NCBI GenBank assembly: GCA_051004555.1
Contig: JBPCKF010000106.1
Coordinates: forward strand, 3,683 to 67,682
Reading direction: 5' to 3'
Length of the DNA: 64,000 nucleotides
From: Phycisphaerales bacterium
GTDB taxonomy: Bacteria; Planctomycetota; Phycisphaerae; Phycisphaerales; SM1A02
Positions within the stretch are counted from its first letter, which is position 1; each line of letters starts with the position of its first letter. This document shows positions 1-64,000 of this stretch, piece after piece. Made by a program: the position numbers and the translations under genes. The notes beneath the pieces were generated by a model. That model made no database searches. It was not told the origin of the DNA and saw only the letters and a list, made by a program, of their open reading frames with translations.

Positions 1-537
1 ATCATGCCAGTCGATGATGGTTTCGCAAATGGCTTCCATTTCGCTGACCAGCCCGCCCGGCGAATCGATGTCGAGCACAACGATGCTGATATTCTGCTTC
101 ACGCACTCTTCAAAACATCGCTCGAGCAACGCTGCATCGAAGAACGGATCGCCCAGCTTCTGACCGCCACCGACGCCGCCATGCAGTGGCACGCGCGCAA
201 CCAGAAGTGCATCTGACGCATGAAGCGGAATCAGATCGCCATCGGGAGACTCACGCTCGATGGGTGGCAAGGGAGGTGGCGTGGGCCGCCCGCTGCCATC
301 AGATTGGTCGCCAGCTTCGGGATACAACTTGTCGACATCAAACCGCAGAAGTGATTCGGTGGTCCAGGTATTGCCACGCTTGATGCGGATGGTGAGGGTG
401 TCAGCCGTCTCACCCACAACCTCGCAGCGCATGGTGGTGCCATCTTTCAAAACGACAACATCTGCATGCACGCAGGCACGCTGGGCTCCCGTCCCGACGA
501 TGAGGGCTGCAATGATGCATCTTGTCAGTCGAATCAT
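1..537 (-). CDS. ClpP-class (NfeD/SppA-like) serine protease, N-terminal part; the C-terminus runs off the window start
   Basis: Own minus-strand translation; it is absent from the ORF track because there is no stop in the window. ATG at 537. MIRLTRCIIAALIVGTGAQRACVHA is a signal-like N-terminus. ...NISIVVLDIDSPGGLVSEMEAICETI is an SPGG block typical of S49/NfeD proteases. The frame is open to base 1 (179 codons). Confidence 0.55.
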   Translation of the reverse strand, partial: MIRLTRCIIAALIVGTGAQRACVHADVVVLKDGTTMRCEVVGETADTLTIRIKRGNTWTTESLLRFDVDKLYPEAGDQSDGSGRPTPPPLPPIERESPDGDLIPLHASDALLVARVPLHGGVGGGQKLGDPFFDAALLERCFEECVKQNISIVVLDIDSPGGLVSEMEAICETIIDWHD

Positions 538-662
538 CGCATGATAGTGTATACGGTTGGCTGGCCTCCCGGCGGGCTGGCACGCGACGAGGCTGCGGCC
601 TGAGACTGCCAGTGTTCTGTCCTTCTCCTGCAATGTTACCCTTCTCCTGAAAAGGTTGTTCC

Positions 663-1193
663 ATGCATATGCATCCGATTCTCCGCTCGTGCGCCTTTTG
701 CTCCTTCGTGTCAGTGCTGTTGACACTGCCCGGCCTGATGGGTGGCTGCACCACACGGACCGAAACGTTTTCTGGCTACGACTCTTCAGCCGTATGGTCG
801 GCCATGGTGGCAGCTGCGGAGAATCCAACCAACTATAACAACTGGTCTTCAGTGGAGAACAAGGTGACGCCCAACGCTGAGACCGGCGTGATTCACGTCT
901 ACCGTGAACTGCGGCGCGATGTTGTACATCGAGGCATGAAACCCAGGCGGGAGGGAGCGGTGCTCGAACATGAGATCACGATGCTGACAAACGATGTCGG
1001 CGAACCTGTTGTCAAGTTCAAGAGCAGGCATCTGGATGTCCCCGCCAGCGCCCGCGAAGAAGCAGATGCATACTTCGAATCGGTATGGGGCATGTTGGGC
1101 GGACAGCCAAGGCGCGATGATGACAATGCTGACGATGCAGACATGACGAACGATCAGAATCCTGATATGGATGAGTTACTGGACAACGAATAG
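663..1193 (+). CDS. hypothetical lipoprotein with acidic C-terminal tail
   Basis: Hydrophobic N-terminus ending LPGLMGGC (lipobox-like Cys). Asp/Glu-rich tail. No family recognised. Confidence 0.5.
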   Translation: MHMHPILRSCAFCSFVSVLLTLPGLMGGCTTRTETFSGYDSSAVWSAMVAAAENPTNYNNWSSVENKVTPNAETGVIHVYRELRRDVVHRGMKPRREGAVLEHEITMLTNDVGEPVVKFKSRHLDVPASAREEADAYFESVWGMLGGQPRRDDDNADDADMTNDQNPDMDELLDNE

Positions 1194-1237
1194 GCAACGC
1201 TCCCCTCGCCGAGTCTTCCACCTGCTGAACGCTCGCT

Positions 1238-2587
1238 ATGCATCGCCGTACCAACCTACTCACGATTCTGATTGTGCTTGGCCTCATCGCAGGCGTCGTC
1301 ATCGGCGAATGGATGTTCCGGGCCGGCATTGTCATTGATGCGACACACTGGTCCAAGACGGCTGGTGATCTTGTTCTGATCCGCCCGCTCAAACTGCTCA
1401 TCGTTCCCATTGTCTTCGTGAGCGTGCTGGTGGGTGTCACATCCATCGGCAACCCCACCAAACTTGGCGTCGTGGGCGGATCGACCATTCTCTATTACAT
1501 GGCGACGATGCTGATTGCTGTGGTGATCGGCACAACACTCGTGTCAGTGATTCAGCCGGGCGATATCTCCGAGGCGGATCGCGCGGTGTTGATCGAACAG
1601 GGGAACATCAATCTCCAGAATAATGCAAACGTTCGTGATATGGCCGCCACCAGCACCCAGACGCAACAGGGGTTGGGGAGTGTGTTTGCAGGACTCATCG
1701 ATCAGGCAATTCCCACGAATGTGGTCAAGGACATGTCCGAAGACAACACGCTGCGGGTCATCGTGTTTGCACTGCTTTTGGGCCTGGCCCTGGCTGCAGG
1801 TGGGGAGAAGACCGCTCCTGCGGTGCGCTTCTTTGAGGCCCTGTTCGATGCCATCATGCGTCTGGTGATGGTTGTGGTCTGGGTCACGCCCTTGGGTGTG
1901 ATGTTTCTGATGATCTACAGCGTGGGTGGCGTGGGATTGAGAACCTTGCTGGGACCAATTGTGTGGTACGTCATCACTGTATTGCTGGGTTTGGCGCTGC
2001 ATGGTTTTATTGTGTTGCCGCTGGTCCTGGCGATCTTTGCACGCACCAATCCCTACCGCTTCATGTATCAGATGCGCAAGGCTCTCATGACCGCGTTCGG
2101 CACTGACTCGAGCTCTGCAACATTACCCGTCACCATTCAGACCGCAGAGACCGAAGGTGGATGTTCCAAGCGTGCATCCAACTTTGTGCTGCCGCTCGGG
2201 TCGACCATCAATATGGATGGCACTGCACTGTACGAAGCCGTGGCAGTTGTGTTTCTGTTTCAGCTGTATGGCATCCCGCTTGAGTTTGATCAGTTGTTGG
2301 TTGTGGTTGTGACAGCAACACTGGTTGCAATCGGCGCCGCGGGTGTTCCTTCAGCTGGCGTGTTCATGATGTTCATCGTCGTGATCGCAGTCAACAAGAG
2401 TCTGGCTGGGACTGGCAAGCAACTCGACCTGGCAGCCATTGGCGTGATCATCGGCATCGACCGCATCATCGACATGTGCCGCACGACCGTCAATGTCTGG
2501 GGCGATGCCGTTGGAGCCAAGATCATCTCGCGGATCGCCCCGGATGATCCTGAGCCGATCACGCCGATTGTGAAGGCAGGTTCGTGA
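1238..2587 (+). CDS. dicarboxylate/amino acid:cation symporter (DAACS family, GltP/GltT-like)
   Basis: 449 aa polytopic membrane protein with the family motif TDSSSATLPVT and a NMDGTALYEAVA block. Confidence 0.9.
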   Translation: MHRRTNLLTILIVLGLIAGVVIGEWMFRAGIVIDATHWSKTAGDLVLIRPLKLLIVPIVFVSVLVGVTSIGNPTKLGVVGGSTILYYMATMLIAVVIGTTLVSVIQPGDISEADRAVLIEQGNINLQNNANVRDMAATSTQTQQGLGSVFAGLIDQAIPTNVVKDMSEDNTLRVIVFALLLGLALAAGGEKTAPAVRFFEALFDAIMRLVMVVVWVTPLGVMFLMIYSVGGVGLRTLLGPIVWYVITVLLGLALHGFIVLPLVLAIFARTNPYRFMYQMRKALMTAFGTDSSSATLPVTIQTAETEGGCSKRASNFVLPLGSTINMDGTALYEAVAVVFLFQLYGIPLEFDQLLVVVVTATLVAIGAAGVPSAGVFMMFIVVIAVNKSLAGTGKQLDLAAIGVIIGIDRIIDMCRTTVNVWGDAVGAKIISRIAPDDPEPITPIVKAGS

Positions 2588-3033
2588 GCGGGCCCACCGG
2601 CGATGAGTGGTACCGAGCAGGCTTGCGATTCGAATGTACGCAGTGTGGAAACTGCTGCACAGGGCCGCCCGGCTACGTGTCGTTCACAGATGAAGAAGCA
2701 GCTGCGATGGCGCAGGCACTCGACGTATCGCTGCAAGATTTCCTGGACAAGTACACCCACGAAGCCAACGGCAATCGCAGTCTAAACGAACGCAAGACGG
2801 CTGCTGGATTTGATTGTGTCCTCCTTTCGCGCGACGAGGTGACGGGGCGCGGCAGTTGTAGTGTCTATCATGCACGGCCGATGCAATGTCGCACCTGGCC
2901 GTTCTGGCGGGAGAATCTGCGATCTCCCTCAGCATGGAAGGCAGCCAAGCGGGCCGTGCCCTGCCCTGGCATGGATCGCGGGCCGCTGGTGCCTGTCGAA
3001 TCCATTCGCATTCAACGTGATGCAACGCCATGA
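2584..3033 (+). CDS. YkgJ-family cysteine-cluster (CxxCxxCC) protein
   Basis: ECTQCGNCCTG motif plus a distal Cys/His block. GTGA start/stop overlap with the upstream symporter. Confidence 0.75.
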   Translation: MSGPTGDEWYRAGLRFECTQCGNCCTGPPGYVSFTDEEAAAMAQALDVSLQDFLDKYTHEANGNRSLNERKTAAGFDCVLLSRDEVTGRGSCSVYHARPMQCRTWPFWRENLRSPSAWKAAKRAVPCPGMDRGPLVPVESIRIQRDATP

Positions 3034-3563
3034 GCGTCTCGATACAGACTGAAACACTCAAGCACGTTCATCATCCAATGAATGCCATGCGCGAGCAGAT
3101 CGCGCAGGAAACAGCAGCCCATCGACCGCGCTGCGATATCAGCGGCCGCTGTTGCCATTTTGAGAAGTATGGTCATCGAATGTATGTGACTGCCCTCGAA
3201 GCAGCGTACGTTGTTGAGAGAGCGGGACACAGCATTGCCAAGTCTGATGTCGAGCGGGCACTGCGCGAAGGCAACTGTCCGTTTCTGCGACAGGGTCAAT
3301 GCAGCATTCACGCCGAGCGGCCACTTGGCTGTCGCATCTTTTTCTGCGACAGCAGCGCAACAGCATGGCAGAATGATCTCTATGAGCGCATGCATCAGCG
3401 CATGATTGCGCTACACGAAGAACACGATGTTGAATACAACTACGGGGAATGGCGGGCGCAGTTGATGCAGTGTGTTCCGGAGGAGCGCGGGGCCACTGAA
3501 GTGGCCCTGCCTTGCGAAGATCATACTCAGTTTGTTCAGTTGCGTATTGAGCGGGCGTCGTGA
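3030..3563 (+). CDS. second YkgJ-like cysteine-cluster protein
   Basis: CDISGRCCHF ... CPFLRQGQCSIHAERPLGCRIFFCD. ATGA overlap with the previous gene. Confidence 0.6.
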   Translation: MSVSIQTETLKHVHHPMNAMREQIAQETAAHRPRCDISGRCCHFEKYGHRMYVTALEAAYVVERAGHSIAKSDVERALREGNCPFLRQGQCSIHAERPLGCRIFFCDSSATAWQNDLYERMHQRMIALHEEHDVEYNYGEWRAQLMQCVPEERGATEVALPCEDHTQFVQLRIERAS

Positions 3564-4384
3564 GCGCGCGACCTCACGCAAACGTGAACGTGTGGATTCC
3601 GCCTGATGCAACTGAATCTGAAATGAGCCGGGGCCGGTCGCTGGCAGAAGATCTGCAACTCCCCATCATGCAGGAATGGCAAAGCGAACGAGTGCTGGCA
3701 CTTCGTTATCACGAGGAAAATCGCCTGGCTGTGCACCGCTTTCTCGACAGAAACCGGGCCGGATACTCGGTCGAGCCGCACATCCTCAAGCGTGCACATG
3801 GGCGTTATAGTGCAGATCAGTCGCATCCACTTGGCCGCGCGATCGGAAAGGACGCTGTGCATGTGCTCGATGCAACCGCAGGTTTCGGCCAGGATGCCAT
3901 CCACCTTGCAGCTTCGGGATTGCGCGTGACTGCACTGGAACGATGTCCGATCGTCCACGCCCTGCTGAACAACTGCATCGAACGCATCCACGCAGATGGC
4001 CGCTTGCGGGCTGCGATTGAACCCCATGATCGCCTGCAACTGATACGTGCAGACGCAGCGTCGTTTCTGCAATCGCCGCGCGAAATGCTCTTTGATGTGA
4101 TTTACCTTGATCCGATGTTCCCCAGCAAACGCAGGAAATCAGCCCTCCCCCCGCTGGCAGCGCAGATCCTGCGGACACTCGCAGGCGATGACGAAGATGC
4201 GCTGCAACTGGCTGAGTTGGCGATCACCAAAGCGAAGCAGCGGATCGTGATCAAGCGCCCGGATCACGCGCCGCCACTTGTTCCTGCCCCAGCATTCAGT
4301 TTCGCCAGCAAACTCGTCCGTTATGATGTCTACCTGCCACAGACTGCTCGCATTCAGATCCGAACTGAACCTCACATTGAGTGA
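3560..4384 (+). CDS. rsmJ: 16S rRNA (guanine1516-N2)-methyltransferase RsmJ-like, class I SAM methyltransferase
   Basis: VLDATAGFGQDAIHLAASGLRVTALERCPIVHALL and IYLDPMFP blocks match the RsmJ/DUF548 pattern. GTGA overlap with the previous gene. Confidence 0.75.
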   Translation: MSARPHANVNVWIPPDATESEMSRGRSLAEDLQLPIMQEWQSERVLALRYHEENRLAVHRFLDRNRAGYSVEPHILKRAHGRYSADQSHPLGRAIGKDAVHVLDATAGFGQDAIHLAASGLRVTALERCPIVHALLNNCIERIHADGRLRAAIEPHDRLQLIRADAASFLQSPREMLFDVIYLDPMFPSKRRKSALPPLAAQILRTLAGDDEDALQLAELAITKAKQRIVIKRPDHAPPLVPAPAFSFASKLVRYDVYLPQTARIQIRTEPHIE

Positions 4385-4393
4385 CATCCTCGA

Positions 4394-5122
4394 ATGACAT
4401 TGCCATGGTTTTATTATGATGCGTCGATGAAGGAGGGCGGCACGATTGCCCTTTCGCATGATGAAACCGTGCATATGCGCAGTGCTCGCCGCCTCGGGCC
4501 AGGCAGCCCGGTTGCACTGTTCGATGGCAGAGGAAACGTTGCGGATGGCGAGGTTGCCTCGATCAGCCGCGGATCAGCCCGCATTCATATTGCCAGCGTC
4601 AAACACCACCCGCCGCCAGAGCGAAAGGTTCACCTGATCAGCAACTGCCCCAAAGGTGACCGCCTTGCAGCGCTGATCAGCATGGCCACGCAGCTGGGGA
4701 TGTCTTCATTCACGCCATTGATCTGTGAACACAGTGTTCGAATTCCGAGAAATGAATCCGCAGCCCGCTGGTCGCGCATCGCCATCGAGTCGTGCAAGCA
4801 GTGTCACTGTCCGCACCTGCCGACCTTCCACGATGGAATCCAGGTGCATGAGCTTGCCCAGCGCAGTGAAACGAATGTGCAACTCATCATCGCCCATCCC
4901 GGCGGCGGTTTCATGCACAACATCATTCGCAACGCAGGCGATTGCATGCACTTTGCGATTGCGATCGGGCCCGAAGCAGGCTTTACCGATGAAGAAGTGT
5001 CGCAGTTACTCGCAGCTGGAGCAGCCCGGGTCGATCTTGGACCGGTCCTGATGCGGATTGAAACAGCAGCAGTTGCAGCTATCACGCTCGCAGCGGCGGC
5101 CCTGCGTGAGGCTGATGATTGA
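4394..5122 (+). CDS. rsmE: 16S rRNA (uracil1498-N3)-methyltransferase RsmE
   Basis: 242 aa. The C-terminal IAIGPEAGFTDEE motif and overall length are typical of RsmE. Confidence 0.8.
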   Translation: MTLPWFYYDASMKEGGTIALSHDETVHMRSARRLGPGSPVALFDGRGNVADGEVASISRGSARIHIASVKHHPPPERKVHLISNCPKGDRLAALISMATQLGMSSFTPLICEHSVRIPRNESAARWSRIAIESCKQCHCPHLPTFHDGIQVHELAQRSETNVQLIIAHPGGGFMHNIIRNAGDCMHFAIAIGPEAGFTDEEVSQLLAAGAARVDLGPVLMRIETAAVAAITLAAAALREADD

Positions 5123-5137
5123 GGGCAGCAGAATCGG

Positions 5138-6544
5138 CTATCGCGCCGCAGCGCTGATGGTCACGTCCTGTTTGTTCTCAACATGCAACCGCCTGGCCCG
5201 CTGGGTTGACCAATCCTGTACCGCCCGATCGGGCGACGCGTCATCATGATCTTGATGCACGCGCAGGAGTCGATAGCGATTGTCACGCTGCGCCGGCACG
5301 AATCCTGCATCACGGATCAGTCGACACAGCACCGCTTCATTCAGACAATACGTTGTGCCCGCAGAACTCACAACGTTCTCTTCCATCATGACTGAGCCCA
5401 TATCTGTTGCCCCGAACTGCAGCGCCACCTGGCCGATGTGCGGACCCATGGTCACCCAGCTCGATCCGATCGACCAGACATTGTCCAGATGCAGCCGCGC
5501 AATGGCTTGCGTGCGAAGATACTCTGTCGAGCCAACCATTCGTAAGCGGCGGCCGAACTCAGGATGACCGCTCTTTACGCCACTGCCATCGAGCGTTGCA
5601 ACGACGTCGCCAGGGAAGGGTTGCGAGATTGCGTCATCACCCGCTCCCTGCCCCCATTCGGGCAATCGCCCAAGTGGTGTATTCTCGCGCTGGAATGGCC
5701 AGGCAATGAACGCCATGTAGCGTCCGCCGCCATTCGGGACATGCTCGCTGATCGCGCGATCCTGCCATTGGCGAACCAGTTCCATGTGATGGATGCGATC
5801 CGCAACGCCCTCGATGTGGCCAAACATCATGGTTGCAGATGTGTTCATGCCAAGCTGATGCGCAACATTCATCACAGTCAGCCATGCCTCGGCATCGCAC
5901 TTGCCCAGCCCGATCTTGCGGCGAACGGCTGGCGCGAAAATCTCGCCGCCACCGCCCGGAACCGAATCGAGTCCAGCCCGCCTGAGTTCCGTCATGACAT
6001 GACGAATCTTGTCCGCGAGCGTGGCGCCAGGCGGATCAAAGAAGTGCACAAACTCGATAAACTCAGGTGGACTGAAGGCGTGCACATGCACATTGGGAAA
6101 CTCACCTTTGATGCGTGCGAGCAACTCGAGATACCACGACAATGGCAGCGCTGGGTTCATGCCACCCTGCATCAGAATCTGCGTGCCACCAATCGCGACC
6201 AGCTCGCCGATCTTTTCGAGCAGCACATCGTATTCGAGTGTGTATGCATCATCTTCATCACCATCTCGGCGAAAGGCGCAGAAAGTGCATTTCGCAGAGC
6301 AGATATTGGTGTAGTTGATGTTGCGATCAATGACGTAGGTGCGAACCGAGTCGCCATGCAGAAAGCGGGCCCGTGCATCTGCCCAGCGGCCAAGTTCAAA
6401 GAGCGGCATCTGCTGATACAACCGCAGCGACTGCTCGGGCGCGAGGCGCAACTCGCCATGCACGACATCACGCATGACAGCTTGGTCGAGGACATCCGCA
6501 TTGGGTTTGATCGCTGGGACCATGGCGCCGATTGTAGGGACCAT
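5138..6544 (-). CDS. radical SAM menaquinone (futalosine-pathway) enzyme, MqnC/MqnE/CofH family
   Basis: NINYTNICSAKCTFCAFRR radical-SAM cluster motif and GGTQILMQGG. It is about 80-100 aa longer than usual, from an internal insert around WGQGAGDDAISQPF...GRRLRMVG and a C-terminal tail. Confidence 0.8.
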   Translation of the reverse strand: MVPTIGAMVPAIKPNADVLDQAVMRDVVHGELRLAPEQSLRLYQQMPLFELGRWADARARFLHGDSVRTYVIDRNINYTNICSAKCTFCAFRRDGDEDDAYTLEYDVLLEKIGELVAIGGTQILMQGGMNPALPLSWYLELLARIKGEFPNVHVHAFSPPEFIEFVHFFDPPGATLADKIRHVMTELRRAGLDSVPGGGGEIFAPAVRRKIGLGKCDAEAWLTVMNVAHQLGMNTSATMMFGHIEGVADRIHHMELVRQWQDRAISEHVPNGGGRYMAFIAWPFQRENTPLGRLPEWGQGAGDDAISQPFPGDVVATLDGSGVKSGHPEFGRRLRMVGSTEYLRTQAIARLHLDNVWSIGSSWVTMGPHIGQVALQFGATDMGSVMMEENVVSSAGTTYCLNEAVLCRLIRDAGFVPAQRDNRYRLLRVHQDHDDASPDRAVQDWSTQRARRLHVENKQDVTISAAAR

Positions 6545-6575
6545 GGTTGGGATTGGCAGGCATCACCGTCGCGAT

Positions 6576-7385
6576 TCAAGGCATGGGATGATCGGAGCTG
6601 TCACCAGACGTTGATGACGACGGCGGATCTTCCTGGCCGAAGCTGCGCAGCAGACGTTCCCAGCGAACGCGGAAACTCGGCTTGCGATCGAAGGAAAACG
6701 CGACGCCGAACGCCCGCCCGACGATGAGGTCGCGTGGGATCAGGCCGAGCGTCGGATCGCGCGAGTCGCGGCTGTTGTTGCGATTGTCTCCCATCATGAG
6801 AAACTGAGCTTCGGGGATGGTGATGGGGCCGAAGTCTGCGTAGCGCGATCCGCCTCTGCCATTGAGGAACATGACGGGATGCATCACATCGCCTGTGATC
6901 TCGTTCTCGAACTCGATGGGAGCACGACCGAGATCTTCTAAGTCGAGTCGACTGAACTTGCCCGAGTTGACCGCCTCGAACTCCAGCGCCTGGCCATTGA
7001 TAAAGACGACGTTGCCACGCACCTCGAAGGAGTCGCCCGGCACACCCAGCACCCGCTTCACCATTCGCCTTCCATCCTGGGGAGCAAAGAAGACGACAAT
7101 GTCCCCACGGTCAGGATCATCCCAACTGAAGATCCGCCAACGAGTGAAGGGAAACTTGAGGTCGTAGGCGAGCTTGTTGACGAAGATGCGATCGCCCACG
7201 AGAATGGTGGGCTCCATGGAGGCTGATGGAACATCGTTCCAGTCGATGAACGAAGAGCGGAAGGCGAAGACGACGAGGATGGCCAGTCCGATGGGCTTGA
7301 TCCAATCCAGCCAGAGCTTGTGTGCCCAGTTCTTCGGTTCGGGTCGTTCCTTCTTTTTCTTCTCGCTAGGCGTGTTCGTGGACAT
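6576..7385 (-). CDS. lepB: signal peptidase I
   Basis: SASMEPTILVGDRIFVNK (Ser box), VKRVLGVPGD, GDNRNNSRDSR. Confidence 0.9.
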   Translation of the reverse strand: MSTNTPSEKKKKERPEPKNWAHKLWLDWIKPIGLAILVVFAFRSSFIDWNDVPSASMEPTILVGDRIFVNKLAYDLKFPFTRWRIFSWDDPDRGDIVVFFAPQDGRRMVKRVLGVPGDSFEVRGNVVFINGQALEFEAVNSGKFSRLDLEDLGRAPIEFENEITGDVMHPVMFLNGRGGSRYADFGPITIPEAQFLMMGDNRNNSRDSRDPTLGLIPRDLIVGRAFGVAFSFDRKPSFRVRWERLLRSFGQEDPPSSSTSGDSSDHPMP

Positions 7386-7473
7386 GGCGAGAGTCTATGC
7401 GCTTTGGATCAGTTGTGCCCTGTTCCAGCGCGCCAAGTCGATGGCGCGCAAAAGTATCCTGATGCAATTGAGA

Positions 7474-7512
7474 AAGGCTCACGGCGAACCGTGAGCCTTC
7501 CTTTTTGTGTTT
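7474..7512 (+). terminator. intrinsic-terminator-like hairpin (aaggctcacgg cgaa ccgtgagcctt) followed by cctttttgtgttt
   Basis: 11-bp perfect stem, GNRA-like loop, T-tract on the + strand. It lies 23 nt beyond the stop of the minus-strand PEP-CTERM gene and about 90 nt from the lepB start. Confidence 0.5.
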
Positions 7513-7534
7513 GGTTGTGCCAACGCGGTTGAAG

Positions 7535-8308
7535 TCAGGCCGTGCGGACCTTGCGACGACGTGAGGTCAATGCCAGACCACCGAGGCCAGCGATGCCGAG
7601 CATAGCTGCGGGTGGTGCGGGGATGACGAAGAGCACGAGTCCATCGGTGAAGATGTTGTCGTTGCCATCGTCATCGACTGCCTGCCAGACCTTGCCCTGT
7701 TCAGCACCCAGAAGACGCGCTGCCCGGATGGCCTGAACCAGCGTGAAGCTGATATTCACTCGACCACGCTCGCCGAAACCTGCAACATCTGAGATGTTGG
7801 TGATGGCGAATCCGACGGGCGTTGTATCTTCGTTGACGTTGATGTCAACAGTCAGCGGGCCATCGTCGTCGATGGTTACACCAGTGCCAAGAGCAAAGAT
7901 GTTCGGGCCGCCGCCGTAGGTGCCGTTATCAGCACCTTCACTGATCCGCGGGCTCATATCAACCGAGGCTGCGAAGGGACCTGATACTGGGTTGTCATTG
8001 CCCCAAATCACGAAGAGTGTGAGACCTGCGCCAGAGTAGCGACCGCTGAGGTCTGTATTGAAGTCAACCATAAACATGTTGACCTGATTGGCGCGGGTAT
8101 CCCATGCACTGAAGTTACCATTCCGCGCCATTGCATAGCTCATGGCCCCTGCGAGGGTGCCCTGATCACCGCCGTCCCAATCAAACGAAGTGAAACTGCC
8201 GGCTCCGGTATCACTTGAGAAGCCGTACACCTGACCCGCTTGAGCGTTGCTGCATATTCCAACTGCACTCAAGCACACTGCCAACATTGACACGGATCGA
8301 ACGAACAT
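7535..8308 (-). CDS. secreted PEP-CTERM sorting-domain protein
   Basis: C-terminus VIPAPPAAMLGIAGLGGLALTSRRRKVRTA (PEP-like motif, TM helix, basic tail). Start moved to MFVRSVSMLAVCLSAVG (signal peptide), preceded by GGAAAGGAAGG. The longer track ORF would overlap folD. Confidence 0.7.
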   Translation of the reverse strand: MFVRSVSMLAVCLSAVGICSNAQAGQVYGFSSDTGAGSFTSFDWDGGDQGTLAGAMSYAMARNGNFSAWDTRANQVNMFMVDFNTDLSGRYSGAGLTLFVIWGNDNPVSGPFAASVDMSPRISEGADNGTYGGGPNIFALGTGVTIDDDGPLTVDINVNEDTTPVGFAITNISDVAGFGERGRVNISFTLVQAIRAARLLGAEQGKVWQAVDDDGNDNIFTDGLVLFVIPAPPAAMLGIAGLGGLALTSRRRKVRTA

Positions 8309-8537
8309 GGGGGACCTTCCTTTCCCGAACTGGGTTGTTGGTTTTCTGGCAAGGGTGGTCACATACCCCGAAGTGACACTCGTAAAGACCCTGCCTCTCT
8401 CGACATCCTCATTATACACCGCGCACCCCGATTGCAAGACAGAATCGCTCCATTTTTGCAAGTAAATTTGCGATAACTCCCGCACAACAAGCACCTGCAC
8501 AGTGTCGCAAGTTATCGTGACGTGATATGCTGACATT

Positions 8538-9395
8538 GTGAAGGAATGCACGATCATCAACGGCCGTCAACTCGCAGCGCGCATTCGAACAGATGTGCAG
8601 CGACGCGTGATAACTCTCTCAGGCATAGGACGCCAAACGCGATTGGATGCTGTCCTTGTCGATGGCGACGAAGCGGGCGCCCTTTATGCGAGCAGACAAG
8701 CATCCACCTGCGCGAAAGTGGGTATCGAGTATCGTCTGCACCGTCTGGATACTGACGCAACCTTCGATGACATCGCTGGCAGAGTCCTGCTGCTCAACCA
8801 GGATGACCTTGTCAGCGCTGTCATGGTGCACCTGCCCTTGCCCGAAGCAGTGGATACAGAACGCATTCAGTCGCTGATTGATCCCGAGAAAGACATCGAA
8901 GGCGTCAACCCTGCCAACATCGGACGTGTCGTCTATGGCAGGCGCAGCCTCGTCCCCTGTACCGCCCTGGCGGTTTTGCACATGATCGAGTCGACCGGCG
9001 TTGAGCTGCGCGGCAAACGATGCGTCTGCGTCGGGGCCAGTAACATTGTCGGCAAGCCGGTCGCGATCCTCCTCATGCAGGCCGAAGCAACTGTCGTCTC
9101 CACCAACAAGTTCACGCCAGACCTCGCAGCCGAGTGTCGCTCGGCTGATGTGCTGGTCTCTGCGACAGGAGTCCCCGGCCTCATCACAGGCGACATGATC
9201 AAACCCGGAGCGATCGTCATCGATGTCGGCATCAGCCGCATTCATGACAGTGATGGCGAGGTGCGAACCGTGGGCGATGTGAACTTCGATCAGGCAACCA
9301 AAGTGGCGGGATACCTCTCGCCAGTGCCGGGCGGAGTCGGGCCGGTGACTGTCGCAATCCTGCTCCTGAACGCCGTCGCAGCGGCTGAGGTGTAG
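8538..9395 (+). CDS. folD: bifunctional methylenetetrahydrofolate dehydrogenase/cyclohydrolase
   Basis: 285 aa. VGASNIVGKPVAILL and PVPGGVGPVTVAILL motifs. Confidence 0.95.
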   Translation: MKECTIINGRQLAARIRTDVQRRVITLSGIGRQTRLDAVLVDGDEAGALYASRQASTCAKVGIEYRLHRLDTDATFDDIAGRVLLLNQDDLVSAVMVHLPLPEAVDTERIQSLIDPEKDIEGVNPANIGRVVYGRRSLVPCTALAVLHMIESTGVELRGKRCVCVGASNIVGKPVAILLMQAEATVVSTNKFTPDLAAECRSADVLVSATGVPGLITGDMIKPGAIVIDVGISRIHDSDGEVRTVGDVNFDQATKVAGYLSPVPGGVGPVTVAILLLNAVAAAEV

Positions 9396-9470
9396 AACGA
9401 AAGTCCTCCGCGGAGCTGCGGAAACCGATTCGACAAGGCAAGCATTCCCTTTCGTAGCGCTACGCTTGCG

Positions 9471-10412
9471 GTGATGACCACCACAATCGAGATTCCATCA
9501 CTCCCCGATCGCTCTGATAGTGCACACAAGGGCCACTTCGGCATGGTGTGCGTGATTGGCGGACAGGCAGCCCATCCCATCAATGGCGGGACGATGATGC
9601 TTGGCAGTCCCGTCCTGGCAGCGCTGGGGGCTCTTCGCATCGGAGCGGGACGCGTTGCCATTGCAACACCAGCCCCCCTCGCGATCCATGCCCTCACGAT
9701 GTTACCCGAAGCAACCTGTCTTGCATTGCCGGTTGATGAACGCGACAACGCCATACTTCCCTCAGCAGCAGCTGCAGTGCTCGACAAAGACTGGCTGAAC
9801 TTTGCATGTGCAGTCATCGGGCCGGGCATGGGCCACGAGTTACACCAGCAGCAAATGGTGGTTCGCCTGATTGCACAGGACGATGTGCCACTCGTGATTG
9901 ATGCAGATGCACTCACTGCCCTGGCCAAACTTCACGACTTCCGAGGCGACTTCCGCGCATCCGCAATCCTCACGCCCCACCCCGGCGAGTATCAGCGACT
10001 TGCAAAGGCGATCGGCATCTCGCGAGACGCCCTCGATCCACAGCAGCGCGAGTCCGCCGCAATGGAACTGGCCCAGCGACTTGGCTGCGTGGTTGTTCTC
10101 AAAGGTGATGGCGTGGTCGTCACCGATGGCCACGCGTCATGGATCGCGCCTTCTGGCTCCGCTGCCCTCGCGACCGGCGGCACTGGCGATGTACTGGCTG
10201 GGTTCATTGCAGGGGCAGTCAGCCAATGGCATCACCCACGCCCAGCAGAAACCAGCAGCAGCAGCATGAGCCTGCTCGAATGTGCGGTACTGGCAGTGTC
10301 ACTCGGCATCGACGCAGCTGCTGCGTGGGCGAAGAAGCATGGCAACGCAGGGCTGCTCGCCCACGAACTCGCAGATGCAATGCCGAATGTGCTGAACGCG
10401 CGGCGGCAATAA
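9471..10412 (+). CDS. nnrD: ADP-dependent NAD(P)H-hydrate dehydratase
   Basis: HKGHFGMVCVIGG, LTPHPGE and GGTGDVLAG motifs of the YjeF C-terminal family. Confidence 0.85.
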   Translation: MMTTTIEIPSLPDRSDSAHKGHFGMVCVIGGQAAHPINGGTMMLGSPVLAALGALRIGAGRVAIATPAPLAIHALTMLPEATCLALPVDERDNAILPSAAAAVLDKDWLNFACAVIGPGMGHELHQQQMVVRLIAQDDVPLVIDADALTALAKLHDFRGDFRASAILTPHPGEYQRLAKAIGISRDALDPQQRESAAMELAQRLGCVVVLKGDGVVVTDGHASWIAPSGSAALATGGTGDVLAGFIAGAVSQWHHPRPAETSSSSMSLLECAVLAVSLGIDAAAAWAKKHGNAGLLAHELADAMPNVLNARRQ

Positions 10413-10513
10413 ACTGGAGCCGTTTTCTCGCAAGTGGACTGGCGGCCTCATTTGGTTGACCTGGCAGAGTGACATCACAGTTCTGATCTCGCGCGACAGA
10501 GGGTGGTGAACAC

Positions 10514-10808
10514 GTGGACAGACTCTTCGACACCATCAAACAACTCGTCCTCGACGACCGCTACATCATCGGCGACCACGCGGTTGATCGCCTCGACCAA
10601 CGCCGCGTGCTCGAATGGCAGAATCGTCGATGGCATCAGAGAGGCGACTCTGCTCAGCGAGCGGCCGCGAACTCGACCGAACCCGTCGATTGAAGTGCTT
10701 CAACTGCTCGCAGACGGCACAGAGGTCATGGTCATCTGGTCGCATCTGAAAGCCGTTGGCCTCGCCAAGCTGGTCACGGTACACTTCCTGGACGAGGAAC
10801 GGCCATGA
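10514..10808 (+). pseudogene. DUF4258-like toxin-family gene interrupted by a 1-nt frameshift near 10620-10623
   Basis: Frame A from GTG 10514 reads VDRLFDTIKQLVLDDRYIIGDHAVDRLDQRRVLEWQ. The sense continues only in the frame of track ORF 10503..10808 (IVDGIREATLLSERPRTRPNPSIEVLQLLADGTEVMVIWSH...VTVHF). The first half of the track ORF is low-complexity S/T/N noise. Confidence 0.55.
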
Positions 10809-11032
10809 ACATTCCCGGCAGACGAGTCAAGCGCACGCGCCTGGTCCACACCGACAAGTACATTGTTGCTGTGGAGGTCGAAGCAGTCATTCCCGATGCT
10901 GACCCGTCTGAGGCCTGCTACGAACCGGAGACAGTTGAACTGCTTCGCAAGGTCGAAGAACACGCCCGCGCCGGTGACCTCGACTGGCTGCAAAAGCACG
11001 GCAAGGTCTACCGAGCACTGGATGCCGCATGA
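10805..11032 (+). CDS. small hypothetical protein, translationally coupled to the DUF4258-like gene (possible antitoxin partner)
   Basis: 75 aa. ATGA start/stop overlap with the upstream gene. No family recognised. Confidence 0.5.
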   Translation: MNIPGRRVKRTRLVHTDKYIVAVEVEAVIPDADPSEACYEPETVELLRKVEEHARAGDLDWLQKHGKVYRALDAA

Positions 11033-11153
11033 TGCTCGACTGGCTCAAAGGCAAGTCGGCCTGTGCCCGCGTTCCCCCATCGATTAAGCCAACGGCTCAG
11101 AGTCCTCCTCCGAAATCGCATTCTCGCACGAATGACGATACACTGTTCTCGTC

Positions 11154-12182
11154 ATGACTCAAAGCACTGCTTCTGATGCGCCGCCGCGCAAGCCTATTCG
11201 CTCAATCGTCCCCAGCGACTATGTGGATGGTGTCTATTCCATCCTCAACCCGCAGGTGGGCAGCACACGCAGCGGCAAGCCGTTTCTCAAGTGCATTCTC
11301 CGCGATGCCAGTGGCGAATGTCCGGCCCGACAATGGACCATCGACGACACGGATGTCCCCAGTCTCAAGGCCACGGGCTTTGTCTGGATCGCAGGTCGGG
11401 CGGAGAGCTATCAGGATCAGTTGCAGATCGTGATCGAACAGATCCGCACAATTGAAGTCACGCCTGAAGAACTGCGCGAACTGGTGCCATCATCCAGATT
11501 TGACATCGACATGATGTTTGGCGAAGTGCGCAGCCTGCTTGAAACAATCGAAGACCCCGCAGCGAACGCTCTGGCCCAGGCGTATCTCAATGATGAGAAG
11601 CTCATGATGCGCTTTCGCGAAGCACCTGCAGCGGTGAGTCTGCATCATGCCTGGCTGGGCGGGCTTCTCGAACACACATGGCAACTCATGCGATTGGCTG
11701 AACGCATGCTGCCACTCTATCCAGCCTTGAACCGCGACCTGGTTTTGCTGGGTCTGTTCCTGCATGACCTTGGCAAGACAACCGAACTCTCATGGAATCG
11801 CGGATTTCACTATACAGCACAGGGCGAACTCATCGGCCATATTGTGATCGGGGCGCTCTGGCTCGACCGCAAGGTTCGCGAAGTGGCGGAAGCGGGCGGG
11901 ACGATCCTGCAGAACAAAGCCCATCTGGTGTTGACGCACATCATTCTCAGCCATCACACCGAGCCAGAGTTTGGCGCAGCCAAACGGCCAAGCACGCCCG
12001 AAGCAATCTTTATTGCGCTGCTTGATAATCTTGATGCACGCACAGCCATGTCAGTCCAGCACGCGCGGCCGGAACTTTCAGAAGACGGCCCGCAACAGAC
12101 TCAGCAGAGTCTGTTTACCGACAAGGTGTGGGCGCTGGAAACCAAGCTGTATTGTCCTGATCCATTTCGGAGCGATGAGTGA
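11154..12182 (+). CDS. OB-fold + HD-domain 3'-5' exoribonuclease, YhaM-like
   Basis: N-terminal OB-like region followed by LHHAWLGGLLEHT ... LHDLGKT ... GHIVIG ... LSHH HD-domain blocks. Confidence 0.75.
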   Translation: MTQSTASDAPPRKPIRSIVPSDYVDGVYSILNPQVGSTRSGKPFLKCILRDASGECPARQWTIDDTDVPSLKATGFVWIAGRAESYQDQLQIVIEQIRTIEVTPEELRELVPSSRFDIDMMFGEVRSLLETIEDPAANALAQAYLNDEKLMMRFREAPAAVSLHHAWLGGLLEHTWQLMRLAERMLPLYPALNRDLVLLGLFLHDLGKTTELSWNRGFHYTAQGELIGHIVIGALWLDRKVREVAEAGGTILQNKAHLVLTHIILSHHTEPEFGAAKRPSTPEAIFIALLDNLDARTAMSVQHARPELSEDGPQQTQQSLFTDKVWALETKLYCPDPFRSDE

Positions 12183-12955
12183 ACATGGCTGCTGGGCGCA
12201 CGCCTTTCATCGGCGGGAACTGGAAAATGAATGGGACACGGCAGACCGCACGCGCGCTTGCCACTGCAGTCAGCCGCGGCGTGGCTGCGATGGATGCAGT
12301 TGTGCACGTCGCAGTCTTTCCGCCCTTTCCATATCTGGTCGATGTGCGCGACTGTATCAGCGATGGCCCGCTCTTGCTGGGGGCCCAGGATGTTTACATT
12401 GAGCCCGAGGGAGCGTTCACTGGTGAAGTCAGCCCAGCCATGCTCGAAGATGTCGGCGTCACTGCCGTTCTTGCAGGACACTCTGAACGCAGACATGTGC
12501 TGGACGAGAATGATGCGCTTGTCGCGGCAAAGGTAAAGGCAACACTCGATCAGGGACTCTGGTCGGTCTTGTGCGTGGGCGAACTGCTTGAACAACGTGA
12601 GGCTGGCGTCACCGATCAGATCAATCGCATGCAGTTGCATGCAGCCCTTGCAGATATCGATAAAGAGACGGCGCGCAGGCAACTTGTGATCGCATACGAA
12701 CCTGTATGGGCCATCGGCACCGGACGCACTGCAACACCTGAAGATGCACAGACAGCCCATGCAGCCATTCGAGCGGAACTGGTGGGAATCTTCAGCGATG
12801 AGGCAACTCAGCAGATCCGGATTATCTATGGCGGCTCGGTGAAGCCCGAAAACGCAGCGTCGCTCCTTGCAATGCCCGATGTTGATGGCTTTCTTGTCGG
12901 TGGGGCATCGCTTGATGCAGAAGGATTTTGCAGGATTGTGGAGGGCGCGGCGTAG
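12179..12955 (+). CDS. tpiA: triosephosphate isomerase
   Basis: FIGGNWKMNG, AYEPVWAIGTG, YGGSV. Confidence 0.95.
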   Translation: MNMAAGRTPFIGGNWKMNGTRQTARALATAVSRGVAAMDAVVHVAVFPPFPYLVDVRDCISDGPLLLGAQDVYIEPEGAFTGEVSPAMLEDVGVTAVLAGHSERRHVLDENDALVAAKVKATLDQGLWSVLCVGELLEQREAGVTDQINRMQLHAALADIDKETARRQLVIAYEPVWAIGTGRTATPEDAQTAHAAIRAELVGIFSDEATQQIRIIYGGSVKPENAASLLAMPDVDGFLVGGASLDAEGFCRIVEGAA

Positions 12956-13046
12956 GATCGCCGGGTGCCATTGGCAAACGGTGTGGCACCATGCGCGAAC
13001 GGAACTATTTTCGACCCTCCTCCCCAGCCCGGCCGATAGACACGGT

Positions 13047-14072
13047 ATGGCTGAGGCTTTCAACGAATCCGATCTTACTGCGCTGCTCAGCGCGGTCGAA
13101 GCAGGCGGTTTAAGCGATGATGCAGATGAGGTGCAGATATTCTCGCGCACCCGTCAAGCGTTCGATCATGTTGAGATTCGCGAGTATGACTTCAAGCGTC
13201 CCGAGCGCATCAGCACCGATCAGATTCGCGCCTTGCAGACGCTGCATGATGCTTTTGGGCGGAGCTTCGGAGCAGCCCTCACGGGGTTCCTGCGCGCGAT
13301 TGTTGAAGTGACCGTGTCATCTGTTGAACAGATGCCCTATGCAGAGTTTGTGGAAGGATTGCCCAACCCGACGGGGTTTTGTCTGGTCCAGCCCGGCGAA
13401 CTCGATGGCCAGATGTGTCTGGAAGTCAGCCCGCTCATTATCTATCCCATTCTCGATCGACTCATGGGCGGGTCCAGCCAGGAACTCTTCATTCCGCAGC
13501 GGGCGATGACTGTAATCGAAGCCCGCCTGATCCTGCAGATTCTCGAACGAGCCATGATCAGCCTGCATGATGCCTGGGAAGGTGTCGCAGACATCACATT
13601 CTCGCTTGGCGAACTCGAATCAAACCCGCAGTTGGTGCAGATCGTGCCACCCAACGAAGTTGTGGTCGTGATTCGCTTCGAGCTGCGCATGGGTAAGCGT
13701 GCAGGCACGATGAGTCTGTGCATTCCCTTCACCGTCATAGAGCCACTGGTGAGCCGCCTCGATTCACAGAGTTGGTCGACCGCAGGCAAGCGCCGGGATG
13801 ATGCAACCTGGGAACAGATGCTTGCCAAGCGATTGAATGATGCAGGGCTGCTGCTCACAGCCACACTCGCGGAAACATCAATGACCGTCGGCGAACTGGC
13901 TGCTCTGGATGTGGGCGACATCATCACCACTGATGCAGTCGCAGCCGACCCAATGCTGATTTCGATTGAGAGTGTGCCGAAATACTTTGCAACCGTCGGC
14001 CGCTTCAAGGATCAACGGGCGATGAAGATCATGCGCCCATTGACAGAAGCTGACCGTGCTGTGCGTCACTGA
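13047..14072 (+). CDS. fliM: flagellar motor switch protein FliM
   Basis: N-terminal CheY-P-binding-like ESDLTALLSAV, YDFKRPERISTDQIRALQTLHDAF, SVEQMPYAEFVEGLPNPT. Start moved to ATG 13047, because the upstream part of the track ORF overlaps tpiA. Confidence 0.85.
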   Translation: MAEAFNESDLTALLSAVEAGGLSDDADEVQIFSRTRQAFDHVEIREYDFKRPERISTDQIRALQTLHDAFGRSFGAALTGFLRAIVEVTVSSVEQMPYAEFVEGLPNPTGFCLVQPGELDGQMCLEVSPLIIYPILDRLMGGSSQELFIPQRAMTVIEARLILQILERAMISLHDAWEGVADITFSLGELESNPQLVQIVPPNEVVVVIRFELRMGKRAGTMSLCIPFTVIEPLVSRLDSQSWSTAGKRRDDATWEQMLAKRLNDAGLLLTATLAETSMTVGELAALDVGDIITTDAVAADPMLISIESVPKYFATVGRFKDQRAMKIMRPLTEADRAVRH

Positions 14073-14094
14073 CATGACCAGCGTTTCGCGATTC

Positions 14095-14494
14095 CTCAGA
14101 ACCAGCAGTTGCAACTGAGAGCGGACCACGACCTGGCCATCTTCGTCGGCTGCATCAGCCCGCCAACCAGCCCCGCTGGCAGTGCGAAGAGTCAGGAACG
14201 GAGGACGAACTTTTTGTCCCAGCCAGCAGTGAGGCCGCCCTGCAACAGGCTGGCACGGGTGTCTGCATCTGCGAGCACATCCTGAACGATCGCGCGAACT
14301 TCTGCAGCCCGCCTTTCCGTCATGCGTTCACTCTGGCCATTCTGCTTCAGCCTGACAATGGTGCTCTCAAGCACGGCAACCCGCGCTTGCAGTTCAGCTT
14401 CGCTCGGGGTGTCCTGGGCCAGCGCTGGCGCGGGCGACGAGACGATGACGATCATGCCGGTCAGCGCAGCTGTTGAAACCAGACGTCGTTGCAT
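14095..14494 (-). pseudogene. internally deleted paralogue of the adjacent porin gene (N-terminal 100 codons plus a C-terminal remnant)
   Basis: 14192..14494 encodes MQRRLVSTAAL...GWDKKFVLRS*, closely matching the first ~100 aa of the 14893..16206 product. 14095..14186 matches the last ~90 nt of that gene (ggaccacgacctggccatcttcgtcgg shared), but its stop is destroyed. Confidence 0.7.
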
Positions 14495-14715
14495 TTGGAA
14501 ATCCCTTCGTCTTGAAACGGGTATGGAAGCCGGTCGATGAAGCGAACGCGACATGCGCGAGGTTCGCGGCGCCCAAATCGCGCACCTGTTGATATCGGAC
14601 GATGGTGGTAGGAGCACACCTTCGATCGGCCAGCACCTTACCAAAATCTGGCAATCAGTGCTACGCGATTTCCCGTCGAATTGCCGGAAATGGAAGCCGG
14701 TCGGGGCGGTTGCCC

Positions 14716-14754
14716 AAAAAAGAAAAAAGCCGACCGGGTGGAAATCCGGTCGGC
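14716..14754 (-). terminator. rho-independent terminator of the porin gene
   Basis: gccgaccgg / ccggtcggc 9-bp stem with an 8-nt loop. On the minus strand it is followed by ttttttcttttttggg. It lies about 140 nt downstream of the stop at 14893. Confidence 0.7.
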
Positions 14755-14892
14755 GATTGCCGCCGCGAGAAGTTGCATGGTCCCCGACAGGTAATCACGG
14801 AGAGTCTTTATGCGAATCGCGACGGGTGGATGGTTTTAGCCAGACGCTTGTCTCTTCTTCGGACGAATAAATGTGCAAGTTTCGTGGAAGTT

Positions 14893-16206
14893 TCAGAACA
14901 GCAGTTGCAGTTGTGAACGGACCACGACCTGGCCATCTTCGTCGGATGCATCACCCCTCCAGCCAGCACCGCTGGATGACCACCCGCTGGCAACTTCATT
15001 CAGCCCGATGCCGATATCTGTCGTCCACTTCAGGCTGTGCTTCTTCCAGTACCTGTTCACACCAACGGTCGCGACGAGAAGGTCGTCCTGGCCGGACACA
15101 TCCATATCGCCCCATTCGAAGCGAGCGAATGCTTCCCAATCGTCGGTGAGGAACACGCCACCCTGCAGCACGAAGCCGAACTGGTCTGCATCCGATTCAT
15201 CGAAATGTCGACCGACGACAGCTGCGAAGATATTGGCACCGCCAAACTCGAGCGACGCGTCAATCGTCCATGTGAATACCGTCTCCTCAGCAGAGCCTGG
15301 CGTGCCCGACTCCTCGCGCTCGACATGCCCTGCAGCTCCCATCATGAATGCGAACTCTTCATCCTTCCAGCTCGTGAAATCCTTGAACTGATCCCAACTG
15401 CCTGCGAAGAGAATCTCAGCCCGCCCCGTCAGCGAGTACTCGACATCTTCTGCGAGCGCTGCGGTGTTGTCCGAACCGAAGCCGTCATCGAACGATCCCC
15501 AGATCTTGAACTGCTCGCCTGCATAGCCGACCTCGATGCCCTGGGTGTAGTCCTGATTGAACTCTTCGTTGACCAGTGAGCGTTCCACCGCCAGCTGGCG
15601 CTTGCTGGATGTCAACTCCTCACGCATGAATCCGGGCTTGAACTGTCCGAACTTGACGTACCAGTCATTGCCGAGATCTCTGGTGATGGTTGCGGTTTCC
15701 AGAATGAAGCTGCCTCCATCGCGATCGAATGCGCCCTGCACTTCGTACTCCCAGGTGGGATCGAACACATGGCCGTTGAAGTTAAGCTTGGTACGGCGAT
15801 TTTCAAAGCCATAGCGCGTGCTGTCGCCGGCCTGCTCGTCCTGCAGATTCAGCACCCAGCGGAACTGCATCTGGCCTTCGACATTCATTTTGAAGTTGCC
15901 ATCTGAGGATGCAAGAAAGAACTTCCTGTCCCACCCCGCAGTCATGCCACCCTGCAACAGGCTGGCACGGGTGTCTGCATCTGCGAGCACATCATGAACG
16001 ATCGCGCGAACTTCTGCGGCCCGCGCCTCAGTCATGCGACCATCCTGCTGAGCCGCGTCCATGTCAGCCATCTTCTTCTCGAGTTCTGCAACCCGAGCGC
16101 GAAGTTCAGCTTCGCTGGGGTTGTCCTGCGCCAGAGCTGTTGCTGCGGGCGTGATCACCATGATGCTCCCGGACAGCGCAGCTGCCAAAATCAGACGTCG
16201 TTGCAT
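14893..16206 (-). CDS. outer-membrane beta-barrel porin-like protein with N-terminal coiled-coil segment
   Basis: Signal peptide MQRRLILAAALSGSIMVITPAATALA and a coiled-coil AELRARVAELEKKMADM. Long alternating beta-strand-like sequence. Terminal ...RSQLQLLF (C-terminal Phe typical of OMPs). AAGGAGAG lies before ATG 16206. Confidence 0.6.
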   Translation of the reverse strand: MQRRLILAAALSGSIMVITPAATALAQDNPSEAELRARVAELEKKMADMDAAQQDGRMTEARAAEVRAIVHDVLADADTRASLLQGGMTAGWDRKFFLASSDGNFKMNVEGQMQFRWVLNLQDEQAGDSTRYGFENRRTKLNFNGHVFDPTWEYEVQGAFDRDGGSFILETATITRDLGNDWYVKFGQFKPGFMREELTSSKRQLAVERSLVNEEFNQDYTQGIEVGYAGEQFKIWGSFDDGFGSDNTAALAEDVEYSLTGRAEILFAGSWDQFKDFTSWKDEEFAFMMGAAGHVEREESGTPGSAEETVFTWTIDASLEFGGANIFAAVVGRHFDESDADQFGFVLQGGVFLTDDWEAFARFEWGDMDVSGQDDLLVATVGVNRYWKKHSLKWTTDIGIGLNEVASGWSSSGAGWRGDASDEDGQVVVRSQLQLLF

Positions 16207-16406
16207 TTGACTCTCCTTGTTGAAAACGAAGTATCGGAACCGAAACATCGAAAACCGGACATCGGACACATGCGAAACGCTGCGGCAGCCTTTCCATCCA
16301 CCGCTGCCGAGAAGCGTTGCCATGCAGGATTCAGATCGTGTTCAGTTGGCGCAGCGGTTGTGCGAATAGCGATTGCCTGCGCGCCACTCCTCAATCTCGC
16401 GCCTCA

Positions 16407-16524
16407 GGGTGCCACGGCTTCGGCGAAAGCCAAGCCGTGCCCGGACGTGCGATGAAGTGCAAACTGACTTCCGACATTCACTTCCCCTCGCACGGCTTGC
16501 CCTCCGGGCGAAGCCGTGGCACCC
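16407..16524. repeat. pair of hairpins sharing the stem CACGGCTT/AAGCCGTG, bounded by a perfect 16-nt inverted repeat
   Basis: gggtgccacggcttcg at 16407-16422 and its exact reverse complement cgaagccgtggcaccc at 16509-16524. Hairpins at 16413-16439 (GAAA loop) and 16491-16518. A degenerate third copy (gggtgccacgctt...aagccgtgcc) is at 16974-17007. Confidence 0.6.
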
Positions 16525-16565
16525 AAAACCTCACCATATTGCGAGTTATCGAGAAGTTGCGCACC

Positions 16566-16649
16566 TTCACACTCGCGTGTCCGACATTCACACTCCCGTG
16601 TGAGCCGCTCAACCTGCCGTGTGAGCCATCCACCCGGCCGTGTGATGGT
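16566..16649. repeat. four tandem 21-bp imperfect repeats
   Basis: ttcacactcgcgtgtccgaca / ttcacactcccgtgtgagccg / ctcaacctgccgtgtgagcca / tccacccggccgtgtgatggt. Each unit contains a CACAC...GTGTG-type dyad. Confidence 0.7.
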
Positions 16650-17056
16650 GTCGTTGGACCGTTTTAGGGGTGCCATAAGCGCAGCAATAGGCGCAGGTGA
16701 AGGATTTGCTGATGATCATGATCGGTGACGACATGCAACTGACCACTCTCCGCCCGAAGATACCCGAAATGCGCGTCGAGACGATGTGTCCGGGCGCACG
16801 AAGGCGCCATCAGAACATAGATCAGAAGCACTGCAAGAACCGTCCTCACCAACCGCGCCACGCCCAGAGTTGTTCCCACGCCAAGGATGACACAGGGGAG
16901 GATGCGGATTAACCAGCGTTTCATGCCAACATTCTACTTCGACGCCCGGGAGACGCGACCCGTGCGGTCGATAGGGTGCCACGCTTCCACGACAGCCAAG
17001 CCGTGCCGTCATCATTACCGTTTGACACGTTGAGCGACAGCAGGTACGATCCAGTT

Positions 17057-17075
17057 GTTGAGAACGATTCTCAAC
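17057..17075. promoter_or_regulatory. Fur-family-like operator candidate upstream of feoA
   Basis: Perfect 8-3-8 palindrome GTTGAGAA-CGA-TTCTCAAC, 81 nt upstream of the feoA ATG. Read as 7-1-7 (TGAGAAC-G-ATTCTCA) it matches 11/14 positions of the TGATAAT-N-ATTATCA Fur-type box. Confidence 0.45.
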
Positions 17076-17155
17076 TCCCCAGTTCCCGCCTTTCAACGCC
17101 GTTCCCTCTCCCTATCCTTCAGGCCCACTAGCCCTGCGGCTTCATCATCATCCTC

Positions 17156-17473
17156 ATGCACCTTCGCGTTAAGACTCTCGATCTTCTTCCCCGCGGCAGT
17201 CGCGGCGAGGTGCTGGCTGTTGACAACGGCTGTTCGCGGGCCAACTGCCTTCGCCGCATGGGACTCCGCGAGGGTTCAATCGTCGAAGTGATGAGCAGTC
17301 ACGATCCCGTCCTGTTGCGATGTGATGGATGCATGCTGGCTGTCAATCGCGAGGTGCTTTCATCAGTTACGATCTGTCGTTGCGGATGCGAGAAGGAAGA
17401 GGCAGCCGCGCAGCATAAAACGCAAGACAGTCACCAGAGGGTGGAACCGCGTGTCGACCAGCACCACGCTTGA
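17156..17473 (+). CDS. feoA: FeoA-domain protein with Cys-rich C-terminal extension
   Basis: LLPRGSRGEVLAVDN...MGLREGSIVEV... SH3-like FeoA pattern, then a CRCGCEKEE tail. Confidence 0.75.
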   Translation: MHLRVKTLDLLPRGSRGEVLAVDNGCSRANCLRRMGLREGSIVEVMSSHDPVLLRCDGCMLAVNREVLSSVTICRCGCEKEEAAAQHKTQDSHQRVEPRVDQHHA

Positions 17474-17708
17474 TACGCTGCGCAAAGGCGAAGCAGCACG
17501 CATCGACGACATTCAACGCGGCGATGCACGTGTCGCGCAGCGCCTGCTCGCACTCGGCTTGCTGCCTGGATGTGAACTGACAGTCACAGCCATCGCGCCC
17601 ACGGGCGACCCCATCACCGTCACGACATCGCGCGGCATCATCAGCCTCAGGCGCACCGAAGCAGCGGGTGTGTATGTGACAACTGTTCCACGAGTTGCTG
17701 CGTCATGA
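17451..17708 (+). CDS. feoA: FeoA-domain protein (second copy)
   Basis: LDTLRKGEAARIDDI...RLLALGLLPGCELTV. GTG 17451 is preceded by GAGGG. The longer track ORF start lies inside the first feoA. Confidence 0.75.
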   Translation: MSTSTTLDTLRKGEAARIDDIQRGDARVAQRLLALGLLPGCELTVTAIAPTGDPITVTTSRGIISLRRTEAAGVYVTTVPRVAAS

Positions 17709-19936
17709 GCGTCGCAACCTCGACCATTCAGATTGCCCTCATCGGCAATCCCAATACGGGCAAGACCACACTCTTCAACCGCCTCACCGGAACGCATCAA
17801 CGCGTCGGCAACTATCCGGGCGTGACGGTTGAAAAGAAAGTCGGCACGCTCAAACTTCCCACCCAGGATGTCTCCCTGGTTGATCTGCCCGGCACCTACA
17901 GTCTGGCTGCAGCCAGCGCAGATGAGCGCGTCGCAATCGATGTCCTCTCCGGCTATGGCGCTCAACAGCACGCACAACCGCCCGATGCAGTGATCTGCGT
18001 TGTTGATGCATGCAATCTCTTGCGCAATCTCTTTCTTGCATCCCAGATTGCTGATCTTAACCTGCCCATGGTGATTGTGCTCAACATGACCGACGCTGCC
18101 CAGAAACAGGGCATTGTCATCGATACCGAACTGCTTGCTGAGCGACTGGGAGCCGAGGTTGTGCAAACCACTGCTTCGCGCGGCATTGGGATGGATACTC
18201 TCAAACTTGCCATCGAACGCGCTCTTGGGCCAGTCGCACAACATGCAAAAATGCCAGGACCGGACTGGCCCCCTGCAGTGATCGAGGCCCGTGATGCCAT
18301 TGCACAACACGCAGCAACGGCAACTGGCGGCGACGTCTCAAACACAGATGCACTCCGCATGCTCTTTGATGTTGATACTGCCATCCCGGAACGGCTGGGG
18401 TGGAACCCTGCTGATGCACAGACTGTCATTCACAAAGCTCGCGCGAGCCTCGATGCAGCGGGTCTCAACGCGGTCAGCGCTGAAGCCCTTCTTCGCTATG
18501 GCTGGCTGAGTGACACCACCGAAGGCGTGATCACACATACAGATCAAACACCGCTGCCACGACGCAGCGAGACAGTCGACCGCATCTTTACTGATCGTGT
18601 GTGGGGCGTTGTGGTACTGCTTGCCATCATGACGCTGGTCTTTCAATCTATCTACACGCTGGCGGTGCCGATGATGGATGGCATTGATGCCCTCACAGGC
18701 ATGCTTGGCAGCCTCGTCGGCGGCTGGCTGGTCAATCTTCCCATGCTGCAGAGTCTGGTTGTGGATGGCATCATCGGCGGCGTTGGATCGGTCATCATCT
18801 TCCTGCCACAGATCCTCATTCTCTTTTTCGCGATTGCGCTGCTCGAAGACACTGGCTACATGGCCCGGGCTGCGTTTCTGCTTGATCGACTTTTTGCATG
18901 GTGCGGATTGAACGGGCGCAGCTTTGTACCAATGCTTTCGAGTTATGCATGCGCGATTCCCGGCGTCATGTCGGCCCGCACTATTGACGATCCCAAAGCA
19001 AGACTCGTCACAATCCTTATTGCGCCGCTCATGAGTTGTTCTGCGCGCCTGCCTGTGTATGTCCTCCTGATCGGGGCGTTCATCGAGCCGCTGTATGGAC
19101 CTGCGATGGCTGGCTTTGCGCTGGTCGCGATGCACATGGTCGGACTTTTCTTTGCGATCCCAATTGCATGGATCTTTCGCAAGACAATGATGCGCGGCCC
19201 GCGCGTGCCATTTGTCATGGAGATGCCCCCCTACCGCGCCCCGCAATTGCGCAACGTGATCTGGCGAATGTGGCAGAGCGCTTTAAAGTTTCTCAAACGC
19301 GCGGGCACAATCATTTTCGCAATGACAATCATCATCTGGGCGCTCAGTTCATTCCCACGACCTGCATCTGTTGCAGATGATGTCACCGCAACATTCATAC
19401 AAGAACAGCAGCGTGACAACGGCGCTTCCGAAGATGCCATCCGCGCTGCGCTTGTAGATGAAGCATCGTCTGAATCTGCAGTGCTTGCCGGCCGCATTGA
19501 TGGTGCATATCTCGAACAGAGCTACCTCGGCCGCGCTGGCAAAGCTGCCCAGCCGATCTTTGACCCTGCTGGCTTTGACTGGAAAATCACGGTGGGCGTC
19601 CTCGCGAGTTTCCCGGCCCGCGAGGTGATCGTCGCAACCATGGGCATCCTCTATAACCTAGGTGGCGAGGTTGATGAAGGGTCAACCGATCTTGCAGGAG
19701 CGCTGCGGGCCTCACGCTGGGAGAGCGGCAAACGCGCTGGCCAACCCGTCTTCACGCCACTGGTCGCAGTGGGCATCATGATCTTCTTCGCGCTGTGTCT
19801 GCAGTGTGGGTCGACCGTGGCGGTGATTGCCCGCGAATCGAGCTGGGGATGGGCGATCTTCGCATTCGTGTACATGACAGCACTCGCATGGCTGGCAGCC
19901 GTCGCGGTGTACCAGATCGGCAGCGCACTGGGGTGA
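17705..19936 (+). CDS. feoB: ferrous iron transporter FeoB
   Basis: N-terminal G domain IALIGNPNTGKTTLFNRLTG, DLPGTYSL, and a polytopic C-terminal permease. ATGA overlap with feoA2. Confidence 0.95.
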   Translation: MSVATSTIQIALIGNPNTGKTTLFNRLTGTHQRVGNYPGVTVEKKVGTLKLPTQDVSLVDLPGTYSLAAASADERVAIDVLSGYGAQQHAQPPDAVICVVDACNLLRNLFLASQIADLNLPMVIVLNMTDAAQKQGIVIDTELLAERLGAEVVQTTASRGIGMDTLKLAIERALGPVAQHAKMPGPDWPPAVIEARDAIAQHAATATGGDVSNTDALRMLFDVDTAIPERLGWNPADAQTVIHKARASLDAAGLNAVSAEALLRYGWLSDTTEGVITHTDQTPLPRRSETVDRIFTDRVWGVVVLLAIMTLVFQSIYTLAVPMMDGIDALTGMLGSLVGGWLVNLPMLQSLVVDGIIGGVGSVIIFLPQILILFFAIALLEDTGYMARAAFLLDRLFAWCGLNGRSFVPMLSSYACAIPGVMSARTIDDPKARLVTILIAPLMSCSARLPVYVLLIGAFIEPLYGPAMAGFALVAMHMVGLFFAIPIAWIFRKTMMRGPRVPFVMEMPPYRAPQLRNVIWRMWQSALKFLKRAGTIIFAMTIIIWALSSFPRPASVADDVTATFIQEQQRDNGASEDAIRAALVDEASSESAVLAGRIDGAYLEQSYLGRAGKAAQPIFDPAGFDWKITVGVLASFPAREVIVATMGILYNLGGEVDEGSTDLAGALRASRWESGKRAGQPVFTPLVAVGIMIFFALCLQCGSTVAVIARESSWGWAIFAFVYMTALAWLAAVAVYQIGSALG

Positions 19937-20180
19937 ACACTGGAGTGCAATCGTAATGCTTCTGGTAATACATGCCGCGCATGCGCAGGATAAGTCCGAT
20001 CGTCTGATTGTCGAACTTCGCGAACAGGCGGAAACGCAGCCGCCAGTTGGCGAGGGGTTCGATTATCTGCTGAACAATCCCTAGTCGCAGGGTGGCCCCA
20101 GCGCCAGCCTTGCCCGGGGCCGAAAATGCGATAGAATCATGGCCCCGTTGAAAACAGTCCCATTCGGAGCCGCACGCACT

Positions 20181-20498
20181 ATGTACGCCATCATCGAAGA
20201 CAGTGGAACACAGATCAAAGTCTCGCCCGGCGATGTCATCGAAATCGACCTCCGCAGTGACGCTGCGCCAGAGTCGACAATCTCCTTTGATCGCGTGCTG
20301 GCGGTCGGCGATGGCGAAGCAGCTGCCTCGATCGGGCGGCCATATCTTCCCGGCGCGACGGTGACCGCAACGGTGATTGAAGAGTTCAAGGACAAGAAGA
20401 TTGATGTCCGCAAGTTCAAACGCCGCAAGGGCTATCAGCGGAAACAGGGCCATCGCCAGCGCCTGCTGCGCGTGAAGGTCGAAAGCATCAACGCGTAA
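20181..20498 (+). CDS. rplU: 50S ribosomal protein L21
   Basis: MYAIIEDSGTQIKVSPGDVIEIDL ... KFKRRKGYQRKQGHRQ. Start moved to the conserved MYAII. Confidence 0.9.
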   Translation: MYAIIEDSGTQIKVSPGDVIEIDLRSDAAPESTISFDRVLAVGDGEAAASIGRPYLPGATVTATVIEEFKDKKIDVRKFKRRKGYQRKQGHRQRLLRVKVESINA

Positions 20499-20558
20499 AG
20501 CGCGTTGCGTGCGACAAGCCCATGCCCAGGCATCCACGCCTGGGCCGCGGCAAAATCC

Positions 20559-21011
20559 TTATCCTCCCGGCGCGCGATACGTTCCGCTGGCTTGGCCCCA
20601 GTTGAGCGCAACTTTCCACATTGATGCCTTCTGGCAGCGGTCACATTCGATGTTGAGGTTGTCCAGAAGTTCGGGGATGTTGTCGCCGTGGGCGCAGAGG
20701 ACGAGTGTGTGATCGGCGTCGACGGTTTCAAGATCGATGAAGTCGTCGAGGTTGATGGTTGTGGATTCGATGAGTCGGGGATCGACTTCCAAGGCGATGT
20801 TCAACTGCTGGCTGAGCGGCGTGACGGTCTGCACGCATCTGGTTGCTGGTGAGGAGATGATGCGGTGAATGCCTGCGTTCGCGAGCGTATCTGCGAGATC
20901 GCTGGCCTGGGCGTGCCCTTTGGGTGTCAGCGGGCGATCACGATCGTCAGTGCCGTTGTATGCACGACGATCGAGGGCTTGAGCATGGCGGATGAGATAG
21001 ACAGTTGGCAT
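20559..21011 (-). CDS. histidine phosphatase superfamily protein (SixA-like)
   Basis: VYLIRHAQA ... RPLTPKGHAQA ... SSPATRCVQT ... CAHGDN. Confidence 0.75.
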   Translation of the reverse strand: MPTVYLIRHAQALDRRAYNGTDDRDRPLTPKGHAQASDLADTLANAGIHRIISSPATRCVQTVTPLSQQLNIALEVDPRLIESTTINLDDFIDLETVDADHTLVLCAHGDNIPELLDNLNIECDRCQKASMWKVALNWGQASGTYRAPGG

Positions 21012-21068
21012 GACGTGGTGAGACTAGGCCGTGATGACGATGAGTTCTCGCTGTTCGCGCGCCCACTC

Positions 21069-21197
21069 TGTCATTCCCGCGCGCGGAAATGACACTCTCG
21101 GAGGCCTTCCACGTGTCGGTGCTATCACTGGATTTCCGCCTGCGCGGGAATGACAAAGGCGGGCGCGGGAACGATAGCAGGCGCGGAAATGACAGGA
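21069..21197. repeat. cluster of REP-like palindromic elements (ATTCCCGCGCGC...GGAAATGACA family)
   Basis: tgtcattcccgcgcgcggaaatgaca (near-perfect palindrome), atttccgcctgcgcgggaatgacaa, gcgcgggaacgata, gcgcggaaatgacagg. A related copy (ggattcccgcgcgcagcaggcgaaatgagg) is at 52957-52986. Confidence 0.6.
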
Positions 21198-21320
21198 AGC
21201 GGCAAGTTATCAACAGCCTGTCATGTGCGGATTTGGTTTGTGCGCGATTTCGAGTATGATGTGCGCTGCACCATTGCTGTGCTTCTTTTCATAGTATCGC
21301 TTTGACAGGAGATGCCACCC

Positions 21321-21779
21321 ATGGCAGACAAAGAAACGGATTTCGGAACGGTCATTGGCCCGGATGCCACGTTCAAGGGTGATCTGCGGTTTGATTCGGC
21401 TGCGAAGGTGATGGGCAACATCGAGGGATCGATCAGTTCCAAGGGGACTGTGCACATTGCTGAAGGCTCGAAGTGCAAGGCCACGATTCAGGCCAAGGAA
21501 GTTTCCGTCGAGGGCCGCGTCGAGGGCAACGTCGAAGCGAGTGATCGCATTCAACTCAAGCCCAATGGCGTGATCACAGGCGACATCGTTGCAGCCAAAA
21601 TGACAATGGCAGATGGTGCGTCGATTGATGGCTATTGCAGGATCGGGCAGAATGGCAAGGCCTCAACGCAGGCGGAGCTCAAGCCAGGTTCATCAGCATC
21701 ATCATCATCGGGTTCATCCTCGTCGCAGGACGACAGCTTATCGTCGTCGAGCAACAAGGCGACTGCATCGAAGCGGTAA
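21321..21779 (+). CDS. bactofilin (polymer-forming cytoskeletal protein) with Ser-rich tail
   Basis: Repetitive beta-helix pattern GDLRFDSAAKVMGNIEGSISSKGTVHIAEGSKCKATIQAKEVSVEGRVEGNVEA... AGGAG lies 9 nt before ATG 21321; ATG 21312 is the alternative. Confidence 0.85.
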   Translation: MADKETDFGTVIGPDATFKGDLRFDSAAKVMGNIEGSISSKGTVHIAEGSKCKATIQAKEVSVEGRVEGNVEASDRIQLKPNGVITGDIVAAKMTMADGASIDGYCRIGQNGKASTQAELKPGSSASSSSGSSSSQDDSLSSSSNKATASKR

Positions 21780-21885
21780 GACTCCGGGTGCGCCGCATTG
21801 GCGTAATGTGACTGAAGTCGGCTGGGCTGCTCGGTGCTTGATTGATTGAACGCGCGCTGACAATTGAACCCGCTGGACACGTGAT

Positions 21886-22455
21886 ATGGCAAAGGCGCCT
21901 CGCAAGAAAATCTCGCGTGGCAAGGTTGCGCCACGCAGGACCATCACCTGCTACCTGTGCGGACATGCACAGGAGGTGAGCGGTGTCGCCATGTCGACGA
22001 CGTGTCCCAAGTGTCATAAAGCCATTCGCATTGAAGACCTCATCATCAAGTCGTACACGCCGGTGAACGACCTGGAAACCTGCGGGCGCATTCATGTGAC
22101 CAAGCGCGGCCGCGTCGCAGCCAAGCGCATTCGAGCAGGTGATGGCATCGAATGCGAAGGTGCGATGCAGGGTGCGGTTGAGACGCCAGGCGATGTCACC
22201 TTTGGACCCAAGGCTGAATGGAAAGGTCCAACGCTGCGCAGTCGCACACTCGTGATTGCAGATGGTGTGAAAATCGATGGGCACATCAGCGTGCCCTGGT
22301 TACAGGATGCGGATGCGTCATCAACTTCTGAAGCGGTCGTGGAAGTCAAGCAGATGTCGAAGGCGATGAGCGAGGATGTGCAGTCGCCTTCGACAAACGG
22401 TGCGAAGCAGTCGTCTGCATCGCGTTCGAAGCGTCCAAAGGCAGGCGAATCATAA
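21886..22455 (+). CDS. zinc-ribbon (CxxC...CxxC) protein with bactofilin-like C-terminal domain
   Basis: TCYLCGH...TCPKCHK, followed by G-x-hydrophobic repeats resembling a bactofilin core. Low-complexity basic/Ser tail. Confidence 0.5.
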   Translation: MAKAPRKKISRGKVAPRRTITCYLCGHAQEVSGVAMSTTCPKCHKAIRIEDLIIKSYTPVNDLETCGRIHVTKRGRVAAKRIRAGDGIECEGAMQGAVETPGDVTFGPKAEWKGPTLRSRTLVIADGVKIDGHISVPWLQDADASSTSEAVVEVKQMSKAMSEDVQSPSTNGAKQSSASRSKRPKAGES

Positions 22456-23281
22456 AGCTTGTGCCTCTGCCGACTTCGGAGTCAACTGTGAGTTCGCCTT
22501 GATGTTCATCGACGACGCGTTTTGCAATTGAGAGTCCCAGCCCGGTCCCGCCAGGCCGGCCCGAGACGTAGGGACGAAAGATGGTTGCGAGCTTTTCAGG
22601 ATCGATTCCCGGTCCAGTGTCTGTCACGTGGATGACTGTGTGATCGCGTTCGCGTTTGAGCGAGAGCATAATCTCCCCTTGCCGCGAGGCGGATGGCATC
22701 CGGGTGTCGGCTTGGCTCCTGCGCTCGGGCGACATGGCCTGCACTGCGTTAATGAGCAGATTCAGCAGCGCCTGCTTGAGCAGCGATGCATCGACAAACG
22801 CGTTGACTGGTTCGTGCGGCACCTGCACGCGCAGCAGCACGCGGGCCTGCTCGCACTGCGGCAGAAAGAAGTCGCTCAGTTCGTTGATGAGCTGGGCGAG
22901 GTCGTGCGACTCAGCAGCAAGTTTGAAGTGGCCCGCGAACTGGAGAAAATCATCGAGAATCGAGCGCAGGCGTCCGATCTCCCGCTGCAAGGGATCCAGA
23001 CGACGAAGCAGACGATCTCGCTTCTCCTGTGCAACGTCCAACTCTTCGATTCCCTCAGCAAGGAGCGCAACATTGAGAATGACCGTCGAGAGCGGATTGC
23101 GGATTTCGTGGGCAAGTCCGCCCGTCATCGAGCCCAACTCAGCCAGCCGCTCAGCATCGCGGGCTCGACGTTCGGCAAGACGGGCTCGATGTTCCCCACG
23201 GCGCAAGAGGCCACGCATCACGGGCAGCATGGCAGCCAGCGTAGCAATAACACCGATTGTCACCCAAAGAACGTTATCCAT
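22346..23281 (-). CDS. sensor histidine kinase (single TM, HisKA + HATPase_c)
   Basis: LAHEIRNPL H-box, HVTDTGPGI, GGTGLGLSIAKRVV. Start set at MDNVLWVTIGVIATLAAML (TM helix). Confidence 0.85.
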   Translation of the reverse strand: MDNVLWVTIGVIATLAAMLPVMRGLLRRGEHRARLAERRARDAERLAELGSMTGGLAHEIRNPLSTVILNVALLAEGIEELDVAQEKRDRLLRRLDPLQREIGRLRSILDDFLQFAGHFKLAAESHDLAQLINELSDFFLPQCEQARVLLRVQVPHEPVNAFVDASLLKQALLNLLINAVQAMSPERRSQADTRMPSASRQGEIMLSLKRERDHTVIHVTDTGPGIDPEKLATIFRPYVSGRPGGTGLGLSIAKRVVDEHQGELTVDSEVGRGTSFMIRLPLDASNAMQTTASHRLSKATAHPRSSPSTSA

Positions 23282-23398
23282 GTCTCGCAATTCTGATTGC
23301 GGTGCGCAATCCTCACAGTCACAGTCTAGACTGCGTGCACGAGGTTTTCGGCAAATCACCGCGATCTCAGGCAACGCACATCTGGAATACCAGCCCAC

Positions 23399-24919
23399 AT
23401 GGCCAACGCGAACGACTCACAACTGCTTGATCGCAAAGCGCTGCTGGCGCTGCTTGATGCCAGCCGCGCCATCAATGAAGCCAACGAGCTGCCTGTGGTG
23501 TTTCGCAGAGTCACCGAAGCAGCTGCCAATGTCCTGGCAGCTGATGCAGCCAGCCTGCTGATTCTCGAACAGGAGCGCAACGAACTGGTGTTTGTCACCA
23601 CCACCGGCCCTGTGTCCGAGAGCCTGAGCGGGATGCGCATGCCTGCTGAGAAGGGTATCGCGGGTCAGGCGATCCGCACCGGACGTGCTGTTGTCGTGCA
23701 CGACGTTCGCGAGAATCTCAATTTCTTTGATGACATCGATGCGCGGACAGCCATGAAAACCCGCGGCCTGATGGCGGCGCCGCTCGTTTCTGCAGGCGTG
23801 ACACTTGGTGTGATTGAGGTGCTCAATCCCATCGGACGGGACAGGTTCACTGAGATTGATCTCAAGCTGCTGCAGGTCTTTGCCAACATGGTTGCATCGG
23901 GGATGCGGCATGCACAACAACTCGATCGCTGCGCCCGCGAGAATACTGTTCGCCGGAAGATCGCAACCAACAGGCATGCTGTGATTGGGAGCGCAGATGC
24001 TTTTCAACACGTGCTTGCGCTGTGTGATCGCGTGGCCACCGTGCGAACGACAGTGCTGATCACAGGTGAAACCGGAACAGGAAAGGAAGTTGCAGCCAGA
24101 TACATTCATGATCGCTCGAGCAGATCGCGAGCTCCCTTTGTCGCGGTCAACTGCGCAGCCATAAGCGAAACGCTGCTGGAGAGTGAACTTTTCGGTCATG
24201 AAAAGGGCGCGTTCACTGGTGCTGATCGCGATCGGGCTGGCTGGTTCGAGTTAGCGGATGGCGGGACGTTGTTTCTCGATGAAATTGGCGAACTCACCGC
24301 AGCCACGCAAGCGAAACTGTTGCGGGTGCTGCAGGAAGGCGAGTTTGTGCGTGTGGGTGGCTCGAAGCCGACAAGTTGCGATGTGCGGGTGCTGACTGCA
24401 ACCAACCGTAATCTGGAAGCCTGCATGCAGGAAGGTACGTTTCGCGAAGACCTCTTCTATCGCATCAATGTTTTTCCGGTTCATATGCCTGCGTTGCGTG
24501 AACGCTCTGAAGATGTCACTCCGCTGGCTGAGCACTTTCTGAAAGCGGTTGCAACTGATATGGGCATCGCAGCCCCAACAATGACACCAGCTGCGCTTGA
24601 GGCATTGCAGAAGTACCAGTGGCCGGGCAACATCCGCGAGTTCCGGAATGTGATTGAACGTTGCGTGCTGCTGGTGCGCGATGAGATTGATGTGCATCAC
24701 CTTCCTCGCGAACTTGGAGGCGAGTCGCGCATGTCTGCGACAGGCCCACTCGTGATGACCAACGATCAGCAATCCGCGGGCGAACCCGATCCTGAGGTCA
24801 TTCGGGCCGCTCTTGATGAGCATGACTGGAACATCGCGCAGGCAGCCCGCCAACTCAACCTCTCACGCGATGCATTGCGCTACCGCATGAAGAAACTCAA
24901 CATCGAACAGGACCAGTAA
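23399..24919 (+). CDS. sigma-54-dependent transcriptional activator with N-terminal GAF domain (no receiver domain)
   Basis: [15 protein letters not shown] Walker [16 protein letters not shown] (GAFTGA loop), C-terminal Fis-type [25 protein letters not shown]. The N-terminal ~170 aa are GAF-like. Confidence 0.9.
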
Positions 24920-24934
24920 TCTCGATCTCAAACC

Positions 24935-25780
24935 TCAGGTTTCAGATCGTAATACTAATCCATCAAATGCCAGTGACATGCCGGATGGCAACTCGGGATC
25001 GAGATCTGCGTGTCGAATGTCATGTGTCATGTGGGTAAACCACGTTTGCTGTGCTCCGACCTGTTGCGCGATCGTGATCGCCTGATCGACAGTGAAATGT
25101 GTTGGATGATGCCGATAGCGCAGCATGTCGAGCACCAGTGTGTTCACACCTTCAAACAGTGGCCACGCGTGTGGCGGAATCGCAGACACATCTGTGCAGT
25201 ACGCCAATGGAAGCAGCGATACGTTCCCGCCCGCGTCGCTTCCCGCTCGCTCGATCCGAAAACCCAGCATCGGCAACCGACCATGCAACAATGGAATTGC
25301 GGTCACCAGGACTCCGAAGCGTTCGATTGTCTGCATGGGCTCAATCACGTGCGGGATCAAGGTGGCAACAAATGATTGATTCACATTCTGATGTGCTCGG
25401 AAGACATGTTCGTAGACGCGTTCGAGCGTGTGCATTGTGTTTGCATCTGCAAAGATGTCGATGGGTGCCTGCATCACCGCGTTGAAGCGGCGAACCTCAT
25501 CGAGGCCAAACGTGTGATCGACGTGATTGTGCGTAAAGAAGATACCATCACACCGTGTGATGTTGTGACGCAGAGCCTGCTGACGCAGATCAGGTGTTGC
25601 ATCAAGCAGAAGGACGCGTTTCTGCCCGTTTGCATCACTGAACTGCACACACGCTCCAGCCCGCAGCCGCTTGTCACGGGGATCCGCAGAACTGCAGACT
25701 TCACAGTCGCAGGCAATGATGGGGATGCCTGCCGATGTCCCCGTGCCTAGAAAAGTGAACTCGAAGCTGCTGTCAACCAT
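24935..25780 (-). CDS. MBL-fold metallo-hydrolase (PhnP/PqqB-like)
   Basis: FTFLGTGTSAGIP ... FFTHNHVDHTFGLDE (HxHxDH). Start set at MVDSSFEF. Confidence 0.8.
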   Translation of the reverse strand: MVDSSFEFTFLGTGTSAGIPIIACDCEVCSSADPRDKRLRAGACVQFSDANGQKRVLLLDATPDLRQQALRHNITRCDGIFFTHNHVDHTFGLDEVRRFNAVMQAPIDIFADANTMHTLERVYEHVFRAHQNVNQSFVATLIPHVIEPMQTIERFGVLVTAIPLLHGRLPMLGFRIERAGSDAGGNVSLLPLAYCTDVSAIPPHAWPLFEGVNTLVLDMLRYRHHPTHFTVDQAITIAQQVGAQQTWFTHMTHDIRHADLDPELPSGMSLAFDGLVLRSET

Positions 25781-25851
25781 GGCGGAAAGTGTAGCGAGCG
25801 ATTGCGATGGGCCGTTTCGGCACGCCCGCGAGTTGGTCACTACAGTCATCC

Positions 25852-26361
25852 ATGAACGGCCGACGCTTTACACTGGGCCTGCTCGTGATTGTGCTCATCA
25901 TCCTTGGGCTGACCTTGTACCTCAGCAGCGATTGGACACTTCTCGGCGGCATCGTGACGATGACCGGCGTCCTGCTGGCTGTGATTGGCGTCTTTGTGAT
26001 CCGGCGGGGAGATCGGCCGCGCCTCAATGAGCCCGAGAGGATTGAACAACTCGATGCACAGAGGACTGCCATGTTGATTCGCGGCACCAGCATGCATCTG
26101 CGCGATATGAACTATTCGTATTCCATCAGACCCGATCATGGCACCACCCGAGTTGCATTTACCGCAGAAGTAAACACAATTCTACTCGGCTTCCTCCCCG
26201 TCATTCTGATGGAAAACCAGACTGAGCGCCAGGGTGAGGGGTTTGTTGCATTCCCGTACGATGGTGAACGATGGCGCGGCCCGGGATTACCATGCGCGGG
26301 TGAGCCGGATGAAGCGATCGCCCACGCAGCCCGTTGTGTCGCGCCGCTGGGAGAGGAATAG
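25852..26361 (+). CDS. hypothetical membrane protein (two TM helices)
   Basis: MNGRRFTLGLLVIVLIILGLTLYL and LLGGIVTMTGVLLAVIGVFVI. No family recognised. Confidence 0.45.
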   Translation: MNGRRFTLGLLVIVLIILGLTLYLSSDWTLLGGIVTMTGVLLAVIGVFVIRRGDRPRLNEPERIEQLDAQRTAMLIRGTSMHLRDMNYSYSIRPDHGTTRVAFTAEVNTILLGFLPVILMENQTERQGEGFVAFPYDGERWRGPGLPCAGEPDEAIAHAARCVAPLGEE

Positions 26362-26384
26362 CCCAGCGCTCACACTGCCCCGAC

Positions 26385-28496
26385 CTAACCGCCGGACGAC
26401 TTGGTCTGCGGTTCAATCACAAGATTATCAACTAAGAACTCCCAGGTCAGTGGCTGAACACTTGGGCTGCCGATGCCGTGTCCGGAGTTGGGGAAGAACA
26501 TCATGGAAAACGGCTTGCGGGCTTTCTGCAATGCATCAACCAATTGCCAGATGTTGTTGGGATGCACATTGTCATCGACCATACCGTGCAATAGAAGAAG
26601 TTTGCCGCGCAGGTTTTCTGCATAAGTCAGCGTCGAGCCATCGCGATAGCCATCTTCGTTTTCCTGCGGTGTCCGCATGAACCGCTCCGTATAGATGGTG
26701 TCGTAGTTTCGCCAGTCGGTGACCGCTGATCCTGCGACCGCAACGTGAAACACGTCGGGATATCTGAGAATGGCCAGCGCTGCCAGGTACCCGCCGTACG
26801 AATGGCCGGTGATGCCAACGCGATCGGCATCGATGTAAGGGCGTTGTGTGAGAAACTGCACACCTGCGACCTGATCGCCCAAGTCAACCGTGCCTAATTG
26901 AAGATACGTCGCTGCTTCAAACGCCTTGCCACGGTTGCGCGTGCCGCGGTTGTCGATCTCCGCGGTAATGATTCCAAATTCACAGGTTGGATCAGCTGGC
27001 CGGAAATTGGCAGAGACACCTTGCGACAGCGGCCCGCCATAGACATTAACAAGGAGCGGATATTGCTTCTCCGGATCGAAATCAGATGGTTTGAACAACT
27101 GTCCATAGAGCACCGTCTCCCCGTCATCAGCCAGGAACTGAAACAGCTCAGGCATGGGACGATCGCTCATTCTGGAAACATCCGACTCCGCAAGCACTGC
27201 GATCTCGCGGCCCTGCATGCCATACACCGCAACCGCCGGCGGCGAGTCGATCGACTGCATGGTTGCAACCACATATGTGTGGTCAGGCGAAATCTGAAAT
27301 CCGCTGTAGTTCAGATCGCGGGTGGTAATGCGCTGCTTCTGCGATCCATCAAGACGAACGCGATGCAGTTGCGCGTGAATGTGCGTCTCCGCGCTGTACG
27401 CAGTGTAATACATCCAGCCTGCATCCTCATCAATGAGGACGATGGAAGCTGCGGGGAAATTGCCCCTGCTCAGCGGGTTCAGGCGCTGGCCGTTGCGATG
27501 ACGAAGCTCAAACTGCTTCCAGCCGGTGCGCTCAGTCTCCCAGATGAATCGTTCATCGTCGCTGAGCCATCGCAACATTGGACTGTTTTCCTGCCACGAT
27601 TCCTGCTGCTCACGCACAACAGTTCTCGTCGTCTCAGCCACGGGATCAAACGCAATCACATCGAGTTTGTTCTGATGTCGATTTGTGCGGTTATACATAA
27701 GTTCGCGACTGTCGGGCGTCCAGCGAACATTGTAAATATACTGCTCGGTATCATCCCCGATCGGCACCCGAATACTGCGACGTTCACTCAGGTCATACAC
27801 ATGCAGCGCCACAATCGGATTGGCTGCACCCGGCTTGGGATATGCTTCGATGTAAAGTTCATTCTGCACGCGCGTCAGCCCAGGCGTGAGATAAAACTCC
27901 TGCACGCCAGTCTCATCAAACTCATAAAATGCCAGGTAACGCGAATCGGGTGACCACCACATTGCAGTCGTCTGCCGCAACTCTTCGCCATAGACCCAAC
28001 TGCCAGTGCCATATTTGTGCTGGCGAGTGCCATCACTCGTCACTGCAAACTCATAACTTCCATCTTCCTTCTTAAGGTGAACATTCCAGTCACGAAACTC
28101 AGCTGTCCACACCCCATCGGGCGATTGCTCGCGGTCGGACTGTCTTCCCCGGCGCACGTTTCGCCTGCCACCGCGCTGATCATTGCTGTCGCGAGCGCTG
28201 GGTGAACCTTTAGCGAGATTCTCTTCATCAATCGGAGTAAGAGCCCCTGTTGTCAGATCGATCACATAATACGAACCGTCCGAACGATACTGCATGCGCG
28301 TTCGATCATCCAGCCACACGACGTCGCTGACGCTGGCCTCTCTTACGAAATTGCGCATATCGCGCAGCGTGTCGCGATATGCCTCGTACCCGGGCAACGT
28401 TTCAAAGCGATCCTGCGCATCTGTCGGACATGCAACACACAGGTGCGCCAGAACCATCAAGGACACAATGTGTTTCTTATACTGCATCGCGGTCAT
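26385..28496 (-). CDS. dipeptidyl-peptidase IV family serine peptidase (S9B)
   Basis: 703 aa with a signal peptide. N-terminal DPP-IV beta-propeller-like region. ITGHSYGGY nucleophile elbow. C-terminal D/H blocks (GMVDDNVHP). Confidence 0.9.
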   Translation of the reverse strand: MTAMQYKKHIVSLMVLAHLCVACPTDAQDRFETLPGYEAYRDTLRDMRNFVREASVSDVVWLDDRTRMQYRSDGSYYVIDLTTGALTPIDEENLAKGSPSARDSNDQRGGRRNVRRGRQSDREQSPDGVWTAEFRDWNVHLKKEDGSYEFAVTSDGTRQHKYGTGSWVYGEELRQTTAMWWSPDSRYLAFYEFDETGVQEFYLTPGLTRVQNELYIEAYPKPGAANPIVALHVYDLSERRSIRVPIGDDTEQYIYNVRWTPDSRELMYNRTNRHQNKLDVIAFDPVAETTRTVVREQQESWQENSPMLRWLSDDERFIWETERTGWKQFELRHRNGQRLNPLSRGNFPAASIVLIDEDAGWMYYTAYSAETHIHAQLHRVRLDGSQKQRITTRDLNYSGFQISPDHTYVVATMQSIDSPPAVAVYGMQGREIAVLAESDVSRMSDRPMPELFQFLADDGETVLYGQLFKPSDFDPEKQYPLLVNVYGGPLSQGVSANFRPADPTCEFGIITAEIDNRGTRNRGKAFEAATYLQLGTVDLGDQVAGVQFLTQRPYIDADRVGITGHSYGGYLAALAILRYPDVFHVAVAGSAVTDWRNYDTIYTERFMRTPQENEDGYRDGSTLTYAENLRGKLLLLHGMVDDNVHPNNIWQLVDALQKARKPFSMMFFPNSGHGIGSPSVQPLTWEFLVDNLVIEPQTKSSGG

Positions 28497-28517
28497 TCTC
28501 TCCTGTTCGTCTCGCTT

Positions 28518-29864
28518 CTATCGTCGTCCTACAGATGGGATACTGACGAGCGAGCGATTCCCATCCTTATCATACGCGCGCACGCCGAAAAACCAGTTAT
28601 CCTTTGAGCGATCAATCGTATATTCCAGTACATTTCCGACATCAATCACTTCCTGCCACTGCGGACTCGTCGTATCGCGAACGGCGATCTCATATCCAGC
28701 CACATCCGGTTGCGGCACCTGCTCCCAGCGAAGCGTCGTCGCGCTGCTCAGGCCCGACATCACCAGCGTCACATCCGGCGCACTCGGCGAATTTGCCAAC
28801 GTTGCAAGCACAGCTCCGTTCAACGCGGTCACATCAGCCAGATATGCACCATCAACATATTCGGCCACATCGCCGTACCGCTTGTCATCAATCTCGCGGA
28901 CGTTCTGATGCTGACGATCATAATTCTCCGCAACTTCACAGAATCGAACCGCAGCATAGCCAAGATTGTTGAACGCGCTGTGGTCGCCGCCGCGAAGAAA
29001 GCGATCCGTGCGATAGATCAGCCAGGGCTGCACTGCTGTCTCGTGCCGCGCCGCGATGTCCGCTACATAACGTGCCAGCTGGCGGGATGGTGAATCATTC
29101 TCAAGCCCCAGCTGGCGAATGCGATTCAACCCGACTTCATCAATCGTGCGGGGCAGTGCTTCAGAGAACACTCGTATGCGATCGCGATCCATGCGGCCAT
29201 CGGGACCTGAAGGATCGCCAACAATGTCATTGCTGAGTGCTGCAACAATGTTCATGTTCTGGTCTTGCGCCGTTCGGGCGAACCATGTCGCTCCCAGCAG
29301 TCCCTGCTCCTCGCCCGCTGTCAGCAGAAACACTGTTGTTGCATCGCAGGGCGCTGTTGTCGCAAATATTCGTGCGAGTTCCATCACCAGTGCGGTGCCG
29401 CTGCCGTCATCATTGGCGCCGGGCGCATCGCTCTCTGCATCATTCGTGCCAGCTGCGCGCGAGTCATAATGGCCCAATACAACAAAGACGCGATCATTTG
29501 ATTCTGCGAGCGATCCGGGGATCGTCATCACAACATTCACAACCTCGATCGGATCGGGCACGCGTGAACGGGCTGGCTGTTCGTGGACCATCAGCTCGAC
29601 AACAATGTCATCGCGGCCACTGGCATCTGCGATGGCCTGCAACTCATCGCGAATCCAGCGGCGAGCTGCACCGATGCCGCGCGTCGCAGATGTCGTATCC
29701 GACAACGTGTGCCGTGTGCCAAAATCCTCCAGCCGCTCAATGATTGCCATCAGGCGATCAGCTTCGACGGCTTGAGCCACCTCATCAGAAAATGTCGGCC
29801 GCGCGGGCGGATCGTTCACACATACAGCCATCGCAGCCAGAACTGTCATCGTAATCGTGAGCAT
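28518..29864 (-). CDS. M28-family metallopeptidase with C-terminal fibronectin-III-like domain
   Basis: VVLGHYDS, NDDGSGTALVMELARIF, LLTAGEEQGLLGA. The C-terminal ~90 aa are beta-rich. Confidence 0.85.
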   Translation of the reverse strand: MLTITMTVLAAMAVCVNDPPARPTFSDEVAQAVEADRLMAIIERLEDFGTRHTLSDTTSATRGIGAARRWIRDELQAIADASGRDDIVVELMVHEQPARSRVPDPIEVVNVVMTIPGSLAESNDRVFVVLGHYDSRAAGTNDAESDAPGANDDGSGTALVMELARIFATTAPCDATTVFLLTAGEEQGLLGATWFARTAQDQNMNIVAALSNDIVGDPSGPDGRMDRDRIRVFSEALPRTIDEVGLNRIRQLGLENDSPSRQLARYVADIAARHETAVQPWLIYRTDRFLRGGDHSAFNNLGYAAVRFCEVAENYDRQHQNVREIDDKRYGDVAEYVDGAYLADVTALNGAVLATLANSPSAPDVTLVMSGLSSATTLRWEQVPQPDVAGYEIAVRDTTSPQWQEVIDVGNVLEYTIDRSKDNWFFGVRAYDKDGNRSLVSIPSVGRR

Positions 29865-29928
29865 GCCTCATCCTACCGCGCATCGCTATGGAAGTGGCAG
29901 TTGCAGGCAGCGAACCATACCATTGGCT

Positions 29929-30573
29929 ATGAACACCACCGACGAACTCACGCAACGCATCGCCCGTTTCGAGAACATGGCTGCGGCTGATCCGGACAAT
30001 GAAATGGCCCATTTCAGCCTCGGAAGCGCGTATCAATCAGCCGCGCGGCATGCAGAGGCGGCCCGCGCCTTCGAGCAGTGCATCAAGGTCAATCCCGGAA
30101 TGAGTAAGGCCTATCAGCTCGCAGGTCGAGCCATGATCGATGCTGGCTGGTCTGATAAGGCTGCGGACGTTCTCACACGCGGCTACACGATTGCAGCTGA
30201 GCGTGGCGACCGCATGCCACGTGATGCAATGGGCGCGATGCTCGAAGAGATCGGACGCACGCCACCCAAAGTTGATGAAACGAGGCCGCCCGCTGCAGCC
30301 AACGCTGATGGGAAGACTGGCAGCTTTACATGTCAACGCACAGGACGCCCCGGCACCCAACTGCCCGATCCGCCCATGCGCGGCCCTGTTGGAAAGTGGA
30401 TCTACGAGAACATTTCTGCAGAAACCTGGCGCGAGTGGATCGGCCAGGGCACGAAAGTCATCAACGAACTCCGACTCGATTTTTCGAAGGATGAAGATCA
30501 GGCGACGTACGAACAGTACATGTTCGAGCATCTCGGCATTGATCCAGACATCCGCAAGACGAGCGCAACCTGA
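29929..30573 (+). CDS. TPR-like N-terminal domain fused to YggX-type Fe(2+)-trafficking / oxidative-damage protection domain
   Basis: The C-terminal FTCQRTGRPGTQLPDPPMRGPVGKWIYENISAETWREWIGQGTKVINELRLDF...YEQYMFEHLG aligns by eye with E. coli YggX ([38 protein letters not shown]...). Confidence 0.7.
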   Translation: MNTTDELTQRIARFENMAAADPDNEMAHFSLGSAYQSAARHAEAARAFEQCIKVNPGMSKAYQLAGRAMIDAGWSDKAADVLTRGYTIAAERGDRMPRDAMGAMLEEIGRTPPKVDETRPPAAANADGKTGSFTCQRTGRPGTQLPDPPMRGPVGKWIYENISAETWREWIGQGTKVINELRLDFSKDEDQATYEQYMFEHLGIDPDIRKTSAT

Positions 30574-30616
30574 GCGGCACGCTGCACGCTGGTCCCTGCA
30601 TACATGCGGTGCAGCC

Positions 30617-33541
30617 ATGAGTGAACGAACGCCCAACTGGGAAAGAGTCAAGGACCTGGTCGGCGATGCTCTCGAACTCGAGCCCGAAGTTCGCAGCGAC
30701 TTTCTGCGCGTCCAGGCTGGTCACGACACAGAACTTCTGGCGCAGGCAGAGTCACTGTTGGCTTCGCTTGATGATGCTGGTGAGTTCCTCGGGACGCCGC
30801 CAGTCAGTCGCGGCGTCGAGTTTGAAGATTCGCAGCACGATGCCAAGGCACTGGTTGGAACAACCATCGGCCAGTATCGCATCATTCGGTTCGTGGCAGA
30901 AGGCGGCATGGGCGCGGTGTATGAAGCTGTGCAGGAGCAGACCGGACGCACTGTCGCGCTCAAACTGATGCGTCAATCGCTTGGCGATCGCGGTGCTCAT
31001 CGGCGGTTTCGGGCTGAAGTTGACATCCTGGCACGGCTGCAGCATCCTGCAATCGCCCAGATGTTTGATGCAGGAATGCATGCGGACACATCCGGCCCAG
31101 CGGTCCCCTACTTTGTGATGGAGTTCATTGATGGCGTCAAGCTCACGCAGTATGTCGAGGAGCAGGGCCTTTCAGTTCGATCGCGTCTTGAGCTGCTGAT
31201 GCGGATATGCGAAGGCGTTCACTTTGCCCATCAGAAGGGCATTGTCCATCGTGATCTCAAGCCGGACAATATTCTGGTTGATGCATCGCGTCACCCCAAG
31301 ATTCTCGACTTTGGCATCGCACGTATTACTTCCTCAGATGTGAACGCAGCAACAATGCACACTGAGATCGGCCAGATTCTGGGGACGATTTCGTATATGA
31401 GTCCCGAGCAGGTGACGGGCGATCCCGATGCAATCGACGTTCGCGCTGATGTGTATGCACTTGGCGTGATTATTTTTCAGACGCTCACTGGCGAGTTGCC
31501 ACATGACTTACGCAGGGTGTCGTTGCTCGAAGCTGTTCGCATCATTCGCGAGACTGATGCACCAACAATGGTCAGCCTCTCCCGTGAATATCGTGGCGAT
31601 ATTGATACCATCGTTGCCAAGGCGCTCGAAAAAGATAAGGATCACCGCTATCAGTCCGCGTCGGAGCTGGCAGCTGACATTCGTCGCATGCTGGCTGATG
31701 AACCGATTCTTGCAAGGCCGCCCAGTGCGATGTACCAGTTGCGCAAGTTTGCCAGGCGCAATCGCGGACTTGTCGCAGGTGTGGCAGCTGCGTTTGTGGT
31801 CCTCGTGGCAGGTGTGATCGGAACCACGGTTGCATTGATTGATGCCAGAGAGGAATGGCAGCGCGCAGAGACAGCGCTTGCGAAGGTCACCATCGCTGAG
31901 CAGACAGCCGCGGCCCAGCGAGATCGCGCGATGGCTGCAGAGCAAAACGCAGCCCGCGAACGAGATCGCGCACTTGATGCAGAATCCGCAACCGCAATCG
32001 AACGCGACCGCGCTGTTGATGCGGAAAGGCAAGCCACCGCAGTCGCAGTCTTCCTGGAAGAAATGATGGCAACGCCCGATCCTGAAGTCAGTGGCAGGGC
32101 CATCACCATGAAAGAAGTCATCGATCTCAAAGCAGGCGAGATCGACACACGCTTTGCAGATGATCCTGCTGTTGCAGGCAGACTGCATTCAGCCATTGGC
32201 TGGACCTACTTCAGCCTCGGCGAATACAGCACCGCAGAGCGACATATGCGCCGCGCACTGTCACTCAAATCCACAATGTTCGGCCCGCTCGCAGTCCAAA
32301 CGCTTGATGAAGAGACGCATCTGGCCCAGGTGTTGCTCTGGAACTCACAAGCTGATGAGGCAGATACCCTCACAGAGAAAACACTGCGCGACGCACTTGA
32401 AGCGCTCGGCCCATTGCATGAAACAACGATTCTTGCGCGGCAGAATCGGGCAACCTATTACCAACTGGTCTCGCGCATTGAAGAGTCTCTGACAGAAATG
32501 GAAACGGTGATCGCAGCCTGGCAGCAACTCGAAGGTCAAGCCAGCAACCTGCTCACTGCCATGAACCTGTACGGCACCATGCTCACCGATGCGGGATATT
32601 ACGAAGAGGCGTACGCAATCACCAAGGAACTGTACGAACTCAAGCTCGAACAGAAAGGTGAACTGCATCCCGACACAGTGCTCGAACTGGGAAACCGTGG
32701 CAGCGCAGCTGCAAACGTCGGCCGCACCGATGAAGCGCTCGAACACCTGGAGAAGGCGCTCGAACAGGCAGACGTTGTCTGGGGCGAGCAGCATCCACAC
32801 TACATCAGCACGCTCAACCTGTATGGGTCAACATTGACGCAGGCCCAGCGCTATGACGAAGCACTGGCAGTCACGACTCGACAATATCAGCTTTGCCTCG
32901 ATGTGTTCGACGAGATGCACGCTGAGACTGTGCAGACATTGAACAATCAGATTGTGAATCTAATGTATCTGAAGCGATTCGAAGATGCCCTCCCACTGGC
33001 ACGAACACTCGTCGAGCGCGCCATTGCCACACTGGGCGAGGATGCGTTCTTTACCTGGAAAGCCATGGACACTTTGGGCAACGCACTTTCGGGCAATGGC
33101 GAATACAGCGAAGCAGCCCAATGGCACGAACGATCCTATGAGATCGGCAAAGCACAGCTCGGGCCCGATCATCCCAGCGTCATCGTGCCGCTGAACAACT
33201 ATGCGTTTTCCATTCTCTCGCTGGGAGAGGCTGAGCAGGCTGTCGAACTCTTTCGTGATGTCTTGAATCGATACACAACCGCCAATCCGCACGACGCTGC
33301 TGGAGCAGCAATCATCAAGGGGAACGTCGCGCTGGCATTGTTTGAAGCCGGGCAGAATGATGAAGCACTGACAGTCGCGCGGGAAACATTGCTCGAACAC
33401 GAGCAGGTCTTCGGCCCTGACGCTGCAATCACGCTCAAAGCAGGTCGTCGCCTGGCCCGTGTGATGGAAGCATTGAACCTTTCCCATGAAGCCAGAACAC
33501 TGCGGGACCGCGTCGGACCCGATCAGGAGGATGATCGCTGA
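30617..33541 (+). CDS. Ser/Thr protein kinase with TM segment, Arg/Asp/Ala-rich coiled coil and C-terminal TPR array
   Basis: HRDLKPDNILV, DFGIA, GTISYMSPEQ. Start set at MSERTPNWERVKDL (ATG 30617); the upstream part of the track ORF overlaps the YggX-fusion gene. Confidence 0.9.
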   Translation: MSERTPNWERVKDLVGDALELEPEVRSDFLRVQAGHDTELLAQAESLLASLDDAGEFLGTPPVSRGVEFEDSQHDAKALVGTTIGQYRIIRFVAEGGMGAVYEAVQEQTGRTVALKLMRQSLGDRGAHRRFRAEVDILARLQHPAIAQMFDAGMHADTSGPAVPYFVMEFIDGVKLTQYVEEQGLSVRSRLELLMRICEGVHFAHQKGIVHRDLKPDNILVDASRHPKILDFGIARITSSDVNAATMHTEIGQILGTISYMSPEQVTGDPDAIDVRADVYALGVIIFQTLTGELPHDLRRVSLLEAVRIIRETDAPTMVSLSREYRGDIDTIVAKALEKDKDHRYQSASELAADIRRMLADEPILARPPSAMYQLRKFARRNRGLVAGVAAAFVVLVAGVIGTTVALIDAREEWQRAETALAKVTIAEQTAAAQRDRAMAAEQNAARERDRALDAESATAIERDRAVDAERQATAVAVFLEEMMATPDPEVSGRAITMKEVIDLKAGEIDTRFADDPAVAGRLHSAIGWTYFSLGEYSTAERHMRRALSLKSTMFGPLAVQTLDEETHLAQVLLWNSQADEADTLTEKTLRDALEALGPLHETTILARQNRATYYQLVSRIEESLTEMETVIAAWQQLEGQASNLLTAMNLYGTMLTDAGYYEEAYAITKELYELKLEQKGELHPDTVLELGNRGSAAANVGRTDEALEHLEKALEQADVVWGEQHPHYISTLNLYGSTLTQAQRYDEALAVTTRQYQLCLDVFDEMHAETVQTLNNQIVNLMYLKRFEDALPLARTLVERAIATLGEDAFFTWKAMDTLGNALSGNGEYSEAAQWHERSYEIGKAQLGPDHPSVIVPLNNYAFSILSLGEAEQAVELFRDVLNRYTTANPHDAAGAAIIKGNVALALFEAGQNDEALTVARETLLEHEQVFGPDAAITLKAGRRLARVMEALNLSHEARTLRDRVGPDQEDDR

Positions 33542-33621
33542 TCTGCACACCCTGGGGTGGCGCACTATTTGCATCATGCGGTGCAGTCTGGCCCACGCCG
33601 CGCAGCCGAAGTCCTGATCAT

Positions 33622-33643
33622 CACACACACACACACACACACA
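33622..33643. repeat. (CA)11 dinucleotide microsatellite
   Basis: cacacacacacacacacacaca read directly. It ends 12 nt before ATG 33656 and abuts the AAGGTG ribosome-binding-like sequence. Confidence 0.95.
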
Positions 33644-33655
33644 AGGTGCCACGTC

Positions 33656-34153
33656 ATGCCAATCCCGGGACCCACCATTCAGACACTGCAAAGCGGATAC
33701 CCTCAAAGCGACCTTCAGACCGTGATGAAGGACATTGTGCCCGCAAAGCACTGGCTGCAAAGCGCTGAAGATCCCAACACCTGCGCCATCAGGCTCAGCC
33801 ACGCGTTCAACCATGCCAAGGTGCCGATCCGAGCGCGATCCGGCGTCGGGATGTTCAAAGGCAACGATGACCTTCGCTACATCTACCGCGCAGATGAGTT
33901 TGTCGATTACGTCACAGCCCTCTATGGCAAGCCAGACATCACACAGACCTCACGATCACACAAGCCCGCAGAGATTCGTCAGGCCATCGCAGGAAGTCCG
34001 GGCGTGCTCTTCTTCAAACTCGCAAGGACCCGCAAAGGCAAGAGCGTCGACCTCTCCGCATTCGGCCACGCTGACATCTGGGACGGCTCGACTGTCTGGT
34101 ACAACCCGACAGTGTGGGACCGCACCTGGCATGTGCAGTTGTGGACTGTGTGA
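33656..34153 (+). CDS. Tae4-family (T6SS amidase effector 4-like) peptidoglycan amidase homologue
   Basis: NTCAIRLSHAFNHAKVPI, LRYIYRADEFVDYVTALYGKPD and GHADIWDGS parallel NACPIRMSYVLNATGFPI, KFYIYRVNDMIDYLTHTMGKPD and GHVTLWNGS as I recall Salmonella Tae4. The Cys and His catalytic positions are conserved. No signal peptide. Confidence 0.65.
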   Translation: MPIPGPTIQTLQSGYPQSDLQTVMKDIVPAKHWLQSAEDPNTCAIRLSHAFNHAKVPIRARSGVGMFKGNDDLRYIYRADEFVDYVTALYGKPDITQTSRSHKPAEIRQAIAGSPGVLFFKLARTRKGKSVDLSAFGHADIWDGSTVWYNPTVWDRTWHVQLWTV

Positions 34154-34195
34154 GTGACGTGTCATGCACACGTATTGCCGCACAACACTCCACAC

Positions 34196-35386
34196 TCACG
34201 CAGCTGGCGGCAGGGCAAGGACACGATCAACAACATGCGCGCGCCCCGCGCCAGCCTCGAGCATGCCGCGACTCACATCCCACTTCCCACACGCACCAGG
34301 GGGCAACATGCGCGCAACCTCATTGAAATCTTCCATATAACGGTCGCGAACATCACGCGCTGCTGCAACATGCTCAGGAAGATACTTCGCACGCTCTTTC
34401 TTTGGCGTCGACACACGCTTGCGCTCTTTCGCCTCTTCAGCACGAATCGCTTCCTCAAGCGCAAAGGTATCAGGATGCGGAACATGCTTGATGCGGCCGC
34501 CAACCACCACACCAACATAGCCACGGGGCGTGCCACCAAGGTGCTTCGATTCAACACGCTCCCTTGCTGCATGCGCCTCTCGAGGACGCACCAGTGCACC
34601 ACCAGCCAATGTCTTCTTCGCAACGTCCTCTTCCGGCTTCTTCCCCGCTGCAAGCGCATCGGCTTCGTGCACTTCCAGCAATGGCACAACCAGAGGCATG
34701 GGATCACGCCAATGCACACCAGGCGGGATCGGCAACACAATCCGCTCTTCCGACACTGCACCCGAATCAGTACGATGCGGATACCAATACGGCGTTGTCG
34801 TATCTTCTGCGTGCACACGACGCTGCCAGAAGATATGAATGCGCTGCTTGCCGCGTGAACCCGTCCGGAACGCAATCGGCACAAAACCCACCGACTCCCA
34901 GAAATAGTTTGCACGAATATCCTGTGCACACCAGCAGCAATACAATTTACATCCATATGCAGAGCGCGAAAACGCTTCGTGCAGCAGACGCGCACCAATC
35001 AGTCGCCGCTGCTCCACAGGCGAGACGTTGAGTTGATAAATAATGCCCAGGTGATCGCGATGCTTATATTCATCGCGGTGAATGATATATCCCAACGGCT
35101 GTCGCGCATCATCTGCGCTCTCAGCCAAAAGCACGTGGCCGCGCGACAGATAGGTCTGGATCGCTCCCCTGCGGAGAAACCCCACCATGTGCGAGTGCAT
35201 CTTCTGCAACATATCAACAAATGCATAATCATCCAGCGTCGCAACCCGAACCGCAACCTCGCCATCGCGGCGAGGCGAGGCAAGCACAGGCGCACACGAA
35301 CCATCCTGCCGCACCGGCAGCGATGCATGACGCATGTTCTCAGGATGAAACAGAGCAGGCAACTGATCGGGCGTCATCATCGACAT
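34196..35386 (-). CDS. GNAT-type N-acetyltransferase domain protein with Lys/Glu/Arg-rich C-terminal region
   Basis: VRVATLDDYAFVDMLQ ... GYIIHRDEY ... IYQLNVSPVEQRRLIGARLLHEAF ... ANYFWESVGFVPIAF resembles a GNAT core. Start set at MSMMTPDQ (GGAG upstream). The ORF stays open to 36196 through the 21-bp array, so the true start is uncertain. Confidence 0.6.
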   Translation of the reverse strand: MSMMTPDQLPALFHPENMRHASLPVRQDGSCAPVLASPRRDGEVAVRVATLDDYAFVDMLQKMHSHMVGFLRRGAIQTYLSRGHVLLAESADDARQPLGYIIHRDEYKHRDHLGIIYQLNVSPVEQRRLIGARLLHEAFSRSAYGCKLYCCWCAQDIRANYFWESVGFVPIAFRTGSRGKQRIHIFWQRRVHAEDTTTPYWYPHRTDSGAVSEERIVLPIPPGVHWRDPMPLVVPLLEVHEADALAAGKKPEEDVAKKTLAGGALVRPREAHAARERVESKHLGGTPRGYVGVVVGGRIKHVPHPDTFALEEAIRAEEAKERKRVSTPKKERAKYLPEHVAAARDVRDRYMEDFNEVARMLPPGACGKWDVSRGMLEAGAGRAHVVDRVLALPPAA

Positions 35387-35783
35387 GACAGAAACTCCGA
35401 ATAAAGGGACAAGAAGAACCAAACCGCACCCCAGTCCAGCCGAGAATGCAGCCACTTTCGCCCCTCCCTCAACTCCGTCGTGATCAGATATCGAACGTTC
35501 CCCATCGTGACTTGAGGCAATATTCACCTGACCGCAGAAAATGCAACCAAAGCCCCTTGCTCTCGCGGCTGCGCCCCCAGCCTGGACGATGAATGAATGA
35601 GCGTGGCGGAGATCAGAGCCGCGACCGTAAAGGAGCGGTTTCCCACCGGATGCGTCCATCGCGCGAAAACGCTTCCTGACGGGGGCGGCTCTGATACCGC
35701 TGGGAAAGGTATGGTCTGGATTGCGCAGCCGCATGAGAGCAGCGCGCACACCCCACGCAGGCGCATGTTCGGGCGTTGCGCTC

Positions 35784-36266
35784 GCGCCACTTCGCATGAT
35801 GACTGCGCCATTTCGCACAAGGGCTGCGCCACTTCGCAAAGCGGAAGCATCATTTCGCAAAGCGGAATCGCCACTTCGCTCAGCGGCTGTGGCGCTTTGC
35901 CCCGCGAGCGTGTTCTTTTGCCCAGTGGATGCCGCCCTTTGTCCAGTCAGCGCGCCCGTGAGCGAAAGGAACGCGCCCCTGAGCACAATGACAGCGCCCT
36001 TAAGCGCAGCGATGGGATCCTCTGGCACAATCAAGGCGCGTAGATACGGAGCGGAACTGTTCAGATCGACAGCAGAGGGTCTGCTGGGCAAAAGGGCGGG
36101 CCCGCAGGACAACAGGATTGACGCACTGGGCAAAAGGACACACCCGCCGGGCAAAAGGATGCGGGCATTGCGCAAAGGGGCGCGAGCGCTGGACAAGGTC
36201 GCGCGAGCATTGTTTCAAGTGGCGCAAACGCTGGACACCCGCGTGACATTCTGAGCGACGCGACAG
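35784..36266. repeat. about 23 perfectly phased, degenerate 21-bp tandem units
   Basis: gcgccacttcgcatgatgact / gcgccatttcgcacaagggct / gcgccacttcgcaaagcggaa / gcatcatttcgcaaagcggaa / tcgccacttcgctcagcggct / ... / ctgggcaaaaggacacacccg / ccgggcaaaaggatgcgggca / ttgcgcaaaggggcgcgagcg / ctggacaaggtcgcgcgagca. The 21-nt register is kept throughout. Confidence 0.8.
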
Positions 36267-36304
36267 GCTGATCTGGCCTTTCGCATCGTTCATTCAGTCT
36301 CATA

Positions 36305-37228
36305 TCAACGGCTGTCGAGCACAATCTCCGCCATTTGCTGCAGTTGCCCGACGAGTTCCTTCGTCGGCACATCGACGTGAAAATCAGGCAGGGCGTCTGC
36401 ATCGCCCTGAAAGAGCAGCGGCACGGGGACACCTTCAATCGAAACCTTGTAAACACCGATCTTTTGGCGCGCGTGATCTTCAACCACAAAGAGTACATCA
36501 TCTTCCAGCAGCGACTTCCAGCCTTCGATCCGGCCGATGCGACGATGTCGATCTTCAGGGACTGAATAGACATCGCCGTTGTCGTTGTCGATCAGGTAGA
36601 GATGATCAGCAGCACGCATGACACGGAACGGACCTTCGAGTGTTGTCTCGACGCGGGCCTTTTCGATCCATGCATCATCTTCGGGGCGATTGTGTGTCCA
36701 GTGATAGAGGCTGCCGTCGTTGACAGCGAAGACTGAGAGGTCATCCCCTTCGAGGAAAATGCAGTCGATGTAGATTTCCCAGTCAAGGATGTTGGCACGG
36801 CCATAGGTATCAATCATGTCTTCGACGGGTTGCAATTGACGGTGCGAGTTCGCCGACCATTCAAAAATCCTTTGCTGTGCGTCTCGGTCAAGCGGACCGC
36901 GTTGTGCAGATCGCGAGAATCGCAGGCTGTCATCGATTGGGAAGCGACGCGTCGCTGATCCCCACTGCCAACCGTTCATTGGACGGCGCATCCCTGCGTA
37001 GTAGAACTCGCTGTTGACGATGCCCCAAATGCACGGGCCAGTGCGGTCGTAAAAATGACCGCCTTTGGACTTCAGCGGTGCGGAATCAACGAACGCCCAC
37101 ATTGCTGCGGTCATTCGTTCCTGGTTGATGACGAGCGTGAGCAGTTCGCCAGCTTCGGTGATTGCTGCTTCGGTGATTTGCGGTGGCGCGGACAACAATG
37201 AGGCGACGGTGAGCAGTTCAAAGATCAT
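36305..37228 (-). CDS. hypothetical protein with hydrophobic N-terminus
   Basis: 307-aa ORF with protein-like composition. N-terminal MIFELLTVASLLSAPPQI. No family recognised. Confidence 0.55.
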   Translation of the reverse strand: MIFELLTVASLLSAPPQITEAAITEAGELLTLVINQERMTAAMWAFVDSAPLKSKGGHFYDRTGPCIWGIVNSEFYYAGMRRPMNGWQWGSATRRFPIDDSLRFSRSAQRGPLDRDAQQRIFEWSANSHRQLQPVEDMIDTYGRANILDWEIYIDCIFLEGDDLSVFAVNDGSLYHWTHNRPEDDAWIEKARVETTLEGPFRVMRAADHLYLIDNDNGDVYSVPEDRHRRIGRIEGWKSLLEDDVLFVVEDHARQKIGVYKVSIEGVPVPLLFQGDADALPDFHVDVPTKELVGQLQQMAEIVLDSR

Positions 37229-37255
37229 ATTGAGTACCTCTGGCAGAAAACATGT

Positions 37256-38705
37256 TCAAAGATCGGTCTGGGTGACTTTCAGTTGGTTGCCGGGGGGATT
37301 GCTTCGCAGGATCAGCGCCGGGGCATTCTCGACAAACTCTGGATTCGCATCGATATCACCATCCAAATCGAGATCGCAATTGACTTGAAGTTCCTCCAAT
37401 GAAAGTCCCTGACTCTGCGCGGTCACCCCGAACTGCAGGGCGTACCCCCAGAGGGCCTGACTCTCAAAGCTTGCAGCAATGTCGTCGCCCGGCCCTGCGA
37501 CGCCATACGGCGGCGTTCCATATGAGGGGTCGAAGAGTTTGTCGCCAACGACAACCAGCCGGTGGAAAACGAAGAGAGATGCCGGGTCGATTGTGTTCTG
37601 ACCGGACACTCCCGAGATGTCCAGAACATCCTCATGACAGAAGTCATACAGGTTGTCATCCACACGTTGGTCAAATTTGAACCAGCCGCCATGGGGGACA
37701 TTGAGATATGGCCATTCGAGGGACAGCGACGGATCTGGATTGCTCTGCATACCAGGAGCGGCCCAGGTGTTGACTAGAAACCAGGCACCTGCTCCATACA
37801 AGTTCGGGCTGTATATCGGGCGCACATCGACCAGTTCATCCTCGGGATTCACACCGACCGCATGCATGCACCGCGCAAAAAGCTCAGCCCAGGCTGTGCA
37901 TTGGCCGTCGAAATGTTGCAGCAAATCAGGTGCTGTCACATTCACCGTTTCCCATTCCCGATAGTAAGCGAGCGGCTGCGCTGGGCCTTTCAGTTCGAGA
38001 CGGTCCTGAGCGCGTGTCACATTGCCTGCCTGGAACTCACCATAGATCGCAGTTGCGATGGATTCGAAGTTCGCGGATATGAAAGGATCCCACCCCCTTG
38101 GCACGGCGGCAGCCGATATCAATGTAGGTGTAGTACAGAATCGGCAAGTCGCCATTATCACCAATGAAGTGGATGTCATGCTTGCTCGTTCCGAGCGTAT
38201 ACACATCGGGCGGACCGGGAGTCGCGGGATCGTCGACCTCCAGCGACCAGGAAATCGGATGCTTCTCCCACCAGTCGATTGTACTCGGGCTCGGGATTGA
38301 GCCCGTGAATCCAGGCGCGATAATCAACCATTCGCCATTATCGGGAAGCGCAATGACGCTTGTCGATGTGAATGTAGTGCCGCCACTTGTCCCGACGATC
38401 GTCCCATGTTGTGTATTGAACCAGTTGGTCTGAACACTTCGGACGAAGACAGTTGAAATGTGCACGTCAGCGCCGATGCTGTAGCAGATAGGAGCGCGGT
38501 CATCACCCAGCGCAAAGTCATCAGCATCGCCATCCAGGTTGGCATCCACCCAGGCTTTGGAATAGACCGCACTGAAATCGTCCTTCACCACGGTGTGAAT
38601 GCCCGGACCATCAAAGCTGACCTGGTGAAGCCTTGGATCAGGCACAACCTGTGCGTGTGCACTGCCGACCGTCAGGAGAAGCGCGAAAAATGTCAGCCTA
38701 TGCAT
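37256..38705 (-). pseudogene. secreted protein with DxDxDG calcium-binding-like motifs and a tentative transglutaminase/papain-like Cys-His-Asp core, split by a frameshift at a G5 run
   Basis: Track ORFs 38037..38720 and 37256..38206 overlap by 170 nt in different frames. Sensible sequence switches at ...YYTYIDIGCRRAKG | WDPFISANFESIA, across ccaagggggtggg (C5 on the + strand, 38093-38097). Signal peptide MHRLTFFALLLTVGSAHA. DANLDGDADDF and DLDLDGDIDA motifs. GQCTAWAELFARCMHAVGV ... FHRLVVVGDKLFDPSYG. Confidence 0.55.
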
Positions 38706-39051
38706 CGTGGAGCACCCCATAGAAGCCTGTCAACGATCTGTCCCTGACCACAATAACGATTTACGCGCATACTGTCAAGTGCATTCTATGATTTGGCTTT
38801 TGGCGTCCTCACGCTCACGGGAGAACTCTTGAAAGAGGTTGAGCGCCTTGGAGCGAGGCCCCCCCGCGCTCGACTGCCCCTCGCACCTGAACCGAAAATC
38901 ACGCCCTTTTTCAGATTTCTCATTTCAGTGGCTGCACAGTCGGTCCGAATGATGCAGATAACAAAGTTCACGGTTGTTCGTGGGCTGCACCCGATGGGCA
39001 TCTCTCTTCATCCGACGAGATGCTTTCCCTTCCGTTACAGGAGATACAGTC

Positions 39052-39711
39052 ATGGATTATATTCCAGGCAAGGATGCTGATGCGCTCATCTGGATGCGCG
39101 CGTTTGCGAATGTCATTTCTGCCAGCCCATCGACCTATCAGCTCGTTCCTCCTGATGGGGTCATGCTGAGCACTGCTGTTGATGAATTTGAGACAGCCCT
39201 GCAGACCGCGAATACGCAGAGCACTCGTACGCCGGGTGCGATTCAGACCAAGGATACCAAGCGCAATGCTGCTGAGACTCTGTGTCGTCAGTATGCTGTT
39301 CAGATCAAGTACAACAATGCGATCAGCGACACCGCCAAGATTGACCTGGGCGTGCGTCCTGTGAATGAATCGCGCGAGCCGGTGTACTGTCCGCAGAGTT
39401 CGCCACTGTTGAGCATTACCGCTGCGACGCCTGGTGCACAAACGCTGCGGTATGCAGATTCTCTGAATCCGACGACTGCCGGCAAGCCGTTCGGAGCAGC
39501 AGCGCTGCAACTGTTCATGTACGTTGGCGATGAAGCGACCACGAACGAAGATCAGGCCCAGTTTGTCGGCCTCTTTACACGCAATCCCGTGGCAGTCACG
39601 TTTGACCCGGCTGATGACGGCAAAGTCGCGACCTTCTTTGCACGCTGGTCGGGCGGTCGTGGCGACACCGGCAACTGGTCGCTCCCAACCTCTATGCGCA
39701 TCGCGGCCTGA
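39052..39711 (+). CDS. hypothetical protein (helical N-terminal half, beta-sandwich-like C-terminal half)
   Basis: AGGAG lies 9 nt before ATG 39052. C-terminal ...GKVATFFARWSGGRGDTGNWSLPTSMRI. No family named with confidence. Confidence 0.55.
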   Translation: MDYIPGKDADALIWMRAFANVISASPSTYQLVPPDGVMLSTAVDEFETALQTANTQSTRTPGAIQTKDTKRNAAETLCRQYAVQIKYNNAISDTAKIDLGVRPVNESREPVYCPQSSPLLSITAATPGAQTLRYADSLNPTTAGKPFGAAALQLFMYVGDEATTNEDQAQFVGLFTRNPVAVTFDPADDGKVATFFARWSGGRGDTGNWSLPTSMRIAA

Positions 39712-39760
39712 GCAGGCACCGCATTCTGTTTTTACACTCATTCAGTAAAGGTTTTTTCCA

Positions 39761-40117
39761 ATGTCTTCAGCAAGTCCACTGACGCGCACTCAGCGCAACC
39801 GTCGTCCTCGCCGCGAGAATCAACCCATCAATCAGCCCGATCTTGCAACACCCGTGTTCATCACAAGTGTTGCGCCCGCGGGCACCAATGTGACACTGAC
39901 ATTCGATCAGTCAGTTTCGCTCAATGGCACTCCTGCGTTCACCACCGATGTTGCAGGCGCGACTGTGGTGTCTGCGAGCCAGAGTTCGCCGAATGTGGTG
40001 GTGCTGACGTTCAGCGCGGATGTGTCGCTTGCTTCGCAAGTGAACATTCCGCCCCGTGATGAAGCGATTCGTGGCAGCCGTGGCGGGTATGTCACAGCGA
40101 CAGTTGTGCTGGTGTGA
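39761..40117 (+). CDS. hypothetical small protein with basic N-terminus and Ig/beta-sandwich-like body
   Basis: MSSASPLTRTQRNRRPRRENQ followed by alternating beta-like TNVTLTFDQSVSLNG...VVVLTFSADVSL. Confidence 0.45.
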   Translation: MSSASPLTRTQRNRRPRRENQPINQPDLATPVFITSVAPAGTNVTLTFDQSVSLNGTPAFTTDVAGATVVSASQSSPNVVVLTFSADVSLASQVNIPPRDEAIRGSRGGYVTATVVLV

Positions 40118-40146
40118 CACTGCCAGTTGGCAACATTCAGTGTTTC

Positions 40147-40215
40147 GAAACTGACAGAAGTCAGGGGAGATGGTCAGGCCGCATGGTGCTGGTCATCTTC
40201 CCTGCTCTGTCAGTT
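40147..40215. terminator. long imperfect hairpin between convergent genes
   Basis: aaactgacaga (40147-40157) pairs perfectly with tctgtcagttt (40205-40215). The inner gggagatg / catcttccc also pairs. It sits between the stop of 39761..40117 and the stop of hppA. Confidence 0.5.
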
Positions 40216-40254
40216 TGATGTCTTTGTATCGCAACACACATGGTGTGCGTCCGC

Positions 40255-42849
40255 TTACACCACGCCGTACTTCACGACGAGTCCTGCGAAGACGACTGAG
40301 ACGATCGCGATCAGTTTGATGAGGATGTTCAGAGCGGGGCCGGAGGTGTCCTTGAAGGGATCGCCAACGGTATCGCCCACGACGCCAGCTTTGTGAGCGT
40401 CGGAACCCTTGCCGCCGTGATGTCCTTTTTCGATGTACTTCTTGGCGTTGTCCCATGCGCCGCCAGCGTTGGCCATGAAGATCGCCACTGCAAAGCCGGA
40501 GGTGAGGCCGCCGACCAGCATTCCCATCACGCCGCCGACGCCGAGGATCAGGCCGACCACAACCGGGACGACAATCGCAAGCAGTGATGGCGCGATCATT
40601 TCCTTCTGCGCCCCTGCGGTCGAGATGGCGACGCACTCTGCATAGTCGGGATAGGTCGTGCCGCCCGTTTCGACCTGCATTGGCCACTTGTTGGGGTCAG
40701 CAATATCAGCCTCGCTCATGCCACCCTTGCGGAATGCATCTTTCATGATGGCAAACTGTCTGCGGCACTCGTTCATCATTGCAAAGGCTGCCCGTCCGAC
40801 AGCCTGCATCGTGAGTGCACAGAATACGAACGCAAGCAGCACGCCAATGAAGACGCCGCCCAGCACGCGCGGATTCATGAGATTGACGTCGTAATAGTCG
40901 AGCACCTGCGCGATACTCATGCGATCAGTGGGAACGATCTCAAACTCATGCTCGTGCCCGTGATCGCCATGCGAGAGCTCCCACTCGATTGCCAGCGAGC
41001 GTTTGTCGTTGTTCCAGTGCGCTGAGAAGCCGCCCGGAATGGTCTGGTTTGCAAACTCCGCATCAAAATCGCGTGTGGTGGCAGGGCTGGCCAGCAACAC
41101 GCCGCCAAACTTGGCTTCCGCTGCGCCTGCATCATTGAGACGAACGAGCGAAAACTGTCCGTTGCCGAGATAGCGGGCTGCGATGCGGCGGTCACTTGCA
41201 TCCTGCTGCGTGATCGAGCCCGTCTCTGAGACGATCGCTGCTGCAGTCGCATCATCAGGCGTGGTCTGTTTGTCAAGGGCGGTCGCAACCACCGAGACAT
41301 ACGCAGCCAAGAGCGCAAGAGCGGTGAGCGCTGCGGAGCCGATTGCGAAACCCTTGCCTGTTGCAGCGGTGGTATTGCCCAGCGAGTCGAGCATGTCAGT
41401 GCGTTCGCGAACAAAGGCGGGCTGGCCGGTCATTTCCGCGTTGCCACCTGCGTTGTCTGCGATGGGGCCATATGCATCGGTGGCCAGGGTGATACCAAGT
41501 GTCGAAAGCATGCCCACGGCTGCGATGCCAACGCCATACAGACCAAGCAGGAAGTTGTCTTCCCCACCTGCGAAGGTGAACGCAAGCAGGATTGCAATGA
41601 CGACAGTTGCAATAGGCGCCCATGTCGAAATCATGCCGACCGCGGTGCCTGCGATAATCACGGTTGCAGGGCCGGTTTCCGCCTGCTTGGCGATCATCTG
41701 CGTTGGCTTGTGTTCGTAGCTGGTGTAGTACTCAGTAAAGAACGCAATCACGAGACCAGCGATAAGGCCAGTCGCGATCGCGCCAAAGACACCCCAGCCG
41801 TTGACTTCGGGAACATCCTTGAAAAGGAGCCAGAACAGGCCAGCAGCGCCAAGGACGACAAATGCTGATGCGACCCAGACACCCATGTGCAGGCCCTTGA
41901 GCAACTGACTGAACGTTGCATCTTCTTTGGCCCGCACGACGAACACACCGATGAGCGAGCAGACGATGCCGATGCCTGCCAGCGCCATCGGCGCAACTGC
42001 GAGTTTCATTGCAAGGGCAGCCTGTTCCGCAGCCCCGACCATGTTCATGCCGAATGCAGCGGCTGCGCCCAGGGCCATGGTTGCGAGGATCGAACCGTAA
42101 TAACTTTCGTAGAGGTCTGCGCCCATGCCTGCCACGTCGCCAACGTTGTCGCCAACGTTGTCTGCAATGGTTGCGGGGTTACGAGCATCATCTTCGGGAA
42201 TACCTGCTTCGACTTTGCCGACGAGGTCAGCCCCGACGTCTGCTGCTTTGGTGTAGATGCCGCCGCCGACACGCGCGAAGAGCGCCTGCGTTGAAGCGCC
42301 CATGCCATAGCTGAGCATGACTGTTGTGATCTCGACAAGTCCCATGCCTTCGCCGATGACGGTGTTCCACAGGTAGAACCAGATCGAGACGTCAAGCAGA
42401 GCAAAGCCGACGACGACCAGCCCCATGACAGCACCAGCCCGGAACGCAACCGTCAAACCATCATTGAGCGAGTTCTTGGCTGCGAAGGTTGTGCGCGCCG
42501 ACGCATTGGTCGCCATCTTCATGCCGAACCAGCCGCACAATCCCGAGAACAACCCTGCAATGGGAACACCAACAGCCGACCAGATTGGTTGGACACCCAT
42601 CAGGCCAAGCACGATGAGCACAGCCACGAGCACAACAAACACAACGAACACAACTTTGTACTGCCGCTTCAGGTACGCCATCGCGCCGTCGCGCACTGCC
42701 TGAGCAATGCGCACCATCTCTGCATCACCTTCCGAGCGGCTCATGACGGTACGGCTGAAACCGAACGCCATGATCAGCGCAAGCACCGCCCCGATCGGAG
42801 CGATGTACCAGATGGAAGGGATATCAACTGCGATTGTGAGAAGATTCAC
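40255..42849 (-). CDS. hppA: membrane-bound proton/sodium-translocating pyrophosphatase
   Basis: GGGIYTKAADVGADLVGKVE, DNVGDNVGD, AYGPIADNAGG, GDTVGDPFKDTSGP. At 864 aa it is longer than usual because of an internal insert. Confidence 0.95.
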   Translation of the reverse strand: MNLLTIAVDIPSIWYIAPIGAVLALIMAFGFSRTVMSRSEGDAEMVRIAQAVRDGAMAYLKRQYKVVFVVFVVLVAVLIVLGLMGVQPIWSAVGVPIAGLFSGLCGWFGMKMATNASARTTFAAKNSLNDGLTVAFRAGAVMGLVVVGFALLDVSIWFYLWNTVIGEGMGLVEITTVMLSYGMGASTQALFARVGGGIYTKAADVGADLVGKVEAGIPEDDARNPATIADNVGDNVGDVAGMGADLYESYYGSILATMALGAAAAFGMNMVGAAEQAALAMKLAVAPMALAGIGIVCSLIGVFVVRAKEDATFSQLLKGLHMGVWVASAFVVLGAAGLFWLLFKDVPEVNGWGVFGAIATGLIAGLVIAFFTEYYTSYEHKPTQMIAKQAETGPATVIIAGTAVGMISTWAPIATVVIAILLAFTFAGGEDNFLLGLYGVGIAAVGMLSTLGITLATDAYGPIADNAGGNAEMTGQPAFVRERTDMLDSLGNTTAATGKGFAIGSAALTALALLAAYVSVVATALDKQTTPDDATAAAIVSETGSITQQDASDRRIAARYLGNGQFSLVRLNDAGAAEAKFGGVLLASPATTRDFDAEFANQTIPGGFSAHWNNDKRSLAIEWELSHGDHGHEHEFEIVPTDRMSIAQVLDYYDVNLMNPRVLGGVFIGVLLAFVFCALTMQAVGRAAFAMMNECRRQFAIMKDAFRKGGMSEADIADPNKWPMQVETGGTTYPDYAECVAISTAGAQKEMIAPSLLAIVVPVVVGLILGVGGVMGMLVGGLTSGFAVAIFMANAGGAWDNAKKYIEKGHHGGKGSDAHKAGVVGDTVGDPFKDTSGPALNILIKLIAIVSVVFAGLVVKYGVV

Positions 42850-42999
42850 GATGTGTCCTCATGCTGCAGAAACAGGTGTTGATCCAGCCTCAACAGCTGG
42901 AGCGTTGATTGAAAACATTCGTCCGCCAACACTCTGGCGAACGGTGTACAACTCTTTCTTCCCCACATGCGTCCCACGACGGCCACATTCCAAGCGGGG

Positions 43000-43197
43000 T
43001 CAGGGCAGAGGCAGGCCGGTCTTGGTCACGCGCAACTCAGCCTTGCGCTTGGCGCGACGATTGCGCTCCGAGGGCTTCTCGAAGTATTGCCGCTTCTTGA
43101 TGTCTTTGGTGAGCCCTTCCTTTTCGCAAAGCTTCTTGAAGCGTCGCAACATCTGCTCGACTGACTCACCACCACGTGACTTGATTCGGATCGCCAT
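43000..43197 (-). CDS. rpsU: 30S ribosomal protein S21
   Basis: MAIRIKSRGGESVEQMLRRFKKLCEKEGLTKDIKKRQYFEKPSERNRR. Start trimmed from the longer track ORF. Confidence 0.9.
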   Translation of the reverse strand: MAIRIKSRGGESVEQMLRRFKKLCEKEGLTKDIKKRQYFEKPSERNRRAKRKAELRVTKTGLPLP

Positions 43198-43356
43198 GCA
43201 ACTCCGGTCCTTGCTTGATTGTGGAACGAAAAACAGTGCAGAAATGCCAACCAGTTGGCTGCCCGCTGCCGGGTACCCCTGCGAGCACCTAGTAAAGCAC
43301 CGGTCGGCCCACAGGGCAAGTGGCCGCCAGCACTTCTTGAACAACCTCGACACCCG

Positions 43357-44388
43357 TCATCGTCGCAACGCCGATTCACCTTCTCCCTCCAGGATCCGCT
43401 GCATTTCCTCATCCGTCATCCACGGCAATGCTTCCAGTTTGGCGCGTAATCGTTTGGGAAAGGGCTTGCCCTCTCGTTCATGGCGGGGACGACTCTTCCA
43501 TCGCCGATGCACCCAGAGATACTGTTCCGGAGCCATCCGCACCATCGACTCGATGGCGCGGTTGTAACGGGCGGTGATATAAAAGATCGGATCGGGCTGA
43601 TGCAGCCAGTCGTCTGGTTCGATGATGTCTGCCAGGTGCAGGCGGTATTTGAAATAGTTTCCCAGCCGCATGGCCATGCCTGCAACGATGGGAACGCGAT
43701 AGCGCATCGCCAGGAGCGCGATGGATTTGTAACTTGAAGCCAGGCGCCCGAAGAACGGCGTGAAGAGGCCGCGATCTCCTGCATTCTGATCCGCAACAAA
43801 GGCGACGTACCCACCTGTGCGAACGACGCTTTGAATGATCTGCATCGAGCCGAACTTGCTGAGCACATGCATGCCGCGCGCTTCCCGCTGCTTCACCAGC
43901 CAGTCGTTGAGCAGAGGATTGTCCAGCGGCCGCGCCAGCCCCCAGATGGGATAGCCAAGCACACCCAGAAGCGAGCCCAGCAGCTCCCAGTTGCCACAGT
44001 GACCGGTGATCATAATCGCTGGGCGGTTGCGCAGAAGCAGATCGATCACCGGCTGAACATTTCCCATCTCGACGTAACCTGGCCATGCGTCTGCGGTGAT
44101 CAGTTTGGGGGCAGCGATGGAGTCGACCAGAAACAGCTGAATCATGTGCTGATACGACTGCTCCACGATTTCAGCAGCGCGGGCCTCATCGACGTCGGGC
44201 AGACACCATCGTACATTCTCGATGGCGCGTTTGCGGCGGCCGCCATTGATGTCGTGCACGATCGAACCCAGTCGAGCGCCAATTTCGAGATTGCGGTTCT
44301 CGCTGAAACTGTGCGCGAATCCCATTACGCCCCGCGCCAGCAGGTATTGACTGATGTTGGCAAGAAACGACTGCTTCCCCATCGGCAC
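43357..44388 (-). CDS. lipid A biosynthesis (Kdo2-lipid IVA) acyltransferase family protein, LpxL/HtrB-like
   Basis: TGHCGNWELLG (HxxxxE-type acyltransferase motif) and VADQNAG. It has a ~50-aa basic C-terminal extension. Confidence 0.75.
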   Translation of the reverse strand: MPMGKQSFLANISQYLLARGVMGFAHSFSENRNLEIGARLGSIVHDINGGRRKRAIENVRWCLPDVDEARAAEIVEQSYQHMIQLFLVDSIAAPKLITADAWPGYVEMGNVQPVIDLLLRNRPAIMITGHCGNWELLGSLLGVLGYPIWGLARPLDNPLLNDWLVKQREARGMHVLSKFGSMQIIQSVVRTGGYVAFVADQNAGDRGLFTPFFGRLASSYKSIALLAMRYRVPIVAGMAMRLGNYFKYRLHLADIIEPDDWLHQPDPIFYITARYNRAIESMVRMAPEQYLWVHRRWKSRPRHEREGKPFPKRLRAKLEALPWMTDEEMQRILEGEGESALRR

Positions 44389-44394
44389 TCCGCA

Positions 44395-44440
44395 GAAAGA
44401 AAAGGCCGCAGGAAAAGAAATCTCCTGCGGCCTTTTTTGG
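44395..44440 (-). terminator. rho-independent (bidirectional) terminator
   Basis: ggccgcagg / cctgcggcc stem flanked by agaaagaaaa and ttttttgg. It lies 20-60 nt downstream of the stop of the 44462..45835 gene. Confidence 0.7.
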
Positions 44441-44461
44441 TTTGAATAACGGTGTCAGGCG

Positions 44462-45835
44462 TTACTGATAAGTGTGGCCGATGAGAATAAAGAAGCGATT
44501 CTGATTCAGCACGGGAATGCTGGCGTTTGCTGCATCGCGGAGCAGTTTCCGATAGGTTTCGACAGCTGCTTTCTGCTGCACCCAGATTTCCACTTCTTCC
44601 GGTGTGGGATTGTCGCGCAGTTCGGGCGGATCATGGGGCTGGACACCCAGGAGGAGGAAATCAAGATCGCCACGGAGCTCGTCGCCTTCGATGACCTTGC
44701 CGCCCCAATTCTTGACCATGGTGCGGATTTCTCCAGCCTCCCATTCGCTGGGCCTGCCATCACCATCGACATCAAACTTGCCATGCACAAGGAAGCTGAA
44801 GACCTTGTCGGGATCGTAGATTGCATTGGCGATAACGTCATCACGAACAACCGGGCGGCCTGGCACGCTGCGCGTGATGGTTGCGGTCGAGGTTGTGTCG
44901 CCAACCTTGATCACCTGCACGCTTGCCTTGCCTCGCGGGATGTTGCCGAACTGATCGGGGGCCAGCAGCGAAGCGTCGTCGTAAACTTCGAAGGTCATGC
45001 CGAGTGTGATGTGATCGTTCTTGCCACGGCTGATGAAGACCTGACCACGTGAGTCGGGGCTTTCCAGGATCGTGCCATCGACCAGCAGTTCCGGTGTTGC
45101 TCCGAGTTGCTGGTATTGACCGAGCTTGTCCCGCAACTCATTGATCTGCTGCGTTCGCAAAGCAAGATCGGCGGACGCATCGTCCAGACGGCGTTGGATG
45201 CGGTCGACATCGGCCTTGTACGCATCTTGCAGACGATTCATGCCTTCGACGACCTGCGCCTTGGTCTGATTGACATCGCCCGCGTAAGTCCGGACGTCGG
45301 TGGAATATGTCTCGATCGCACCGCGGACCGCTTCGACTTCGCGGGCTGCGTTTGCGCGGGTCTGCTCAGTGAGTTGACGCGCTTCTGCGAGTTCCTTCTG
45401 CGACTGCTCGGCCCGGGTGACCGCTGTGGTCACTTCGACCTTGGCCTGCTGCTCGCGACGACGAAGATCTTCCAGCACGCTGAGATACGTGCGATCAGCA
45501 GCAGTGGTAAAGCCGCCCAGGCGACGTTCGAGATCGTCATACCCAGCTGCGCCGTCGCCGAGCACCTTGGTCATGATCTTGCGCTGTTCTTCAAGCAGGT
45601 GTTGCACCACGCTCGAACCACCGCTGCGATCGACCACAGCCTTGATGTTGTCGCTGGTCTGCTCGACCGGCGTGACATACTTGCGCAGTGCGGTTCGGGC
45701 TTCGTCGCGCTCCTGCAGGGCTGTCTCCTGTTTCGAATAGAAGACAATCGTCAGCACCAGCAGAAAGACGGTCGAAAGAACAAAGACAACGAGCCCCACC
45801 ACCACGCCAGTACCGGCTCCAGATCGTGCAGCCAT
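44462..45835 (-). CDS. membrane-anchored coiled-coil protein, function unknown
   Basis: N-terminal TM VVVGLVVFVLSTVFLLVLTIVFY, ~230 aa of heptad-like Glu/Arg/Gln-rich sequence, and a globular C-terminus. GGAGG lies 9 nt before the ATG. Confidence 0.6.
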   Translation of the reverse strand: MAARSGAGTGVVVGLVVFVLSTVFLLVLTIVFYSKQETALQERDEARTALRKYVTPVEQTSDNIKAVVDRSGGSSVVQHLLEEQRKIMTKVLGDGAAGYDDLERRLGGFTTAADRTYLSVLEDLRRREQQAKVEVTTAVTRAEQSQKELAEARQLTEQTRANAAREVEAVRGAIETYSTDVRTYAGDVNQTKAQVVEGMNRLQDAYKADVDRIQRRLDDASADLALRTQQINELRDKLGQYQQLGATPELLVDGTILESPDSRGQVFISRGKNDHITLGMTFEVYDDASLLAPDQFGNIPRGKASVQVIKVGDTTSTATITRSVPGRPVVRDDVIANAIYDPDKVFSFLVHGKFDVDGDGRPSEWEAGEIRTMVKNWGGKVIEGDELRGDLDFLLLGVQPHDPPELRDNPTPEEVEIWVQQKAAVETYRKLLRDAANASIPVLNQNRFFILIGHTYQ

Positions 45836-46019
45836 GAAGTCGTAACCTCCAGAGAGGGTTCAGAGAAGAGAGAGAATCAAGATCGTGAATCGTTAGTGTC
45901 CCCGATCTGACGGTGAATGTCAACCCCGAAAATCATAAACTTCCCGCATCGAGCCAGCCACCCAGCCGTTTTCGGGCAACGCAGAGCGCGCCCATGGCCC
46001 GACCAACCGCCGCCAGACA

Positions 46020-46697
46020 TCATGAGTCGGTCTCATCCAGCGAGCCTGTCAGCCCCAGCGAGACCTGGAAGGCCAGCTGCTCCAGCGAAAGAGCCAGATC
46101 GACGCTGCTCACGCTCACAGCATCATGCACATCCAGCCGGCGGGGAGCAAAGTTCAGAATCCCCCGCACACCAGCCTGAATCAACATATCCGCCACACCT
46201 TGGGCCGCCTCGCCGGGTACAGCAATCATCGCCAGACGAATCTCCCGCTGCTTCACAAGCGTCGCCACGTCCTGCATCGGCCGCACGCTGTGATTCTCCA
46301 GCTGTTCACCAACCCGGGCAGGATCAGCGTCAAAGACAGCCACAATCTCAAACCCCCGCTGCCGCCAGCCGTCATACGACATCAGCGCCCTGCCGAGATT
46401 GCCCGCTCCAATCAGGGCAGTATTCCATGTGCGATCGGTGCCCAGAATTTGCCGCAGTTCGCTTTGCAACTCTGCTGTCGGGTAGCCAATCCCGGGATGG
46501 CCGAACTGTCCGAAATACGCGAGGTCCTTGCGAACCTGCGCATCTGTCACCCCCAGGGCTGCCCCCAACTGCTTTGAACTGATGCGATCGTGCCCCAACT
46601 GCAAACGCAGGTCAAGCTCGCGCAGCAGCAGACTCAGCCGCTTCACCGTCGGAGCAGGTACCTTGTTGCGCTGAGACATAAGAAGAGCGCCTGACAA
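46020..46697 (-). CDS. rex: redox-sensing transcriptional repressor Rex
   Basis: PAPTVKRLSLLLRELD, ISSKQLGAALGVTDAQVRKDLAYFG, ALIGAGNLGRAL (Rossmann). Confidence 0.9.
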   Translation of the reverse strand: MSGALLMSQRNKVPAPTVKRLSLLLRELDLRLQLGHDRISSKQLGAALGVTDAQVRKDLAYFGQFGHPGIGYPTAELQSELRQILGTDRTWNTALIGAGNLGRALMSYDGWRQRGFEIVAVFDADPARVGEQLENHSVRPMQDVATLVKQREIRLAMIAVPGEAAQGVADMLIQAGVRGILNFAPRRLDVHDAVSVSSVDLALSLEQLAFQVSLGLTGSLDETDS

Positions 46698-46744
46698 AAA
46701 GGGGGGCGTACGGGTCGTGTTGAATACTCTACCATATCCTTCCC

Positions 46745-47662
46745 ATGCATATCACCGACATCATTGCCCGCGACGGGGCAACCTTCAGCTTTGAGTTCTT
46801 CCCGCCCCGTACCGAGACCGGCTGGGACGCCCTGTTCTCACGCATCAGCGACTTCGAGAGCCTTGCCCCCTCATTCGTCTCCGTCACATACGGAGCAGGC
46901 GGATCCACCCGCCAGCGGACCCACGACACCGTCATCGCCCTCAAAGATAGAACCCGGCTCGACCCCATTCCGCATCTCACCTGCGTGCGCCACTCGCATG
47001 TAGACATCTGCGACATCCTCAGCCGCTATGCAGAAGCAGGCATCTCCAATGTCCTGGCCCTGCGTGGCGATCGACCGACCGATGACCCGGCATATCAGTT
47101 CAAGTCCGGAGCCATGCGCTACGCATCTGAGCTTGTCGCTGCGATTGCAGCATTCAACAGCGAAAAGCAACATCCCGATCCGCGCGGCTTCGGCATTGGT
47201 GTGGCTGGCTTTCCCGAAGGTCATCCGGAAACGCTCAATCGACTCACGGAGATGGATCACCTGGTCGCCAAGGTTGAAGCAGGTGCTGATTATGTCTGCA
47301 CGCAGTTGTTCTTTGATAATCACGCGTTCTACGACTGGGTGGAACGCTGTCACCTGCGTGGCTTGCGCGTGCCATTGATTGCGGGCATTATGCCGATCAC
47401 ATCAATCGCAGGCATGAAGCGCATGGCTGATCTTTCTGGCGGGACCAACTTCCCCGCAGCACTGCAGCGGGCAATTTATCGAGCGCAGGATGATGCAGAA
47501 GCAGTTGAGCGCATCGGCATTCACTGGGCCACGGAACAGTGCCGCGACCTGCTCAATCACGGCGTCGATGGCATTCACTTCTATACGCTCAATCAGTCAA
47601 CCGCAACCATGCAGATCTACAGAACACTGGGCGCCCGCGATTCCGCCGACCTGCGACAGTGA
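46745..47662 (+). CDS. metF: 5,10-methylenetetrahydrofolate reductase
   Basis: FSFEFFPPRT, VTYGAGGSTR, ALRGD, GFPEGH, TQLFFD. Confidence 0.95.
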   Translation: MHITDIIARDGATFSFEFFPPRTETGWDALFSRISDFESLAPSFVSVTYGAGGSTRQRTHDTVIALKDRTRLDPIPHLTCVRHSHVDICDILSRYAEAGISNVLALRGDRPTDDPAYQFKSGAMRYASELVAAIAAFNSEKQHPDPRGFGIGVAGFPEGHPETLNRLTEMDHLVAKVEAGADYVCTQLFFDNHAFYDWVERCHLRGLRVPLIAGIMPITSIAGMKRMADLSGGTNFPAALQRAIYRAQDDAEAVERIGIHWATEQCRDLLNHGVDGIHFYTLNQSTATMQIYRTLGARDSADLRQ

Positions 47663-47740
47663 ACGGTGGTGGTGAGGCACGCACGCGTCCCCGGGTGCCA
47701 TGCCCCGCTTACTGGCGTGCGCGGCTCTGATTTGGCGTTG

Positions 47741-48451
47741 TCATGAACTGCCGCGGCGCATGTCTGCCAGACTTTCGGGGAAGGGATAGCTTGCGAAGAC
47801 GCCTGTCGGTGCGCGTTCCCACATGGCGACGGGTGGATAGATATCACCGTGATAGCCAGCCTCGAACATTGTTCGCAGGACAGTTTCGAAAGAGGGTTCG
47901 TTGCCATTGCTGTCGAGCAGCCGGTTTGACTTTGCGCCGAGGAAACTGACGCTTGCGGTTGGATGTCGATCGAAGCGTCCATCAAGCATGCGCGTGATCA
48001 TGCGAAATCCCTGCGCGAGGTTTTCGAGTGTGAAATGGTCGCAGCCGCGCGGCCGCAGCAGCGCGAGCACTTCCACTGCATCGAGGTCCAGCTTGAGGAT
48101 CAGCGTATCGCCTTCATTGCTGGAGTCGGAGATGACCTGTGCATGCCGAGTGATGGAGTTGGTATTCCACTGACTGGTCGCAAGCAGTGATGCCAGCTGG
48201 GCGACGATGCCATGAGCGTTGTCACTGGGATTGACGCCACAGACAAGCGTGCGGTAGCGGCTGGAAATCAGGTCGCTGAGCAGATGCTGTCCCCATTGAA
48301 TGCGAATGCGCGGCTGGGTGGAAGCCGTGCGCGGATCGCCAGCTGGGAGCATGATGAGACGGTCAGCCCGTCGATCAGCTTCCATGAGGAGGTCAGCATC
48401 ATCATCGTAGATTCGCATGTCGTGTGCCATGATGAATAGGATAGCAGGCAT
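47741..48451 (-). CDS. hypothetical protein, divergent from the WXG100-like gene
   Basis: Protein-like ORF. Start ambiguous (ATG 48451, 48430 or 48418). No family recognised. Confidence 0.5.
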   Translation of the reverse strand: MPAILFIMAHDMRIYDDDADLLMEADRRADRLIMLPAGDPRTASTQPRIRIQWGQHLLSDLISSRYRTLVCGVNPSDNAHGIVAQLASLLATSQWNTNSITRHAQVISDSSNEGDTLILKLDLDAVEVLALLRPRGCDHFTLENLAQGFRMITRMLDGRFDRHPTASVSFLGAKSNRLLDSNGNEPSFETVLRTMFEAGYHGDIYPPVAMWERAPTGVFASYPFPESLADMRRGSS

Positions 48452-48464
48452 ACGATTGCGTGCA

Positions 48465-48473
48465 CCCCCCCCC
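48465..48473. repeat. C9 homopolymer tract in a 47-bp divergent intergenic region
   Basis: tgca-ccccccccc-gac read directly. It lies between ATG 48451 (minus) and ATG 48499 (plus). Confidence 0.9.
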
Positions 48474-48498
48474 GACTTGTGTCCCGGAGCTTCATCCC

Positions 48499-48771
48499 AT
48501 GGCCAAAGCAATTGTTGATCCAGGCGAACTGCGGCGTTTTGCACACATGCTCAAGCAGTTCAACTCTGAACTTGAAGGGCAGATGTCTGCACTGCATGGC
48601 CAACTGATTGGCCTCAGCCAGACTTGGCGCGATCAGGAACAGCGAAAGTTTACCGAAGAGTTTGAGCAGACCATGAAAGTGGTGATGCGATTTGTCGAGA
48701 CGACCAACCAGCACATCCCGTTTCTACTGCGCAAAGCTGATCGAGTGGATGAGTATCTGCAGCAGCGGTGA
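48499..48771 (+). CDS. WXG100-like (ESAT-6/YukE-like) small helical-hairpin protein
   Basis: 90 aa. IVDPGELRRFAHMLKQF...LIGLSQTWRDQEQRKFTEEFEQ...LLRKADRVDEYL parallels YukE as I recall it (VTPEELRAMAKQY...LKSMWEGASSEAFADQYEQ...), with central W-R-D in place of W-x-G. GGAG lies 9 nt before the ATG. Confidence 0.5.
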   Translation: MAKAIVDPGELRRFAHMLKQFNSELEGQMSALHGQLIGLSQTWRDQEQRKFTEEFEQTMKVVMRFVETTNQHIPFLLRKADRVDEYLQQR

Positions 48772-48809
48772 CGTTCCGATAGTTGTTCCTTTCAAGGAGG
48801 CTTGCATTC

Positions 48810-50204
48810 ATGTTTCATCATCATCATTCTCTTCGTGCCGTCGTCATTGCGCTCACTACGTGCGCGACTGTGCCCGGCATCGCCCTTGCTGCAGACAGCG
48901 ACTGGCGCAGCTGGCGCGGGCCGGATGGATCGGGGTATGTCGCAGACAGCAATCCGCCCATCAAGTGGAGCGCAATATCAAACATCAAGTGGAAGGTTGC
49001 GATTCCCGGGTCAGCACATGCCTCGCCGATTGTGATGGGTGATCGCGTGTATGTGATGACAGCGGTCGAAGTTGAGCCTGCAGCTGGTGAGACGCCAACA
49101 GCCCCAGAGATTCAAGCCCAGGAACAACAGGAAGAACCGCGTGGCAGAGGTGGGCGAGGTGGCGGACGGGGTGGTCGCGGCGGTGCTGCTGCACCCAAGC
49201 CGCAGCGCTTTATCGTGATGGCGCTCGATCGCGAGAGTGGTGAGGTTGTATGGCAAACGGCCGTCAACGAGGCAGCCCCGCACGAAGGCACGCATGGCAC
49301 CTCGACATTTGCAGCTGGTTCGCCTGTGACCGATGGCGAGTTTCTCTACGCGTTTTTCGGATCGTACGGCATCTACTGTCTTGATCTGGACGGGACCGTG
49401 ATGTGGCACAAGGACCTGGGCGACATGCGCATTCGCGGTGAGTTTGGCGAAGGCGCTTCCCCTGCGGTCCATGATGGCGTTGTTGTGGTGCCGTGGGATC
49501 ATGAAGGCGATTCATTCATCGTCGCGCTCGATGCATCGACAGGCGAAGAAGTCTGGCGACGTGAACGCGATGAACCGTCATCATGGGCAACACCGATCGT
49601 CGTGACGATTGATGATGTCGAGCAAGTGATTCTGCCCGGCACCAACGCGACGATTGGATACAACTTCAAAAGCGGCGAAGAAATCTGGCGCTGTAGTGGC
49701 ATGACGTCCAACGTCATTCCCACGCCGATTATCGATGGCAACAGGCTGTATCTCATGAGCGGTTTCCGTGGCAGTTCGGCCCAGGCGATCAATCTCGAAG
49801 GTGCAACCGGCGACATCAGCGGCACAGCAGCGGTGCTGTGGGAGTTTGATCGCGGAACGCCCTATGTCCCTTCACCACTGCTCGCAAATGGACGGCTGTA
49901 CTTCCTGCGCAGCAACAGCGGCGTGATCTCGTGTCTTGATGCAGCCACGGGCGAACCGCATTACCTGGGTGAGCGCCTGGCAGATGCACCCAACGTGTAC
50001 GCATCACTTGTGGGAGCTGGCAACGCGATTTATGTCTGCAGCCGCGAGGGCGAAGTTGTAGTGATTGAAGATGGTCCGACACCGAACATCCTTGCAACCA
50101 ACTCGCTGGGCGAAGGTATCAACGCAACGCCCGCAATTGCAGGTGATGAACTCTTCATCCGCACCGACCATCATCTTTTCTGCATTGCAGCCACTGAAGA
50201 ATGA
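48810..50204 (+). CDS. secreted PQQ-like (BamB-type) beta-propeller repeat protein with an RGG-rich insert
   Basis: AAGGAGG lies 9 nt before ATG 48810. Signal peptide. DWRSWRGPDGSG and repeated W/G propeller blades. Insert QEQQEEPRGRGGRGGGRGGRGG. Confidence 0.8.
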   Translation: MFHHHHSLRAVVIALTTCATVPGIALAADSDWRSWRGPDGSGYVADSNPPIKWSAISNIKWKVAIPGSAHASPIVMGDRVYVMTAVEVEPAAGETPTAPEIQAQEQQEEPRGRGGRGGGRGGRGGAAAPKPQRFIVMALDRESGEVVWQTAVNEAAPHEGTHGTSTFAAGSPVTDGEFLYAFFGSYGIYCLDLDGTVMWHKDLGDMRIRGEFGEGASPAVHDGVVVVPWDHEGDSFIVALDASTGEEVWRRERDEPSSWATPIVVTIDDVEQVILPGTNATIGYNFKSGEEIWRCSGMTSNVIPTPIIDGNRLYLMSGFRGSSAQAINLEGATGDISGTAAVLWEFDRGTPYVPSPLLANGRLYFLRSNSGVISCLDAATGEPHYLGERLADAPNVYASLVGAGNAIYVCSREGEVVVIEDGPTPNILATNSLGEGINATPAIAGDELFIRTDHHLFCIAATEE

Positions 50205-50308
50205 ACGGACCTGAAGCAACGCGGATGGAATCGCAACTCGATGGCTGGGTCTTTTCAACCTGACCGCGATCTGATCAGCAACACCCCTTACTCTGAAGGA
50301 TACGAAAG

Positions 50309-51652
50309 ATGTTGGAACGCACTGCTCGAACTGGCCGGGGCATCGCCCTTGCCTTACTCTGCTGCCTGATCACTGTTTCATCGCTCGCCGTGACAGCTCA
50401 GGATGGCGGAACCACCACTGCGCCTGCAGGGGCGCGCACCATTGATGACCCCAGCCGACCTGCAGCGCAGGCGCTCATTGAAAAAGTGCTCGAACGCTAC
50501 AAGGCGGCCCGCAGTTATACAGATTCTGCAACCATTCAAATGGACATGCAGACCGAAGGCGATGACGCAGGCATGTTCGGCGACGACGACATGAAGCAGG
50601 AGCTCACCCTCGCGTTTGCTCAGCCCAATCGACTCTCACTCGTGAGTCCTGACATCACAGTCGTCTCAGATGGCACCACGATGTGGACAGCGCTGGGCTG
50701 GGTGAATCAATATACGGAGAAGCCCGCGCCCGCAACCATGGCTGAACTCAACGACGATGTCATGGCATCTCCCGCGATGATACATCCGATTCTCGGCCTC
50801 ATTCTGAAGGCTGATGAAGCGGTTTCCATGTTCCCAAGTGCGGACACCGTCACGCGGGTTGTCCCCGAAATCAGGCAGGGCCACGCTGGTCAGCGCCTGC
50901 ACGCAGTGGTGCAGTTTGATGAAATGATGGGCATGCCCGGCGACATCCCTGTCACAATGTGGGTAGCCGACGAAACCGGCTACATTGGCGAGTTCTCCAT
51001 TGACATGACCGAAGCCTACAAAGAAGCCATGAAGGACATGGTCGATCAGGGCATGCCAAAGATCACGAAGTTTGCAACGACCATGTCGTTTGATGATGTA
51101 CACATCAATGCAGACATCCCCGCTGAGCGGTTCGTCTTCACGCCCGAAGAATCGTTTGAGAAGGTCGATGAGTTTGACATGGGCGGCAGTTTTGAGATGC
51201 CTGATGCGCCCGATCAGCAGGCGATGGTCGACCAGCCCGCCCCTGCCTGGGAAGGCAAAGACCTCGATGGCAAGAACATTTCGCTGGCGGACTTCAGTGG
51301 CAAGGTTGTGGTCATGGACTTCTGGGCAACATGGTGTGGCCCGTGCATAAAGGCGATGCCCGACATGCAGAAGATTGCAGACACATTCAGCGACCAACCA
51401 GTCGCTGTGCTTGGCATCAATGCTGATGCGCCCGGCTCTGATGAAGCCGTTCGCGCGTTCCTCGAATCGCACAAGTTCACCATGAGGCAGGTCATGGACG
51501 ATGGCTCGATCGGCAGCGACTATGGCGTGAGCGCGATCCCATGCGTGGTCATTGTCGACCAGAAAGGCGTTGTGCGCGATGTCTCAGTCGGATACTCGCC
51601 CAACAAGGCAGAGCATCTGACCGAAGTCATTGAGAAGTTGCTCAAGGAGTAG
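50309..51652 (+). CDS. secreted LolA-like/DUF2092-like domain fused to TlpA-type thioredoxin (redoxin)
   Basis: Signal peptide. C-terminal VVVMDFWATWCGPCIKAMP (WCGPC) and a GVSAIPCVVIVD thioredoxin fold. Confidence 0.8.
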   Translation: MLERTARTGRGIALALLCCLITVSSLAVTAQDGGTTTAPAGARTIDDPSRPAAQALIEKVLERYKAARSYTDSATIQMDMQTEGDDAGMFGDDDMKQELTLAFAQPNRLSLVSPDITVVSDGTTMWTALGWVNQYTEKPAPATMAELNDDVMASPAMIHPILGLILKADEAVSMFPSADTVTRVVPEIRQGHAGQRLHAVVQFDEMMGMPGDIPVTMWVADETGYIGEFSIDMTEAYKEAMKDMVDQGMPKITKFATTMSFDDVHINADIPAERFVFTPEESFEKVDEFDMGGSFEMPDAPDQQAMVDQPAPAWEGKDLDGKNISLADFSGKVVVMDFWATWCGPCIKAMPDMQKIADTFSDQPVAVLGINADAPGSDEAVRAFLESHKFTMRQVMDDGSIGSDYGVSAIPCVVIVDQKGVVRDVSVGYSPNKAEHLTEVIEKLLKE

Positions 51653-51687
51653 TTGCAAGCTGGCGAAATGAGTCGACACACAACATG

Positions 51688-51716
51688 GAAGCCCACGGAC
51701 AGTGTCCGTGGGCTTC
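51688..51716. terminator. 13-bp perfect hairpin between convergent genes
   Basis: gaagcccacggac agt gtccgtgggcttc. No clear T-tract on either side. Confidence 0.5.
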
Positions 51717-51727
51717 GTTGCTCCCTC

Positions 51728-52441
51728 TTACTCCACAACAATCTCAAAGTGATCGATGCGTGACTGGAAGCCGCTGGTCGAGAAGGTCGCGACGATGACG
51801 TGCTTGACCTCGATTTGAACCCTGCCATCGGAGTTGCGAATGTATGGATTCGAGGGTGTGTACTGGATCACCACAAACTGGTCAGTTGTGCCGATGCCAT
51901 AGGTTGCGATGGTGTTGACTGCGTTGGTGTTCCAGTTGCGGGCGCGAATGGTTGCAGTGCCGTTGGGATTGTTGGTGCGTGACTCGATGGTGGTGTCGAA
52001 CTGTGTTGGCGAACCGACATCGGTATCTGCTTCGATCACCACTCGCACCACGTTGGGCTCTGATGAAAGGAAGCCGAACGCTGATTGAATGCGCAGGTAT
52101 TGATCATCAGATGCCAGGAGTTGTGGCAGACCGCCATCAACGAGCGAACCGAAGACGATGTTGAAGCTGAGGAGTGTTGCGACCTGATTGGTTGGTCCGC
52201 CTGCTCCTGCCCAGAATCCGCCTGCGAGTGAGAAGTTGCCGCCGGTGAGTGATCCGCCTGCATCGTGCTGTCCGATGGTTCCGGAGAGTGAGAAGCTGCC
52301 GCCGGTTGATGTTCCGCCGCCGCCGTCGATGGTGTGCCAGGAGAGGTCGTATGTTCCTCCTGCGACCAGGCTCATGCCGAGTGCAGCGGTTGCAAAGCCC
52401 GCGAGGGCGATGGATGCGATTGTTCGCTTTGTATTCAACAT
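51728..52441 (-). CDS. secreted hypothetical protein with Gly-rich GGSFSLSGTIGQ / GGNFSLAGGFW repeats
   Basis: GAGGAG before ATG 52441, and a signal peptide MLNTKRTIASIALAGFATAALG. The longer track ORF (to 52771) runs antisense through tRNA-Ser and is rejected. Confidence 0.6.
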   Translation of the reverse strand: MLNTKRTIASIALAGFATAALGMSLVAGGTYDLSWHTIDGGGGTSTGGSFSLSGTIGQHDAGGSLTGGNFSLAGGFWAGAGGPTNQVATLLSFNIVFGSLVDGGLPQLLASDDQYLRIQSAFGFLSSEPNVVRVVIEADTDVGSPTQFDTTIESRTNNPNGTATIRARNWNTNAVNTIATYGIGTTDQFVVIQYTPSNPYIRNSDGRVQIEVKHVIVATFSTSGFQSRIDHFEIVVE

Positions 52442-52654
52442 GTCCGTCTCCTCATGTCTGTCGCTTGGGAATGGGTCGTGGGCTTCCAGAAGAGAACGCG
52501 AGAACGGCTGGTGTTCTCCCCTGAGGAATCTGCATGTTCTCACGAAGTGTTGTGCAGGAGTCCTGCGGGGGTCTGGGAGGATTTTCGCGGAGTGGGTCAG
52601 CTGCAGGGCTTGCGACTGTGAGGAGGCTGGCCTAGACTCCCAAGCGGCACCACG

Positions 52655-52742
52655 GGACAGGTGTCCGAGCGGCTGAAGGAGCGGCACTGGAAATGCCGTG
52701 TACGCCTTGTGTGTACCGTGGGTTCGAATCCCACCCTGTCCG
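52655..52742 (+). tRNA. tRNA-Ser (anticodon GGA)
   Basis: Acceptor ggacagg/cctgtcc, anticodon stem cggca/tgccg with loop ctGGAaa, long variable arm, T-arm gtggg-ttcgaat-cccac. Confidence 0.9.
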
Positions 52743-52798
52743 CATTGTCTGATGAGGTGCGTTCGGAGCAATCCTCGACAACATGTTGATAAATGATA

Positions 52799-52873
52799 CG
52801 GGCTGTAGCGCAGCTTGGTTAGCGCGTCTGACTGGGGGTCAGAAGGTCGGAGGTTCGAATCCTCTCAGCCCGA
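52799..52873 (+). tRNA. tRNA-Pro (anticodon GGG)
   Basis: Acceptor cgggctg/cagcccg, D-arm gcgc-agcttggtt-agcgc, anticodon stem tctga/tcaga with loop ctGGGgg, T-arm ggagg-ttcgaat-cctct. Confidence 0.9.
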
Positions 52874-53191
52874 TTGCCGCACCGGAGCAATAGAACAGGC
52901 CAGCGCTCGAACGGGTGAACAGGGAAAAATGCGGTCTCCCACCGGTCGCAGCGGGCGGATTCCCGCGCGCAGCAGGCGAAATGAGGCAAATCGCCCTTCG
53001 CAGCTCAAAGCAGAAAAGACTGATTTCTCGACAAAAATCTGCCGATTATCTTTTTTGGTTGCGTGATGTAGCGATCCACTGTACCATGCCGCCATCGAGG
53101 GCGGACTCTGTGAGAGGGGTCCGCATCACAATCAAACTGTGCCACATCGCCAGCTGTCGGGCGGGCGGCACCCATTCATGGAGGCTTTCTC

Positions 53192-54928
53192 ATGCGGCTC
53201 TTCCGTTCCCTTTGTGTGATGATACTGTGCGCTTTACCCGCGCTTTCAGCTGCGGCGCAGCTCAATGTTGTTATTCGCTGGAATCGAGCGATGCTTGATG
53301 CCATCGAGCAGAATCCTGCCCGTCCCACCGTCATCTGTCGCTGCATGTTCATCGTCTCTGCTTCAATGTACGATGCATGGACTGCGTATGAAGATACAGC
53401 GATGCCGTACACGCTGGATGAAGATGTCTTTCGCCGTCCACTTTCGCAGCGCACCGATGCCAATCGCGACCGGGCAGTGAGTTATGCGGCCTATCGCGCG
53501 CTCATCGAGTGTTTCCCCGATCAGCAGCCAGAGTTCGCAGCGCTCATGAGCGACCTCGGCTATCCGCTCTCGAACTCGACTGATATCACAACACCCGAGG
53601 GCATCGGCAACGTTGCTGCGAACGAAACCATTGCCCGTCGCAGTAATGATGGCTCGAACTGGCAGAACAACTACGCAGATACGACCTCATCAACATTCCC
53701 AACGCTCTATCAACGACGCAACAAGCCCAATCCCGAATCACGTCGTGCACCGGGCGGCGATCTCTTTGATCCCAATCACTGGCAGCCGCTTCGGGTTGCC
53801 AACGGAACGTTGGTGGATGGTGACGGTGTTCCCATCTTCGACAACGATGATGACTCGACGTACTTCAATCAGGAGTTCCTCACTCCACACTGGGGTGCTG
53901 TGACTCCGTTTGCGCTGCGCTTAGGCAATCAGTTCCGCCCGCCTGCCCCGCCGATGAAGGGATCGTCTCAGCCATATGTTGATTCGCTCGGCAACCGCAT
54001 GACCAACGATCAGGCATGGAATACGCAGTTCGACGCAGTGCTCAACTTCAGTGAGAACCTCACGGACACGCGCAAGGTCATCGCAGAGTTCTGGGCTGAT
54101 GGACCGCGTTCATGGACGCCGCCCGGCCACTGGAATCAGTTTGCACAGGGCCTTGCGATTCGCGACAACATGACGACAGGTCAGTGTGTCAAGATGTTCT
54201 TTGCACTCAACGGCGGCATGCTGGATGCAAGCATCGCAGTCTGGGAGTGTAAGCGCTTCTACGACTACATCCGTCCGGCATCTGCCATTCGGCACAAGTA
54301 CTTCGACCAGATTATCATGGCTTGGGGCGGTCCTGATCAGGGCACGCAACCTATCCTCGGCCAGAACTGGCGACCCTATCAGGCATTGACATTCGTCACG
54401 CCTCCCTTCGCCGAATATGTCTCGGGCCACAGTGCGTTCAGTCGCAACGGCCGCGAAGTCCTGCGTGCCTTCACGGGCAGCGACACATTCTACGACGGTG
54501 TCACCCGCATTCAGGCTGACTTCGACAACGATGGCGAAGAGGACTATCTCGGCGAACACGTCGTGCTGCCGGGCGGCAACATGTTTGAAGGTTCACCCTC
54601 AACAACCATCACACTGCGCTGGACACGCATGCTGGACGCCTCGCGTGAGGCTGGCCTGTCACGCGTCTATGGCGGCATCCACATTCAGGATGGTGACATC
54701 TATGGACGCAAGATCGGCCGTGAAGTCGGGCAGCGAGCCTTCCGCAAGGCCCATGCATACTGGAGCCCCATCCGGGGCGACTTCGAGCGCGATGGTGTGC
54801 TCGACTACTTCGACATCGAGGCGTTCCTCAGATTGGCGCGTGCCAACGATCCAGATGCAGATGTGAATGGCGATGGCCGCATCGACTTCCAGGATTTCAT
54901 CCTCATGTGTATCCTCTGCGGCGGATAA
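53192..54928 (+). CDS. secreted PAP2-superfamily / vanadium-dependent haloperoxidase-like protein with C-terminal EF-hand/dockerin-like motif
   Basis: Signal peptide. PPGHWNQFAQ, PPFAEYVSGHSAFS, SRVYGGIHIQDGD (PAP2-type His/Arg blocks). DVNGDGRIDFQDF at the C-terminus. Confidence 0.7.
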   Translation: MRLFRSLCVMILCALPALSAAAQLNVVIRWNRAMLDAIEQNPARPTVICRCMFIVSASMYDAWTAYEDTAMPYTLDEDVFRRPLSQRTDANRDRAVSYAAYRALIECFPDQQPEFAALMSDLGYPLSNSTDITTPEGIGNVAANETIARRSNDGSNWQNNYADTTSSTFPTLYQRRNKPNPESRRAPGGDLFDPNHWQPLRVANGTLVDGDGVPIFDNDDDSTYFNQEFLTPHWGAVTPFALRLGNQFRPPAPPMKGSSQPYVDSLGNRMTNDQAWNTQFDAVLNFSENLTDTRKVIAEFWADGPRSWTPPGHWNQFAQGLAIRDNMTTGQCVKMFFALNGGMLDASIAVWECKRFYDYIRPASAIRHKYFDQIIMAWGGPDQGTQPILGQNWRPYQALTFVTPPFAEYVSGHSAFSRNGREVLRAFTGSDTFYDGVTRIQADFDNDGEEDYLGEHVVLPGGNMFEGSPSTTITLRWTRMLDASREAGLSRVYGGIHIQDGDIYGRKIGREVGQRAFRKAHAYWSPIRGDFERDGVLDYFDIEAFLRLARANDPDADVNGDGRIDFQDFILMCILCGG

Positions 54929-54980
54929 CGATTTCACACATCAGAACACAGGCTGGTCGCAACGCTGCGGCCAGCCTGTT

Positions 54981-55619
54981 TCAATTGAACTGCCTGACCA
55001 CATCCAGAGCGCCCCGCAGCCGTTGCAGATACGCTTCGCGACTGATCTCCACGCATCCGAACTGCGCGAGATGATCTGTCTTGAACTGCGTATCAAGCAG
55101 CTCGTAGCCGCGATCGCGCAAGCGGCGCACGAGAGCGACCAGGCACACTTTCGACGCATCCCGCCCGCCGAGTGTGGGCCGCGAGAACATCGATTCGCCA
55201 AAGAACGCTCCCCCGAATGTGACACCGTACAGCCCGCCCACCAGAACATCATCGCGCCATGCTTCAACGCTGTGCGCGTTGCCGCGACGGTGCAGTTCTG
55301 TGTACGACGCAATGATTTGTGGCGTAATCCAGGTTTCCGCTTCGTCCCTGCGTGGCTGAGCACATTCCCGCACCACCTCAACGAAGGCTGTGTCGATGCG
55401 AACATCGAAGCGGCCCGATCGGATCACCCGCGCAAGATTCACGGGAACGTGAAATGCATCAAGCGGGAAAATGGCGCGGGGGTCGGGCGAGTACCATGTC
55501 AGTTCGTTCGATCCGGGTTCCCCCATGGGAAAGACGCCATTGCAGTAGGCCCACTCGAGTAACTCTGGGCTGGGTCGATCAGGATCGCAATCGGCAGGTG
55601 GATAAGAATCGCGGAACAT
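54981..55619 (-). CDS. aat: leucyl/phenylalanyl-tRNA--protein transferase
   Basis: GVFPMGE, WYSPDPRAIFPLD, WITPQIIASYTELH, GGLYGVTFGGAFFGESMFS, LLDTQ. Confidence 0.9.
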   Translation of the reverse strand: MFRDSYPPADCDPDRPSPELLEWAYCNGVFPMGEPGSNELTWYSPDPRAIFPLDAFHVPVNLARVIRSGRFDVRIDTAFVEVVRECAQPRRDEAETWITPQIIASYTELHRRGNAHSVEAWRDDVLVGGLYGVTFGGAFFGESMFSRPTLGGRDASKVCLVALVRRLRDRGYELLDTQFKTDHLAQFGCVEISREAYLQRLRGALDVVRQFN

Positions 55620-55676
55620 GTGGTTGCGTACTATATTATCGAATCCCTCATGACAGCCCACGGGAGTTGTTTGAAC

Positions 55677-56525
55677 ATGACACGACCACACATCAGCCGC
55701 GCTTGCATTCGAACATCCCTTTCAGTTGCTTGTGCCCTCAACGTCACGCTGTTCGCAGTTGCTGATGGGCGCATCATCATCACGGAGACCATGCACAACC
55801 CTCCATCCAACGAACAGAAGGGCGAGGCGGAGTGGGGGGAAATCGCCAACGTTGGCGATGGGCCGATCGAAATCACCAACTGGCGGCTGGATGATGAAGA
55901 CACCCAACCCTGGGCTGACTGGGGTTCATTCTCGTGCACACTGCCCGCTGGCGCTGTGGCTGTGCTGATCAACCAGGACGCAGTCACAGAAGAAGAGTTC
56001 AGGCAAGCATGGCAGTTGCCGGTCGTTGAGGTCTCAGATGATGTCGAGAAGGGTGAAGTCGGAGAGGGCGCATCCGAGACCGAAGACTCCGTCTCGATAC
56101 CCGCCTGCCTTGTGATTCCCATCAAATGGGGCAGTCTTGCTAATGGGCCCGACGAGGAAAACGAAATCCTGCAACTGCTTGATGAAGCTGGCAGTGTGAT
56201 ATGCGAGGTCAACTTTCAGGCAGGTGGCGATTGGCCGCGCTCGGCTGCTCCGGGCGGAGCGAGCCTCGAACTCATCGACATCACCGCAATCGATTTCAAC
56301 GACCCAACATTGTGGCGGGCAGCAAAGGACGGCGTCGATGGTGCGCGTCACAACATCAAGACCCCAGCATTTGACGGTGATGATGTTGGCTCGCCTGGCG
56401 TGGTTGTCGGCCTCGATTCCCCAGCCAGCCCGCCCACGCTTACACAGCCGACTGATGGAGAGAAGCCGGATGAACCCCCGTCGGGAACGGGTAACGACAA
56501 CAAACCTAATCGCATCGATTATTAA
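55677..56525 (+). CDS. secreted lamin-tail-domain (LTD) protein
   Basis: IIITETMHNPPS...EWGEIANVGDGPIEITNWRLDDED is the LTD signature. A second beta-rich half. Pro/Asp-rich tail. Confidence 0.7.
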   Translation: MTRPHISRACIRTSLSVACALNVTLFAVADGRIIITETMHNPPSNEQKGEAEWGEIANVGDGPIEITNWRLDDEDTQPWADWGSFSCTLPAGAVAVLINQDAVTEEEFRQAWQLPVVEVSDDVEKGEVGEGASETEDSVSIPACLVIPIKWGSLANGPDEENEILQLLDEAGSVICEVNFQAGGDWPRSAAPGGASLELIDITAIDFNDPTLWRAAKDGVDGARHNIKTPAFDGDDVGSPGVVVGLDSPASPPTLTQPTDGEKPDEPPSGTGNDNKPNRIDY

Positions 56526-56545
56526 CATCTAGGAATGTACGTTCA

Positions 56546-57502
56546 ATGAAGTATCGCCGTCTTGGTGCATGGGGCACACAACTCTCGGAAATCGGTTTTG
56601 GCAGTTGGCTCACCATTCGCAATCATGGCCAGGACATTGCAGATCAACTGCATCGGACTGCCTACGAAAATGGCATCAACTTCTTCGACACAGCCAACGT
56701 CTATGGCGGTGGCGAAACCGAAGGCATAGTCGGGCGCGCTCTCAAACCGTTCCAGCGTGAAACCTATGTGCTTGCAACCAAACTCTTCTTTCCCTTCCAG
56801 CGCGACTGGCCATTTCCAGGTGCGAACGATCGTGGCCTCAGTCGCAAGCAGGTGTTTGAACGCTGCCATGTTTCTTTGAAGCAACTGGGGACCGACTATA
56901 TCGATCTGTATCAATGCCATCGGTACGACGAAGATACTCCCCTGGCAGAAACCTGCCATGCATTCAACGATCTCATCAACCAGGGCAAGGTGTTGTATTG
57001 GGGCGTCAGCCAATGGACCGCTGCGCAGATTGTTGATGCGGTGGAACTATGTCAGGAACACGGTTGGCATCTGCCTGCATGCAATCAGCCGCAATACAAC
57101 ATGCTGCAGCGACACTGGGAAGATGAGGTCTTTCCGACATGCATGCGCCATGGCCTGGGCATTGTCTGCTTCTCACCCCTGGCCGAGGGTATTCTGACCG
57201 GAAAATATACTGATGGCGTTCCTGCGGACAGCCGTGCCGGTGATCCGAATCAGAATCAATTTATTAAGGACAAGCTCAACCCCACGACGTTGCAGACGGT
57301 GGCGCGTCTGGCTGAGCTCGCAGATGGCCTGGGGCTGACCATGAGTGTTCTTGCCCTGGCGTGGTGCCTGCGGCGGCTGGAACTCACCAGCGCCATCATC
57401 GGCGCAAGTAAGAGCGATCAGATTATCGAAAATGTTGCAGCGTCAGATGTGACTCTTGATGATGATGTGCTTGATCGCATCAACGCCATTCTTGGAAAGT
57501 GA
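56546..57502 (+). CDS. aldo/keto reductase (Kv-beta-like)
   Basis: GFGSW, NFFDTANVYGGGETE, DLYQCHRYD, GVSQW, the typical AKR layout. Confidence 0.9.
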   Translation: MKYRRLGAWGTQLSEIGFGSWLTIRNHGQDIADQLHRTAYENGINFFDTANVYGGGETEGIVGRALKPFQRETYVLATKLFFPFQRDWPFPGANDRGLSRKQVFERCHVSLKQLGTDYIDLYQCHRYDEDTPLAETCHAFNDLINQGKVLYWGVSQWTAAQIVDAVELCQEHGWHLPACNQPQYNMLQRHWEDEVFPTCMRHGLGIVCFSPLAEGILTGKYTDGVPADSRAGDPNQNQFIKDKLNPTTLQTVARLAELADGLGLTMSVLALAWCLRRLELTSAIIGASKSDQIIENVAASDVTLDDDVLDRINAILGK

Positions 57503-57509
57503 TATCCTC

Positions 57510-58559
57510 ATGTTGTTCCGCGCAATCATCGCTGTAGTGATATCGCTACCCATATGCGCTGCATGTGGTGATGATCCAGGCGCGCATGTTGCTGTTGACC
57601 CGTATGCACATGTGCGTGGGATGACCGTTTCCTGCCAGACGTGGGGCTGGGAATGGGGTAGCGATGACATGATCACTGCCATGCAGGAACTCAAAGCAAT
57701 GGGCGTCAACTGGATTGCCATTCATCCATATGCAGGCATTCGCCAGGACGGAACGGTGAGTTCAGGACGCATGGGTCGTGAGCAGGATGGCGACCATCCA
57801 CAATGGCTCAGACGCCCCATCGAAGAAGCGCATCGACTTGGATTGAAAATCATGATCAAGCCGCACATTGCCTATTGGGGGAGCGGATTCAAGTGGCGCG
57901 GCGAAATTGCTTTTGGCAATGACGATGCAGCGTGGCAAAACTTCTTCGAAACGTACCGTGCATGGATTCTCGACGTCGCGACCATCTGCCACGATGCAGA
58001 TGCATTTGTTGTGGGAACCGAACTCGATCAGACCGTCCGCTTTGAATCAGAATGGCGCGCGATTATTTCGGATGTGCGCAACGTGATGCCCGCTGTGCCG
58101 TTGACATATGCTGCCAATTGGGATCAGTATCAGCAAATCAGATTCTGGAATGACCTGGATGTGATTGGTATACAGGCATATTTTCCGCTGGTCGGGCACA
58201 GGAACACTCCCGAAACTGATGAGTTGACGACAGCCTGGCAGCGCGTCCTCCAGGCGATTGAACATTACGCATGTGAACACGATCGACGTGTTGTATTCAC
58301 AGAACTCGGTTACAACACCTCATCGCTGGCAGCCCATTCACCCTGGGAGTCGCAGAGCGGCGGCCCGCACGCAGAAATGATTCAGGAACGCTGCCTCAGC
58401 GCAGCCTTGCAGTCGTTACGCGAACCAGATGTCGTTGCAGGCGCATTTCTCTGGAAATGGTTTCCTGGCAGCCCGCACGGCGAGAACTTTCTCATGTCAA
58501 CGCCCGCGATGCGCAGAGTCATCCATAGATGTTGGGGCGGGACCGACGCACCGCACTGA
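57510..58559 (+). CDS. lipoprotein, clan GH-A TIM-barrel glycoside hydrolase-like
   Basis: Lipobox-like LPICAAC. VVGTELD (acid/base-like) and VVFTELGYN (nucleophile-like) blocks. The GH family is not assignable by eye. Confidence 0.55.
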   Translation: MLFRAIIAVVISLPICAACGDDPGAHVAVDPYAHVRGMTVSCQTWGWEWGSDDMITAMQELKAMGVNWIAIHPYAGIRQDGTVSSGRMGREQDGDHPQWLRRPIEEAHRLGLKIMIKPHIAYWGSGFKWRGEIAFGNDDAAWQNFFETYRAWILDVATICHDADAFVVGTELDQTVRFESEWRAIISDVRNVMPAVPLTYAANWDQYQQIRFWNDLDVIGIQAYFPLVGHRNTPETDELTTAWQRVLQAIEHYACEHDRRVVFTELGYNTSSLAAHSPWESQSGGPHAEMIQERCLSAALQSLREPDVVAGAFLWKWFPGSPHGENFLMSTPAMRRVIHRCWGGTDAPH

Positions 58560-58581
58560 TTGTTCGTAGCCGCGCGCAACT

Positions 58582-60705
58582 TCACGCAGCCAGGTCGACG
58601 CTACTCCACATGCCGATGAGATGATTCACCCAGTGGGCAGGATCTTCGGAGATGCGCTGTTTGGGCAGAACCGCATTCGCGCCAGCAGCCATCGCTTCGT
58701 GAATCTCCTGGCCGCTGCAACTGCCACACAACACAACAACAGGCGTCAGGTTGAGCACCTCATGGCGCTTGATGATCTGCGTGAACTCAATGCCTGAGGT
58801 CGCCCGTTCGCCCAAATCCAGATCACAGAGGATCAGCGTGGGCAATGGCTCAGCATTGGCGATCGAGTCGTTGAGCATTGCAAGTGCGTGTTCAGCAGAT
58901 AGCGCATGTTGAAACTTCAATTGCTCCACCTGCTCGATAACGTGGCGCACCAGGGCAGCTGACGTCGGATCGTCGTCGATCACCAGTATTGACTCCGCTT
59001 GATCAACAGTGACTGGATGAACTTTCGCTCCCACTTCGCGTTGAACATTGGTTTGGACAGTGTCATCGATCGTGGGTGCGGTTTGATACGCAACCGCAGC
59101 GTCTCCATGTTCATGAATGACGTGAGGCCCGACAGTTACTTGGGCCTCCTCTGCAGCAGCCACATTCACCTGCGCTGGGGCTTCCATAACTCGCGTCTCA
59201 GCAGGCGTGACCTTCGGGCTGAACGCCCGCACGCAGTTCCGCCCACCCTTTTTCGCAGCATACGAGGCCTTGTCAGCAGCCTGCAGCAACCGCCCGGGAG
59301 AACTGAGGATCGAGCGCGACACACTGTCTGCTGCTGCGACGCCAACACTGATGGTGATCGCCAGTTCCTCGGGAGCGCCCGGCACACTGCCAAGGCGAAA
59401 TGTCTTCTGTTCGATCGCACGTCGCATCTTCTCCCCCACAGCTGCTGCTGTGCGCAGATCTGCGTCTGGGAACAGGACTGCAAACTCTTCGCCACCGTAG
59501 CGACAGACGATGCCGCACTCGCCCACCGCAGCCTGCATTCGGGCAGAGAGCTCGATGAGCACTGTATCTCCAACCTGATGGCCGTGTGTATCGTTCACAC
59601 CCTTGAATCGGTCCACATCCACGAATGCGACCGCAACTGAACCATTGCGCGCGACAGCATCATCAAACATCGCTTCCAGACGGCAATCAAAATGCTTGCG
59701 GTTGAAGGCGCTAGTGAGGGCATCTGTCACAGTTTCGCGGGCCAGTTGATCGTTGGATCGCTGCAATTGATCCTGTGCCTGCTGGATGGCAATCTGATGT
59801 TGCATCATGCGTTCAGATGCCTGTGCAAGGATGCTATCGATGTCGGGCCTCTTGCCGATCTCGACTTTCAACAAGCTCGAGAGTTGGCCTGCATCATTGC
59901 CGATGACTTCGAGCAGATGCTCAGCTGATGGGCGGTCGAGGTTTAGGGAGTTCTGAGCGGTCGCAATGTAGTCTGCCAGTTTGGTACTGGTTGTACCTGC
60001 GCTGAGGCAATCAGCAGAGAGATTGGCGACGTTGAGGATTCTTGCCACGGGGGCGATCGATGGACATGCTGCTTCGGGCTTATGATGAAAGCGAATGGGC
60101 GCGGTGAGCTGTTCGGGAAGGCGCCACTGTTCGGCCATGTGCGACCCGACTTCAGCGTGATCAAAGCCGAATGCCTCACGCTCCCGGGCTGGGAGCATTT
60201 CGTGATCGCGCACCTCCGCCAGAAGCTGCGCGTATTCATCGGGAATGGCCTTGTGCATGGCAATCATGCCAACATCCTGCAGCAGGGCCGTCACAAAGGC
60301 CTCTTCCGGATCACATACGCGCGTCTGCTCCGCCAAAATTCGCGCAGCCGCTGCGCTGTACATGCAGTGTCGCCAATACTCCTCGAAGTCGAAGCCCGAA
60401 TCGTCATCATCCTGTCTGATGGAATCGACCAGGCTGAATCCAAGCACCACCGACTTCACAGTGTTCAATCCGAGATAACACAATGCGCGGCTGATTGTGG
60501 GACAGGGTGTCGAGAGGCCGTAGAAACTCGAGTTCACGGTCTTCAGGATTCGGCTGGTCAAGGCCTGATCAGCCTGCACGCATTCTGCCATTTCCTGCAG
60601 CTTCACCTCGGGTCGTCCTGTAAGTTCAAGAACACGAAGCGCAACAGCCGGCAGTGTCGGAAGATGGGGACTGGTGAGAATATGTTCGATTGCAATCTCT
60701 GGCAT
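58582..60705 (-). CDS. HDOD domain - GGDEF diguanylate cyclase - C-terminal receiver domain protein
   Basis: HDOD-like ILTSPHLPTLPAVALRVLEL...; GGDEF RYGGEEFAVLFP with VAFVDVDRFKGVND; C-terminal ILVIDDDP...ILCDLDL receiver pattern. Start set at MPEIAIEH. Confidence 0.85.
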   Translation of the reverse strand: MPEIAIEHILTSPHLPTLPAVALRVLELTGRPEVKLQEMAECVQADQALTSRILKTVNSSFYGLSTPCPTISRALCYLGLNTVKSVVLGFSLVDSIRQDDDDSGFDFEEYWRHCMYSAAAARILAEQTRVCDPEEAFVTALLQDVGMIAMHKAIPDEYAQLLAEVRDHEMLPAREREAFGFDHAEVGSHMAEQWRLPEQLTAPIRFHHKPEAACPSIAPVARILNVANLSADCLSAGTTSTKLADYIATAQNSLNLDRPSAEHLLEVIGNDAGQLSSLLKVEIGKRPDIDSILAQASERMMQHQIAIQQAQDQLQRSNDQLARETVTDALTSAFNRKHFDCRLEAMFDDAVARNGSVAVAFVDVDRFKGVNDTHGHQVGDTVLIELSARMQAAVGECGIVCRYGGEEFAVLFPDADLRTAAAVGEKMRRAIEQKTFRLGSVPGAPEELAITISVGVAAADSVSRSILSSPGRLLQAADKASYAAKKGGRNCVRAFSPKVTPAETRVMEAPAQVNVAAAEEAQVTVGPHVIHEHGDAAVAYQTAPTIDDTVQTNVQREVGAKVHPVTVDQAESILVIDDDPTSAALVRHVIEQVEQLKFQHALSAEHALAMLNDSIANAEPLPTLILCDLDLGERATSGIEFTQIIKRHEVLNLTPVVVLCGSCSGQEIHEAMAAGANAVLPKQRISEDPAHWVNHLIGMWSSVDLAA

Positions 60706-60897
60706 CAGTTGGACTCTCGGAAACGACCGCGCAAGGCTGGAAACATCAAACCGACTGACCCCGGAGAAATCTGATCTTCGCTCATCGACGGAAGGGATCG
60801 CGTGCTTAAGCGGATTCTGCCTCGGCAATGTCTTATCAGACCAGTCTTGAACATTGATCACGCGAATAGAATGGCGGCCTCCCCTTCTTCCTATAAC

Positions 60898-61578
60898 ATG
60901 GAGACACACACGATGGTTTCAATGCGCATGATCGCAGTTGGATCAGTCATCGCAGCCGGCTTTGTCCTTGGCACGGCTTTGCTTCTTCCCACCGGCTCGC
61001 CATCAGCTCCCGCAGCCGCGCACCAGGATCCGCCATCCATGGAAGAGATGATGGCTGCCATGGAGAAAGCCATGACGCCCGGTCCCGAGCACGCCCAACT
61101 CGCGCGGGCCGCTGGCACGTGGGACCTCACGATGAAGATCTACATGGCTGGGCCCGATGCAGAGCGAACTTCGTACAAGGGCACCTCCGTGATCACATCC
61201 GAACTCGGCGGCCGCTTCATCCTCGATCGCGCAAGGTGGACCATGATGATGCCCAATGCTACCGGCGCGATGGAAGAGATCGAAGTCGAAGGCATCGGCA
61301 TCACCGGCTTCGACAACACTCGACAGATGTATGTCGGATCGTGGTGTGACAGTATGAACACCCATCTGCTTACGATGGCAGGTTCCATGCCACCGGGAAG
61401 CAACGTGCTCACCATGTACGGCGAGATGGATGAACCGATGCTCAATGTATTCGGCCGCACTGTGAAGTATGTCATCACGCACATCGATGACAATCATTCG
61501 ACCTTTGCGATCTATGACCTGCATGCAGGTGATGATTACAAGGTTGTTGAGATAGAATACACGCGTGCAGAACGTTGA
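60898..61578 (+). CDS. DUF1579-family secreted protein
   Basis: PGPEHAQLARAAGTWDLTMKIY...GTSVITSELGGRFILDR...HSTFAIYD pattern. Start ambiguous (ATG 60898 or 60913). Confidence 0.7.
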   Translation: METHTMVSMRMIAVGSVIAAGFVLGTALLLPTGSPSAPAAAHQDPPSMEEMMAAMEKAMTPGPEHAQLARAAGTWDLTMKIYMAGPDAERTSYKGTSVITSELGGRFILDRARWTMMMPNATGAMEEIEVEGIGITGFDNTRQMYVGSWCDSMNTHLLTMAGSMPPGSNVLTMYGEMDEPMLNVFGRTVKYVITHIDDNHSTFAIYDLHAGDDYKVVEIEYTRAER

Positions 61579-61737
61579 AGCAGCGGCGGCTGTTGATGTC
61601 TAAGAAACAGCGGGAACTTTCATCACATCACCTGACTGCAAGGGAGCGATACCCTGAACGCAGATGAATATTCGCAACGCGGAAACGAAACGGACCTTCT
61701 GCAACAGTATCTTGCTGAGCGTTCCGAACCCTGTCCG

Positions 61738-62127
61738 ATGTGTCACTACGACCTGCGGGCCCTGCGCGGGCAACATTGTCCGGAATGCGGCCATGCACTG
61801 CGATTGCGGGTGGGACTGGAGTCGCCCAATATGGGGGCATTCCTCACAGGGCTCATCGGGCTGTCCGCGGCTGTAGGGTTCACTGGACTTGTGTTGCTGT
61901 GGGTTTTCATTATGCTTGCTATTACACGAAGGGGCGGACCGGACTTCGCTGATATTGCAACGCTCGTCATCGAGTTCGTTGTTTCAGCAGGGCTGATGAT
62001 GTTCTGGCTGCGGAATGGATCGCGCATTCGGCGGCTGGGGCCCGATCGCCGCATCATGCTGGCGGCGTGCTGCTGGGTGTACGCCATTGTTGTGCTGCTT
62101 GTTTTCGCGATGATCGCGGGAGGATAG
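61738..62127 (+). CDS. membrane protein with N-terminal zinc-ribbon; canonical start probably too far downstream
   Basis: Three to four TM helices. The in-frame upstream sequence ...LLQQYLAERSEPCPMCHYDLRALRGQHCPECGH shows that the first CxxC pair straddles ATG 61738. Confidence 0.45.
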   Translation: MCHYDLRALRGQHCPECGHALRLRVGLESPNMGAFLTGLIGLSAAVGFTGLVLLWVFIMLAITRRGGPDFADIATLVIEFVVSAGLMMFWLRNGSRIRRLGPDRRIMLAACCWVYAIVVLLVFAMIAGG

Positions 62128-62130
62128 ACA

Positions 62131-62709
62131 GTGCCGCAGCGCCTCCCTCAGCCGTGGCGCCTGTTTCTTGCGATCCATCCTCCGTCTGATGTCGCGGCGC
62201 AAATGTGCGGGGTGAACGACCTGATTGACCCGTGTTTCGGGTGCAGGCCAACGCCAGTTGAACAGGTGCATCTGACGCTCCAGTTCATCGGCGACACGCC
62301 ACAATCACGCATGGAAACGGTCATCGAGTCGATCGCGCGAGCGGCAAGCGGAATCGGCCCTGTCCATCTGCAGCCACAGCGTTTGCGCATCCTGCCCGAT
62401 CGTGGACCGGCCCGTGTCCTTGCGATTGAGGCCAATCAGACACCAGCGTTACTTGAACTCAAACGTCGCCTTGCGTCACGCCTCGCTCAGCGGCGTCAAA
62501 AGCATCGCGATGCAGCCAGCGCCTTCCTGCCCCACTTTACGATTGCGCGATTCAAGCCGCCATCTTCCGAAATCAATCGCGAGCAGATAGATGCGATCAC
62601 AATCAATGCTGAACTGGCGTTCACCGCGAACGCCATCACCCTGATGCGAAGTACCCTCAAGCCAGGCGGCTCGGAACACGCGAGCGTCCAGACGTTCACA
62701 CGCGCATGA
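62131..62709 (+). CDS. thpR: RNA 2',3'-cyclic phosphodiesterase (2H family, LigT/ThpR)
   Basis: Two HxT motifs (HLTLQFIG and HFTIARF) with the expected spacing. Confidence 0.85.
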   Translation: MPQRLPQPWRLFLAIHPPSDVAAQMCGVNDLIDPCFGCRPTPVEQVHLTLQFIGDTPQSRMETVIESIARAASGIGPVHLQPQRLRILPDRGPARVLAIEANQTPALLELKRRLASRLAQRRQKHRDAASAFLPHFTIARFKPPSSEINREQIDAITINAELAFTANAITLMRSTLKPGGSEHASVQTFTRA

Positions 62710-62817
62710 TACGTTCACACTCGCATGATCTGAAGCACGCTTCATTCATTTGTAATCACAATCGCCACTTCCGCCCGAGTCACCTACCATCGACATCAAC
62801 ATGTCCGCGCTATTGCA

Positions 62818-64000
62818 ATGAGGAACATCAGCCTGCCCCTCGACATCATCACCCGCAGCCCGGTGACTCAACAATTGGCAGCCCTTCTTGAAATGGGTGG
62901 CGACGTCCGCGCGCGCGGAGCCGTGGGATCGAGTACATCGCTCCTCACTGCAGCGATCACGCAGATCACCACTCGCCCATGTCTGCTCGTCGTGGGACAT
63001 CTCGATGAAGCAGATGAAGTGGTTGATGAACTCAGCGGACTCGGCATCGAAAATGTGCTGCGGCTGCCCGCACTGGAATCCCTTCCCGGCGAATCCAGCA
63101 TCAACGCAGAGTTGCTCGCAGATCGCCTTGCTGTCGTTGAACGACTCGCAACTGCTGATCAACCTGCCATACTTGTTGCGCCTATTCACGCCCTCATGCA
63201 GACGGTCCCCGCACCGGATCGCCTGCGTGATCTTCAACAACACATCCGCCAGGGCACTTCCATCAACATCAACGCGCTGGCCCAGTGGATGATCGACCAG
63301 GGGTATACGCGCGTGGAGACCATCGACAACCCTGGCGAGTTTGCAATGCGCGGCGGCATTCTCGACATCTTCTCACCAGGCGCCGATGCAGCTGTTCGCA
63401 TGGACCTCTTCGGCGATCAGGTCGAGTCGATGTGGGAGATTGACCTTGACACCATGGGATCTGATCGGCGGATTGATTCTGCCACACTGCTCACTGCCAA
63501 AACTGATGGCATGCTGGATGACAGCGACCAGAGTGTTGATGTCAGCGTGTTTCTTGATGCACGAACCATCGTCATTCTGGCGGAGCTGATTGAGATTCAC
63601 GAGCAGGGCCGCGGATATTTTGAACGCCTCACCGATGCACGCGGCATTATTCCGCTCGTCGATGTCATTGCGGCTCTCGGAGATCGCTCACACGCTCGAT
63701 TGGAAGTGTCGCACCTTGCCCCGGGCACTGCTTCTGGAGCAGTGCATGACTTGCCGGTTGAGCAATTGCCGCCCTTTTCCGAAGACACAGCTGAAGCGGT
63801 GCAGGAACTGGTGGAACTTTCGCGCGAACTCCCGGTTGTTGTTGCGGCCCAGAACACCGGCGAGATGCAGCGACTGCACGAACTCCTTCACGATGTCACG
63901 CAGACAGCGGACCTGCCACCCGGCATCCGCTCGATGCAAACATACATTCATCGCGGCTTCATCTGGCGCGACGAATCCGAAGGTGCATCCAACGACACCA
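62818..64000 (+). CDS. mfd: transcription-repair coupling factor Mfd, N-terminal part (continues beyond the window)
   Basis: Own translation from ATG 62818; it is not in the track because there is no stop. ...GAVGSSTSLLTAAI..., YTRVETIDNPGEFAMRGGILDIFSPG...VRMDLFGDQVESM (UvrB-like N-terminal region). The frame is open to 64000. Confidence 0.85.
   Translation, partial: MRNISLPLDIITRSPVTQQLAALLEMGGDVRARGAVGSSTSLLTAAITQITTRPCLLVVGHLDEADEVVDELSGLGIENVLRLPALESLPGESSINAELLADRLAVVERLATADQPAILVAPIHALMQTVPAPDRLRDLQQHIRQGTSININALAQWMIDQGYTRVETIDNPGEFAMRGGILDIFSPGADAAVRMDLFGDQVESMWEIDLDTMGSDRRIDSATLLTAKTDGMLDDSDQSVDVSVFLDARTIVILAELIEIHEQGRGYFERLTDARGIIPLVDVIAALGDRSHARLEVSHLAPGTASGAVHDLPVEQLPPFSEDTAEAVQELVELSRELPVVVAAQNTGEMQRLHELLHDVTQTADLPPGIRSMQTYIHRGFIWRDESEGASNDT

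Follow-up and report, generated by a model that had tools for sequence, protein, structure and literature searches.

What does a solitary gene for a toxin-type peptidoglycan amidase do in a planctomycete genome, by what route would its product reach a cell wall, and what would spare the wall of the producer? The gene lies in the window, by which we mean the whole 64,000-nucleotide stretch of DNA analysed here (positions 3683-67682 of contig C106, from an assembly of 3.39 Mb in 114 contigs that is 97.5% complete). A sequence-only reading of the window had recognized a homologue of type VI secretion system (T6SS) amidase effector 4 (Tae4) and, taking the host for a planctomycete in which a T6SS would not be expected, had called the export route unknown. 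The host assignment agrees with the homologues of the protein, which come from Planctomycetota and Fimbriiglobus records. The features on which the following argument draws are these, in window positions:

33656..34153, plus strand: coding sequence of the Tae4-family amidase (open reading frame and translation, Pfam Tae4 match, AlphaFold2 model, Foldseek)
33776..33784, plus strand: codons of Asn41-Thr42-Cys43, the predicted nucleophile Cys with the preceding Asn and Thr (conservation, PDB alignment)
34067..34075, plus strand: codons of His138-Ala139-Asp140, the predicted catalytic His and the aspartate of the H-x-D motif (conservation, PDB alignment)
33643..33648, plus strand: Shine-Dalgarno-like AAGGTG, 7 nt 5' of the ATG (consensus resemblance only)
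33622..33643, plus strand: (CA)11 dinucleotide tract directly upstream, abutting the ribosome-binding site (sequence)

The open reading frame is intact from the ATG at 33656 to the TGA at 34151-34153 (165 codons plus stop) and encodes a protein of 165 aa, 18.6 kDa and pI 9.3 with a single cysteine. The start codon is assigned to ATG 33656 and not to GTG 33557 because 11 homologues of 161-168 aa share an MxIxG N-terminus that begins there; the longer 198-aa product from the GTG was rejected, as all homologues begin at the MxIxG aligned with ATG 33656. The N-terminus is hydrophilic and the protein leaderless, which agrees with the earlier statement that a signal peptide is absent. No sigma-70-like site was found in a promoter scan upstream of the gene. 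The (CA)11 tract is the sole (CA) tract of at least seven units in the 3.39-Mb genome, and six homologous genes have no such tract upstream of them. As a candidate slipped-strand switch, the tract might regulate the amidase gene. For unsaturated pairs within the subfamily, dN/dS is 0.17-0.24; values this far below 1 show that the gene is under purifying selection and hence in use.

Family membership was addressed by profile, sequence and structure comparisons. The only Pfam family returned by hmmscan was Tae4 (PF14113; 55.6 bits, curated cut-off 27 bits, E 7.4e-15, profile positions 3-104 of 125), while no NCBIfam model matched the amidase. Against PDB sequences, phmmer returned only Tae4 chains (4hfk, 4hff, 4j30, 4jur; E about 1e-8). 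An AlphaFold2 model built on 55 homologues reached a pLDDT of 96.1 and a pTM of 0.90, and it shows the papain-like two-lobed NlpC/P60 fold, superposable on solved Tae4 structures: the 11 significant Foldseek matches in the PDB are all Tae4 or Ssp1 (TM 0.67-0.81; Tae4 of Enterobacter, Salmonella and Agrobacterium and Ssp1 of Serratia), and the next match has an E value of 0.47. The sequence blocks DPNTCAIRLS, RYIYRADEFVDYVTALYGKPD and FGHADIWDGS are present, and the three blocks quoted in the sequence-only reading, including RYIYRADEFVDYVTALYGKPD, can all be found in the 165-aa frame. The 55 homologues show no variation at Thr42, Cys43 and His138, and at least 90% of them keep Asn41 and Asp140. 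In the phmmer alignments Cys43 falls on the catalytic Cys of 4hfk, 4hff and 4j30, and His138 on the His of the Tae4 GH motif; with Asp140 as the third, acidic residue, sequence alignment thus supplies the Cys-His dyad and its partner that are expected of a Tae4. Cys43, His138 and Asp140 form the predicted catalytic centre, which is Ssp1-like. The assignment to the Tae4 family made in the earlier reading, and the profile and superposition checks proposed with it, accordingly came out in its favour: Pfam Tae4 scores above cut-off, the model superposes on Tae4, and Cys and His align in sequence. By profile and predicted fold, then, the putative amidase is a genuine Tae4-family member, new and divergent within a family already known, and, from that membership, it is expected to be an active NlpC/P60-type cysteine enzyme cutting the gamma-D-Glu-mDAP bond.

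Comparison with solved effectors places the active site more closely. Ssp1 of Serratia marcescens (4bi3/4bi4; immunity protein Rap1a) is likewise an NlpC/P60 amidase of some 165 aa with one domain and no leader, and it is matched by the amidase at a Foldseek TM of 0.67-0.68 and about 17-19% identity. Its catalytic centre was defined crystallographically as Asn48, Thr49 (oxyanion hole), Cys50, His133 and Asp135 (PMC3852654). Asn41-Thr42-Cys43 of the amidase correspond to Asn48-Thr49-Cys50, and H138-x-D140 to His133/Asp135, so that the residues indicate an arrangement of the Ssp1 type. No PDB entries match better than the Tae4 proteins of Salmonella Typhimurium and Enterobacter cloacae (4hff, 4hfk, 4hfl, 4j30, 4jur), either in structure (TM 0.70-0.81, E about 1e-10) or in sequence (21-23% identity), and they share with the amidase the aligned Cys and His, the size and the lack of a leader. 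However, they carry Thr at His+2 and take the triad Asp from another, later loop (PMC3852654), whereas Asp140 of the amidase stands at His+2. Ssp1 also has a disulfide near its active site (PMC3852654), which the amidase, having only one Cys, cannot form. Tae4 of the environmental bacterium Agrobacterium tumefaciens (6ijf), a T6SS amidase effector, has the same fold (TM 0.71) at 20% identity. Genetic context differs as well: the Ssp1 gene sits within a T6SS cluster adjoining Rap1a, the Salmonella and Enterobacter Tae4 genes adjoin Tai4, and the A. tumefaciens protein was crystallized in complex with its Tai4, while the amidase gene has no T6SS linkage and no such partner was found for it.

The surroundings of the gene agree with the orphan position described from the sequence. 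Upstream ends, at 33541, a Ser/Thr kinase gene with TPR repeats; downstream, a convergent GNAT-like frame occupies 34196-35350 on the minus strand and ends at 34196, with a weak Pfam Acetyltransf_7 match below cut-off, followed by uncharacterized genes and then an H+-pyrophosphatase gene. GC content at the locus is unremarkable, and the idea of a compositional island found no support in any GC anomaly. The neighbours are multi-copy, which puts the amidase gene in an accessory-type block. The GNAT-like gene (34196-35350, minus strand) has six further genomic copies at 37-48% identity (C64, C45, C95, C32 and two on C9) and thus belongs to a multi-copy cassette. Frames of 227/316 aa and 307 aa at 36305-38720 (minus strand) form a pair that recurs in the same order at at least six other loci, with paralogues on C45, C20, C82, C49 (two copies) and C41. 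The first gene of this pair encodes a protein of about 480 aa with a GQCTAWAE cysteine motif, read here as overlapping 227- and 316-aa frames, and the second an uncharacterized protein of about 300 aa. Neither Pfam nor PDB sequence searches gave a match for the pair, including the 316-aa frame with the GQCTAWAE motif against the PDB; its layout resembles that of a polymorphic secreted enzyme and its partner.

A secretion system to match this leaderless enzyme is present in the genome. On one strand of contig C23 lie tssA, tssB, tssC, hcp, tssE, tssF, tssG, clpV, a gene for an uncharacterized 309-aa protein, vgrG, two large uncharacterized genes and a PAAR gene, and on contig C90 are tssK, tssL and a tssM candidate of 1529 aa, in which only the IcmF-related N-terminal domain was matched and the family search for TssM did not find PF06761. 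In tblastn, TssC, Hcp and VgrG each occur once, and family searches found one match each for PAAR and TssK; by these homologies, the genome encodes one T6SS, distributed over C23 and C90. No informative Pfam matches were obtained for the uncharacterized genes of the T6SS loci (309, 754, 543, 324 and 315 aa). The 324-aa gene upstream of tssK (C90:18039-19013; L008:10043-11014) does weakly match (E 0.014) the C-terminal part of the FHA protein of T6SSs, and if that match is real the T6SS may be under threonine-phosphorylation control. The gene preceding that of the amidase codes, as it happens, for a Ser/Thr kinase, but no link between the two was shown.

Every T6SS component found (TssA, B, C, E, F, G, K, L and M, Hcp, ClpV, VgrG and PAAR) lies on contigs other than that of the window, as the earlier reading of a 64-kb stretch devoid of T6SS genes would have it, but the expectation built on it, that the host has no T6SS and the export route is therefore unknown, is contradicted by the system on C23 and C90. 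Nor is the amidase gene linked to hcp, vgrG, PAAR or adaptor genes, the single hcp, vgrG, tssC and PAAR genes all being on C23. Contamination was considered as the source of the T6SS contigs and rejected: C23, C90 and C106 have GC and tetranucleotide signatures typical of the bin, TssC occurs in related single-contig genomes, which argues that the presence of the T6SS is no binning artefact, and a contig of 3.6 Mb encodes a TssC with 87% identity. The TssC of the genome (C23:19938-21437; L005:3942-5438) shares 81-87% identity with TssC from Gamma-, Beta- and Deltaproteobacteria and from further Planctomycetota MAGs. Such identity of a sheath protein to proteobacterial TssC marks a canonical proteobacterial-type T6SS and points to a horizontal spread of this type into planctomycetes, in which T6SSs have already been noted (PMC6461901).

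The amidase gene and the T6SS are both rare in this clade. The genome has one Tae4 gene, and 60 relatives from its family or order have none; TssC is present in 6 of 61 (a count that includes the present genome), and among those six the present genome is the sole Tae4 carrier. The close subfamily amounts to about 12 clusters at 44-55% identity among 5.8 billion proteins, sharply set apart from the rest (214 bits for the last member against 89 bits for the next match), and a search of 1.84 billion proteins at E 1e-30 yielded just one 50%-identity representative. Its named records are a Planctomycetota MAG and a Fimbriiglobus MAG. The Fimbriiglobus MAG is the one further species genome in which the subfamily was found, and it too has TssC; the co-occurrence consequently comprises two genomes only. 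A recent joint transfer of T6SS and Tae4 between these two carriers is unsupported, as their TssC proteins are 52% and their Tae4 proteins 47% identical. A verrucomicrobial MAG without TssC encodes a distant Tae4-family protein with a clear N-terminal signal peptide (L015:9353-10348). Within these few genomes, the leaderless form fits a T6SS cargo and the leader-bearing verrucomicrobial form fits Sec export. Matches in the wider Tae4 search also include fusions to peptidoglycan-binding or SH3 domains and a hemichordate protein.

With a T6SS on other contigs of the same genome, the amidase most probably belongs to that system as a stray toxin of the ordinary kind. We think it probable that it is an orphan Hcp-type cargo effector that cuts gamma-D-Glu-mDAP in rival cells, with the substrate, Hcp loading, T6SS dependence and target all deduced from the family and from co-occurrence. 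The leaderless enzyme would be made in the cytoplasm, away from the wall, where the lack of a signal peptide would keep it harmless to the producer. As a small cargo it would be loaded into the Hcp tube of the single Hcp/VgrG/PAAR T6SS and injected into diderm neighbours, in whose periplasm the Cys43-His138-Asp140 centre would hydrolyse the gamma-D-Glu-mDAP bond of stem peptides and weaken the wall. The effector would thus be encoded apart from its apparatus, in an accessory-looking multi-copy block. Small effectors are known to travel inside Hcp, and the 18.6-kDa leaderless protein has the format of the solved Tae4/Ssp1 effectors. This cargo role is further favoured by the Pfam score of 55.6 bits and the pLDDT of 96.1, with Tae4/Ssp1 effector folds alone significant; by the invariant Cys43 and His138, the Asn41 and Asp140 conserved in at least 90% and the Ssp1-like H-x-D; by the dN/dS of 0.17-0.24; by the presence of the T6SS on bin-typical contigs (C23, C90) of the same genome; by TssC in both carrier genomes in spite of its rarity in the clade (6/61); and by the contrast with the verrucomicrobial Tae4, which has a signal peptide where TssC is absent. 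Against it stand the lack of any T6SS gene, VgrG, PAAR or adaptor near the amidase gene, the narrow basis of the co-occurrence (two genomes only) and the matter of immunity.

A cargo amidase would ordinarily be paired with an immunity protein, and here none was recognized. The genome-wide HMM search for Tai4 (PF16695) gave no match, and that for Rap1a (PF18602) nothing significant, the only hit being a 14-bit match broken by stop codons. Within 900 bp of the amidase gene, on both strands, no frame of at least 40 aa has a secretion-type N-terminus, and the adjacent cognate periplasmic immunity gene of an effector-immunity pair is missing from the locus, in keeping with the earlier reading. That reading had also held that a complete T6SS together with Tai4 elsewhere would make the gene a routine stray effector; the T6SS was indeed found on other contigs, but no Tai4 or Rap1a homologue in the genome. 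A producer devoid of peptidoglycan, and hence in no need of immunity, was rejected as an explanation: the genome has two PBP transpeptidase genes, which imply that it makes peptidoglycan and that the producer's wall is presumably susceptible, a point that weighs against the cargo role. If the immunity gene is absent, its absence would count only when sister cells fire on one another, and sister cells would then be protected by something other than a dedicated immunity protein.

The same gap runs through the subfamily. On Gemmatales-type contigs the gene holds a stable position beside thioredoxin-reductase-like and N-acetylglutamate synthase-like genes, where it follows the thioredoxin-reductase-like gene and is itself followed by a convergent gene or a cytoplasmic-looking 90-aa frame. 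One further subfamily contig has an 89-aa leaderless frame and a HicB-like gene downstream, and another a PEP-CTERM protein gene 260 nt downstream. The neighbours at four subfamily loci (L009, L010, L011 and L014) were considered as immunity candidates and rejected, since tblastn found no homologue of them in the present genome and the loci have no neighbour in common. Three distant Tae4 genes do have coupled partners. One (L018) lies inside a T6SS effector island, and the other two (L019 and L020), like the amidase gene, are orphans remote from T6SS genes, sitting between housekeeping genes, yet each has a tight partner, in one case a 178-aa frame overlapping by 4 nt and in the other a 174-aa frame 28 nt upstream, where the amidase subfamily has none. 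The lack of a conserved neighbour across the subfamily, set against these partners, suggests that the missing linked immunity gene is a trait of the subfamily and not an accident of one locus; such a lack is unusual among wall-degrading T6SS effectors and also tells against the cargo role, as does the want of Tai4, Rap1a and a coupled small secreted frame in the present genome. Small antitoxin-like genes of the HicB/UPF0150 type stand near subfamily Tae4 genes on two unrelated contigs (L010:1761-1967; P0008 contig) and may mark mobile or accessory insertion spots.

Tae4 subgroups differ in their immunity families (PMC3852654), which makes room for an unlinked immunity protein of an unrecognized family. 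The immunity gene of the amidase would accordingly be either unlinked and of an unrecognized family, or absent. That the second holds, and that a rare planctomycete-restricted subfamily (about 12 clusters, an H-x-D triad, no disulfide) does without a dedicated immunity protein because its carriers are intrinsically insensitive, for instance by virtue of an altered stem peptide or an atypical periplasm, or because the effector has been domesticated, we consider doubtful. Intrinsic insensitivity would allow a T6SS wall toxin to be carried unpartnered, and the (CA)11 tract might then add on/off control of a dangerous gene.

The cargo role has to be weighed against three other accounts. The one that survives best, which we nevertheless hold to be unlikely, makes the protein a domesticated, endogenous amidase with a cytoplasmic or self-directed role, such as the processing of recycled stem peptides (L-Ala-gamma-D-Glu-mDAP) or wall remodelling. 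An immunity gene would be unneeded for such a role, which agrees with the lack of one beside the gene at any subfamily locus and of Tai4 and Rap1a in the genome; the stable Gemmatales-type position beside thioredoxin-reductase-like and N-acetylglutamate synthase-like genes, the purifying selection and the single Cys of the subfamily, hence no disulfide of the kind found in the periplasm-acting Ssp1, suit it too, and Tae4 members outside T6SSs are known, as the peptidoglycan-binding and SH3 fusions and the hemichordate protein among the matches illustrate. A housekeeping enzyme, however, would be commoner than one that is absent from 60 of 60 relatives and amounts to about 12 clusters in 5.8 billion proteins, would not be expected among multi-copy accessory genes, and would leave the T6SS of both carriers, rare as it is (6/61), to chance; for wall remodelling, the leaderless protein would not even have the wall within reach.

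It is quite improbable that the amidase is a bacteriolytic enzyme freed by a route other than the T6SS, be it vesicles, lysis of a subpopulation or an unrecognized leaderless export. Such a release would suit a gene that is unlinked to any T6SS gene and whose unique (CA)11 tract might switch expression on and off in part of the population, and Sec-exported Tae4 homologues do occur in genomes without TssC; but the signal peptide of those homologues is absent here, both carrier genomes have a T6SS, and evidence of an alternative route was not found. That the gene is what is left, silent or in decay, of an earlier effector-immunity pair, as the missing immunity gene, the apparently frameshifted neighbouring secreted gene (overlapping frames) and the accessory-looking block might hint, is highly improbable in view of the intact frame, the full set of catalytic residues, the highly confident model, the dN/dS well below 1 and the Shine-Dalgarno-like site.

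Some Phycisphaerae-type planctomycetes thus carry a proteobacterial-type T6SS, and with the amidase as its probable load at least one recognizable antibacterial cargo. An effector family that has been studied in depth gains a divergent member, and the wider interest of the finding is limited to the subfamily's consistent want of an immunity partner, which, if real and not a failure of detection, would offer a natural case for immunity-independent protection against wall-degrading T6SS toxins or for the bacterial domestication of such a toxin.

A putative second secretion locus adjoins the T6SS genes. Directly beside tssA, the stretch C23:23079-30302 (L005:7083-14303) encodes two proteins that together look like a two-partner secretion system: one of 1559 aa contains a TPS secretion domain, and the other, of 832 aa, gives a weak match of the ShlB/FhaC type that falls short of the Pfam cut-off.

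Follow-up and report, generated by a model that had tools for sequence, protein, structure and literature searches.

Iterons of the RK2, R6K, P1 and pPS10 type are direct 17-22-bp sites, spaced about 21-22 bp apart and located next to the gene for the protein that binds them. The sopC region of the F plasmid is a tandem array of 12 units of 43 bp, in each of which a palindromic site stands between non-conserved spacers. The type II centromeres, such as parC of plasmids pSK41 and R1, have tandem repeats directly upstream of the operon with a period of one or two helical turns, and are bound cooperatively into a higher-order complex; the pSK41 repeats are 20 bp long. In R1 parC the iterons are 11 bp, and two separate sets of repeats flank a central region (PMC2241845). 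PARCEL repeats are 25-residue (75-nt) units within expressed ORFs (PMC2996958).

The array analyzed here lies in a 64-kb stretch of a Phycisphaerales MAG (the window, by which we mean the whole of this stretch) and is real and non-coding. It is one decayed member of a previously undescribed family of arrays that marks the upstream edge of a conserved but uncharacterized gene cassette, the order of which is array, P221, optional small P116 and P114 (about 110 aa each), and a GNAT gene with a basic tail; searches of the literature found no prior description of the array or the cassette. The array resembles the type II centromeres in its tandem repeats directly upstream of an operon and its period of two helical turns, and its two arms and centre are similar to the two repeat sets and central region of R1 parC. 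When the partition-centromere reading was tested, arrays were indeed found upstream of the operon, and in 30 of the 42 related loci found through GNAT the array stops 0-350 bp before P221, but no family or fold of a cytomotive NTPase (ParM/TubZ) or small adaptor (ParR/TubR) was found in the cassette, nor any ParM-like or ParR-like gene. Other differences from parC are that the locus is chromosomal, with the cassette in several copies per genome, that there are 22 units and not 4-10, that the units are dyad-symmetric, and that the two arms are inverted rather than direct. The spacing is iteron-like, with 22 units at exactly 21 bp here and 20-21 bp in relatives. However, no initiator gene is present in or near the window cassette or the chromosomal cassettes, and the arrays have 10-25 units where iterons usually number 3-9. 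As in sopC, tandem units each have a palindromic putative binding site and a spacer, and the unit TTAGCCGCTAA of one relative (L055) looks similar to the KorB operator, TTTAGCSGCTAAA. Unlike sopC and the ParB/KorB-type arrays, the period is 21 and not 43 bp, the cassette has no ParA/ParB genes, and the cores vary by locus.

Structure of the array in the window

The gap of 0.9 kb that runs from the GNAT start at 35386 to a stop codon at 36305, correctly given by an earlier sequence-only reading of this DNA, contains 22 head-to-tail 21-bp units from 35784 to 36245, a length of 462 bp, and these can be printed in 21-nt register without a break. They fall into three parts, none of which is assigned to a strand.

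35784-36014, no strand: array left arm, 11 units of 21 bp (register print, TRF, direct-repeat families D1, D3 and D5, orientation annotation)
36015-36077, no strand: array centre, three degenerate in-register units, 63 bp (register print, phase coherence)
36078-36245, no strand: array right arm, 8 units (inverted pairs I2 and I3, pattern search, register print, column statistics)

The TRF program reported four overlapping 21-bp rows in the window, from 35784 to 36160. Identity at lag 21 within the array was 0.56, against a top value of 0.35 at any lag from 5 to 59 across 500 shuffles, and in a 210-bp sliding scan the array peak was 0.64 versus a window-wide background of 0.275 +/- 0.043. For most lags, out to 315 bp, the autocorrelation peak falls on the exact multiple of 21; the exceptions are lags 231 and 273, where the -1 shoulder is slightly higher. 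Thus, there has been no net insertion or deletion across the 462 bp. TRF, register print and lag-21 identity all place the array where the sequence-only reading had put it, and the lag peaks bear out its statement that the register never slips. Its count of about 23 units was near, the array having 22 clear units plus one or two degenerate flanking ones.

The conserved columns of the unit are 1, 5, 8, 11, 12, 15, 18 and 19. The earlier list, 1-3, 5, 8, 11 and 12, holds for columns 1, 5, 8, 11 and 12; columns 2 and 3 are absent from the measured set, and the list was incomplete in that it missed columns 15, 18 and 19 and with them the skeleton C5..T8..G11/C12..A15..G18 (the slash marks the dyad axis), which is itself palindromic. 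Units occur in two orientations about this one fixed axis, CTTTTG/CCCAG in the left arm and CTGGG/CAAAAG in the right, so that the register stays intact although the units come to look different. Left-arm units 1-5 read GCGCCAyTTCGCAAAGCGGAA, units 6-8 contain CTTTTGCCCAG, and units 9-11 begin with GCGCCCnTGAGC. The small dyad ttcgc-aaa-gcgga that had been pointed out in many units does exist, and it is similar to the TTCGC-N3-GCGAA cores found in other arrays. The right-arm sequence CTGGGCAAAAGG is the reverse complement of the left-arm sequence CCTTTTGCCCAG, with a common dyad axis between columns 11 and 12. The centre contains GCGGAAC-TGTTCAGA, a motif that is also central in the array of the closest relative, L078.

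A search for the 21-mer with up to three mismatches found no site outside the array within the 64 kb. A dispersed repeat of the REP/MITE type was rejected, there being no unit copies outside the array in the 64 kb or elsewhere in the related loci, and a CRISPR array was rejected in view of the units abutting head to tail with no spacers. No sigma-70-type promoter was found in the array region, a negative that is uninformative in planctomycetes, whose promoters may differ.

The array family and its cassette

Related loci were collected through GNAT (42 loci) and through P221 in metagenomes (51 loci), giving 85 when pooled and de-duplicated; a close-relative metagenome search with a single P221 sequence found nothing, but an alignment query did find loci. 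An array was present within 1.5 kb upstream of P221 in 56 of the 85 pooled loci, a density of 0.55 per kb versus 0.037 per kb elsewhere, or 15-fold enrichment; one third of the loci lack an array at the threshold used. The metagenome sample, with an array upstream of P221 in 32 of its 51 loci, and the GNAT-found sample described above are independent and give the same association of array and P221. Every strong signal has a 21-bp period; in L008 and L055 the period is 20 bp. In general, the period is constant and the unit sequence varies between loci, also from copy to copy within a genome; L012, L018, L055 and L057 are all on JASGKC010000001.1 and their unit sequences differ.

A dyad core, defined as at least six of seven symmetric pairs, was found in 32 of 70 arrays (46%) but in only 7% of shuffles. 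In nearly half of the arrays the cores are 14-15 bp with a 6-7-bp spacer, and TTCGCG..CGCGAA and TTCC..GGAA are recurrent types. About half of the arrays are without a clear dyad and half-site spacing varies among arrays; thus, a single binder family with fixed geometry is not evident. The half-sites drift independently (48 compensatory changes versus 50.8 expected). Array similarity co-varies with how far the cassette proteins have diverged (Mantel rho 0.12-0.20, p <= 0.006), which indicates that arrays are inherited with the cassette. When co-variation was used to search for a binder, every domain correlated weakly and no cassette domain stood out. No conserved small gene was found upstream of the arrays, and neither unit copies nor a transposon-like second end were found elsewhere in the related loci.

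Most relatives have arrays in one orientation. In L078, the P221 of which is 67% identical to that of the window, the array is likewise two-armed and has motifs in common with that of the window, GCGCTTTGCC / GGGCAA and, in the centre, GCGGAAC..CTGTTC. In a base-by-base alignment of the two arrays, unit types were in common but positions were not orthologous.

The genes around the window array are as follows.

34196-35386, minus strand: GNAT-like acetyltransferase (ACR2GY_13285, 396 aa; weak Pfam match, GNAT fold in model and PDB search)
36305-38206, minus strand: two lineage-specific genes, 307 aa at 36305-37228 and 316 aa at 37256-38206 (ORFs)
39052-39711, plus strand: P221 (ACR2GY_13300, 219 aa; tblastn, homologues, structure model, fold searches)
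39761-40117, plus strand: P116 (118 aa), the second cassette gene (tblastn, sequence)

P221 is predicted to fold as an N-terminal three-helix bundle with a C-terminal FN3 domain (model pLDDT 91), and is acidic, with a pI of 4.9. In fold searches, P221 matched nothing but FN3 domains in the PDB, and in BFVD it gave only weak matches, to uncharacterized or tail-type phage proteins. P221 is the cassette gene most tightly linked to the array. P116 is 49-53% identical by tblastn to L074, L075 and L076 and has no family match; it has an arginine-rich N-terminal arm, and the sequence after the arm, judged by eye, looks beta-rich and Ig-like. As a rule, P221 has small Ig-like genes and GNAT downstream of it. 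The GNAT protein, for which 73 related loci and at least 756 homologues were found, has a basic C-terminal extension and is normally encoded last in the cassette; fold searches matched it to generic acetyltransferases. In the window its gene is inverted and 400 bp from the array. Sequence searches of the PDB gave no match for GNAT or P221. With all cassette and cargo proteins as queries, Pfam, PHROGs, PADLOC and NCBIfam gave only weak GNAT/acetyltransferase matches and one marginal PADLOC match for a GNAT homologue; these libraries recognized no DNA-binding domain in the cassette proteins and no family for the 307-aa and 316-aa proteins.

The latter two genes sit between the array and P221, and the 307-aa protein has only two paralogues, both within the same MAG. 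Other cargo is found at this position in relatives, an MmeI enzyme in L078 and an analogous insertion in L075. The cassette is multi-copy per genome in the Phycisphaerae and Tepidisphaerales; same-genome copies are old paralogues (35-55% identity) and not recent insertions. Here, then, is a compact cassette, consisting of a phased array and the two to four genes behind it and with no confident match in curated libraries, that is widespread, judging by its many GNAT homologues and its several copies per genome in the Phycisphaerae, which have been little studied and for which genetic tools are scarce.

A putative docking platform and its decay

On balance, the array is best read as what is probably a non-coding cis-acting element, a helically phased array of protein-binding sites belonging to the P221 cassette, and its most likely role is that of a platform on which a DNA-binding protein docks. 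A non-coding array of sites on one face of the DNA was one of two readings left open by the sequence-only account, the overall interpretation of which is partly supported; the comparative evidence favors this half of it, namely the arrays upstream of P221 across the pooled loci, the fixed period, the dyad cores and the independently evolving half-sites. Each unit comprises a 14-bp quasi-palindromic skeleton, CnnTnnG/CnnAnnG, and a 7-bp spacer, and since the spacing is exactly 21 bp, or two helical turns, all the sites lie on one side of the helix. Protein binding, candidate binders and a biological role are what we infer beyond this. A dimeric DNA-binding protein specific to the cassette would bind each dyad and might polymerize cooperatively along one DNA face. 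The nucleoprotein complex could then control transcription of the cassette, or tag the cassette as a unit to be maintained, replicated or packaged. Two parts of the cassette proteins are candidates for the binder, namely the basic C-terminal domain of GNAT and, in P116, the arginine-rich arm. A fixed two-turn period combined with freely diverging units would make the family a natural experiment in protein-DNA assemblies that constrain spacing and not sequence. Counting against this reading are the acidity of P221 and its helical-bundle-plus-FN3 look, the lack of a recognized DNA-binding domain in the cassette proteins, the co-variation result in which no domain stood out, the arrays without a clear dyad and the loci without an array.

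The window copy is old and rearranged, its units having drifted to about 55% identity with phase kept. A single inversion of the block array-cargo-P221-P116 is proposed; it would explain both the divergent GNAT gene beside the array and the missing P114. The positions of P221, P116 and GNAT in the window, as determined by tblastn, are those predicted by an inversion.

The window array is the most degenerate one seen and its cassette is broken, so this copy may no longer work. It could be that the family is or was functional and that the window copy is decaying and without a role, a relic left after cargo insertion and inversion; we consider this unlikely, but it is the strongest of the alternatives. 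Its units are poorly self-similar (lag-21 identity 0.56, mean column information 0.62 bits), among the least so of all the arrays, versus unit identities of 0.85-0.98 in several relatives; P114 is absent, GNAT is inverted, and 2.8 kb of unrelated genes precede P221. However, there is no net insertion or deletion in 462 bp despite about 45% unit divergence, something that neutral decay is unlikely to spare. Also against a relic, L078 keeps the two-arm architecture and tolerates an inserted gene with its GNAT in the usual position, and P221, P116 and GNAT in the window are all intact open genes.

Origin, RNA and protein readings

An origin-type function is less probable still. Under it the array would be a replication or mobilization site of a small rolling-circle element, with Rep supplied in trans, and the chromosomal cassettes would be integrated or satellite-like and able to be copied out. 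Distant relatives of P221 (35-38% identity) are indeed found with Rep_1 on contigs of about 4.3-4.7 kb (L157, L158, L146 and L142; also L136 and L156), and exact terminal redundancy or circular permutation indicates that these contigs are circles; Ga0208960_1009201, Ga0049084_10008152 and MWWB01002654.1 are among them. As in rolling-circle double-strand origins, the circular contigs have tandem repeats upstream of rep, at about 0.4 kb: L146 and L142 have units of 42 bp (2 x 21), L156 gives a 42/21 signal, and L157 has a pair of 35-37 bp. In addition, the near-identical cassettes L101 and L108 lose similarity leftward, starting inside the array. But this is the one pair on which different flanks rest, the second, L099/L124, involving a low-coverage and possibly chimeric contig. 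The Rep gene is present in no chromosomal locus, being confined to the small circular contigs; there is no pC194-type nick motif near the arrays; the chromosomal array adjoins P221 and not rep; and the lack of a second end or unit copy elsewhere in the loci, like the age of the same-genome paralogues, counts against mobility of this kind. The idea that GNAT is a disguised Rep was rejected (profile comparison with Rep_1, probability 0.2%). The array region found no match in PLSDB and P221 none in PLSDB or INPHARED; IMG/VR had no relative of P221 and one weak GNAT match.

A broader proposal, which we put forward tentatively as a possibility, is that array and P221 are the signature of an undescribed family of small elements of the Planctomycetota. 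Some of its members would be rolling-circle replicons of 4-5 kb that exist free, as plasmids or single-stranded DNA viruses, and many others would be chromosomal derivatives with a GNAT-fusion protein in place of Rep. The two-turn palindrome array would then give each element its own cis site, used in packaging, maintenance or a molecular switch and read by a protein without a recognizable DNA-binding domain, and cargo such as restriction enzymes would land between array and P221. If the rolling-circle link is true, these would be, within limited literature searches, the first candidate backbone of a small plasmid or single-stranded DNA virus in the Planctomycetota, and the array a candidate cis element for vector building.

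It is very improbable that the array acts as a structured RNA, transcribed either as a string of protein-sequestering hairpins or as a long fold-back of both arms. The segment 35760-36270 does fold better than shuffles, with arms pairing (z = -2.8 for the plus strand and -4.1 for the minus strand), and many units are palindromic, but any DNA palindrome yields such z-scores. Several cores are perfect loopless palindromes (GTTCCAGATCTGGAAC, TGCCCGCGCGGGCA), which fit sites in duplex DNA. Neither compensatory changes nor paired cells were more frequent than in column shuffles (z = -0.5 and 0.14), G:T versus A:C mismatches showed no clear strand bias (168:165 and 173:139), and there was no Rfam match above threshold. 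Furthermore, the one-orientation arrays of most relatives cannot form an arm-to-arm fold-back.

The other half of the sequence-only account, a heptad-repeat protein such as the 177-aa product of the plus-strand ORF 35721-36254, perhaps as a PARCEL-like palindromic coding repeat readable on both strands, is largely refuted and scarcely credible. ORFs are called over parts of the window array in five of six frames, as that account had stated; 21 nt equals seven codons, conserved skeleton positions are 3 nt apart inside each half-unit, and L057 has a frame that reads (HPDEKVA)n, in which some of the differences among units look synonymous. In the homologous arrays, however, any open sense frame was found in only 14 of 30, and those of L014, L034, L053 and L061 are closed by stops in all six frames. 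The 20-bp period of L008 and L055 means that these two arrays cannot be codon-phased. In arrays upstream of P221, conservation does not follow a 3-nt period (window, p = 0.92), whereas in the coding controls, 21-periodic coding stretches from the same loci, it does (p = 0.002), and lag-3 identity is 0.23 in the window versus at least 0.36 in these controls. On crossing the dyad axis, the 3-nt spacing of the window array changes phase, like a palindrome and unlike a reading frame. The 177-aa product has no family match, and consecutive locus tags from GNAT to P221 show that no gene was called over the array. The arrays are similar to PARCEL as dyad-symmetric tandem repeats that are open in several frames on both strands, but differ in being intergenic, in their 21- or 20-bp period, in often containing stops, and in having no codon periodicity. 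Such arrays give rise to false ORFs in as many as five frames and seem to break the assembly of metagenomes, so that recognizing them should lead to better annotation.

Anatomy of the repeat array in the window

The array consists of 22 head-to-tail units of 21 bp, which fill window positions 35784-36245 in the register print; TRF reported four overlapping 21-bp rows over it. A sequence-only reading had recognized the phased array, giving it about 23 units at 35784-36266, and the count and range are revised here. Identity at lag 21 within the array was 0.56, against a maximum of 0.35 in 500 shuffles at any lag from 5 to 59, and a 210-bp sliding scan peaked in the array at 0.64, against a whole-window background of 0.275 +/- 0.043. 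Up to 315 bp, most autocorrelation peaks coincided precisely with multiples of 21; at 231 and 273 a -1 shoulder stood slightly above the peak. Thus no net indel has accumulated, in agreement with the earlier observation that the register does not slip.

The informative unit columns are 1, 5, 8, 11, 12, 15, 18 and 19; columns 2 and 3, previously listed as conserved together with 1, 5, 8, 11 and 12, were not informative, and 15, 18 and 19 are additions. Columns 5, 8, 11 and 12, 15, 18 form a palindromic skeleton, CnnTnnG/CnnAnnG, with the slash marking the axis. Around this axis, which stays fixed, units take either of two orientations, CTTTTG/CCCAG on the left and CTGGG/CAAAAG on the right, which accounts for both the changed appearance of early and later units, already noticed from the sequence, and the unbroken register. 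The window array is among the most degenerate of those compared; its units 3-4 read CTTCGC-AAA-GCGGAAG and resemble the TTCGC-N3-GCGAA type.

Array segments and associated genes in the window
35784-36014, left arm of the array, 11 units
36015-36077, array centre, three degenerate units
36078-36245, right arm of the array, 8 units
35386-34196, minus strand, GNAT (acetyltransferase-like protein; ACR2GY_13285, adjoining the array)
39052-39711, plus strand, P221 (cassette protein)
39761-40117, plus strand, P116 (small cassette protein)

The array as part of a gene cassette

Non-coding arrays of this kind recur upstream of P221. Among the 42 GNAT-derived loci having a P221 homologue, a 21-bp periodic stretch ended 0-350 bp upstream of that homologue in 30; in an independent metagenome sample, found with a P221-alignment search, the array lay upstream of P221 in 32 of 51 loci, and strong-signal loci showed no competing period. 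After de-duplication, the 1.5 kb upstream of P221 contained a non-coding 21-bp array in 56 of 85 loci. Array density there was 0.55 per kb, compared with 0.037 per kb in the rest of these loci. Some arrays are near-perfect (e.g. L081, L092 and L057), and two of like kind upstream of P221 homologues have a 20-bp period (L008 2900-3160; L055 3860-4100). The L055 unit, TTAGCCGCTAA, appears similar to the KorB operator consensus. Units are unrelated in sequence between most loci, even among copies of one genome, yet their divergence tracks that of the cassette proteins (Mantel rho 0.12-0.20, p <= 0.006).

An all-against-all comparison of 73 loci found only three recurrent gene families: P221/P267 (about 220-300 aa), a set of smaller proteins (about 110-150 aa), and GNAT. 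Some loci have a minimal cassette of P221 and GNAT alone, and the flanks are unrelated between loci on both sides; restriction-modification, ParB_N-methyltransferase and TIR genes were among the neighbours in a few inspected relatives. The GNAT family has at least 756 homologues; in Phycisphaerae and Tepidisphaerales a single genome contains several of them, and the 5.5-Mb contig JASGKC010000001.1 holds four fetched cassette loci. In the GNAT protein, residues 44-190 are predicted to adopt a genuine GNAT fold, and the basic tail beyond them is modelled with low confidence; P221 is modelled as a three-helix bundle with an FN3 domain (pLDDT 91). Cassette proteins other than GNAT had no match in Pfam, PHROGs, PADLOC or NCBIfam.

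In the canonical cassette the array is followed by P221, optionally by the small genes P116 and P114, and then by GNAT. In the window, which belongs to a Phycisphaerales MAG, this order is rearranged: P114 was not detected, and two lineage-specific minus-strand genes separate the array from P221. For the 307-aa protein encoded at 36305-37228, a search of 5.8 billion sequences yielded two homologues and no more, paralogues from this same MAG (ACR2GY_05645 and ACR2GY_05400). The closest relative, L078, has a P221 67% identical to that of the window and a two-armed array of similar type, the two arrays sharing GCGCTTTGCC/GGGCAA and a central GCGGAAC..CTGTTC; here an MmeI enzyme gene, likewise on the opposite strand, lies between array and P221. 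In L075 some 3 kb of other genes occupy this interval, and in L012 and L043 it contains unannotated ORFs, the arrays lying 2.4-3.2 kb upstream of P221. Thus the interval tolerates cargo. We infer that a single inversion of array-cargo-P221-P116 as a block, accompanied by loss of P114, would turn the canonical order into that of the window.

Between the cassette genes of four loci (L079 about 6850-6970; L075 5854-5976; L057 5852-5919; L074 4748-4773), short tandem runs of a 7-9-bp motif are followed by runs of its reverse complement, as in (CACAGAG)n...(CTCTGTG)n and (CGCAGAGG)n...(CCTCTGCG)n. The complementary runs would fold into long hairpins immediately upstream of P221 or GNAT start codons; none were seen in the window's cassette copy.

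Predicted binding sites and alternative readings

A consensus core of 14-15 bp with at least six of seven symmetric pairs was found in 32 of 70 arrays, compared with 7% of column-shuffled controls. The other 6-7 bp of the unit form a spacer, which looked less conserved in inspected arrays. Several cores are perfect palindromes with zero loop.

Examples of dyad cores
L090, CATTTCGCGAAATG
L122, CATTGAGCTCAATG
L133, GGAACCATGGTTCC
L053, GTTCCAGATCTGGAAC
L074, TTCCGCGGAA
L140, GTTCGCGGCGCGAAC

Because the dyad cores are of duplex type, recur every two helical turns and have half-sites that drift independently, the array may be a row of putative sites for a dimeric DNA-binding protein, which would lie on one helical face. 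A non-coding array of predicted binding sites, the first of two readings proposed earlier, is therefore the best supported, and on sequence grounds we favour it with modest confidence. P221 is acidic (pI 4.9; family median for the helical domain 4.8). Basic character is found in the GNAT tail (family median pI 10.0) and in the N-terminal 30 residues of P116 (pI 12); no cassette domain was prominent in co-variation with the array.

The window copy is degraded, with its register intact, and that it is now a relic of the same element seems rather unlikely. An array of RNA hairpins is disfavoured as far as can be judged from sequence. The region does fold better than shuffles on both strands, as is expected of any DNA palindrome. 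In the 32 good-dyad arrays there was no excess of compensatory double changes (48 observed, 50.8 expected from column shuffles) or of paired cells (z = 0.14); the ratios of G:T to A:C mismatches were 168:165 and 173:139, and Rfam gave no above-threshold match for the array.

The second earlier reading, a heptad-repeat protein, is rejected on the basis of stops in relatives, 20-bp periods and lack of codon periodicity. Only 14 of 30 arrays have a stop-free sense frame (18 of 30 an antisense one), four (L014, L034, L053, L061) have stops in all six frames, and a 20-bp period, as in L008 and L055, makes codon phasing impossible. Column conservation showed no 3-nt periodicity in arrays upstream of P221 (window p = 0.92), compared with p = 0.002 for 21-bp-periodic stretches inside genes of the same loci; lag-3 identity was 0.23 in the window array and at least 0.36 in coding controls. 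At the dyad axis the 3-nt spacing of the window skeleton shifts phase, as expected for a palindrome but not for a reading frame. The locus tags show no break across the region, which leaves the array without an annotated gene. PARCEL coding palindromes differ in having 75-nt units, placed inside expressed ORFs (PMC2996958). Two long minus-strand ORFs are probably artefacts: 34196-36196 (666 aa) consists of the 396-aa GNAT gene plus an upstream extension that runs through the stop-free array, and 38968-39741 (257 aa) is antisense to the genuine P221 gene.

As predicted binding sites, the repeats have their closest functional analogues in plasmid centromeres and iterons, including the 20-bp repeats of pSK41, F sopC and the 22-bp iterons of theta plasmids. 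R1 parC has two iteron sets around a central region not bound by ParR (PMC2241845), and TubR-tubC arrays are another repeat-based centromere type (PMC6009700). The cassette lacks the defining partner genes of ParM/ParR, TubZ/TubR and ParA/ParB systems and the defining Rep gene of iteron plasmids, and for this reason is a member of none; unlike these plasmid systems, its locus is chromosomal and present in several copies per genome. The array probably belongs with phased arrays of protein-binding repeats, and the attached cassette is uncharacterized. The array-gene pairing was not found in PLSDB, INPHARED or IMG/VR, and literature searches aimed at it returned no description. The window copy, though degraded, exposes a conserved, apparently undescribed module, and also points to a possible family of small planctomycete replicons.

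Small circular contigs and the array as a possible boundary

P221 homologues of a distant branch (35-38% identity) occur on small circular contigs of about 4.3-4.7 kb, circularity being taken from exact terminal redundancy or circular permutation.

Small contigs with P221
L157, 1-4374, 99-nt exact terminal redundancy, giving a 4,275-bp circle
L158, circular permutation of L157
L146, 1-4773, starts and finishes in one 42-bp tandem array
L142, rep gene split across the contig ends

L136 and L156 also belong to this P221/Rep_1 set. On the small contigs lie genes for a rolling-circle initiator of the Rep_1 family (PF01446, E = 9e-15), for P221 and for a P116-like protein, together with a zinc-ribbon ORF; no GNAT was found on the circular ones. 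About 0.4 kb upstream of rep these contigs carry tandem repeats: 42-bp units (2 x 21) in L146 and L142 (at least 6 and about 2 copies, respectively), a 42/21 signal in L156, and a 35-37-bp pair in L157. The contigs had no match in PLSDB or INPHARED, and an IMG/VR scan with the P221 alignment found no relative. They are candidates for as yet undescribed Planctomycetota plasmids or single-stranded DNA viruses.

Two pairs of cassettes with 99.8-99.9% identity lose similarity leftwards at the array. The near-identical chromosomal cassettes of L101 (1694-1913) and L108 (6495-6712) diverge fully from inside it; between L099 (2067-2464) and L124 (58-455; low-coverage, possibly chimeric) all similarity ends at or inside its left edge. 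This suggests that the array is the boundary of a moving or recombining unit. Taken with the repeat-bearing Rep_1/P221 circles, the L101/L108 divergence suggests that small rolling-circle replicons may have given rise to the chromosomal cassettes, in which the array would be a retained cis site. Against this, the chromosomal loci yielded no Rep gene, and a search for a nick motif was also negative.

Other repeats were seen in the window. A second, short 21-bp repeat at 16570-16653 (about 4 units, CACTCnCGTGTGAGCC...), with no P221 or GNAT gene nearby, sits upstream of genes read by eye as feoA/feoB; on either side of it a GC-rich hairpin motif recurs (GGGTGCCACGGCTT...AAGCCGTGCC; region 16395-17010). 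Between the GNAT start and the array, an inverted repeat at 35612-35695 has 31-nt arms, 81% complementary, and a 22-nt loop; its 12-mer GAGCCGCGACCG occurs only there in the window. A perfect (CA)11 dinucleotide repeat lies at 33622-33643.
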